DNA of 34,126 bases, taken from a virus. Its lineage: Duplodnaviria > Caudoviricetes. The notes beneath the pieces are model-generated. The model worked only from the letters and a program-made list of their open reading frames with translations, was not told the origin of the DNA and searched no databases. Positions 1-34,126 of the stretch are shown in pieces. The DNA is taken from positions 1 to 34,126 of the IMG/VR virus record IMGVR_UViG_3300033067_000816. One strand, 5' to 3'. The position numbers and the translations under genes are program-made. Numbering within the stretch: the stretch's first letter is position 1; each line of letters starts with the position of its first letter.

Positions 1-37
1 GGCCCCGGAGTACCTGAAAGATGACGATGAGGCATAA
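1..37 (+). CDS. 3' end of a truncated cassette ORF (...APEYLKDDDEA*)
   Basis: Open frame from position 2 ends at TAA 35-37 inside the GCATAAC box, as in other cassette ORFs. Confidence 0.55.
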   Translation, partial: APEYLKDDDEA

Positions 38-100
38 CGTAGAGCTAACCGGCTCCGGGCAGGTTCATCGCCCGGAGTCCGGTTGAGCGCCATGTTATGC
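32..100 (-). mobile_element. attC: attC recombination site (bottom strand = +)
   Basis: GCATAAC-GTAGA-GCTAACCGG-CTCCGGGC..GCCCGGAG-T-CCGGTT(G)AGC-GCCAT-GTTATGC: R and L boxes, hairpin, extrahelical T and G. Confidence 0.9.
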
Positions 101-116
101 GTGGAGGATGCAAAGA

Positions 117-431
117 ATGATGACGATGCCAAAGTGCCACGACTGCGGGAGGTTCTGCCGTCCGGTTGCGTGGAAAATGATCTATTCCGGAGCGCTTCCC
201 GAGCCGCAAGAGGAGATTTACAGATGCGCGCCATGTGTGGAGAAGCACGGATTGTTCGAGCCGCAGCACGGCATAAAGCCAGAGTATTCATGCGGAAAGT
301 TTCCCGCCGTCCCGCCAGCGCCGACTTTTGCAGACGGTATGACGAAAGAGGACGACAGGCGGTTTCTGGAACTGACCAACGACCTGACGCATAACGCAGA
401 AATAACCGGCCGCGCCAGCGGTCCGGGTTGA
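117..431 (+). CDS. Cassette F (38-394) ORF, putative Zn-binding protein; C-terminus runs into the next attC
   Basis: GGAGG at 103-107, ATG 117; CHDC...CAPC motifs. Confidence 0.65.
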   Translation: MMTMPKCHDCGRFCRPVAWKMIYSGALPEPQEEIYRCAPCVEKHGLFEPQHGIKPEYSCGKFPAVPPAPTFADGMTKEDDRRFLELTNDLTHNAEITGRASGPG

Positions 432-445
432 TTGACGGGTTAGCC
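389..445 (-). mobile_element. attC: attC recombination site
   Basis: GCATAAC-GCAGA-AATAACCGGCCGC..GCGG(T)CCGG(G)TT(G)ATT-GACGG-GTTAGCC. Confidence 0.88.
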
Positions 446-475
446 CGTACCTTAACCACGAAGAAAGGAAACACC

Positions 476-715
476 ATGAGCAACGACCCTTGGATTTACC
501 GCAGCGACAACATGAAGTGCAAGACGTGCATGTGGTTTGTGCCGAAGGTGGCAGCAACGCACCCGCTGCACGACAACAAACACAACGATACGAACACTTA
601 CGATCTTGGTCGTTGTCGTCGCCATGCGCCTTCGATGGGCGGCTATCCGGTAGTGATGGTCAATGATTGGTGCGGCGACCATCGGCTTGACGAGAACAAG
701 TTCCGTGCGGGCTAA
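476..715 (+). CDS. Cassette G (395-715) ORF, small Cys-rich phage-type protein
   Basis: AAGGA RBS, ATG 476; CKTC...GRCRRHAP...DWCGDH; TAA stop inside GGCTAAC box. Confidence 0.8.
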   Translation: MSNDPWIYRSDNMKCKTCMWFVPKVAATHPLHDNKHNDTNTYDLGRCRRHAPSMGGYPVVMVNDWCGDHRLDENKFRAG

Positions 716-732
716 CACTAATTATCCGGACC
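710..732 (-). mobile_element. Putative attI-like simple recombination site closing the array
   Basis: Minus strand reads GGTCCGGATAATTAGTG|TTAGCC: an R box plus an inverted half-site, with no hairpin. Confidence 0.5.
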
Positions 733-746
733 GTGCAAGGTAGGCC

Positions 747-1064
747 ATGAGCTACAGACTCACCAAGAAGGCCGCAGCGCAGCGCCAACGGCTGATCGCA
801 ATGAGGGCAGGACGCGAGCGCACCAGGCTTGCAGCGCCAGCGCCGGATTACCCGGTTCAGCTTCCGGAATTGCGCCGGCAGATCATCATTCGAGATTTCG
901 ACTTCGGCGAGAAGATCCACACGCTAGACCTGTACCGCACGAACCGCGTCGACTGCTACCGAGTAGTCGCGGATGGCATCGAGTGGAAACGCCGGATCGG
1001 ATGGTCGAACATCTTGGCTGGCCTGAGGAAATCAATGCCGCGCGTCGGCTCTTTTGGAGGGTAA
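747..1064 (+). CDS. Hypothetical phage protein
   Basis: 105-aa ORF with RBS-like AAGGTAGG, in operon orientation. Confidence 0.7.
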   Translation: MSYRLTKKAAAQRQRLIAMRAGRERTRLAAPAPDYPVQLPELRRQIIIRDFDFGEKIHTLDLYRTNRVDCYRVVADGIEWKRRIGWSNILAGLRKSMPRVGSFGG

Positions 1065-1068
1065 GGCG

Positions 1069-1224
1069 ATGGTCACAAACGCACAGATGAACGCCTGGAA
1101 CAAGGCCGCGCACATGGCGGCAATGCGCAAGCTGCGGAACGCCCGCGCTGAGGCTGTAGCGGCGATCCTGGGCAAGAGAAAATCGGCGGACAAGCCATTG
1201 ACAGCGCCGACGAAGCTCGGATAA
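1069..1224 (+). CDS. Small basic hypothetical protein (51 aa)
   Basis: Manual translation MVTNAQMNAWNKAAH...TKLG*, GGAGG upstream. Confidence 0.55.
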   Translation: MVTNAQMNAWNKAAHMAAMRKLRNARAEAVAAILGKRKSADKPLTAPTKLG

Positions 1225-1225
1225 T
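1198..1225 (+). promoter_or_regulatory. Sigma70-type promoter upstream of replication gene
   Basis: TTGACA-16 bp-GATAAT. Confidence 0.55.
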
Positions 1226-1386
1226 CAAGATTCCGGGCTTGTAATCCGGAGACACCAAAAAGGGAATCATGTGCTTACAGTTCATTTTGATCGAGGGAGT
1301 CGGCAATCGCCGAAGCGTTCCCCCTTTCCCGCTGGCGTCTGCCTGTCGGATTTACTACCCGGCCCCTCGTTCAAAGTGAATTGACA

Positions 1387-2295
1387 ATGAATTTCTACAA
1401 ACACCATCTTGGAGACTACGCGCAGGCAACGGCTCATCTGACGTTTGTAGAAGACGCCGCCTACAGTAGATTGATCCGGAAATACTACGCCGAGGAAAAG
1501 CCACTACCTCTCGAAATCAAGGCAATCCACAGACTTGTCGGCGCTCGAACGAAGGAGGAAAAACAGGCCGTCGAGGACGTTTTGGAAGAATTTTTTTTAA
1601 AAACTTCTGACGGATGGCGAAATAAGCGATGCGATGAAGAAATTGAACGCGCAAACGCACAAGCCGAGACAAATAGGCTTATAGCTCAAGCACGTGAAGC
1701 GCGAAGGAAAGCACGAACCGAGAACGAGGCAAGCACGAATCGTGATGAAAAAGAGAACGAATCGTCTAACGAATCGTCGGCTAGTCGTGAACCTAGCCAG
1801 ACTCCAGACTCCAGACTCCAGACTAAACCTACAGAATCAAAAGCACTGTTCGGCAACATCGAAACCCAGCCTCAAGCACCCGACCCCAAACCCGAACAAT
1901 CGCAAGCCCGCAAAAAGCTCTCCGAAGCCTGCATCGAAGTCCTAAACTTCCTCAACGAGAAAACCGGGCGAAATTATCAACCCGTGAAAGCAAACATCAA
2001 CCTAATCGCGTCAAGGATCAAGGAGGGCGCGACCGTGATCCAATGCAGACAGGTGATCGCCAAAAAATGCCGCGAGTGGAGAGACGATCCAAACCGGGAA
2101 ATCTACCTGCGACCGAAAACGCTTTTCAACGCGACGAACTTTGCGCAGTACCAGGGGGAGCTTTTGCAGAACATGACATCGGAAAATCAAGCCACAACCG
2201 CATGTATCTGCTGCGGCAAGCCTTGGACAAAACGAATCGGCGGAAGCCCGTATTGCCAAGATCATGATCAGCATTCGCAACGGGTGCCGGCATGA
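1387..2295 (+). CDS. Phage replication initiation protein (YdaU/DUF1376-like N-terminus, conserved phage C-terminal domain)
   Basis: MNFYKHHLGDY...AAYSRLI..YY..EKPLP...WRNKRCDEEI; C-terminal LNEKTGRNY...YLRPKTLFN. Confidence 0.85.
   Translation: MNFYKHHLGDYAQATAHLTFVEDAAYSRLIRKYYAEEKPLPLEIKAIHRLVGARTKEEKQAVEDVLEEFFLKTSDGWRNKRCDEEIERANAQAETNRLIAQAREARRKARTENEASTNRDEKENESSNESSASREPSQTPDSRLQTKPTESKALFGNIETQPQAPDPKPEQSQARKKLSEACIEVLNFLNEKTGRNYQPVKANINLIASRIKEGATVIQCRQVIAKKCREWRDDPNREIYLRPKTLFNATNFAQYQGELLQNMTSENQATTACICCGKPWTKRIGGSPYCQDHDQHSQRVPA
1735..1824 (+). repeat. Iteron-like repeats, probable replication origin inside initiator gene
   Basis: ACGAATCGT at 1735, 1757 and 1769; (CCAGACT)x4 at 1797-1824. 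Confidence 0.6.
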
Positions 2296-2489
2296 TCTGG
2301 ACACGCCACGGCGAGATGGGAATGATTGCCGAACCCTACCGCGTAGGAAAGTTTTTCCTCGATGGCTGCACGCTCTATGGGCTTTGGTGCGGCGATGAAA
2401 AGCTCGGATACTTCGATTGCTTTGAGGACGCACAGACCGAGGCAGAGAGGCATGCGAAGAGCGAGGAAGAACAGCGAGGCCAGACATGA
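2292..2489 (+). CDS. Hypothetical protein
   Basis: ATGA overlaps with both neighbours. Confidence 0.7.
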   Translation: MIWTRHGEMGMIAEPYRVGKFFLDGCTLYGLWCGDEKLGYFDCFEDAQTEAERHAKSEEEQRGQT

Positions 2490-2968
2490 TCACCCGCGCG
2501 CGTTTTCCCCACACAATCCTCGCAATCGACCCCGGCACGGCGGTAAGCGGCTGGTGCATCCTCAAGCCCGACGACAGCATCATCGCTGGCGTGAGCGATA
2601 ACGAGCAGCTGCTCTACGGCCTGCCGGGTATGCCTGCCGACCTGCTGGCCGTCGAGGTGTTCGAGGCGCGCGGGATGCCCATCGGGAACGAGAGCATCGA
2701 GACGATCCTTTACACGGGCATGCTGATGCAAGCATGGCCCGGCACGCTGCGCCGCGTGAAGCGATCCGAGGTCAAGCGGCATCTGTGCGGCACGCTCAAG
2801 GCCAAGGATGCGAACGTGCGCCAGGCGATCATTGACCGCTACGGCGGGCAGGCTGCCATCGGGCGCAAGGCGACGCCCGGCCCGCTGTACGGGGTCACGT
2901 CGCACGCTTGGGCGGCGCTGGCGGTGGCGATCACGGCACGGGAAGTGGGGATTGACACTCCCGCTTGA
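2486..2968 (+). CDS. RuvC-like Holliday junction resolvase
   Basis: ILAIDPG, central acidic residue (AVE), SEVKRHLCG..KAKD motif. Confidence 0.8.
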   Translation: MITRARFPHTILAIDPGTAVSGWCILKPDDSIIAGVSDNEQLLYGLPGMPADLLAVEVFEARGMPIGNESIETILYTGMLMQAWPGTLRRVKRSEVKRHLCGTLKAKDANVRQAIIDRYGGQAAIGRKATPGPLYGVTSHAWAALAVAITAREVGIDTPA

Positions 2969-3009
2969 TTGCCCTACCCTTCCGCGAATTGCACACGGGA
3001 GGGATGGGT

Positions 3010-3444
3010 ATGTCGAGGCACAGCAAACGCAGCGCAGTACCGCAGATGCCGGGCGAACAGGTAGCCGACACACGAGGCGCAGGACTTGACTTGGACGCCG
3101 TCGGCGATACCGGTCCCCAGCCGGTACAGGCCGGCGTCGAGTACGAGGACGATCTCGGCGACGACCTGCCGCCGAACACCGAATCCGATGTCGACGAGGC
3201 CATCGCACTGGCGCAGTCCGGCCAGGCCAGGCCGATCATCAAGCCCCGCGCCCCGGCTCCAGTTGCCAGCTTCCACCGCCCCGACCCTGGCCGCCCGCCG
3301 AATGCCGCCGTGAATCAAGCCCCGTCGATGACCTACGCGGATGCGATGGCTGCTGTTGAAGCCGGGACTTTGCAGCGGTCGGTGCTCACCGAGCGCGGAT
3401 GGGTTGCGGTGCAGAAAGCCCCGCCGCCCGAGACGAAGCGATAG
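3010..3444 (+). CDS. Hypothetical low-complexity protein
   Basis: GGGAGGG RBS; first gene before the structural block. Confidence 0.65.
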   Translation: MSRHSKRSAVPQMPGEQVADTRGAGLDLDAVGDTGPQPVQAGVEYEDDLGDDLPPNTESDVDEAIALAQSGQARPIIKPRAPAPVASFHRPDPGRPPNAAVNQAPSMTYADAMAAVEAGTLQRSVLTERGWVAVQKAPPPETKR

Positions 3445-3455
3445 GAGCGCCGGCC

Positions 3456-3704
3456 ATGTGCGGAGATTTCCTCGATGGAATTTTTGGCGGCAGTACTCCC
3501 CCGCCCGTGGTGACGCCGGCTGTCGGCGTCGATACCGACAAGGCCGCGGCGGACGCATCGTCTGCCGGTATCCAGCAGCGATCAGCGCGCAAGCGTGCAA
3601 TGCGCGCTCAGTCCCTGCTTGCGACGGGGGCTGGTGGCGACGAATCAAACGTCGTGACCGGCCTTCCGGCGGCGACGGCGGCAAAGACCAAGCTCGGAGC
3701 CTGA
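3456..3704 (+). CDS. Small virion-associated protein preceding portal
   Basis: AGGAG RBS; MCG... start and SLL..G motif, typical of pre-portal genes of podoviruses. Confidence 0.7.
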   Translation: MCGDFLDGIFGGSTPPPVVTPAVGVDTDKAAADASSAGIQQRSARKRAMRAQSLLATGAGGDESNVVTGLPAATAAKTKLGA

Positions 3705-3708
3705 CCGC

Positions 3709-5292
3709 ATGAAAGTTGATGCCGCCGCGATCTGCCGCCGCCTGGAGCGGATGAAGTCCGCGCGGTCGGTCATCGAAACCGAAATCCGCGACTGCTATCG
3801 CTACACCGACCCGGTGCGCGGTACGGCGTTCGAGAACCTGGGAACGGTGCCTATCGACGGCGGAAGCGTGGCCATCAGCAACGCCGCAGACAAGCGCGCC
3901 GACCTGCTTACCGATGTCGGCACCGAGAGCGCGCGGATTCACGCGGCGGCTCTCATGTCGGGCATGGTACCGGCGAATTCGATGTGGTTCGGCCTGGACG
4001 TGCCCGATGCCGGCGACGCGGAAAAGCAGTGGCTCGAAGACGCGGCGAAGGCGGTATGGGAGAACATCCACGCCAGCAACTTCGATGCCGTGGCATTCGA
4101 TTGCATGTACGACATCACCATCGCCGGGCAGTTTGCGATGTTTGTCGAGGAGGCCGACGAGGGCGGCTACCGCTTCGAGCAGTGGGCGTTTGCCAACACG
4201 TATTTCTCATCCTCGCGCAACGGCGGGCCGGTCGATACCGTGATCAACGAGTACCCTCTGACCGCTGAGCAGGCCGTCATGGCCTACGGTGAGGACATGG
4301 TAAGCGAGCAGGTCCGCAAGGCTTACGCCGAGACGCCGGATCAGCAATTCGTTTTCATCCGCGCCATCTTCCCGCGCCACGAAGGCAGCGGCCGCATGGC
4401 CAAGAATATGCCCATTGCCTCGATGCACATCGAGCAGGGCACGAAGCACGTTTGCCGCGAGTCCGGCTATCACGAGATGCCGGTCGGCGTGCCGCGATGG
4501 AAGTTGCTTACCGGATCGCATTACGCGCTGGGTCCGGTCTATGACGCGCTACCCAGCCTCAAGACGTTGAACAAGGCCGTCGAGATGGTGCTGGCGAACA
4601 TGGACCTTGCCGTTGCCGGCATGTGGATCGCCGAGGACGACGGCGTTCTTAATCCGCGCAGCGTGCGCGTTGGGCCGCGTAAAATCATCATTGCCAACAG
4701 CGTCGACAGCATGAAGGCGCTGCAGCCGGCGGCAAAGTTCGATGCGGCATTCCTGCAAATTGACGCCCTCGAAAAGCAGATTCGCCGCGTGCTGATGGCC
4801 GACCAACTCACGCCGAAAGACGGCCCCGCGATCACCGCGACCGAGGCAACGATCAACGTCGAACTGATCCGGCAGCAGCTTGGCCCGATCTACGGCCGCA
4901 TGCAGTCCGAATTCCTGCAATGGCTGGTTATGCGCTGCTTCGGCATCGCGTACCGGGCCGGCGCGCTCGGCATGGCGCCGCCTGCCATCCGTCGCAGCAT
5001 GGTATCCGTGCGCTACGTGTCGCCGATTGCGCGCGCCCAGCGTGCCGTCGATGTTGCCGCGATGGACCGCTACGAGCTATCACTCGGCCAGGCCGCGACG
5101 GTGCGCCCCGAGGTGCTGGATAACTACGACTGGGACGAGGCCGAGCGCGAGCGGGCGGAACTGCTCGGCGTGCCGAAGAAACTGACCGTCGAAATAGAGA
5201 AACGCGACGAGATGCGCGCGCAGCGGCAGCAGGCCGCACAGCAGGCGCAGCAGCAGCAAATGCTTGCCGGTGCCGTAGGGGCAGCGGCATGA
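3709..5292 (+). CDS. Portal (head-to-tail connector) protein
   Basis: 527 aa; LMSGMVPANSMWF, ESGYHEMP..VPRW, TATE...LGPIYGRMQSEFL, YVSPIARAQ. Confidence 0.93.
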   Translation: MKVDAAAICRRLERMKSARSVIETEIRDCYRYTDPVRGTAFENLGTVPIDGGSVAISNAADKRADLLTDVGTESARIHAAALMSGMVPANSMWFGLDVPDAGDAEKQWLEDAAKAVWENIHASNFDAVAFDCMYDITIAGQFAMFVEEADEGGYRFEQWAFANTYFSSSRNGGPVDTVINEYPLTAEQAVMAYGEDMVSEQVRKAYAETPDQQFVFIRAIFPRHEGSGRMAKNMPIASMHIEQGTKHVCRESGYHEMPVGVPRWKLLTGSHYALGPVYDALPSLKTLNKAVEMVLANMDLAVAGMWIAEDDGVLNPRSVRVGPRKIIIANSVDSMKALQPAAKFDAAFLQIDALEKQIRRVLMADQLTPKDGPAITATEATINVELIRQQLGPIYGRMQSEFLQWLVMRCFGIAYRAGALGMAPPAIRRSMVSVRYVSPIARAQRAVDVAAMDRYELSLGQAATVRPEVLDNYDWDEAERERAELLGVPKKLTVEIEKRDEMRAQRQQAAQQAQQQQMLAGAVGAAA

Positions 5293-5501
5293 GCCAACAA
5301 TTCACGATGGTTGAACGGATGACATCGACCGGAATGTCCACCGCGCTCAAGCTGCACGAGATAAGGGAGATCGGCGGCGAGCAGTACGAGTGGAGCGATG
5401 TAGATTTTGGCGCCACGGGAATCGCCGACGACGAAGCGCGTCAACGGCTGCTTGTGGCGTCTCAAAACGCTTTTGAGCGCACAGAACGAGGTCTGGCATG
5501 A
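5289..5501 (+). CDS. Hypothetical protein
   Basis: ATGA-coupled to portal and to next gene. Confidence 0.65.
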   Translation: MSQQFTMVERMTSTGMSTALKLHEIREIGGEQYEWSDVDFGATGIADDEARQRLLVASQNAFERTERGLA

Positions 5502-5932
5502 ACGGCAAACTGACACAAGATGAGATTGCCCGGCTGCGCGTCATCACCCGCATCGAGATGCACGGCAGCGGATACGGCATGATTGAAGCCGGAGGCCGAA
5601 CGTTTCGAATCAGCTTCCGCGATCTGCTTGACGTTGTGCAGGCCGTCGAATCGGTCATGCTCAAGCTCACTGGCAAGGTGCTCAATCGCAAGTTTGTCCC
5701 GGCGCTGACCGACCGCAACGCCCTGGCGCTGGATATGCTGCAAGCCGGCGGGCCGGACATCTACGACGGCGCCCTCGGCGAGTCGCCGGAACCGGAGGCG
5801 CATTACATGCGTGTCGAGATCGGCGAAACCCGGTGGGATCAGTGGTTCACCCGCCTGGACGAACTCATCAAGTGCCTTTACAACATCGTCCGCGAGGCGC
5901 AGCAACAGGCCGCGCCGGTCGCAATTCACTGA
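5498..5932 (+). CDS. Hypothetical protein
   Basis: GAGG RBS, coupled ORF of 144 aa. Confidence 0.7.
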   Translation: MNGKLTQDEIARLRVITRIEMHGSGYGMIEAGGRTFRISFRDLLDVVQAVESVMLKLTGKVLNRKFVPALTDRNALALDMLQAGGPDIYDGALGESPEPEAHYMRVEIGETRWDQWFTRLDELIKCLYNIVREAQQQAAPVAIH

Positions 5933-5948
5933 TCGAAGGGAATCCATC

Positions 5949-6233
5949 ATGGCGCAAACCACCATCCTCGCATCTGCCCAGACCGCCGCGACTTCCAGCG
6001 ACATCACGCTGCTGCAAGGCGAAACGCGCACCGTCGGAATCTTCAGCAGCGCGGCGATTGCTGAGTACATCGCGTTCCCGATCATGATTGACACGCCGGG
6101 CGACGACCGGCAGATTGGCACGCTGACGAACCTGGTTCCCGCCGTTGTGATCAGCGGCCCCGGAACCTTCCGCGTAAAGCGCCCGGACATCTCGGCTGGC
6201 GCGGTCAATGCAGGCGTCTACACCGAGGGCTGA
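5949..6233 (+). CDS. Small beta-rich virion protein (possible base/adaptor for head fibre)
   Basis: RBS, MAQTTILASAQ...; directly upstream of fibre gene. Confidence 0.65.
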   Translation: MAQTTILASAQTAATSSDITLLQGETRTVGIFSSAAIAEYIAFPIMIDTPGDDRQIGTLTNLVPAVVISGPGTFRVKRPDISAGAVNAGVYTEG

Positions 6234-6236
6234 CCC

Positions 6237-8576
6237 GTGCTGCTGCGCCCCGTATTGATGCCGATTCTGCGCAACCCGTTGCAGGGTATCGCGGACGGAA
6301 TCCGCAACATGCTTGCGGAATTGCTCGGCAGTTCGCAGTTCTTCGCCCCGCTCACGCACTCCCTGGTCCTCGCCCGAGGCACCGGCTCCCCCACCTTCAC
6401 CCGCGCCACCACCAAGACCGTCGAGAACAACGATGGCTATTTGGTCACGCTCGCCTCTGGCGAAATTGGGTTTCCGGGGGCGCGGAGGGTGAGGAATCTC
6501 ATCTCCACCAGCAGCGAGGACATACCGAACTACGGCAACAACAACACCACGGTGTCCGCTTCATCGGAAGCAATAAGCGGCGTTGTATCCACCTATGACA
6601 TATATGAAACAGCAGCAACCGGGATTCACACGCGCAATCGGCTGTTCCCGGCGCTGGCGGGGCACAAGTATGTTTGCTCCGTGCGCGCTAAGGCAGGAAC
6701 GCTTCGCAGGGTGATGATCCGGGATGGTGCCGTCACTGGCGCAGCTTCCACTTTTGACCTAGTTGATGGTGTTGTCGTTGCCGATGAAGCCGGGGGCGTG
6801 GGCAGCATCGAAAGCACGGAAGATGCTGGCGTCTATTTGCTGTCGATGACATTCACCGCGCCGAGCGATGGCAACTACTCACCATATGTTTATCTGATGC
6901 GGGATGGCACGGCCGGGATTGGCAGCGCTTCATACGCCGGTGACATCACAAAATACCTGACGGTTGGTGGCGTGCAAGTCGAAGACGTCACCGTCCAAAC
7001 CGCGGGGGAGTATGTGAGCGTTGGTGTTCCATCGGATTGGGCTGGAGATGAGTTGGTCACGAATGGCGCGTTTGATAGCGCGACTACGGGGTGGACTGCG
7101 ATGTCTGCTTCTGTCCTTTCTGTTGTTGGGGGAAAGCTTAGGATTACGAATGGCGCTGTCGCTTTTGGAGGAGCGCAACAAGCAATTCAAACTGTCGTAG
7201 GTCAAAAGTATGTCGTCAGTAGAGAATTTGCGGCTGGGACAATAGCTACAGCCGTTTTGTATGTCGGATCGACTTCTGGCGCGGCAGACCTTTACGTTGA
7301 GGATGGAAACGCAATTACCCCCCGCATTGCAGAATTTACCGCTACTACAACGACGACATACATTCAAGTGTATGTCGGAGACACAGCAAACGGAGGGTAT
7401 GCCGACTTCGACAACATCAGCGTCAAGCCAGCCTACTACCACGGCTCATTCGTAGATGGCGTCAAGTGCTTCCCGACTGATCTGAGCGGGAATCCTATCC
7501 CTGCGGCTACGCTGATTGGCTATCAGGTGGAAGGGGCGCGGACGAATCTATGTTTGCAGAGTAATGCGTTTACTGCGACTTGGAGTGCGAGTGGGACACC
7601 TACTCCTACTCAGAACGTAGTTGGGCCGGATGGTGCTACATCTGCTTGGACTCTGACGGACAACAATGCTGCGAGTATTGAGGGGGTCGGCCAGACGATT
7701 GCGTTGACTGCTGCAACCTATACCTATAGCATTTTCGTAAAGAAAACCACAGGAGCGCAATCCTCGTATCCGGTGATTACCGCTGATAATGGTGCGTCAC
7801 GCATTGCCGCCTGCACAGTAGACACCACAAATGGAGTAGCAACGGTTTGGACGGCCTACACCAGCCTTACGGTACAGACTTCATCCGCCTCCTGTGTATT
7901 CCATGACGCAAACTACTGGCGTGTGTCGCTTACATTTTTGGCAACTGCTGAAAATTGGGTCCACTATCTGCTGGCTGCGGCAACGGCTAACGCTACGCAA
8001 TCTACAGGAACATTCGACGTAACCGCCCAAGGTTCCGCAGTCTTCTACGGCGCACAAGTCGAACTCGGCTCCTTCGCCAGCAGCTACATCGCCACCACCA
8101 CCGCTGCCGTGACACGGGCGGCTGATGCGGATGCCACGCCGACAGCAAGCAACATCCTCGCCGCAGCAAGCACCGTGTATCTCGAATTCACGCCTGATCA
8201 CACGCCGTCTGGAACCATCGCGCTGTGGGGAACCTACGTCGATGCAAGCAACTACACCGCAATCCTGCACGATGCCACCAACATGATCATGCGGAAGCGT
8301 ATCGCCGGGGTGAATTACGACGCCACGATAGCCAATGCTTTCAGCGCCAACACGACGTACAAGGTCTGCGGATCGTGGGGCGCGTCAGGGGCCACAGTTA
8401 CGGTCGACGGCACGGAAGGCACTCCACACGCCAATACCACCGCAGCGCAGATCGCCGCTACGATGCAATGGGGCGCTGATGGCAACTCGCTGCAACAGCC
8501 GTTTGCGACTGAGCGAAACGCGCGGGTATGGCAGAGGCAGTTGAGCACATCTGAGCGGGGCGCGATCACGGCATGA
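6237..8576 (+). CDS. Head-spike/fibre-like protein with carbohydrate-binding-type beta domains
   Basis: 779 aa, Thr/Ala/Gly rich; TFTRAT, ELVTNGAFD..TGW, EGARTNL, GAQVELGSFASSYIATT..AVTRAAD. Confidence 0.75.
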   Translation: MLLRPVLMPILRNPLQGIADGIRNMLAELLGSSQFFAPLTHSLVLARGTGSPTFTRATTKTVENNDGYLVTLASGEIGFPGARRVRNLISTSSEDIPNYGNNNTTVSASSEAISGVVSTYDIYETAATGIHTRNRLFPALAGHKYVCSVRAKAGTLRRVMIRDGAVTGAASTFDLVDGVVVADEAGGVGSIESTEDAGVYLLSMTFTAPSDGNYSPYVYLMRDGTAGIGSASYAGDITKYLTVGGVQVEDVTVQTAGEYVSVGVPSDWAGDELVTNGAFDSATTGWTAMSASVLSVVGGKLRITNGAVAFGGAQQAIQTVVGQKYVVSREFAAGTIATAVLYVGSTSGAADLYVEDGNAITPRIAEFTATTTTTYIQVYVGDTANGGYADFDNISVKPAYYHGSFVDGVKCFPTDLSGNPIPAATLIGYQVEGARTNLCLQSNAFTATWSASGTPTPTQNVVGPDGATSAWTLTDNNAASIEGVGQTIALTAATYTYSIFVKKTTGAQSSYPVITADNGASRIAACTVDTTNGVATVWTAYTSLTVQTSSASCVFHDANYWRVSLTFLATAENWVHYLLAAATANATQSTGTFDVTAQGSAVFYGAQVELGSFASSYIATTTAAVTRAADADATPTASNILAAASTVYLEFTPDHTPSGTIALWGTYVDASNYTAILHDATNMIMRKRIAGVNYDATIANAFSANTTYKVCGSWGASGATVTVDGTEGTPHANTTAAQIAATMQWGADGNSLQQPFATERNARVWQRQLSTSERGAITA

Positions 8577-8941
8577 AATACCTCCTGATCATCCTCCTGC
8601 TCTCAGCCTGCGGAGGTTTCCCGGTGCAAGTCGTGCAGACCACAAGTCCGAACGGCACGCCGGTAATTGAGCACATCGACGACCACGCCCTACCGACGAT
8701 CTGCGGCGACCACATGAGTGCTGCGGGATGCTGGACGGTGGATGCAGAAGGCAAGCACCACATTTGGCGTTTCTCGATGTCGGGAACGCCGGACACACGC
8801 GCCCACGAACTCGCGCACGTCGATTACGGCTACTGGCATGGACCGTGGAATGGCAAGTGCGCGAAGGTGATCAAAGACACGGCGCGCTACCGAGTCGGGC
8901 AAACTGTCTGCGTCGATCAGCGCGGCGAATCGGTGCATTGA
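8573..8941 (+). CDS. Lipoprotein with HEXXH motif (putative metallopeptidase)
   Basis: MKYLLIILLLSAC lipobox; AHELAHV. Confidence 0.7.
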   Translation: MKYLLIILLLSACGGFPVQVVQTTSPNGTPVIEHIDDHALPTICGDHMSAAGCWTVDAEGKHHIWRFSMSGTPDTRAHELAHVDYGYWHGPWNGKCAKVIKDTARYRVGQTVCVDQRGESVH

Positions 8942-8943
8942 TC

Positions 8944-9177
8944 GTGGATAGAGAGATCGCTCCGCCCGAGGATTACGCGGCCACGTTCGGGGGCTTCAAG
9001 CCTGGTCAGAACGTACTGGAGGATCTGGTCGCGCGATTCCACGACCGCCCAATTTACGTTCCGGGCGGCATCGAGGCGCAACGCGAGACGGAAAAGCGCG
9101 CCGCACAGAAGGAAGTCGTAGGATTCATCCTGCGGCGAATCGGTCACATCAAGGAGGATGGAAATGCTGAAGCGTAA
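8944..9177 (+). CDS. Small pre-scaffold protein (Bbp19-like)
   Basis: DYAATF...GQNVLEDL..RF...QKEVV.FI motif and position; start uncertain (8938 or 8944). Confidence 0.7.
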   Translation: MDREIAPPEDYAATFGGFKPGQNVLEDLVARFHDRPIYVPGGIEAQRETEKRAAQKEVVGFILRRIGHIKEDGNAEA

Positions 9178-10135
9178 TTGGTGGGTATTGCGGAACAAGG
9201 AGGATGGTGAGGGCGGATCGGCTGGCGGCGGCGGTGCTGCGTCCGGCGATACCGGATCACAGGGCGCGGCAGGTTCCGCCGCTCAGGGTGCCGGCGAACA
9301 ATCGCTGTTCGCGCAGATCGGAGCAGGCGACCAGGGCGACCAGGGTGCAGCCGGCCAAGGCGATGCCGGCGCTGCTGCTGGCGCAGGCACCGAGACGCCC
9401 GAGCAGATCGCGCTGAACGCCTCCGAGAAGGACACACGCCGCCCGCCGCATGTGCCGGCCAAGTTCTGGAATGCCGAGAAGGGCGAGATCAATGCCGAGG
9501 CGTGGGGCAACAGCACGAAGGCGCTCGAGTCCCGCATGAAGGACATCGGCTTGCCGCCGAAGTCCGCCGACGAGTACAAGTTCGACCCGCCGGCCGCATT
9601 CAAGGACGCCGGCCTCGACCTCGACCCGGCGTTGGCCAAGCAGATGCGCGACGATGCGCTCGCTCAGGGGCTGACCCAGAAGCAGTACGAGTGGATCATG
9701 GGCAAGTACTATTCCGAGCTTGAGGGCATGGTCAACATGTCCGCCAAGGTCGGCGGCGAACGGCTGCGGGCCGACTTGATGACGCACTACAAGACGCCCG
9801 AGGCCATGCAGCAGAACGTCAGCCTGGCACTGTCCGTGGTCAAAGCCTACGGCGACGATGCCGAACTGGCCGCCGCAATGGGGCCGCAGGGCAACACGCC
9901 GGCATGGGTCTATCGCGTTCTCGCCAAGGTCGGCAAGGAGTTGAAGGAAGACCCCGGCGCGCAGAATGATGGTATTCTTGCGCAAGACGACATCGGGGAA
10001 CTGATGCGAGGCAAGCCCGGCGACGAGGACGCCCCGTATTGGAACCCGCAGCACCCGCAACACAAGTCTGTCGTCGCCAAGGTTCAGCGGCACCACGAGG
10101 CGCAGAGTAACGCGCGGAAGCGGAAGGCCGCATAG
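9164..10135 (+). CDS. Capsid scaffolding/assembly protein
   Basis: Gly/Ala-rich N-terminus, VPAKFW, PPKSADEY, GLTQKQ, PYWNPQHPQH; immediately upstream of capsid gene. Confidence 0.85.
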   Translation: MLKRNWWVLRNKEDGEGGSAGGGGAASGDTGSQGAAGSAAQGAGEQSLFAQIGAGDQGDQGAAGQGDAGAAAGAGTETPEQIALNASEKDTRRPPHVPAKFWNAEKGEINAEAWGNSTKALESRMKDIGLPPKSADEYKFDPPAAFKDAGLDLDPALAKQMRDDALAQGLTQKQYEWIMGKYYSELEGMVNMSAKVGGERLRADLMTHYKTPEAMQQNVSLALSVVKAYGDDAELAAAMGPQGNTPAWVYRVLAKVGKELKEDPGAQNDGILAQDDIGELMRGKPGDEDAPYWNPQHPQHKSVVAKVQRHHEAQSNARKRKAA

Positions 10136-10327
10136 CAACAAGCGCCACCCGCCTTCGATCAACCCGAGAGGGCCGCAGGCGAGGCGCAGCAGGACACGCG
10201 GAACAACCGGCAACGGCCCGCAAACGTAGCGCCCGCAGCACCGCAGTCAGGCCCACCGGCCGAAGGCTAAATGGTGGAACAACCTGGAAAAGAGACGAAT
10301 CACTCAACTTTTTTTCAGGAGATCATC

Positions 10328-11194
10328 ATGTCCTTCCAAGTCACCGAAGCATTCGTGCAGCAGTTCAGCTCGAACTTCTACCATCTCTCGCAGCAAATGG
10401 AATCGCGTTTCGGCTCTGCCGTGCGCGTCGAAGCCGGCATCGTCGGCGACTCCAAGAAGATCAACCGCATCGGCGCGACCGCCGCCCAGAAGAAGACCAC
10501 GCGCCACGGCGATACCCCGCTGATCGAGACTCCGCACTCGACCCGCTGGATCGACCTGGACGATTACGAGTGGGCCGACCTAGTCGATGAACTCGACAAA
10601 AAGAAGATGCTTTCTTCTCCCGATTCCGAGTACCTGAAGGCCGGCATCTCGGCGATGAACCGCAGCAAGGACGACGTGATCTATGCCGCCATGCGCGGAT
10701 CGGCGCGCACCGCCTCGGGTACGACCGCCCTGCCGTCCGGCCAGAAGATCGCCGTCGGCGCTACCGGCCTGACCAAGGCCAAGCTGGTATCTGCGCGCAA
10801 GCTGTTCCGCAGCAACGAGGCGGACGGCGAGAACGGCGAGGAACTCTACATCACCTACGGTGCCGAACAGCTCGAAGACCTGCTGAACGATTCCAGCCTG
10901 ACCTCGCTGGAATACAACACGGTCATGTCGCTGCTGGAAGGCGACATCGCCAAGGGCCGCAAGCTGATGGGCTTCAAGCCGATCCCGTCCGAGCGCCTGA
11001 CGAAGGTCACCAATGACCGCTTCGTCTGCGCCTGGGCCAAGTCCGGCGTTGCCCTCGGCGTCGGTGCCGAAATCCAGACCCGCCTGACCGAACGCGCCGA
11101 TAAGTCCTACGCCATGCAGCCGTATGCCCGCATGTCGATTGGCGCCGTCCGCGTCGAGGAGGCCAAGGTCGTCGAGATCGCCTGCGTCGAGTAA
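10328..11194 (+). CDS. Major capsid protein
   Basis: CAGGAG RBS; MSFQVTEAFVQQFSSN..LSQQMESR, TRHGDTP, GAVRVEEAKVVEIAC. Confidence 0.92.
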   Translation: MSFQVTEAFVQQFSSNFYHLSQQMESRFGSAVRVEAGIVGDSKKINRIGATAAQKKTTRHGDTPLIETPHSTRWIDLDDYEWADLVDELDKKKMLSSPDSEYLKAGISAMNRSKDDVIYAAMRGSARTASGTTALPSGQKIAVGATGLTKAKLVSARKLFRSNEADGENGEELYITYGAEQLEDLLNDSSLTSLEYNTVMSLLEGDIAKGRKLMGFKPIPSERLTKVTNDRFVCAWAKSGVALGVGAEIQTRLTERADKSYAMQPYARMSIGAVRVEEAKVVEIACVE

Positions 11195-11209
11195 TCGACC
11201 AGGCAAAGC

Positions 11210-11234
11210 GCAGGGGCTTAACCGCCCCTGCTTT
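11210..11234 (+). terminator. Putative weak intrinsic terminator
   Basis: GCAGGGGC-loop-GCCCCTGC-TTT after capsid gene. Confidence 0.5.
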
Positions 11235-11273
11235 CGAAGCTGGGTATGAGGCCCACAACACAGGAGAAACATC

Positions 11274-11780
11274 ATGGCTGCTGAAAATCTGAAGTCCACC
11301 ATCGTCACCAATGCCGACGCTACCCCGGTCGATCTGACTCCGCCCTATCTGTCTCACGGTCGCATGCGCGAACAGGTCGCCATCATCGAAGGCGCTGGCG
11401 GCGACGCCGGCTCGACCTACCGCTTTGCGCGTGTCTGGTCCGGCTGGCGCATCTCCGACGTGATCTTCGCGTGCGACGATCTGTCGGGTGCCGGCGCAAC
11501 GCTCGATGTAGGCCTGTACCAGACCGCCGAGAACGGCGGCGCGGTCGTCGATGCCGACTTGTTCGCCAGTGCAATCGACGTGGCTACCGCCGCTGTCGCG
11601 CGTACCAGCATCATCAACGAGTCGGGCGTAATCAACATCGACGACTCCGAGAAGCGCGTCTGGGAAATGGCCGGCTTGTCGGCTGACCCGCAGCGATGGT
11701 ATGACATCGTGGGCACGTCGGGCACGGCGGCTGTTACCGGCACGATGATGCTCCAGGTGCGCTACGTCGACGGCACCTGA
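11274..11780 (+). CDS. Post-capsid virion protein (decoration/cement-like)
   Basis: AGGAG RBS; TLDVGLY...DADLFASA motif. Confidence 0.75.
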   Translation: MAAENLKSTIVTNADATPVDLTPPYLSHGRMREQVAIIEGAGGDAGSTYRFARVWSGWRISDVIFACDDLSGAGATLDVGLYQTAENGGAVVDADLFASAIDVATAAVARTSIINESGVINIDDSEKRVWEMAGLSADPQRWYDIVGTSGTAAVTGTMMLQVRYVDGT

Positions 11781-11787
11781 TCGGCCC

Positions 11788-11856
11788 CGGCACCTTGCGG
11801 AAGGGCGGTTCCTCCTCCTTTCCGCCCGCAACCCCTCCGCAGGGTGCCGCCTTTTC
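11788..11856 (+). terminator. Long hairpin / terminator after head genes
   Basis: CGGCACCTTGCGGA...TCCGCAGGGTGCCG followed by CCTTTT. Confidence 0.5.
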
Positions 11857-11877
11857 AACCGACCAGGGTAGCCCGAC

Positions 11878-12444
11878 ATGGCCACGTCCGAAGTCGAAAT
11901 CTGCCGAAACGCCCTGCTGCTGCTGGGCGATGCCGAAATCTCGTCGTTCGACGACGAAGGCGACCGGGTAACGCTGATTGCAAATCTCTGGACGAATGCC
12001 CGCGATGCGGTGCTGAGGTCGCATCCTTGGAACTGCGCCATCAAGCGCGTAGCACTGGCACCGGAAGCGACGGGCCCTGACTTCGACTACGCCTATTCCT
12101 TCCTGCTGCCGGGCGATTGGCTGCGAACGCTGTCCGTCGGACTTAAGGGCGACGCGCCAGCCTACGAACACGAGAACGGCCGCATCCTGATGGACGATGC
12201 CGTCTGCTATTTCCGCTATGTCTTTCGCAACGAGAACATTGCCAGCTACGACGCGACGCTCGTCGCCGCTTTGGAAGCCTACATGGCAATGCTGGCCGCC
12301 TACCCGATCACCAAATCGGCAGCTGTTCAGGAACGCATGGCAAGCCTGTACGAAGGCCAACTCAAGCGCGCCAGGTCAATCGACGGGCAAGAGCAACCGC
12401 CCGAGGACTTCGGCGACTTTCCCCTACTCGCGGTCCGGAGGTAA
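11878..12444 (+). CDS. Tail tubular protein A (adaptor)
   Basis: EICRNALLLLG...VLRSHPWNCAIKR...Y.F.LPGDWLR. Confidence 0.88.
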   Translation: MATSEVEICRNALLLLGDAEISSFDDEGDRVTLIANLWTNARDAVLRSHPWNCAIKRVALAPEATGPDFDYAYSFLLPGDWLRTLSVGLKGDAPAYEHENGRILMDDAVCYFRYVFRNENIASYDATLVAALEAYMAMLAAYPITKSAAVQERMASLYEGQLKRARSIDGQEQPPEDFGDFPLLAVRR

Positions 12445-12447
12445 GCC

Positions 12448-14847
12448 GTGCCGCGCATCTCGACAATCCAGACCAATTTCACGGCCGGGGAGATTTCCCC
12501 TCGACTGCTTGGCCGCGTCGATGTTGCGCGCTACGCCAATGCGGTCAAGCGCATGGAGAACTTCTACCCGCTGGTGCATGGCGGCGCGCGTCGGCGCATG
12601 GGAACGCGCTACCAAGCCGAGGTCAAGGATTCATCGAAGCTCGCCAGGCTGATCCCGTTCGTGTTCTCGCGGACGCAGGCATTCGTGCTGGAGGTCGGCG
12701 ATACCTATGTCCGCTTCTACGCTCCCGCCGGCCAAGTGCTCGACGGCGGATCGCCCTACGAAGTCGCCGGGCCGTGGCCGCAGGCGGCGCTGGACGACAT
12801 CCACTACGCGCAATCCGCCGATACGATGCTGCTCACGCACCCGGATTACGCGATGCGCTCGCTCGTGCGGTTCGCAAACACGTCCTGGAAGCTCTCGGAA
12901 AAGACCTTCGTCGTTCCGGCATCCGAGGAAAAGGGCGACAAGCCGGCAACGACGCTCACGCTCTCGGCGGCCACGGTCGGCACGGGCAGGACGGCAACGG
13001 CCGGCGCGGCCAGCTTCGAGGCATCCGACGTAGGCCGGCAGATCACCAGCGGCGCCGGGCTGGCTACCATCACCGCCTACACGTCCACCACGGTGGTCAC
13101 GATTACGATTGTCGATGCCTTCGCCTCCGTCGGGCCAATTGCTTCGCAGTCTTGGACGATCACCGAATCGCCGAAGACCACGCTTACCCCGTCGGCGAAA
13201 GACCCGGTAGGCGGTGCCGTCACGCTCACATCCGGCGCGGCCGCATTCAAGAATTCCGCGCAAGTGACCGACATCGGCAAGTTCGCCGAGATCAACGACG
13301 GACTGGTGGAGATTACCGGATTCACATCCTCAACCGTAGTCACCGGCATCATCCGCACCGTCCTGACCGCAACCAGCGCGGCCGCGTCCGGCGGCTGGGC
13401 GCTGCGCTCGGCGATTTGGAACGCCACCGACGGCTACCCGCGCGCCGTGGCCATCCACGAGCAGCGGCTGGTGCTCGGCGGATCGAACGGCTACCCGAAC
13501 CGGATCGACTTGTCGAAGATCGGCGAACTGTTCAACTTCGCCGACGGCATCAACGACGACGACGGATTCGCCTACAGCATCTCGGGCGAGTACAACGCCA
13601 TCGAGCATTTCCCGACTCTGCGCGGAATTTTGCCGCTCACCTTCGGCGGCGGATGGTTGCTGGCCGGAGGCGTCGAAAAGCCGCTGACCCCGACAACGCC
13701 TCAACTCAAGGACCAGACCAGCTTCGGCGCGTCGAACGTCCGCCCGGTGCGCGTGGCGAACGAGATCATCTACATTCAGCGCGGCGGCCGGCGAGTGCGC
13801 GCCCTGGGCTACCGCTTCGATACCGACAGCTACAACGCCGCCGACCTATCCGTGTTTGCCGAGCACATCACCGAAGGCGGGATCGTGCAGATGGCCTACA
13901 GCCAGGAGCCGGACCCGATGTTGTGGCTGGTGCGGGACGATGGCGTTCTCGTCGGCTGCGCAATTGATCGAGATCAAGAGGTCATCGGATTCTGCCGGCT
14001 TGTCACCGACGGATGGGTGGAGTCCGTTGCGGTCATCCCGAACGGCGACGTTGATCAGGTCTGGTTGCTGGTCAAGCGAATCGTCGATGGTGCCACGGTG
14101 CGCTACGTCGAGACGCTGGAGGACGGGTTGCAAACCGATTCCTGCATCACCGGCGCGGTGCCGTCTAAGACCATCGAGGCGATCACATGGGCGGCGGGCG
14201 TGGTCACGGTCACGATCACCGGGCATGGCTACAGCACTGCCGACGAGGTGAAGGTTGCCGACATGGACCCGGCCGGCTACAACGGGCGCTATGTCATCAC
14301 CGTCACGGGGGCCAACAGCTTCACCTACCCACTGACCGACGACCCTGGCACGGCTATCGACTTCGGCGTCGTCTATCGCGGCAAGACTACGGCATGGTCC
14401 GGACTGGATCATCTGGAAGGCGAGACGGTCGATATTGTTGCCGACGGCGAAGTGCAGCCGCAGCAGACCGTCACAGCCGGCGCGGTCACGCTCGCGGAAG
14501 CGGCCTTTGAGGTCGAGATCGGATTGCACTACGACGCGGAGATGGAACTGTTGCCGCCGCCGGTAGGAACCGGGCAGGGCACGGCACAGGGAAACGCGAT
14601 GTCGACCCATGAGGTTGTCGTCCGCGTGCATGACACCATTGGCGGGCGGATCAACGGCAAGGCCATCCCTTACCGCAGTTTCGGTGCTTCGGTGCTGAAT
14701 CAGGCTGTGCAGCCGGCATCTCAGGACATCCGGATGTCCAAACTCGGATGGACGAAGGGCGACGAGACGATTACCTTGACGCAGGACCAGCCGTTGCCGA
14801 TGCAAGTGCTGGCCGTAATCCGCCGCATGACGGTCAACGACGGGTAA
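12448..14847 (+). CDS. Tail tubular protein B (nozzle)
   Basis: 799 aa; IQTNFTAGEISPRL.GR.D, GGARRRMGT, YAQSAD, GYPRAV..HEQRL. Confidence 0.9.
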   Translation: MPRISTIQTNFTAGEISPRLLGRVDVARYANAVKRMENFYPLVHGGARRRMGTRYQAEVKDSSKLARLIPFVFSRTQAFVLEVGDTYVRFYAPAGQVLDGGSPYEVAGPWPQAALDDIHYAQSADTMLLTHPDYAMRSLVRFANTSWKLSEKTFVVPASEEKGDKPATTLTLSAATVGTGRTATAGAASFEASDVGRQITSGAGLATITAYTSTTVVTITIVDAFASVGPIASQSWTITESPKTTLTPSAKDPVGGAVTLTSGAAAFKNSAQVTDIGKFAEINDGLVEITGFTSSTVVTGIIRTVLTATSAAASGGWALRSAIWNATDGYPRAVAIHEQRLVLGGSNGYPNRIDLSKIGELFNFADGINDDDGFAYSISGEYNAIEHFPTLRGILPLTFGGGWLLAGGVEKPLTPTTPQLKDQTSFGASNVRPVRVANEIIYIQRGGRRVRALGYRFDTDSYNAADLSVFAEHITEGGIVQMAYSQEPDPMLWLVRDDGVLVGCAIDRDQEVIGFCRLVTDGWVESVAVIPNGDVDQVWLLVKRIVDGATVRYVETLEDGLQTDSCITGAVPSKTIEAITWAAGVVTVTITGHGYSTADEVKVADMDPAGYNGRYVITVTGANSFTYPLTDDPGTAIDFGVVYRGKTTAWSGLDHLEGETVDIVADGEVQPQQTVTAGAVTLAEAAFEVEIGLHYDAEMELLPPPVGTGQGTAQGNAMSTHEVVVRVHDTIGGRINGKAIPYRSFGASVLNQAVQPASQDIRMSKLGWTKGDETITLTQDQPLPMQVLAVIRRMTVNDG

Positions 14848-14856
14848 GATTCCGAC

Positions 14857-15300
14857 ATGCTGCGCGACGCCATCATTGCAGACTATCCGACCTTGCTGGA
14901 CATGGCCGAGGAAATGCACGCCGAAAGCCGGTTCGCGCGGTTCAACTTCGACCGCATGAAGCTGGCCGGCGTGTTTGATCTTGCGCGGGAACGCGGATTT
15001 TTCAAGGTCGCCGAGGACAAGGATCGCGCGATCATCGGCGCAATGGTGGCGATGGCGTGGGAAATGTGGTTCGGGCGCGATTTGCACTCGTCCGACCTCG
15101 GGCTGTTCGTTTCACCAGGGAAGCGCGGCGGGATTGCGGCGGCGCGGCTGGTGGATGCCTATGTCGAGTGGGCGAAGTCCAAGGGCTGCGCCGAGATCGG
15201 CATCGGCACCACGACCGGAGTGAACACGGAATTGGCCGGGCGGCTGTACGAAAGTCGCGGCTTCGAGCGCGTCGGCGCTGTTTATCGGATGGGGGCATAG
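14857..15300 (+). CDS. GNAT-family acetyltransferase
   Basis: LFVSPGKRGG, RLYESRGF; usual position after nozzle gene. Confidence 0.8.
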   Translation: MLRDAIIADYPTLLDMAEEMHAESRFARFNFDRMKLAGVFDLARERGFFKVAEDKDRAIIGAMVAMAWEMWFGRDLHSSDLGLFVSPGKRGGIAAARLVDAYVEWAKSKGCAEIGIGTTTGVNTELAGRLYESRGFERVGAVYRMGA

Positions 15301-15301
15301 C

Positions 15302-15820
15302 ATGTGCACCGGCTTTGAATGGACTCTCGCCAACAGCCTAGCGGTCGCCAGCACCGCGATGCAGGCGCTCGGCTCAATCTCGCAGGGAAACCAGCGGCAA
15401 CAGCAGGCCGACTACCAGGCCGCGCAGTCTGCCGCCGATGCGCAAGCCATGCGCGAACAAGCAACCATCGACGCCGACCGCGCACGCAAGGCCGGGCAGC
15501 GGCAGCGCTCGCAGGCCATCGCGCAGCTTGCCGCCTCGGGCGTTGAAGTCGGATCGGGGACCGCGCTCAAGATCGGGCAGACCATCGACACCGGGGCCGA
15601 GCAGGACGCACAGACAACGCTGCTTACCGGGCGCTACCGATCCGAGAATCTGGACCGCAACGCCGACTTGTTGCGAATCTCGGGCAGCAACGCGCAAACG
15701 GCGGGCTATGTCGGGGCGGGTTCGTCGCTTCTGGCCGGGGCGTCGAAAGTTGGCGCGGGCTGGTCGAAGTCGCCGCAGGCCAACGACCGGGGATATAGCT
15801 ACTACGGGGACGACTCGTGA
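15302..15820 (+). CDS. Internal virion (ejection) protein, small
   Basis: MCTG... start, Ala/Gln rich, AASGVEVGSGT. Confidence 0.8.
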   Translation: MCTGFEWTLANSLAVASTAMQALGSISQGNQRQQQADYQAAQSAADAQAMREQATIDADRARKAGQRQRSQAIAQLAASGVEVGSGTALKIGQTIDTGAEQDAQTTLLTGRYRSENLDRNADLLRISGSNAQTAGYVGAGSSLLAGASKVGAGWSKSPQANDRGYSYYGDDS

Positions 15821-17925
15821 AGATCAACCTCGGCAACTTCGGAAACGTCGGGCTGGAAGTCCCGCAGCAGAGCGCGCGCGGGGCACCGGCCGGGGCATTC
15901 GGCACGGGCGAGGCGTTGAGCGATGCCGGGCGCGTTGTCGGCGGCGTAGCCGACAGGATGCTTGCCGAGCAGCAGGCGGAACAACGGGCAGCGGAACGGG
16001 AACGGGACGCGGAAGCCAAGGCGGCGGCGCGCGAGGCGGATCGGGTCAAGTCGATCACCGCGCAGGCCGAGGCGAAAAACGCGCTGGCTGATCTGCACGA
16101 CGGCATCGGGCGCGGGCTGCTTGACGGCAGTCTCGACAAGTCCAAGGTCGGCGAGGACTTCACCGCGCAATCGCAGAAGATCATTTCCAAATCGCTGGCC
16201 GGTGTTTCGCCCGAGCATCAGCAGTTAGTCAAGGCGTCGCTGATTGACGACGTGGGGCGCTATCAGCGCGGCGTGACTTCGCTTGTCGACCAGAAGAACC
16301 GGGCGGACATCGGCGCGGGGATGGCGTCCTACATCGAACAGATGCAGCGGTATGCCCAGCGCGGGGAAGGCGAACGGCAGGAAGCCATCGCCAACATCGA
16401 GGCATTCGTGTCGTCGGCGGGGCCGGCGGCGGGGCTGGACGCGGCGAAGACATCCGCGACAATCCAGAACTTCAAGGAGGGCGTGACTTTCCAGTATCTC
16501 GACAACGCCGTAACCAAGGCGCAGCGCGACGGCAAAGCGCTCGGCAGCCTGGCCGCATCGCTCGACAAGTACCCGGAGCTTGACCCGGCAAAGCGGAATT
16601 TCCTTGAGGCGAAGATTCAGCGCAATCAGCAACACCTGGCGACGATGGGCGAGGTTGCCGAGCGCCGCCGCCTGTCGAACCTCAACACGATGGCGAACCG
16701 GCTTTCGTGGTACGTCGAGAACGGCCGCGAGATTCCCGCCAGCGAGTTTTCCGCCTTCGAGAAGGGAAGCAAGGGGACCGCATTCGAGGGCTTCGCCGCG
16801 TCGATTACCGCCGAACAGAAAGCCGTTGCCGAGTTCTCGCGCATGTCTCCCGTGCAGATGCAGACCCGCGTCAAGGAACTGGCCGCGAGCTACGGCGCCA
16901 CGCCGACGAAAGAGCAGATTCAGCACCTGGACAAGGTAGGTAAGTTCGTGCAGAACAGCATCGGCCTGATGAAATCTGCCCCGCTGGAGTACGCGGCGCA
17001 GCGCGAGGGCGCGATTGTCGAACCGCTGGACTTCGGCAAAATGGATTCCTGGGCGTCGAACCTGGCGAACCGAACCGCGATCCTGACCGAGCAGAGCCGG
17101 CGCAACGGGACCGAACCGCGCGGGCTGCTGAAGCAGGAAGCGGCGGCGCTATCGGGATTCCTTGCCGGCGCATCCGACACAGCGAAGACCGAGGCATTGA
17201 AGGCGCTACGCAAGGGCTTTGCCGACGACAAGGTATTCCGCGCCACGATGCAGCAGATTGCGCCGGATTCGCCTGTCACTGCATTGGCGGGCATGATTGC
17301 CACGCGCGAGCGCCCGATGAAGATTTCCGGATTCTTCAGCGACGAGACATTCACCCCCGGCAGCACGGCGGGACTGCTGCTGGCCGGCGAGCGCCTGCTG
17401 AATCCCGGCAAGGATGCGAAGGGGCAGGACGGCAAGCCGACCTTCCCAATGCCGAAGGATACCGACATCCGGATGGAGTTCAACGCCAAGGCTGGCGAGG
17501 CATTCGCCGGAAGCCCACAGGCGTATCAACTCACCTACCAAGCCACGCGCGCCGCCTATGCCGCGCTCACGGCGCAGAAGGGAGACTTTTCCGGGGTGCT
17601 GAACAAGCCGATGCTGAAGGAGGCCATCCAGCGCGCAACGGGCGGTATTGCCGACGTCAACGGCGGTGTGGTCGTTACGCCGTGGGGTATGGATCAATCG
17701 ACATTCCGCGAGACCGCGCGCCGCGAATTTGGCCGCGCCGTGGATCAGGCCGGAATCCCGCAGATGAAAGACCAGTGGCCGCGCCTGCGCTTGCAGAACA
17801 CGAAGGGCGGCTATCTGGTGAAGTCCGGCACCGGCTACCTGCTGGGCAAGGACGGGAATCCGGTGCTGCTGCGCGTGAATGACCCGAACGACCCGAGCGG
17901 GCTGGCTGACCGGATTCCGAAATGA
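15817..17925 (+). CDS. Internal virion (ejection) protein
   Basis: 702-aa helical protein, coupled, ejectosome position. Confidence 0.75.
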   Translation: MKINLGNFGNVGLEVPQQSARGAPAGAFGTGEALSDAGRVVGGVADRMLAEQQAEQRAAERERDAEAKAAAREADRVKSITAQAEAKNALADLHDGIGRGLLDGSLDKSKVGEDFTAQSQKIISKSLAGVSPEHQQLVKASLIDDVGRYQRGVTSLVDQKNRADIGAGMASYIEQMQRYAQRGEGERQEAIANIEAFVSSAGPAAGLDAAKTSATIQNFKEGVTFQYLDNAVTKAQRDGKALGSLAASLDKYPELDPAKRNFLEAKIQRNQQHLATMGEVAERRRLSNLNTMANRLSWYVENGREIPASEFSAFEKGSKGTAFEGFAASITAEQKAVAEFSRMSPVQMQTRVKELAASYGATPTKEQIQHLDKVGKFVQNSIGLMKSAPLEYAAQREGAIVEPLDFGKMDSWASNLANRTAILTEQSRRNGTEPRGLLKQEAAALSGFLAGASDTAKTEALKALRKGFADDKVFRATMQQIAPDSPVTALAGMIATRERPMKISGFFSDETFTPGSTAGLLLAGERLLNPGKDAKGQDGKPTFPMPKDTDIRMEFNAKAGEAFAGSPQAYQLTYQATRAAYAALTAQKGDFSGVLNKPMLKEAIQRATGGIADVNGGVVVTPWGMDQSTFRETARREFGRAVDQAGIPQMKDQWPRLRLQNTKGGYLVKSGTGYLLGKDGNPVLLRVNDPNDPSGLADRIPK

Positions 17926-19757
17926 GCGCCTTTGACCTCGCCGCCGATCACGACTCCCTGAGTCTCGCCGATCAGGCGCGGGCGAATCCGCTCGACCTGT
18001 CGCAGCCGGCGGGATTCTTTACCGGCATGGGAACCGGGGCCGTCACCGGCGTCGGTCGCCTGCTGGCTGACACACAGCGCACGACCGGCCTCGCCCTGGG
18101 CGCGGTGGCCGGCAGTTTCGATATGCTGACCGGCGACGCACTCAAGGCGCAGGAGAAGGTCTTCGAGCATATTGTCACGCCGGCAGACAAGCTTTCGCGG
18201 CACCTGGCGCCGAAACCCGAAGAAATCGGCATGGCTGGCCAACTTCTGCATGGACTGATCAAGATCGGCGGCGAGGCGGTCGCCTTCGGCGCTCCCGGCG
18301 TGCTGGCGCTGGAAACTGTCGGCGGAACGCTGGACGCTCTCGACAAAGGCGTCGACCTGCAAACGGCGGCGAAGGTGGGCGGTGTGCAGGGCGTCGCCAC
18401 GACAGCCGGCGTAATCGCTCCGATGACATTGGGCGCGACTGGTCTGGGAATGAACGTGCTGTACGGCGCCGGCATCATCCTGGCGCTGGGCATATTCCAG
18501 CGCGGCGCAACGGCGCAGATATACGAGGACGCTGGCCGGCACGATCTGGCGCTACAGTTCAAGGCGATGGACGGCGAGGCGATGGCGGTCGACGCGATCC
18601 TCGGCGCGGCGTTTGCCGGCGGTGGCCGATTCCTGCAGATTCGCGGCGAGAAGGCCCGCGCCGATGCGGTGGCCGAGTACAAGGCCAAGATTTCCGAGAT
18701 GCTGGCGCCCGAGCATATTGACGCGGCGCTGCTGAAGAACGAGCAATTGAAGATGGAGCGCAGCGGGATGGGCCTGCCGGCTGATTTGGCCTCGCGCGAT
18801 GCCCATGTGGCGAACCTGACCGGCGCGATTGACGACCTGATGGAAGGCCGGCCGGTGACGATGCGTGAGCCGGTAGGCGACACCATTCCCGACCCTGCGG
18901 CGGCGAAGGTGCAGGCCGATGTCGAGGAAGTGCTGCGGCCGGCGGTGGAGCCGGGTATGGCTCTGGGAGCGGCCGGGCCGGATGCAGTAGCTCTGTCTGC
19001 CGCTCGCCCTTGGGACCAGGCGAATCGCACCCGAAGGGGAGACGAGTGGTTTGAAGGCGCTCGCGTAAACGAATCTTCGCGCGCAGGATTTGCCGATGCA
19101 CTGTCCAATGGTGGAGCCAATCTTCAAGCCCACGGTATGGGCAAAGAGCGGACGCTGGGCGGTGGAATCCAGAATCTGCTCAACATGCTGTCGAACGGGC
19201 TTGATGCCAATCGCGGCGGCGGGCTACTTCAGACAGCGCCGCTTGTAAGCCGGCCAGGCGAGGGGCTTGTTGGAGCAACGGCATCGGGGTCAGCGTACAG
19301 CGACGGTCCGTTCATGCTTGTCGCAAGGCCCGGTGAGTCGCTTACCGGCAACCTGTCGGGCCTTGGTGCTGTTCTGATCAATCAGGCGCACGCCGACATT
19401 GCTCCGCAGATTGCTGCCGCGATACGCGCGATACGGCCTGACATCATTGTTGCGCCATACAGCGAGGCTGGGTCGGTCGCAAAGCAACTGAGTTCTGAAA
19501 AAGTCGGCGCTGGCGACACGGCGGCAACTCCCAGGGAATCCTCGGCAGCTGCCGGTGCCGTCCAGCGCGCACCGGATGCGGCGCCGGCGCCGTTACCTGA
19601 CTCCATCAAGCCCGAGACCGTCATCCCCATCGACGACGCCTACGCGACGACGACCGTCGCCGAGGCGCGGGGCATCATCACCGATCTGGAGACCGCCGCC
19701 CGCGAGCAGGAAACAGGCTTGCGCGCGGCGGTCGCCTGCTTTCTGAGGGCTGCATGA
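17922..19757 (+). CDS. Internal virion protein with inserted globular domain
   Basis: 611 aa; Gly/Ala hydrophobic N-half, C-terminal AAVACFLR. Confidence 0.75.
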   Translation: MSAFDLAADHDSLSLADQARANPLDLSQPAGFFTGMGTGAVTGVGRLLADTQRTTGLALGAVAGSFDMLTGDALKAQEKVFEHIVTPADKLSRHLAPKPEEIGMAGQLLHGLIKIGGEAVAFGAPGVLALETVGGTLDALDKGVDLQTAAKVGGVQGVATTAGVIAPMTLGATGLGMNVLYGAGIILALGIFQRGATAQIYEDAGRHDLALQFKAMDGEAMAVDAILGAAFAGGGRFLQIRGEKARADAVAEYKAKISEMLAPEHIDAALLKNEQLKMERSGMGLPADLASRDAHVANLTGAIDDLMEGRPVTMREPVGDTIPDPAAAKVQADVEEVLRPAVEPGMALGAAGPDAVALSAARPWDQANRTRRGDEWFEGARVNESSRAGFADALSNGGANLQAHGMGKERTLGGGIQNLLNMLSNGLDANRGGGLLQTAPLVSRPGEGLVGATASGSAYSDGPFMLVARPGESLTGNLSGLGAVLINQAHADIAPQIAAAIRAIRPDIIVAPYSEAGSVAKQLSSEKVGAGDTAATPRESSAAAGAVQRAPDAAPAPLPDSIKPETVIPIDDAYATTTVAEARGIITDLETAAREQETGLRAAVACFLRAA

Positions 19758-22429
19758 TGAAGGCCGAATGCATCGACGCCGTGACGCAGGCCATCGGCCG
19801 CGCGCTCAACGCCAACGAACTGAAGAACATCGAGGATCGCGTCAGGTCGGCCATGCCGGCGGCACGGGCCGAACTCCAGAAAGCCGGCCAAGCCGTGACG
19901 CCGCGCGCCATGATGGAGCAGGCGGCAGAGATCGCCTCGCATGGGTTGCAGGCCGACGCCGCCAAGGTCAAGCAACGGATCGCCAATACCATCGCGGCGC
20001 ATGACCGGGTGGCGAACTATCTCGCCACGGCCAAGGCGCGCGGCATCGACAACTTGACGGCGCTCGACCAGTTGGTCGCCTTCGACGCCAAGGCAACCGG
20101 CCGCGTGCTGTCGGTCGAGACGCAGGGAAAGGCCATTGCAGACGAAGCGATCGGGCGCCTGGTGCAGACCTTCGAGGCGACGAATCCGACGTGGTTCGGC
20201 ATGGTCGAGGACATGGCCGGCATCCGGCTGCTGGTCAAGGAGATGATGGGCGAATCGACAGGCCACGCGGAAGCCGCGGCCGGCGCGAAGGCGTGGAAGG
20301 AAACGACCGAACTGCTGCGCCAGCGGTTCAACGCGGCCGGCGGCGACATCGGGAAGCTGGAGGATTGGGGACTGCCGCACCATCACTCACAGTCCAAGGT
20401 CTGGAAGGCTGGCGCCGACTCATGGGTGAAGGACATCATGCCCATGCTGAACCGCGACAAGTACGTCCGGCCCGATGGGCAACTGATGGACGACGCCGAA
20501 CTCGAAGGCGTGCTGCGCAAGGCATGGGACACGATCAGCAGCAACGGCATGAACAAGATCGAGCCGGGCAAGGTGACAGGCTCCGCGATGCGCGCCAATT
20601 GGGGCAGCGAGTCGCGCCAGATCCATTTCAAGGACGGCGACGCCTGGACGGCCTATCAGGTCAAGTATGGCGAACAGGGCTTTTACGACGTGATGATGGG
20701 CCACGTTCGCGGCATCGCGCAGCAGATTGCGCTGGTCGAGACCTTCGGCCCGAACCCGAATCGCAGCTTTGAATTGTTCCGCGATCAGGCGATTCTCGAC
20801 GCGATGGCGGCACGCAAGGACAACCCAAACGCGATCAACGAGAAGGCCATGAAGACGACGCGGCTGTTCAACCACGTTTCCGGGCAAGTCCTGCCGGTGG
20901 CAAACGAGGGCATGGCGCGCGGATTCGACGCGCTGCGCTCTTGGCTGGTAGCCTCACGGCTTGGATCGGCGGTGATTACCTCGATCACCGACGAGGCGAC
21001 GATGGCGCTCATGGGCCACGTCAACAACCTGCCCGAGATGCAGATTCTCCGCAACGAGTTGCACGCGCTGAATCCGAAGAACAAGCAGGACCGCAGGCTG
21101 TTGGCGCGCATGGGGCTGGCCGGCGAGGTGATGGCCTCGAACCTCGGGCGCTTCGGTCAGGAGGGGCTGGGCGCGTCTTTTGCAAGCAAGATGGCGACGG
21201 CGACGATTCGCGCATCGGGCCTGTCGGCCATGACGGCAGCGCGCAAGGCGGCATTCGGCGCGACGATGATGGACTCGATAGGCCATCTGGTGAAGACCTC
21301 CGACTTTGCCAAACTCGACGCGACCGACAACCGCATCCTGCTATCCAAGGGCGTGACGGAAACAGATTGGGCGGTGTGGAAGCTGGCGAAGCTGGAAAGC
21401 TGGCGCGGCAACGACACGATGCTGACGCCCGAAGCTGTGCGGGCAATTCCGGATGCTGACCTCGCCAAGATCGCGGGGCCGAGAGTCAAAGAGCTTGAGC
21501 AAATTCGGGATACCAAGATCAAGCAGACGGAACGCTCGGCACTCATTACCGACGAGGCTGTGAGGCAGGCAGCAATAGAGCGGACGCGCAGCACCTATGA
21601 CGCGATGATTTCCCGCGAAACTGGCCGCCTTCGAGATCAAGCCACGACCCGCCTACTTGGCGCATTCCTCGAAGAAGTCGATATGGCCGTCATTACGCCC
21701 GGCGCACGGACGAAGATGATCACCCAAGGATCGCAGGCGCGCGGCACGCTCGGCGGCGAACTATGGCGCAGCGCGTGGCTGTTCAAGTCATTCCCGTTGG
21801 CGATGCTTGAACGGCACGCCTCGCGCGGATGGGCATGGGGCGGCGAACAGGGCGGAACGGCTGGAGGCCGGGCAAAGTACCTGATGCCGCTGATTCTCGG
21901 CACGACCCTAATGGGCGGGGCGGCGGTGGAAATTTCCGAAATCCTCGCCGGGCGCGACCCGAAGAACGCGAACCCGTGGGACGATCCATCGAAGGCGGCG
22001 AAGTTCTGGGCGCAGGCGTTTTTCAAGGGCGGTAGTCTGGGCCTGTACGGCGATTTCATCTACTCCGAGGCAACCCAGCACGGCGGCGGCGGATTGTCGG
22101 CGATGCTGGGGCCGGTGGCGGGGCTGGCCGAGGAAATGATCGGCCTGACGCAAGGCAACCTGATCCAGATGGCGCAGGGCAAGGACACGCGAGCCGGCGC
22201 GGAAGCGGTCAAGGCGGTCAAGGGGCTGACGCCGGGCGCGTCGCTCTGGTACATCAAGGGCGCGGCGGATCATCTATTCTTCCAGCAGCTGCAGAACGAG
22301 CTTTCGCCGGGCTACCTCTCGACAATGGCAAGCCGGGCGCGGCGGGAATTCAATCAAGAATATTGGTGGGAACCGGGGCAGGCCGTTCCGGAACGCGCTC
22401 CCGATCTTGGCCGCGTGGTGGGAGAATAA
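19754..22429 (+). CDS. Large internal virion (DNA transfer) protein
   Basis: 891 aa; MKAECIDAV..AIGR, GGDIGKLEDWGLP, FKSFP, GG.LGLYGDF, LWYIK, SPGYL. Confidence 0.85.
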   Translation: MMKAECIDAVTQAIGRALNANELKNIEDRVRSAMPAARAELQKAGQAVTPRAMMEQAAEIASHGLQADAAKVKQRIANTIAAHDRVANYLATAKARGIDNLTALDQLVAFDAKATGRVLSVETQGKAIADEAIGRLVQTFEATNPTWFGMVEDMAGIRLLVKEMMGESTGHAEAAAGAKAWKETTELLRQRFNAAGGDIGKLEDWGLPHHHSQSKVWKAGADSWVKDIMPMLNRDKYVRPDGQLMDDAELEGVLRKAWDTISSNGMNKIEPGKVTGSAMRANWGSESRQIHFKDGDAWTAYQVKYGEQGFYDVMMGHVRGIAQQIALVETFGPNPNRSFELFRDQAILDAMAARKDNPNAINEKAMKTTRLFNHVSGQVLPVANEGMARGFDALRSWLVASRLGSAVITSITDEATMALMGHVNNLPEMQILRNELHALNPKNKQDRRLLARMGLAGEVMASNLGRFGQEGLGASFASKMATATIRASGLSAMTAARKAAFGATMMDSIGHLVKTSDFAKLDATDNRILLSKGVTETDWAVWKLAKLESWRGNDTMLTPEAVRAIPDADLAKIAGPRVKELEQIRDTKIKQTERSALITDEAVRQAAIERTRSTYDAMISRETGRLRDQATTRLLGAFLEEVDMAVITPGARTKMITQGSQARGTLGGELWRSAWLFKSFPLAMLERHASRGWAWGGEQGGTAGGRAKYLMPLILGTTLMGGAAVEISEILAGRDPKNANPWDDPSKAAKFWAQAFFKGGSLGLYGDFIYSEATQHGGGGLSAMLGPVAGLAEEMIGLTQGNLIQMAQGKDTRAGAEAVKAVKGLTPGASLWYIKGAADHLFFQQLQNELSPGYLSTMASRARREFNQEYWWEPGQAVPERAPDLGRVVGE

Positions 22430-22542
22430 GCACATGGCAAAACGTCTATCCCTGCTTTCCGGCCGCATCGAAGAAATCCCCGATGCCCCGGCAAAGTCTG
22501 CCGCCCCCGACCTCTCGGCGCAATCAACCTGCTGGAATACTG

Positions 22543-22707
22543 ATGCTGCTCGACTATTTTTTCTGGCGGCCAAAGGCGGGCGGGCAATTCCGGCGAGACG
22601 GACGGATTGATATTCGACTGCCGGCGCCTGTGGAAGCCGAATCCAACGACGAGGAAATCACCGCGATACTCGCCATCATCATGCCAATATTGCAGGGGGA
22701 ACCATGA
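22543..22707 (+). CDS. Small hypothetical protein
   Basis: MLLDYFFW...DEEITAILAII; ATGA overlap with next gene. Confidence 0.45.
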   Translation: MLLDYFFWRPKAGGQFRRDGRIDIRLPAPVEAESNDEEITAILAIIMPILQGEP

Positions 22708-23036
22708 GAAAAGACCAGATCGCACGGCTTAAGCAACTCGCGGAGGAAATCGCCGACCAGTTCATCATCGACGCCGACCCGGCGACATGGATAGGGCACG
22801 GGCTGACGCAATCCGAACTGACGCAGGCCGAGCGCGGCGATGCAGTCTGGTGCCGCAAGGTGCCAATCCAGACCGGGGCGCTGTTGGCGCGCGTGCTGGA
22901 CATCAATGATCGTTGCGTCAGTCCAAACGGCGCGATGTCCCCCGACGAGGACACCGAGAAGGAAATCAAGAAGTACGAGAAGCAGGCGAAAGAGTTGATC
23001 CATGCAGCCCAATCGAGCGCCGCTGGAAAGCGCTGA
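22704..23036 (+). CDS. Probable terminase small subunit
   Basis: 110-aa helical ORF overlapping terL start; assignment by position. Confidence 0.55.
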   Translation: MRKDQIARLKQLAEEIADQFIIDADPATWIGHGLTQSELTQAERGDAVWCRKVPIQTGALLARVLDINDRCVSPNGAMSPDEDTEKEIKKYEKQAKELIHAAQSSAAGKR

Positions 23037-24645
23037 TGTTCGCTTTCTGGCCTTCTTTCTGGCCTGGGCGGACCTCATGCGGTGGAAGGTTCCAGCCATC
23101 CATCTGCGGGCGTGCGCGTGGTTGGCGACGCGCGGAGACCTCGCCGTGTTCCGCGCCTTCCGGGGATTCTCGAAATCGACCATCCTCGCGGTCTATAACG
23201 CATGGCGCTACAGCGAGGACAAGACGTATCGAATCCTGCACCAGGGTGACCAGGACAAGACGGCTTACAAGACCAGCCGTGACTCGAAGCGCGTCATCAT
23301 GCGCCACCCATTCACTGCCCGGCTGCGCGAGATTCGCGGCGAATCGGCTTTCTGGTGGGTGCCCGGCGCCGACGACGAACGGAACCCGTCGATGCAGGCC
23401 GCCGGCATCCTGTCGGGCATCACGTCATCCCGTGCCGACGAGATCCAGAACGACGACGTGGAAGTCCCGAAGAACATCACGAACGCCGAGGCGCGGGAGA
23501 AGATGCGTTACCGGCTGGGCGAGCAGGTGCATATTCTGGTGCCGGGCGGGCGAAAGCTTTTCATCGGCACGCCGCACACGCATGACTCGCTCTACGACGA
23601 GATGGAACGCATGGGCGCGGACTGCCTGACGATCCGCATGTTCGAGCGGGAGCATCGCATCGAGGCGGCGACGGCGATGCGGTACGCGCTGCCATTCGTG
23701 CCGGAGTACGTCTTCGCCGGCATCGGGGAGGATTCGCAACTACTGGCCGAGGGCAGGGACTACCGCCTCGACGACAGGGTGATCCACTTCGCCAAGGCGC
23801 ACGGCTGCCTGATCGACTGCTATTCCGGCTGCGCCTGGCCGGAACGATTTGACCGCAAGGAACTGGCCCTGCGCCGCCGCGAGACGCGCACGATCAACGA
23901 ATGGGACAGCCAATACCAGCTTCACTCAAAGCCGGTTTCACAGCTTCGCCTCGACCCTGCGCGCATCATTCCCTACGCCGTCGAACCGCGCATCCACTAC
24001 GCCAACAAGTCGGCATCGATGTGGCTCGGCAAAGTGCGGATTGTCGGGATGGCGATGCGATGGGACCCATCCTCCGGCAAGATCAATTCCGACGTGTCGG
24101 CGCTGGCGCTGATCCTGCAAGACGAACACGGCCGGCGCTACCTGCACCGTGTCGAAAAGCTGATGGGCGAGGTCGCGGAATTCGCGGAGGACGGCAAGAC
24201 GATCACGGGCGGGCAGGTCTGGCAGATTTGCAATCTGGTCGAATCGTTCTCCGTGCCTCGCGTGACCATCGAGACAAACGGGATCGGCGGATTCGCGCCG
24301 GCCGTGCTGAAGGCGGCATTGAAGCAACGGAAACTGATCTGCGGCGTCAGCACCGAACAGGCGACCATCAACAAGGCGAAGCGCATCCTCGAAGCCTTCG
24401 AGCCGCTGATTTCCTCGCAGGTGCTGTGGGCGCATGTGTCCGTGCTGGAGGGGCCGCTATCTGCCCAAATGCGCGACTGGAACCCTGCCGCCACGAACCA
24501 GCCCGACGACTACCTCGACGCCGGGGCAGGAGCCATCACGGAAACGCCGGAACGCATACAATCACGCCAGACCGCACCGGCTACCGAACGGCGCGAGGAC
24601 TGGAGGCCGAACAGCGAAGCACTTGAAGTCGAACTCGAACTGTAA
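23002..24645 (+). CDS. terL: Terminase large subunit
   Basis: AFRGFSKST (Walker A variant), RADEIQNDDVE (Walker B), IGTPH, WDPS nuclease motif, DDYLDA. Confidence 0.93.
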   Translation: MQPNRAPLESADVRFLAFFLAWADLMRWKVPAIHLRACAWLATRGDLAVFRAFRGFSKSTILAVYNAWRYSEDKTYRILHQGDQDKTAYKTSRDSKRVIMRHPFTARLREIRGESAFWWVPGADDERNPSMQAAGILSGITSSRADEIQNDDVEVPKNITNAEAREKMRYRLGEQVHILVPGGRKLFIGTPHTHDSLYDEMERMGADCLTIRMFEREHRIEAATAMRYALPFVPEYVFAGIGEDSQLLAEGRDYRLDDRVIHFAKAHGCLIDCYSGCAWPERFDRKELALRRRETRTINEWDSQYQLHSKPVSQLRLDPARIIPYAVEPRIHYANKSASMWLGKVRIVGMAMRWDPSSGKINSDVSALALILQDEHGRRYLHRVEKLMGEVAEFAEDGKTITGGQVWQICNLVESFSVPRVTIETNGIGGFAPAVLKAALKQRKLICGVSTEQATINKAKRILEAFEPLISSQVLWAHVSVLEGPLSAQMRDWNPAATNQPDDYLDAGAGAITETPERIQSRQTAPATERREDWRPNSEALEVELEL

Positions 24646-24659
24646 CGAAAGGAACCATC

Positions 24660-25908
24660 ATGCCCGTCCAAGCAGCTACCCGCGTCAATCGCAGCACCGG
24701 CAACGGGGTGACTACGGTCTTTCCCTACACGTTCAAACTCATTTCGCAGAGCCATATCCGCGTCACGGTCGACGGAGTGGTCAAGACGATCGTCACGGAT
24801 TACACCGTGTCAGGCGTCGGCGATGCCGGCGGCGGAAATGTGACATTCACATCGGCACCAGCGAACCTTGCGGCGGTCGTCCTGAGCGGGAGCGCGCCGT
24901 ACTCACGATCCACGGACTACGTTCGCAACGGGTCATTCCAAGAGGAGACGGTCGACAATGACTTCGACCTCGCCGTCATCCTGATGCAGCAGCTTGACGA
25001 GCGCCAGGGCCGGGCGATTGCGATCCCGATTGACGACGCCACCGGGACGGATGTTGAACTCCCTGCTGCAGCGGATCGCGCGTCCAAGTATCTCGCGTTC
25101 GACGCAGACGGAAACCCGGTTGCGACTTCCGGGACTTCGAGCGTGATCGTGGTTTCGACGTTCGCGGAAACGCTGCTCGACGACGCGGATGCGGCGGCGA
25201 TGCGGGCGACCATTGGGGCGTTCGCGTCTGCCGGCGGCAACTTGTCGGGCATGATCGTGGAAGCGGAAGGCGCGGCGGTATCCTCGGCGGCGTCCTGCAA
25301 CATCTGGGCAACGGACGGGAACACTTGCCACATCACCGGCACGACGCAGATCGATGACTTTGCCACGGCCCCACAGGCCGGCGCGTGGAAGAAGGTTGTC
25401 TTCGACGATGCGCTAATCCTCAATCAGTCGGCGAACTTGAACTTGAATGGAGGCGGATCGGACATCACCACGGCAGCCGGCGATATGGCCTTCGCAGATG
25501 GATGTGTTCGTTGTGCGCAAGAGCGGGCGCGAGGTTGCGCCGCCGACTCCGGTAATCTCGACCTCCTACGATTCCGGCGATCTCACGATTGCACTGGCCG
25601 GCGCGCATACGCTGACGCACTTGCTCGGCGGCGTGCCGAAGATTTTCAACCTGCTGGCCAAGTGCACGGCGGTCGGCGGTGATGCCGGCTACGCGCAGGA
25701 CGAGGTGATCGTCTTGGCGACGAACGGGTCCGACAACGGCGCCGGGACAAACACCAACACGAGCATGCGGATCACGGCGACGCAGATCATTCTCCGCGTC
25801 GGTAGTGGTTCCGGTAACACCTTCACATACTATCCACACGCAACGACCGGCGCGACCACCGGCCTCGACTATACCAAGTGGGCATTGATCGTCCGAGCCT
25901 ACGCTTAA
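24660..25908 (+). pseudogene. Tail fibre protein, frameshifted near 25494
   Basis: T7-type anchor (GNGVTTVFPYTF, DYTVSG, DNDFD) in ORF 24660..25682; fibre-like sequence continues as QMDVFVVRKSG...LIVRAYA in ORF 25447..25908. Confidence 0.75.
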
Positions 25909-25920
25909 CAGGAGATAGAA

Positions 25921-26184
25921 ATGTCTGACCAGTGTCGCAGCGCAGAAGATTGTCCGCATGCCGAGGAATCGGCAAAGAAGGCCGTAAAAATTGTCTTTGC
26001 CATCCTTGGCGTCGATGTCGATTCGCCGAAAGAGGTTGAGGAATTCCGCGAGAACCTGCGATTTGGGGCGACTCTGCGACGGGCTGCGGATAAGGGATGG
26101 ATAGCAATCGCCGGGGCCGTCGCCATCGGCATGGCGTCCGCTGTCTGGGTCGGCGTGGGGGAGTTGATGGGGCACCACAAATGA
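25921..26184 (+). CDS. Small membrane protein of lysis module
   Basis: AGGAG RBS; C-terminal TM segment. Confidence 0.7.
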   Translation: MSDQCRSAEDCPHAEESAKKAVKIVFAILGVDVDSPKEVEEFRENLRFGATLRRAADKGWIAIAGAVAIGMASAVWVGVGELMGHHK

Positions 26185-26648
26185 TCAGCGCGCTGATTTC
26201 TTTCCTCGGCGGGTCGGTCTTCCGGATGATATGGGGCGAAGCATCGGCCTACCTCAACAAGCGGCAGGATCACCAGCACGAAACCGAAATGCTGCGCGTC
26301 CAGGCGGAACTCGATCAGGCCAGACATGCGAGCGACCTGGAACAGATGCGACTGGCGAACGAGTTGGGCGTCAAGACTATTGAGGTGCAGAAGGACGCGG
26401 CCATTGCGCAGGCCGAGGTAGATGCGTTCTCTCGCGCCATCGAAGCGGCGGCCCGCCCGAGCGGCATCAAGTGGGTCGATGCGTGGAACGGTGCGATCCG
26501 GCCCAGCTATGCCACCGTGGCGCTTGCCCTGTGGCTTGTCAAGGTCGCGGCGCAGGGCTTCAAGATGGACGCATTCGACGCGGAACTTCTGGCCGTGGTG
26601 GCGGGCTTCTACTTCGCAGACCGCAGCTTGGGCAAGCGGGGCAAATAG
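26181..26648 (+). CDS. Holin-like membrane protein
   Basis: N-terminal hydrophobic helix, coiled coil, WVDAWNGAIRP, GFYFADRS; directly before lysozyme. Confidence 0.7.
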   Translation: MISALISFLGGSVFRMIWGEASAYLNKRQDHQHETEMLRVQAELDQARHASDLEQMRLANELGVKTIEVQKDAAIAQAEVDAFSRAIEAAARPSGIKWVDAWNGAIRPSYATVALALWLVKVAAQGFKMDAFDAELLAVVAGFYFADRSLGKRGK

Positions 26649-27061
26649 TGTTCGAGCTTTACCGCCTCATACGGCAGTTCGAAGGGTGCAGGCTTCGCGC
26701 TTACCTGTGCCCTGCCGGCGTCTGGACGATTGGATGGGGAGCGACCGGCGCAGGCATTGGCCCCGGCACCGAATGGACACAGGAACAGGCCGACAAGCGG
26801 CTGGAATCCGATGCCCTCGCGTTCGCAAGGGGGGCGCTTGCACTCTGCCCTTTATTGAGCGGGAACGCCCATGCAGCGATTGCAGACTTTGCCTTTAACC
26901 TGGGACTTGGCAGGCTGCGCGCCTCGACGCTTCGCAGGCGGCTGAACGCTGGCGACATGGACGGCGCTGCGGCTGAACTCAAGAAGTGGGTCAGGGGCGG
27001 CGGTCGGGTTCTCCCTGGCCTAGTTGCGAGGCGCGCAGCAGAGGCGGCGCTTTTGCGGTAG
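26648..27061 (+). CDS. Endolysin, GH24 lysozyme
   Basis: FEGCRLRAYLCPAGVWTIGWG, FAFNLG, LPGLVARRAAE. Confidence 0.93.
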   Translation: MFELYRLIRQFEGCRLRAYLCPAGVWTIGWGATGAGIGPGTEWTQEQADKRLESDALAFARGALALCPLLSGNAHAAIADFAFNLGLGRLRASTLRRRLNAGDMDGAAAELKKWVRGGGRVLPGLVARRAAEAALLR

Positions 27062-27200
27062 CAATCCGATCTGCTCGCGTCCTCTGCCCGGTAGATTTCG
27101 CCATACTCCGAAGCCGCGCAATCGCCTCGTCGTGAATGCGGTTCAGACCGAGGGTAATTACGCGGTCGAGATCGGAGAGTTTTTCGTTGATCGTCATCAT
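26991..27200 (-). CDS. Hypothetical protein
   Basis: ATGA-coupled to AAA gene, but overlaps lysozyme 3' end. Confidence 0.4.
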   Translation of the reverse strand: MMTINEKLSDLDRVITLGLNRIHDEAIARLRSMAKSTGQRTRADRIATAKAPPLLRASQLGQGEPDRRP

Positions 27201-28192
27201 GCCGCCGCGTCCGCCTTCGACGCGATCCACGATTTCGCGCCGTCGTAGCGCGCCGCCGGCAACTTGCCGAGTGATTCAATCTTCACCTTCAGGCAGAAGG
27301 TATCGACGGGAATCCCGGCAAACTCCAAATCCGTGCGCAACTTCGCCTCCTGCTCTGCCGTGATATAGGCCGCGCCGCTGGAATCCTGGGCCGTGGTGCC
27401 GTTATCGGCTGGCGGTTGATGCGAAGATGCCGGCGCGGGCTTCTTCGCGCCTCCTGCGGCCCATTCTGCGATACGCTTCCCCGATTCCTCGGTGATGGGC
27501 TTCCCGGTCGGGAACAGGTCGCGGTGCTGCTGCTGTAGCTTGATCGGGTGCGGGATGCCCGGATCGGTTGCCAGCAGCAGAAAGCTGGCCGTGAGTTCAA
27601 AGGGTAGGTTCTTCTCGCAGATCGGAACCCAGCCGTCAAGCCCGGTCGCGGTCTGCTTCTTGACGATCTGCATTTTCCCGTTCTCGCGGACCATCTCGAT
27701 TTTTTCCTCTGCACGAAAGCACAGGATCAAGTGCGCGCGGACCTGCAAAAGCCGTTGCACCATCTTCTTGTGCTCGGTCTTCGGGCGAATCCATGCGGCC
27801 ATCTTCACGGCTTCGCGCTTTTTCCAGTCGTCGCCGGCCATGCGGGTGAGTTCGGCCTCCTGCATATCCAGCACGCCGCCATCACCGGCCCACAGGTGCG
27901 ACACGGAGTCGACCACGATTACGGGGTATCCCGCCTTGTCTGCCGCCATGATGGCCTCGGCGTAGGCGTGCGGGTTGAACGGCGCGGACAGGTCGCCGTG
28001 ATCGAAGCGGAACTGGTCGGCGTAGTGCTTGGCGCGGCCTGCCTCGGTGTCGATCAGGGCGAAGGGCTTATCGCCAGCAATGCCGGACGCGAGGCGCATC
28101 GCCGTGTAAGTTTTACCGCTACCCGTGCCGCCGGCCAGCCCGATCAGCAGGCCGACGTTTTCCCGGATCGCTGGGCGAAAGGTGAAGGTCAT
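27197..28192 (-). CDS. AAA/P-loop ATPase of phage recombination module (AAA_24/Sak4-like)
   Basis: GGTGSGKT, LIDTE, IVVDSVSH. Confidence 0.85.
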   Translation of the reverse strand: MTFTFRPAIRENVGLLIGLAGGTGSGKTYTAMRLASGIAGDKPFALIDTEAGRAKHYADQFRFDHGDLSAPFNPHAYAEAIMAADKAGYPVIVVDSVSHLWAGDGGVLDMQEAELTRMAGDDWKKREAVKMAAWIRPKTEHKKMVQRLLQVRAHLILCFRAEEKIEMVRENGKMQIVKKQTATGLDGWVPICEKNLPFELTASFLLLATDPGIPHPIKLQQQHRDLFPTGKPITEESGKRIAEWAAGGAKKPAPASSHQPPADNGTTAQDSSGAAYITAEQEAKLRTDLEFAGIPVDTFCLKVKIESLGKLPAARYDGAKSWIASKADAAA

Positions 28193-29172
28193 TTCTTGCC
28201 CCCGAGAAACGCGCCGATGGCCTTGGCGATGCCCTTGAATTCCTCGCGCTTGCCGTAGGTACTGACGAAGGCGCGCAGCATTTCGGTGCCGTCTTCGAGT
28301 TCCGCAGCCGACCGTCTTGCCTCGCGTTCTGCGGCCTCTGCCGCGTCACGCTCGGCGCGCGCCTTGGCTTCTTCGGCCTCGCGCCTGACTCTTTCTTCCG
28401 CTTCCTTGGCCTCGCGTTCGATCCGTGCGCGTTCTTCCGCTTCAAAGCGCGACTTGCGTTCGCGTTCCTCGATCTCGCGGCGTTCGGCGTCGACCTTTTC
28501 CTGCGCTTCGCGGATGCGGCGCTCTTCGGCCTCGCGCTTGGCGCGCGCTTCTGCGTCTGCCTTGTCGCGGGCTTCCTGCGCCAGCCGGTCGGCCTCGCGC
28601 CTGGCCTTGATGGCTTCCAGTTGCTCAGCCTCGAATTTCTCGCGGGCCGCGCGCTGTTCCGCCTCGATCTTTTCCCGCTCAGCACGTTGTGCGGCTTCGA
28701 CGGCGCGCTGTTTGGCGGCGAGTTCTTCGCGCTGGCGTTCGATCTCCGCGCGCTGCTCGGACAGGACGCGTTCTTCCTCGGCCTTCCGTGCGGCTTCCTC
28801 GGCGGCGATGCGGTCGGCCTCGGCCTTCGCCTTCGCCGCCTCCTCGGCAGCCTTGCGCCGTTCGTCGGCCTTGATCTGGTCGTCAATCGGGTCTTCGAGC
28901 GCGGACAGCGCGGCAGTAATCCGGCGCGCCTCGCTGTCGATTTCCTGCGTTCGCTTGAGTGCCGGTGCCTTGATCTCGACGCGGATTTTTTCCAGTGCAA
29001 CACGGTATCCGCGAAGCTCGGCGCGGCCTTTGATTGCAGCGGCCAGCCCCTCCTTCGTGGTCACGTCGAACAACACGCCTTCATACTTCTGCCGCAATTC
29101 GGCAATTGCCGCAGCGGTGGCGTTGTATTCGGCAATGGTGGTAACCGGCTTTTCCATTACTTCGTTCATCAT
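28189..29172 (-). CDS. Coiled-coil phage protein
   Basis: YEGVLFDVTTKEG...LEKIRVEIKAP followed by E/A/R-rich coil; GGAG RBS. Confidence 0.8.
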   Translation of the reverse strand: MMNEVMEKPVTTIAEYNATAAAIAELRQKYEGVLFDVTTKEGLAAAIKGRAELRGYRVALEKIRVEIKAPALKRTQEIDSEARRITAALSALEDPIDDQIKADERRKAAEEAAKAKAEADRIAAEEAARKAEEERVLSEQRAEIERQREELAAKQRAVEAAQRAEREKIEAEQRAAREKFEAEQLEAIKARREADRLAQEARDKADAEARAKREAEERRIREAQEKVDAERREIEERERKSRFEAEERARIEREAKEAEERVRREAEEAKARAERDAAEAAEREARRSAAELEDGTEMLRAFVSTYGKREEFKGIAKAIGAFLGGKK

Positions 29173-30155
29173 ATCGCTCCTTTGTTGAGTTCGTCTTGAG
29201 TAAGCCACTGCCCCGGCTTTTCCTTCCTTGCCCGGTCGGCGGGCATGCCGTTTTCTTCGATGTCGCGGGCCTGCTGTTCTTCCCACTGCGCGAGCATGTA
29301 GGCCGGCGCTTCCGGGTAGCACACGCGCGCAGGGTATGCCGGCCAGTGTCCCGACTTTACGCACCGCTCCCACTGCTGCAATCCCGAATCGATCATCCGC
29401 GATCCAGCCTCAAGCATCGCGGGATCGACGCCGACGAGGGAACACAGATACGGCGCTTCGACCTCTTGAGCCAGGAACACGTAATCCGGCAGCACGCCGC
29501 AAGCCGCCAGCACGCCGCGCCGATACCATGCCGCCGACAGGTAGTAGCCCATGCCGATCAGTTGCGAACGCCCCCATGCTGACGGCTCGACGCTGCGCTC
29601 GGTAGTCTTGTAGTCGATCAGCACGGACCAATCGGATGAGCGCCGATCCGGCCGCATCTTGCAGAGCGTGTCGCCATCCTGCCAGATCACGGTTTCCTCG
29701 GACGCGCCGCCGTCAGGCTGGAACGCTGCCCAGACGGCCGGCTCGGTATGTTCCAGCGAGGCAATGAATTCGTGCGCCTCGGTAACCATGTCGTTGATCG
29801 CGCCCCAATCGGCGAGCAGGACGGGAATCTTCCCCTCGGCGCGCGCCTGGTCGCGTGCGGCGCGGATACTCTTGTTCGTCCAGCCTTCAGGTATTGCGCC
29901 GGTTTTCTCTGCCGGGTGGTCCTGCGGGTCGATCACCGCAACGCCTGCGCTGCTGCCTTCGAGCAGAAGAGCGTGCGCGATGCTACCCCGGTCGGTGCGG
30001 TCGCTGTTGCCGTTCTCGCGCGACGGATTCAGCCAGCTATCGGCCCAGGCTGCGCGCGGACATTCGGACAGCAGCGTCTTGATCATCGATGCCGATGCAG
30101 CTGGGGCCGCGAGGTAGTCGGCCATCGGTATTCCTGCGTGAATTCCTTGAATCAT
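29169..30155 (-). CDS. RecE/ExoVIII-like PD-(D/E)XK exonuclease
   Basis: DYLA..SASMIK, GSIAHALLLE, CKMRPD..LIDYKTT, Y.LSAAWY. Confidence 0.88.
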   Translation of the reverse strand: MIQGIHAGIPMADYLAAPAASASMIKTLLSECPRAAWADSWLNPSRENGNSDRTDRGSIAHALLLEGSSAGVAVIDPQDHPAEKTGAIPEGWTNKSIRAARDQARAEGKIPVLLADWGAINDMVTEAHEFIASLEHTEPAVWAAFQPDGGASEETVIWQDGDTLCKMRPDRRSSDWSVLIDYKTTERSVEPSAWGRSQLIGMGYYLSAAWYRRGVLAACGVLPDYVFLAQEVEAPYLCSLVGVDPAMLEAGSRMIDSGLQQWERCVKSGHWPAYPARVCYPEAPAYMLAQWEEQQARDIEENGMPADRARKEKPGQWLTQDELNKGAI

Positions 30156-30365
30156 GTTTTCCCCTTTGCTCTTTGGTGAGCGCACCAAGCCATCCCTAGC
30201 CAAGTGCGCCTTCAGTCGATTGCTCTCCGGAGCCACGACACCCGCAAGCCTTTCGTCCTCGGGTGCTTGCTTCGCCGCCCGTTGCGCCTCTCAGAACTTC
30301 CCCACGATTGCGCATTTCCCCAGCCCTCGCCCGTTATCCTGACAAGCTGGCGGCCACCAGAAACG

Positions 30366-30470
30366 CGAAAAGCCCCAATCTGCTCAAGCCTTCCCGGTGT
30401 GTGCGCACCGTTCCCCGAAGGGAGAAAGCCTGATGAGATTGGAGCTTCATCGCCGATGCGCACACATTGG
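30366..30470 (-). ncRNA. Structured leader RNA candidate
   Basis: Long imperfect stem 30370-30395 with 30420-30447; 10-bp complement 30398-30407 / 30457-30466; directly after promoter. Confidence 0.5.
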
Positions 30471-30478
30471 CAATCGAA

Positions 30479-30507
30479 ATTTTGCACGCTCATTTAGGAG
30501 TTGTCAA
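30479..30507 (-). promoter_or_regulatory. Sigma70-type promoter
   Basis: TTGACA-17 bp-CAAAAT on minus strand. Confidence 0.6.
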
Positions 30508-30510
30508 GCC

Positions 30511-31038
30511 CTACCACGAACAACCCCACGCCCCTAGCGCCGGCCTCGGTATCGGCTGCGGTATCTCTGCTGCAATCTTCTGCTGCGTTGGATTCGGCTT
30601 CGGCGCATTCCTGCCTCGGCCGATCCGGATCACCGCCGCATATCCTCCATGCGCAACATCCCACCGGACGACATGCGCGTTTGCCTGGTTGATCAGCCGT
30701 TCGCAGACCTTCCAGCATCCGGATAGCGTGCTTCCGGTCTGGTCGGCGAAGTAGCGGATTGTTCCTTCCTCGTCGCGCGCAAGGATAGCGATGATTTGTT
30801 CCCGTAGCGGTGCGTGGCGAACGCGATCCCGCGCAAGCTGCGCGGCCCGCCGCTTCGTGAAGTGCCCGCGATGCTCGCGTTTCGCCAGTTCCAGCGCGCG
30901 GGCCTTGGCAAAAATCGCATGAACAGACCTCGCGTCACCAATTTCAGCGAGTCCTTCGACAAGTTCCTGTATCGACATCGTGGCGTAATGCTTGACGAGA
31001 AAAACGGTTTGATCCAGCGGCCAGATAGCGTTACTCAT
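30511..31038 (-). CDS. Putative DNA-binding protein
   Basis: Myb/HTH-like N-terminus (W...FL.KHY..MS..EL...RS..AI..KA..L.L), wHTH-like C-half. Confidence 0.7.
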   Translation of the reverse strand: MSNAIWPLDQTVFLVKHYATMSIQELVEGLAEIGDARSVHAIFAKARALELAKREHRGHFTKRRAAQLARDRVRHAPLREQIIAILARDEEGTIRYFADQTGSTLSGCWKVCERLINQANAHVVRWDVAHGGYAAVIRIGRGRNAPKPNPTQQKIAAEIPQPIPRPALGAWGCSW

Positions 31039-31099
31039 AGCAGCACCACCGCAGGCAGGCCGAGGGCGAGGACGAACCAGAACACGTAGGCATCGGTAC

Positions 31100-31264
31100 T
31101 CATATCCGAAGATCCAGCCGGCAGATGGCGCGTTCGTAGTCGTCTTCGTCTTGGCGCAGTCGCAGGATGTGCGCGGGATTGCGGCCAGTACTGCGGGCGA
31201 TCTGGATGTCGATGCGCGTCCAAGCGAGAAGGAAGGCGTAGAAGATGCGGAGGATTGGATTCAT
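31100..31264 (-). CDS. Small hypothetical protein (54 aa)
   Basis: Manual translation MNPILRIFYAFLLAW...LDLRI*, coupled to neighbours. Confidence 0.55.
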   Translation of the reverse strand: MNPILRIFYAFLLAWTRIDIQIARSTGRNPAHILRLRQDEDDYERAICRLDLRI

Positions 31265-31458
31265 CACCACGACCCCGAGTTAATCGCGCGGGCTTCGGCC
31301 CGGTCGAACAGTGCCAATTCCTCGGCATCGTTCTCGGCCTGCGTTTTTTCCGCCAGGAGATCGCGCTCGTCGCGCTCGACGCGCTCGATGTTGTGGCACA
31401 CAAGGCTGTATCGATGCGGGAAATCGTAAGCTTTGCAACGGCAGGGTTTCGCTTTCAT
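31264..31458 (-). CDS. Small Cys/His protein
   Basis: CRCKAYDFPHR...C motif; coupled. Confidence 0.65.
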   Translation of the reverse strand: MKAKPCRCKAYDFPHRYSLVCHNIERVERDERDLLAEKTQAENDAEELALFDRAEARAINSGSW

Positions 31459-31694
31459 GATTCGAGCCTTTCCTGGTCGATGGCGTGCGCGATGTAGCGC
31501 TCATTTTCGTTGTGGCGCTTCTGGCATTCGACGCGAATCATGATCAGCGTGTCGTCGTCGATGATGCGCAGAACGTCCTCCGGATGCCCGTCGAGCCAGA
31601 GGCGAATGATCGTCGGCAGCTTGCCGCTGGTCGGCAGGTAGTCGGCGCTGAACTCATGGCCGCGCACATGCACGGTGGCAGTCTGGTGGCTCAT
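31455..31694 (-). CDS. Hypothetical protein (79 aa)
   Basis: MSHQTATVHV...; ATGA overlaps on both sides. Confidence 0.65.
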   Translation of the reverse strand: MSHQTATVHVRGHEFSADYLPTSGKLPTIIRLWLDGHPEDVLRIIDDDTLIMIRVECQKRHNENERYIAHAIDQERLES

Positions 31695-31831
31695 GTCAGG
31701 GTCAGCACGATAGCGGCGATGGCGGCGATTCCGGCCAGCACCGTAAAAACGTAAAGTCCATCCGATACTTTGTCCTGATATCGGAAATGGGCATCGCTGC
31801 ATCCGTTATCGTCGTCATTGCGGAACATCAT
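31691..31831 (-). CDS. Small membrane peptide (46 aa), first gene of leftward operon
   Basis: GAGGAG RBS; MMFRNDDDNG...YVFTVLAGIAAIAAIVLTLT*. Confidence 0.6.
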   Translation of the reverse strand: MMFRNDDDNGCSDAHFRYQDKVSDGLYVFTVLAGIAAIAAIVLTLT

Positions 31832-31863
31832 TTGCGGCTCCTCTTTCGTGATTTGGAGATTGC

Positions 31864-31891
31864 ATTATCGGCTGCCGAATAATTTTGTCAA
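31864..31891 (-). promoter_or_regulatory. Leftward early promoter
   Basis: TTGACA-16 bp-GATAAT on minus strand. Confidence 0.65.
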
Positions 31892-31898
31892 GGGGGGC

Positions 31899-31926
31899 TT
31901 GCTTTTTTTTTACGAGTGACTAGAAT
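31899..31926 (+). promoter_or_regulatory. Rightward early promoter facing HTH gene and cassette array
   Basis: TTGCTT-16 bp-TAGAAT, with ATG 8 bp downstream (leaderless). Confidence 0.6.
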
Positions 31927-31934
31927 CCAATCGC

Positions 31935-32093
31935 ATGAAGATCAAAACAGCGCATCAGATTTACATGAAAAACGTTGCAGCCAGGCGCAGGCGCGTCGCA
32001 AAGATGCGTCAGTTTGGTATGACGTGGAAAGCAATCGCTGCCGCGCTAGGGGTCAGCAGGCAGAGGGCGCAGCAGATCGGGAGCGAGATTTGA
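31935..32093 (+). CDS. Cro-like HTH regulator (52 aa; missing from ORF track)
   Basis: MKIKTAHQ...MRQFGMTWKAIAAALGVSRQRAQQI. Confidence 0.85.
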   Translation: MKIKTAHQIYMKNVAARRRRVAKMRQFGMTWKAIAAALGVSRQRAQQIGSEI

Positions 32094-32094
32094 C

Positions 32095-32162
32095 GCCCAA
32101 CGTCGGAATTCAGCGGGCTTCGCCCGCTTCTGGCGAAGCTCCGCTGGAATGTAGTGTTATGC
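32095..32162 (-). mobile_element. attC: attC recombination site
   Basis: GCCCAAC-GTCGGA-ATTCAGCGG-GCTTCGCC..GGCGAAGC-T-CCGCTG(G)AAT-GTAGT-GTTATGC. Confidence 0.9.
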
Positions 32163-32210
32163 ACCAGTTGTTAAGTTTTCCTTAACCACTGAGCAACGAA
32201 AGGAAACCGA

Positions 32211-32450
32211 ATGAACTTTACACAAGTAGATGACGTGGCGTTCGCTGGATATGACTTCGCTGCGGGCCATGGTCGCGTTCCAAAGCTGCACGACCAGTTT
32301 GACGTCGACGCATTCAATGCAGGGATTGCCAATTTCAACGCGACCCACGGGACCAATGTTCCGCCGCTCTTCGAGCGCACGCGAACGATCTGCGATGGAA
32401 CAAATGCCGGGCAGTCGTCGGATAAGTCGCTGGCGATTGTTGGTGCATAA
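32211..32450 (+). CDS. Cassette A (32101-32450) ORF, hypothetical
   Basis: AAGGA RBS; TAA stop in GCATAAC box. Confidence 0.75.
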   Translation: MNFTQVDDVAFAGYDFAAGHGRVPKLHDQFDVDAFNAGIANFNATHGTNVPPLFERTRTICDGTNAGQSSDKSLAIVGA

Positions 32451-32512
32451 CGTTTGAATTCAGCGGCTACGCGCGCTTCTTGCGCGGAGTCCGCTGGAAT
32501 GATTAGTTCGGC
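32445..32512 (-). mobile_element. attC: attC recombination site
   Basis: GCATAAC-GTTTGA-ATTCAGCGG..T-CCGCTG(G)AAT-GATTA-GTTCGGC. Confidence 0.9.
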
Positions 32513-32547
32513 GTCTTGCGAGCGCCGACTTTTGAGAGGATGGAAAC

Positions 32548-32736
32548 GTGGACATTTTGGAACATGCGTTGGCGCAGCGAATTGGTGGGGCCGATGGCGA
32601 ACTGGTTGAGGCGTTGTGCGAAGAGGTTAAGCGACTACGCGAGATTGAGGCGGCGGCTCGGAACCTTTGCAACCAGAAGGGGCGGCATAACACCGAAATT
32701 GCGATGCTGCGATTGATGAGCGTATGCGGATTTTGA
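32548..32736 (+). CDS. Cassette B (32451-32743) ORF, hypothetical
   Basis: GAGG RBS, GTG start, TGA stop 1 bp before GCCTAAC. Confidence 0.7.
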   Translation: MDILEHALAQRIGGADGELVEALCEEVKRLREIEAAARNLCNQKGRHNTEIAMLRLMSVCGF

Positions 32737-32737
32737 C

Positions 32738-32807
32738 GCCTAACGCAAAAGTTGAGGCCGACGGCGCGGCTTCTTGCGCCGGTCGCGCCTCGAACGACGG
32801 GTTGGGC
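32738..32807 (-). mobile_element. attC: attC recombination site
   Basis: GCCTAAC-GCAAAA-GTTGAGG..CCTC(G)AAC-GACGG-GTTGGGC. Confidence 0.88.
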
Positions 32808-32830
32808 GGCGAGTGACTACGGAGAGCGAT

Positions 32831-33220
32831 ATGGACTACCTGATTGCCCATATAGGGCACACACAGAAACACAACGAACACGTTTGCTGGTGGAAGCCAG
32901 AGAGCAGGGGCTACACCATCTGCATCGACAAGGCGGGCCGCTACAGCGAGGAAGAGGCGCGCAGTATCTGCACGAACGGCTTGTGTATCGCTGTTTTGCC
33001 GGAGATGGCCGCAGAGATTGCGCGCAGCACGCCCTACTACCGGAGGACAGACGGAAGCCTTGCCAAGCTTTACGACGGCGACCAGCACCGGCCAGTGCCG
33101 AACACTCTGCAAGCGTGGAAACACCTGCTGGCCGCTCGACTTGGTGGATGCGCGCACCCAGACAAGCCGACGCCGATTGGCGCGAAAGCACGGGCGATCT
33201 ACCTGCCGCCCAACGGCTGA
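32831..33220 (+). CDS. Cassette C (32744-33213) ORF, phage-type hypothetical
   Basis: GGAG RBS; WWKPESRGYT..IDKAGRYSEEEA; stop lies in next attC. Confidence 0.8.
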   Translation: MDYLIAHIGHTQKHNEHVCWWKPESRGYTICIDKAGRYSEEEARSICTNGLCIAVLPEMAAEIARSTPYYRRTDGSLAKLYDGDQHRPVPNTLQAWKHLLAARLGGCAHPDKPTPIGAKARAIYLPPNG

Positions 33221-33274
33221 AATAACCGGCGTGCCGGCATTATCGGCACGTCCGGGTTGATTGATTAGTTATGT
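33208..33274 (-). mobile_element. attC: attC recombination site
   Basis: GCCCAAC-GGCTGA-AATAACCGG-CGTGCCG..CGGCACG-T-CCGGGTT(G)ATT-GATTA-GTTATGT. Confidence 0.9.
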
Positions 33275-33299
33275 TTCTTTGCGTATATACCAAAACAAC

Positions 33300-33346
33300 T
33301 TGACAAAGTTTGATTGTGTAGATACAATATGGTTGCAGTTACACAA
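33300..33346 (+). promoter_or_regulatory. Strong internal promoter and operator-like inverted repeats in cassette D
   Basis: TTGACA-17 bp-TACAAT; ATTGT-N6-ACAAT and TTGTGTA...TACACAA. Confidence 0.75.
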
Positions 33347-33361
33347 CCAAGGAGAAACAAC

Positions 33362-33598
33362 ATGAACATCATTGAGGCGTATGCCAAGACCATGAAAATG
33401 GTAGCCGATGGGGAATCCCCGGAAAGCGCAGTAAGAATGGTGGTTGATAATTTTGACATCGATTACGACCACGATGCAGCGGCAATGATGCTGCATTGGC
33501 ATTGCCATCGGGCTGGCGGGTTTTGCGGAGTTGGAGGCTATCCTCTAAACGCCAAACGACCGAACAACAGCCTGATGAAGTGGGCCGGTGCATTATGA
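33362..33598 (+). CDS. Cassette D (33214-33774) ORF1, hypothetical
   Basis: AAGGAG RBS, ATG 33362, ATGA overlap with ORF2. Confidence 0.75.
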   Translation: MNIIEAYAKTMKMVADGESPESAVRMVVDNFDIDYDHDAAAMMLHWHCHRAGGFCGVGGYPLNAKRPNNSLMKWAGAL

Positions 33599-33774
33599 GC
33601 AACGAGCGTCGCGGAGGCGCAGGACGCGGCCAGGGGCGCAAGCCCTTGGCGAAGACGGGCGAACTGATGAAGTCGCGCCCGGTGCGAATGACAGACGAGG
33701 AATGGGCGAAGTGCAAGCGCCTTGGTGGGGCAGCATGGGTGCGGGCAAAAATCAAGGCTGCCCGTGAAACATAA
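33595..33774 (+). CDS. Cassette D ORF2, ribbon-helix-helix-type DNA-binding protein
   Basis: RGGAGRGQGRKP...SRPVRMTDEEWAK...GGAAWVRAKI; TAA in ACATAAC. Confidence 0.8.
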   Translation: MSNERRGGAGRGQGRKPLAKTGELMKSRPVRMTDEEWAKCKRLGGAAWVRAKIKAARET

Positions 33775-33852
33775 CGTGCTAGCTGACCGGCGCGAGCCGA
33801 TAGGCGAAGCGTCCAATGAGCGAAGCGAATGTGGTCGAGCGGAGGGTTAGAA
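33769..33852 (-). mobile_element. attC: attC recombination site (longer variable region)
   Basis: ACATAAC-GTGCTA-GCTGACC..GGTC(G)AGC-GGAGG-GTTAGAA. Confidence 0.85.
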
Positions 33853-33856
33853 GGCT

Positions 33857-34066
33857 ATGCAAACGAAGGCGACTGGTTTTGTGCTTATAACCCCGACTGG
33901 CGCGATTTGGGCCGAGACATTCAGGCCCACGCGGGATGCCGCAAAGGGATGGCTGGCAATGCAGAAAATGAGCGACGGGCGATACCACGATTGGAAGCAT
34001 TACTACCGGGCAGGATGGCGCTGCAAGCCGGCGACGGTTCAATTGGTGGAGCCTTCTAACGTTTGA
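33857..34066 (+). CDS. Cassette E (33775-34059) ORF, hypothetical
   Basis: 69 aa, fills the cassette; stop lies in next attC. Confidence 0.75.
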   Translation: MQTKATGFVLITPTGAIWAETFRPTRDAAKGWLAMQKMSDGRYHDWKHYYRAGWRCKPATVQLVEPSNV

Positions 34067-34121
34067 ATTCAGCGGCTACGCGCGCTTCTTGCGCGGAGTC
34101 CGCTGGAATGATTAGTTCGGC
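34054..34121 (-). mobile_element. attC: attC site, second copy of the start of cassette B
   Basis: 34057-34126 is identical to 32448-32517 (70 bp). Confidence 0.88.
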
Positions 34122-34126
34122 GTCTT

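Follow-up and report, generated by a model that had tools for sequence, protein, structure and literature searches.

The window, which is the whole 34,126-nt stretch of phage DNA analysed here, contains an array of eight attC-like hairpins that separate small genes (Table 1). All eight hairpins are present at the positions given by a sequence-only reading of this DNA, each with the R boxes (AAC/GTT), L boxes and bulged bases that this reading described, and the units measured between them have the lengths that it reported (285–561 bp). The array is also located, as it stated, between a Cro-like HTH gene and the replication genes. The HTH gene is the first gene of the rightward early operon, and the array starts 2 nt past its stop codon. 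The 34057–34126 region at the contig end is an exact 70-nt repeat of the 32448–32517 region. An assembly gap exists inside the array, because the contig ends in this array repeat and the genome is 87% complete according to CheckV. Two or more cassettes are likely located in this gap, because the core word of the truncated cassette at 1–37 differs from the R'' of attC 6 at two of four variable letters. The window also encodes Sak4-like and exonuclease VIII-like proteins, and an Rfam Betaproteobacteria-1 RNA is located at 30240–30352.

Table 1. Positions of the array and its flanking features in the window.
Feature	Position	Strand	Description
HTH (Cro-like) gene	31935..32093	+	PHROG HTH E 6e-7; Pfam HTH_23 over cut-off
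attC 1	32095..32162	-	55.2 bits; final array site when read in canonical direction
Cassette 1	32101..32450		350 bp; gene 32211-32450 on +, 79 aa
attC 2	32445..32512	-	59 bits
Cassette 2	32451..32743		293 bp; gene most likely 32548-32736 on +, 62 aa
attC 3	32738..32807	-	44.4 bits
Cassette 3	32744..33213		470 bp; gene 32831-33220 on +, 129 aa
attC 4	33208..33274	-	42.2 bits
Cassette 4	33214..33774		561 bp; genes 33362-33598 and 33595-33774 on +
attC 5	33769..33852	-	30.4 bits
Cassette 5	33775..34059		285 bp; gene 33857-34066 on +, 69 aa, runs into next hairpin
attC 6	34054..34121	-	57.3 bits; then 5 nt of a cassette truncated at contig end
Cut cassette, 3' end	1..37	+	truncated by contig start
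attC 7	32..100	-	58 bits
Cassette 7	38..394		357 bp; gene 117-431 on +, reads through attC 8
attC 8	389..445	-	45.3 bits; first site in canonical direction
Cassette 8	395..715		321 bp, adjoins entry site; gene 476-715 on +, 79 aa
attI-like entry site	710..728	-	bare core 710-716, crossover between 715 and 716, no hairpin
Near-palindrome ACC(G/T)TGCAAGGT	730..741		conserved; between entry site and ORF747
ORF747	747..1064	+	105-aa conserved orphan protein, in slot held by intI in host integrons
Replication initiator (primosomal protein)	1387..2295	+	PHROG 3992, 9327, 4118; downstream of array

The genes of cassettes 1 and 8 are terminated by the TAA of a core, which is the far core site for cassette 1. 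The cassette 1 gene belongs to no family of PHROG, Pfam or NCBIfam. The cassette 2 gene was picked by the spacing of the ribosome site, and the attC-plus-leader region of this cassette is found ahead of unrelated genes in six other cassettes. The cassette 3 gene is a homolog of phiPLPE gp75 (PHROG 23101); it is present with 87% amino acid identity in L360, there too as a cassette and with identical end words, and eight other homolog loci are without upstream attC. Cassette 4 has its own sigma70-type promoter at 33300–33328 (TTGACA-17-TACAAT, 11/12), found in a scan of positions 31600–34126, and its second gene is present in L079 and L348 with 91–95% amino acid identity and the same core word at its end. 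The cassette 7 gene is present in phage L367 with 95% amino acid identity. Cassette 8 is near-identical in the same phage, where the identity ends at the core word, and homologs of its gene in L368 (94% amino acid identity) and L369 (91%) are without attC. Cassettes 8 (in L367) and 3 (in L360) are thereby found as discrete units in other arrays. When the array is compared by blastn with 50,697 phage and 72,556 plasmid records, only short matches are obtained: phiPLPE and a Chromobacterium plasmid share one cargo gene with it, and two plasmids have attC-length matches.

attC sites, cassette boundaries and gene direction

The check by an attC covariance model that the sequence-only reading proposed was carried out with a locally built model of 44 attC sites from intI-bearing bacterial loci, from which the sites fitting the window-derived search motif were left out. 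This host-only model matches the same eight sites with 30.4–59 bits, and the next best match in the 34 kb has 12.3 bits. A rule-based scorer detects exactly these eight sites at a score of at least 23 in the 34 kb, and dinucleotide-shuffled controls (n = 20) give a mean of 0.15 sites and at most one site at this score. A generic hairpin-energy scan was rejected, as it does not separate the sites from the GC-rich background and gives no polarity. The sites have the anatomy of attC, with R''/R' carrying AAC/GTT, L''/L', extrahelical bases on one arm and a variable terminal hairpin; attC 1, for example, consists of R'' GCATAAC, L'' with an extra C, an extra A and R' GTTGGGC. In an alignment of 99 phage sites that was fitted to the model, pairing in the L-box stem is 94%, and 11 of the 12 pairs vary on both sides. 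With eight sites and no neighbouring intI in the assembled 34 kb, the array is a CALIN, which is defined by two or more attC without neighbouring intI.

All eight attC sites are canonical on the minus strand, and the array genes are on the plus strand, so that the genes are inverted inside their cassettes. The plus-strand reading of the sites, which was implied earlier, is ruled out by model scores of at most 9.5 bits. The polarity was controlled on 19 intI-bearing loci, some of which overlap, and all 83 of their sites are opposite to intI. In the usual cassette, the gene is directed towards its own attC and is readable from Pc; this orientation is not that of the window. Gene direction was called by a heuristic ribosome-site score plus A-T skew, which miscalled one of six window units; calls from the longest ORF were dropped as too ambiguous for short genes. 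In a non-random survey, seeded with a motif from the sites of the window, the gene is inverted in 122 of 155 viral cassettes, sense in 20 and unclear in 13, and the corresponding numbers for 145 bacterial cassettes are 19, 116 and 10. Judged from these sequences, inverted cassettes are a general design among the relatives and not a feature of the window alone. Given this gene polarity, Pc is unnecessary for the cargo.

A cassette is defined here as the unit that begins with TTRRRY and ends with the G of the following R', and its R'' is complementary to its own start in the circular form. Over the seven units of the window, this circle rule is followed with one mismatch, and only two of 5040 permutations are equally good. 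The match is perfect in 99 of 141 viral units, as compared with 17 of 141 for the site's own ends, and in 101 of 136 bacterial units, as compared with 17 of 136. It reaches about position 12 in the viral and bacterial groups alike.

Entry site, palindrome and ORF747

The array is closed by a bare core, the word of which is the R'' of attC 8 (Table 1). At the same position, the relatives have sites that match host attI sequences: a profile built from 11 host attI sites gives scores of at least 5 at 32 of 98 ORF747 loci, with a background of 0.4%, and at 40 of 42 loci the core word matches the R'' of the final attC. The entry site of the window itself scores −0.2 on this profile, with a rank of 46 among 799 AAC words; this copy is diverged and may be degenerate. 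The near-palindrome that follows occurs once in the window, at 85 of 103 ORF747 loci and, at any position, at 3 of 26 intI loci. A complete integron has intI next to attI; in the window the gene that follows the entry site is ORF747.

ORF747 has 383 homologs, and attC is located upstream in this polarity at 67 of 71 ORF747 loci. Bacterial arrays can also be headed by attI-ORF747, and intI is present elsewhere in six of seven such genomes. ORF747 is found in none of 401 genomes of one family, in two of 401 of the order and in none of five named-locus genomes. Because ORF747 is located within the fetched flank at only 5 of 91 viral loci with the attC motif, it is not required for arrays. Longer homologs, one of them with an HNH domain, are apparent chance fusions. 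ORF747 gives no match in Pfam, NCBIfam or PHROG, in which IntI controls give 443–488 bits, and the best match in an atlas search (0.81) is unnamed. Foldseek searches of PDB and viral libraries give no match at E ≤ 0.001, and the best Z in VIA is 4.1; these searches demonstrate neither a known nor a new fold. The predicted structure consists of a helix, a four-strand sheet and a helix.

ORF747 occupies the intI slot both in phages and in bacterial chromosomes, and several of its basic and aromatic residues are conserved, as would suit a small cassette recombinase of a new kind that stands in for IntI. ORF747 is scarcely likely to be such an enzyme, given that this 105-aa protein of helix/four-strand sheet/helix prediction shows no recombinase likeness in family searches, that most array-bearing viral loci show no ORF747, that ORF747-bearing genomes hold intI elsewhere and that the cassettes have IntI-type ends. 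It also lacks the Phage_integrase domain and the catalytic R-H-R-Y of a tyrosine recombinase. ORF747 is a candidate accessory factor of integron recombination that belongs to no known family.

Cassette exchange and the source of the integrase

The same attC motif is present in many betaproteobacterial integrons. One inverted cassette is ~99% identical in the integron L165 of an Ottowia MAG and in the phage contigs L053 and L068; the identity starts at G|TTATGC and stops with the G of the following GTT. Its boundaries lie exactly at G|TT, next to attC bodies that are unlike. L165 is a chromosomal integron on a MAG contig and carries intI (TIGR02249, 443 bits); the shared cassette is its cassette 2, and a second inverted cassette is present twice, at positions 1 and 3. 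The phages L021 and L022 are 99.7% identical in their flanks and contain 5 and 11 sites, but no common cassette, and their arrays have only attC-length matches in common. In a mapping that used only contigs of other runs, a 2125-nt contig matches 711–1500 of the window with one difference and is unlike beyond the core, and another contig matches 673–716 and is then unlike. Cassette-skipping joints in such contigs (32445 to 33770, 32448 to 33212 and 33271 to 34056) have sides of only 20–30 nt and may stem from other phages. Three runs do not cover cassette 3 and three do not cover cassette 8, which carries no weight as proof. Arrays are present in the retrieved stretch of only 2 of 80 relatives detected by the portal gene (48–63% amino acid identity). 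DNA methyltransferases account for 8 of 102 cargo proteins in the relatives, and cargo genes have attC-free phage homologs. The cassette content differs between related phages, as the sequence-only reading had asked to be compared, and its claim of a modular accessory-gene locus of IntI-type cassettes is supported by these data.

On the transcribed strand, the attC hairpins have folding energies of −9 to −24 kcal/mol and directly precede ribosome sites, as might be expected of RNA signals (terminators, processing or translation elements) with an incidental likeness to attC. This explanation is hardly credible, and is largely refuted by the exact cassette boundaries in L165, L053 and L068; it also conflicts with the canonical R and L boxes with extra bases, the 30–59 bits on the host attC model, the end-matching over whole units and the presence of the same sites beside intI, and no Rfam family is detected at the sites. 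The hairpins may have an RNA role in addition to their role as attC.

It is unlikely that the array is a relic, in which an ancestral intI built the cassettes, and in which they are now moved only by homologous recombination between similar attC bodies, carried out by the products of the Sak4-like and exonuclease genes with no current action of IntI. The presence of these genes in the window, the phage-borne intI described below, the identical 70-nt attC-leader repeat, the attC-leaders common to unrelated genes and the diverged entry site are consistent with it. Common cassettes, however, have exact G|TT boundaries and adjoin attC bodies that are unlike, the content beside the non-repeated entry site differs between near-identical phages, the entry site and circle match are kept in 40 of 42 loci, and a 99% identical cassette is located in a host integron.

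The claimed absence of a tyrosine recombinase from the window holds: TIGR02249 gives no match, and the best E in tblastn with an IntI and a phage integrase is 0.31. No intI is present in 38 viral records with ORF747, including six that are at least 90% complete. It is present in 2 of 50 other attC-bearing viral records, and in 1 of 17 that are at least 90% complete, several of which have terminal repeats. Some temperate phages have an intI of their own: three viral records (L360, L074 and that of L092) carry it in the same layout, so that the enzyme need not be that of the host; its source could also be a co-resident prophage. The L002 integrase was not used as an IntI seed, because its search of plasmids found only itself. 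As the contig breaks inside the array with about 13% of the genome missing according to CheckV, and as intI sits between two runs of cassettes in L360, the phage might carry its own intI in the gap. This is very unlikely in view of the ORF747 records without intI, of closed arrays without intI, such as those of L021 and L022, and of ORF747, instead of intI, following the entry site. Among the outcomes that the sequence-only reading had named as contrary to it, none of those checked was observed: the model matches the sites, the content varies and complete relatives are without intI.

The phage probably keeps an integrase-less integron platform, which consists of an attI-like entry site, at least eight attC sites and inverted cassettes, and on which IntI would act in trans. 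This proposal builds on the sites, their polarity, the G|TT boundaries, the swapping of content and the cassette common to a chromosomal integron, all as read from DNA comparisons. An IntI supplied in trans, most likely by the betaproteobacterial host, would insert, excise and reorder cassettes by recombining the bottom strand (the plus strand here) at the R' box. New cassettes would enter at 715/716, immediately ahead of ORF747 and the replication genes. The cassette genes, which face against the attC polarity, would be read from the phage early rightward promoter, with each cassette providing an attC and a ribosome site on the 5' side of its gene. Their order and expression would depend on the phage promoter and not on Pc, because the attC and ribosome site precede the gene. 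In a host integron the same cassettes would be antisense to Pc and silent, so that host arrays are a possible reservoir. The cargo would be recruited from ordinary phage early genes. ORF747 and the palindrome would be an accessory part of the entry site, and ORF747 most likely binds DNA and assists or regulates the recombination that IntI would carry out in trans. The platform probably originated with a temperate phage that took up attI-intI in the direction of its own transcription, an arrangement still seen in L360 and L074, and that later lost intI.

A more far-reaching possibility, which is rather doubtful, is that a widespread betaproteobacterial phage group has its own dedicated satellite integron, with attI, a palindrome-binding ORF747 that recruits or tunes the host IntI and a phage-specific pool of inverted cassettes, which derive from ordinary phage genes and are stored silently, in antisense to Pc, in host chromosomal integrons. 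If so, the anti-phage cassette machinery of the host would be the gene-shuffling engine of the phage, and the free and cassette forms of one phage gene would reveal cassette birth.

Comparison with known systems

Integrons are seen as bacterial devices and, lately, as stores of anti-phage genes. Phages appear to use integron chemistry for their own accessory genes, with a reversed logic of expression and with an exchange of cassettes with host chromosomes. Such a use would explain in concrete terms how the early regions of phages become mosaic. The origin of cassettes becomes testable, as the same gene is found free and as a cassette (94% amino acid identity) and one attC-leader is found ahead of unrelated genes.

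Phage CALINs are already published. Qi et al. (2023; PMC9892861) report 17 CALINs in 10,705 phages, which they call infrequent, and recombination of five of six tested phage attC sites by IntI1. These CALINs resemble the array of the window in having several attC without intI and small genes and DNA methyltransferases as cargo. In one of them, MW202573, attC is on the strand opposite to the annotated genes, as in the window, whereas their main example, TJE1, is canonical, with genes and attC in the same direction. Gene inversion, an attI for CALINs, a linked accessory gene, cassette variation and phage-host sharing are not reported in the available text of that paper, and inversion, attI and ORF747 were not found in print.

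IntI also inserts cassettes at attG genome sites (bioRxiv 10.1101/2022.09.11.507474). This reaction is similar in that IntI acts far from intI, and it offers a route by which arrays could be seeded and new cassettes cut at GWT words; attG sites, in contrast, are scattered three-letter targets, and here a fixed conserved element is present at about 100 loci. Wrong-orientation insertion by top-strand recombination, described as never observed in nature (Nivina et al. 2016; PMC5027507), likewise gives genes that face Pc, but it flips the whole cassette with its attC, whereas here only the gene is inverted and the attC-to-attI polarity is normal.

The sedentary chromosomal integrons of betaproteobacteria have the same attC family, anatomy and end-matching as the array of the window and at least one common cassette, and their attI-type core is the same in the relatives of the window. 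They consist of IntI, attI, Pc and attC. The window, in contrast, is without intI, its genes are inverted and their presumed phage promoter is located beyond the far end of the array, and an orphan gene and a palindrome fill the intI slot.

attC sites and cassette boundaries

The sequence-only reading listed eight attC-like hairpins in the window. A rule-based scorer finds these eight sites and no others at a score of at least 23, a threshold at which shuffled sequences give a mean of 0.15 sites. A covariance model was trained on 44 attC sites from bacterial loci with intI; to avoid circularity, matches to the search motif, sites longer than 80 nt and the two sites of a duplicated inverted cassette in L165, a host integron contig, were left out. 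All eight sites match this model at 30.4-59 bits, and the next match is at 12.3 bits. They are canonical on the minus strand, their plus-strand versions scoring at most 9.5 bits. In a polarity control of the scorer, 83 of 83 host sites lie opposite to intI (19 intI-bearing loci, some overlapping), which is the usual integron arrangement in the accessible text of 10.1101/030866. The genes between the sites lie on the plus strand and have ribosome sites. Because plus-strand genes alternate with minus-strand sites, each gene is inverted inside its cassette, with the cassette's own attC at the 5' end of the gene. In three of the seven units the gene stops at the far core's TAA, in one it stops shortly ahead of that core, and in three it extends into the next hairpin.

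When a cassette is excised as a circle, its R'' pairs with its own first letters, which belong to the neighbouring site in the array. R'' and the core at the far unit end differ by one mismatch over seven units, a result equalled by 2 of 5040 permutations. The final unit closes at a bare core without a hairpin (710-716), which is the attI position, whereas the opposite end of the array is a complete attC, 2 nt past the HTH gene. This asymmetry places the crossover at the canonical R' box. The array contains both contig ends, and the final 70 nt are an exact copy of 32448-32517; a repeated site is therefore the most likely cause of the assembly break. R'' of attC 6 mismatches the core at position 32, so the unassembled gap probably holds at least two cassettes. 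The second gene of cassette 4 has no family match, and its product presumably resembles a small ribbon-helix-helix-type regulator; a contig joining 33326 to 33616, without the first gene of this cassette, is present in three runs. None of the window's own cargo genes matches a family with an assigned function.

Positions of features in the window and in related loci
Feature	Locus	Position	Strand	Remark
Betaproteobacteria-1 RNA (Rfam)	window	30240-30352	-	70.9 bits; within leftward operon
Divergent control region	window	31455-31935		strong leftward promoter at 31864-31891
attC end plus leader	window	32506-32540		also in L004, L022, L023, L064, L301
Cassette 4	window	33214-33774		two plus-strand genes and own near-consensus sigma70 promoter
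Short repeats, candidate origin	window	near 1797-1825		in initiator gene
Inverted phage-type cassettes	L165	5218-6461		A-B-A order at head of host integron
Host cassette	L178	3679-4518		adjoins an inverted phage-type cassette
Complete integron in early operon	L360	1609-6896		cassettes inverted
Complete integron in early operon	L074	256-3245		cassettes inverted
Prophage- or satellite-like element	L546 (G701)	7708-10558		inverted cassettes (one duplicated), attI, ORF747
Bacterial chromosomal arrays, sense cassettes	L314, L317, L322, L323, L547			attI, one or two palindromes, ORF747 homolog replacing intI

Cassette content of relatives and host integrons

Relatives were found with a 20-letter attC motif in 91 viral and 126 genome stretches (about 970 estimated). 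Clean units are 150-1500 bp long, with at most one end mismatch and duplicates removed. By a heuristic direction call, which is wrong for 1 of 6 window units, the gene is inverted in 122, sense in 20 and unclear in 13 of 155 clean viral units (45 loci), A-T skew agreeing in 142; the 145 clean bacterial units (47 loci) comprise 116 sense, 19 inverted and 10 unclear. The ends match perfectly in 99 of 141 viral and 101 of 136 bacterial units, while a site's own ends give 17 perfect matches. This match reaches about position 12, in viral and bacterial units alike. Two arrays are present on one viral contig in L032, L066 and L094, on opposite strands in L032 and L094, which suggests that arrays are used in both early operons.

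Related phages had been expected to differ in cassette content, and they do. The flanks of phage contigs L021 and L022 are 99.7% identical (1.5 and 2 kb), and their cassettes differ: L021 has 5 sites and L022 has 11, and only matches of attC length are common to both. The L022 record, which is 100% complete, has no intI. Cassette 8 of the window is found again in phage contig L367, where identity ends at the core word, and cassette 3 in L360 (87% aa), with equal end words. At least half of the words of 31800-34126 are present in thirteen public runs, mostly freshwater, wastewater and sludge metagenomes. Among other runs, one contig corresponds to 711-1500 with one difference and is unlike the window past the core; another has the cassette 8 end and is unlike it past 716. 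One attC end, followed by a leader of about 34 nt with a ribosome site, stands before seven unrelated genes, and loose ends in three runs place further genes behind it. This shared attC-leader may be a template for cassette making.

Integrons are regarded as stores of anti-phage genes. Phage contigs L053 and L068 share one inverted cassette with L165 at about 99% identity, running from G|TTATGC to the G of the following GTT. L165 is a 65-kb contig of an Ottowia MAG, with intI (443 bits) amid housekeeping genes, and a different inverted cassette occurs in it twice in identical form, as cassettes 1 and 3. The A-B-A order is what replicative excision and re-entry at attI would give. The intI arrays L139 and L173 contain inverted phage-like cassettes too, as does the array of complete genome L178. 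The protein of the host cassette of L178, judged by motif, presumably resembles a class D beta-lactamase. Where the flank is long enough, 76 of 77 loci with a homolog of the cassette 8 gene lack an attC ahead of it, and two such attC-free homologs are 94% and 91% identical; for the cassette 3 gene this is so in 8 of 9 loci, including phiPLPE gp75. The cargo thus looks like phage early genes. In relatives, 27 of 102 cargo proteins (105 extracted) match a PHROG, and 8 of the 27 are DNA methyltransferases.

Entry site, ORF747 and source of IntI

Host attI sites adjoining intI consist of AAC, an A/T-rich spacer and a GTAGAC-like word. When scored with a profile of 11 such sites, 32 of 98 sites ahead of ORF747 homologs reach at least 5 (background 0.4%). 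The window's entry site is weak on this profile (-0.2, rank 46 of 799), and its downstream part fits the family. At 40 of 42 ORF747 loci the core word is the same as R'' of the final attC. ORF747 has 383 homologs (251 clusters at 50% identity) and a predicted fold with pLDDT 82; family and fold searches give no known match. An attC precedes it in the window's polarity at 67 of 71 loci, and the gene downstream varies. A near-palindrome lies ahead of ORF747 at 85 of 103 loci; among intI loci, 3 of 26 contain it. The attI-ORF747 module also heads bacterial arrays whose cassettes have the ordinary sense direction; these occur in soil contigs and, within one family, in 9 of 251 genomes. Of the bacterial genomes tested with this module, 6 of 7 have intI elsewhere. 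The genome of L546 has three intI genes. ORF747 may be a DNA-binding protein that serves a satellite attI as an accessory factor. It is dispensable for arrays, because only 5 of 91 attC-motif viral loci have it within the fetched flank.

The window record is linear (34,126 nt, completeness rated 87%). Among 51 ORFs scanned, podovirus-type virion genes (head-tail adaptor, major head protein, internal virion proteins, terminase) are encoded, with a replication initiator and a Holliday junction resolvase on the plus strand and exonuclease VIII-like and Sak4-like genes on the minus strand. No integrase is found within the 34,126 nt, and the divergent control region gives no match to a CI-like repressor or integrase. 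Despite this lack, the modules for replication and recombination resemble those of temperate phages.

IntI is absent from all 38 viral records with ORF747, 6 of which are at least 90% complete. It is present in 2 of 50 other attC-bearing viral records (1 of 17 at least 90% complete), a count that leaves 8 further loci outside. The temperate phages L360 and L074 have inverted cassettes, attI and, on the cassette-gene strand, intI, followed by an excisionase-like gene and then a phage integrase; in L360 a further copy of attI precedes the phage integrase. This layout suggests that the inversion began with capture of attI-intI in line with phage transcription, in such a way that the canonical direction of the array would oppose that transcription. 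If the window's array is active, the enzyme would act in trans, from the host or a prophage of the L360/L074 type, unless it is encoded in the gap. An origin within the initiator gene would make the attC bottom strand the template of the leading strand, which is the low-excision orientation of sedentary integrons in the accessible text of PMC5371416.

Comparison with published systems

The array is a phage CALIN by definition. The accessible text of Qi et al. 2023 (PMC9892861) reports 17 phage CALINs, with 5 of 6 tested sites active with IntI1. Inverted phage cassettes, an intI-less phage attI and an accessory gene at attI are not found in the literature covered, which includes few subscription journals; the related integron papers, represented in part, are Nivina 2016, Loot 2017, Cury 2016, Blanco 2024 (PMC11551772) and the attG preprint. 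The phage TJE1 of Qi et al. has the canonical direction, unlike the inverted array of the window. In contrast, their CALIN MW202573 is inverted like that array; the accessible text has no statement of this inversion, and the figures and the Dryad annotation file could show site direction. Sequence comparison establishes the sites, their boundaries, the variable content and the sharing between phages and hosts, and it leaves the enzyme source, the activity and the role of ORF747 as inferences. Judged from its sequence, the window's array would work like an integron in which a putative attI is present, intI is lacking and the cargo is reversed.
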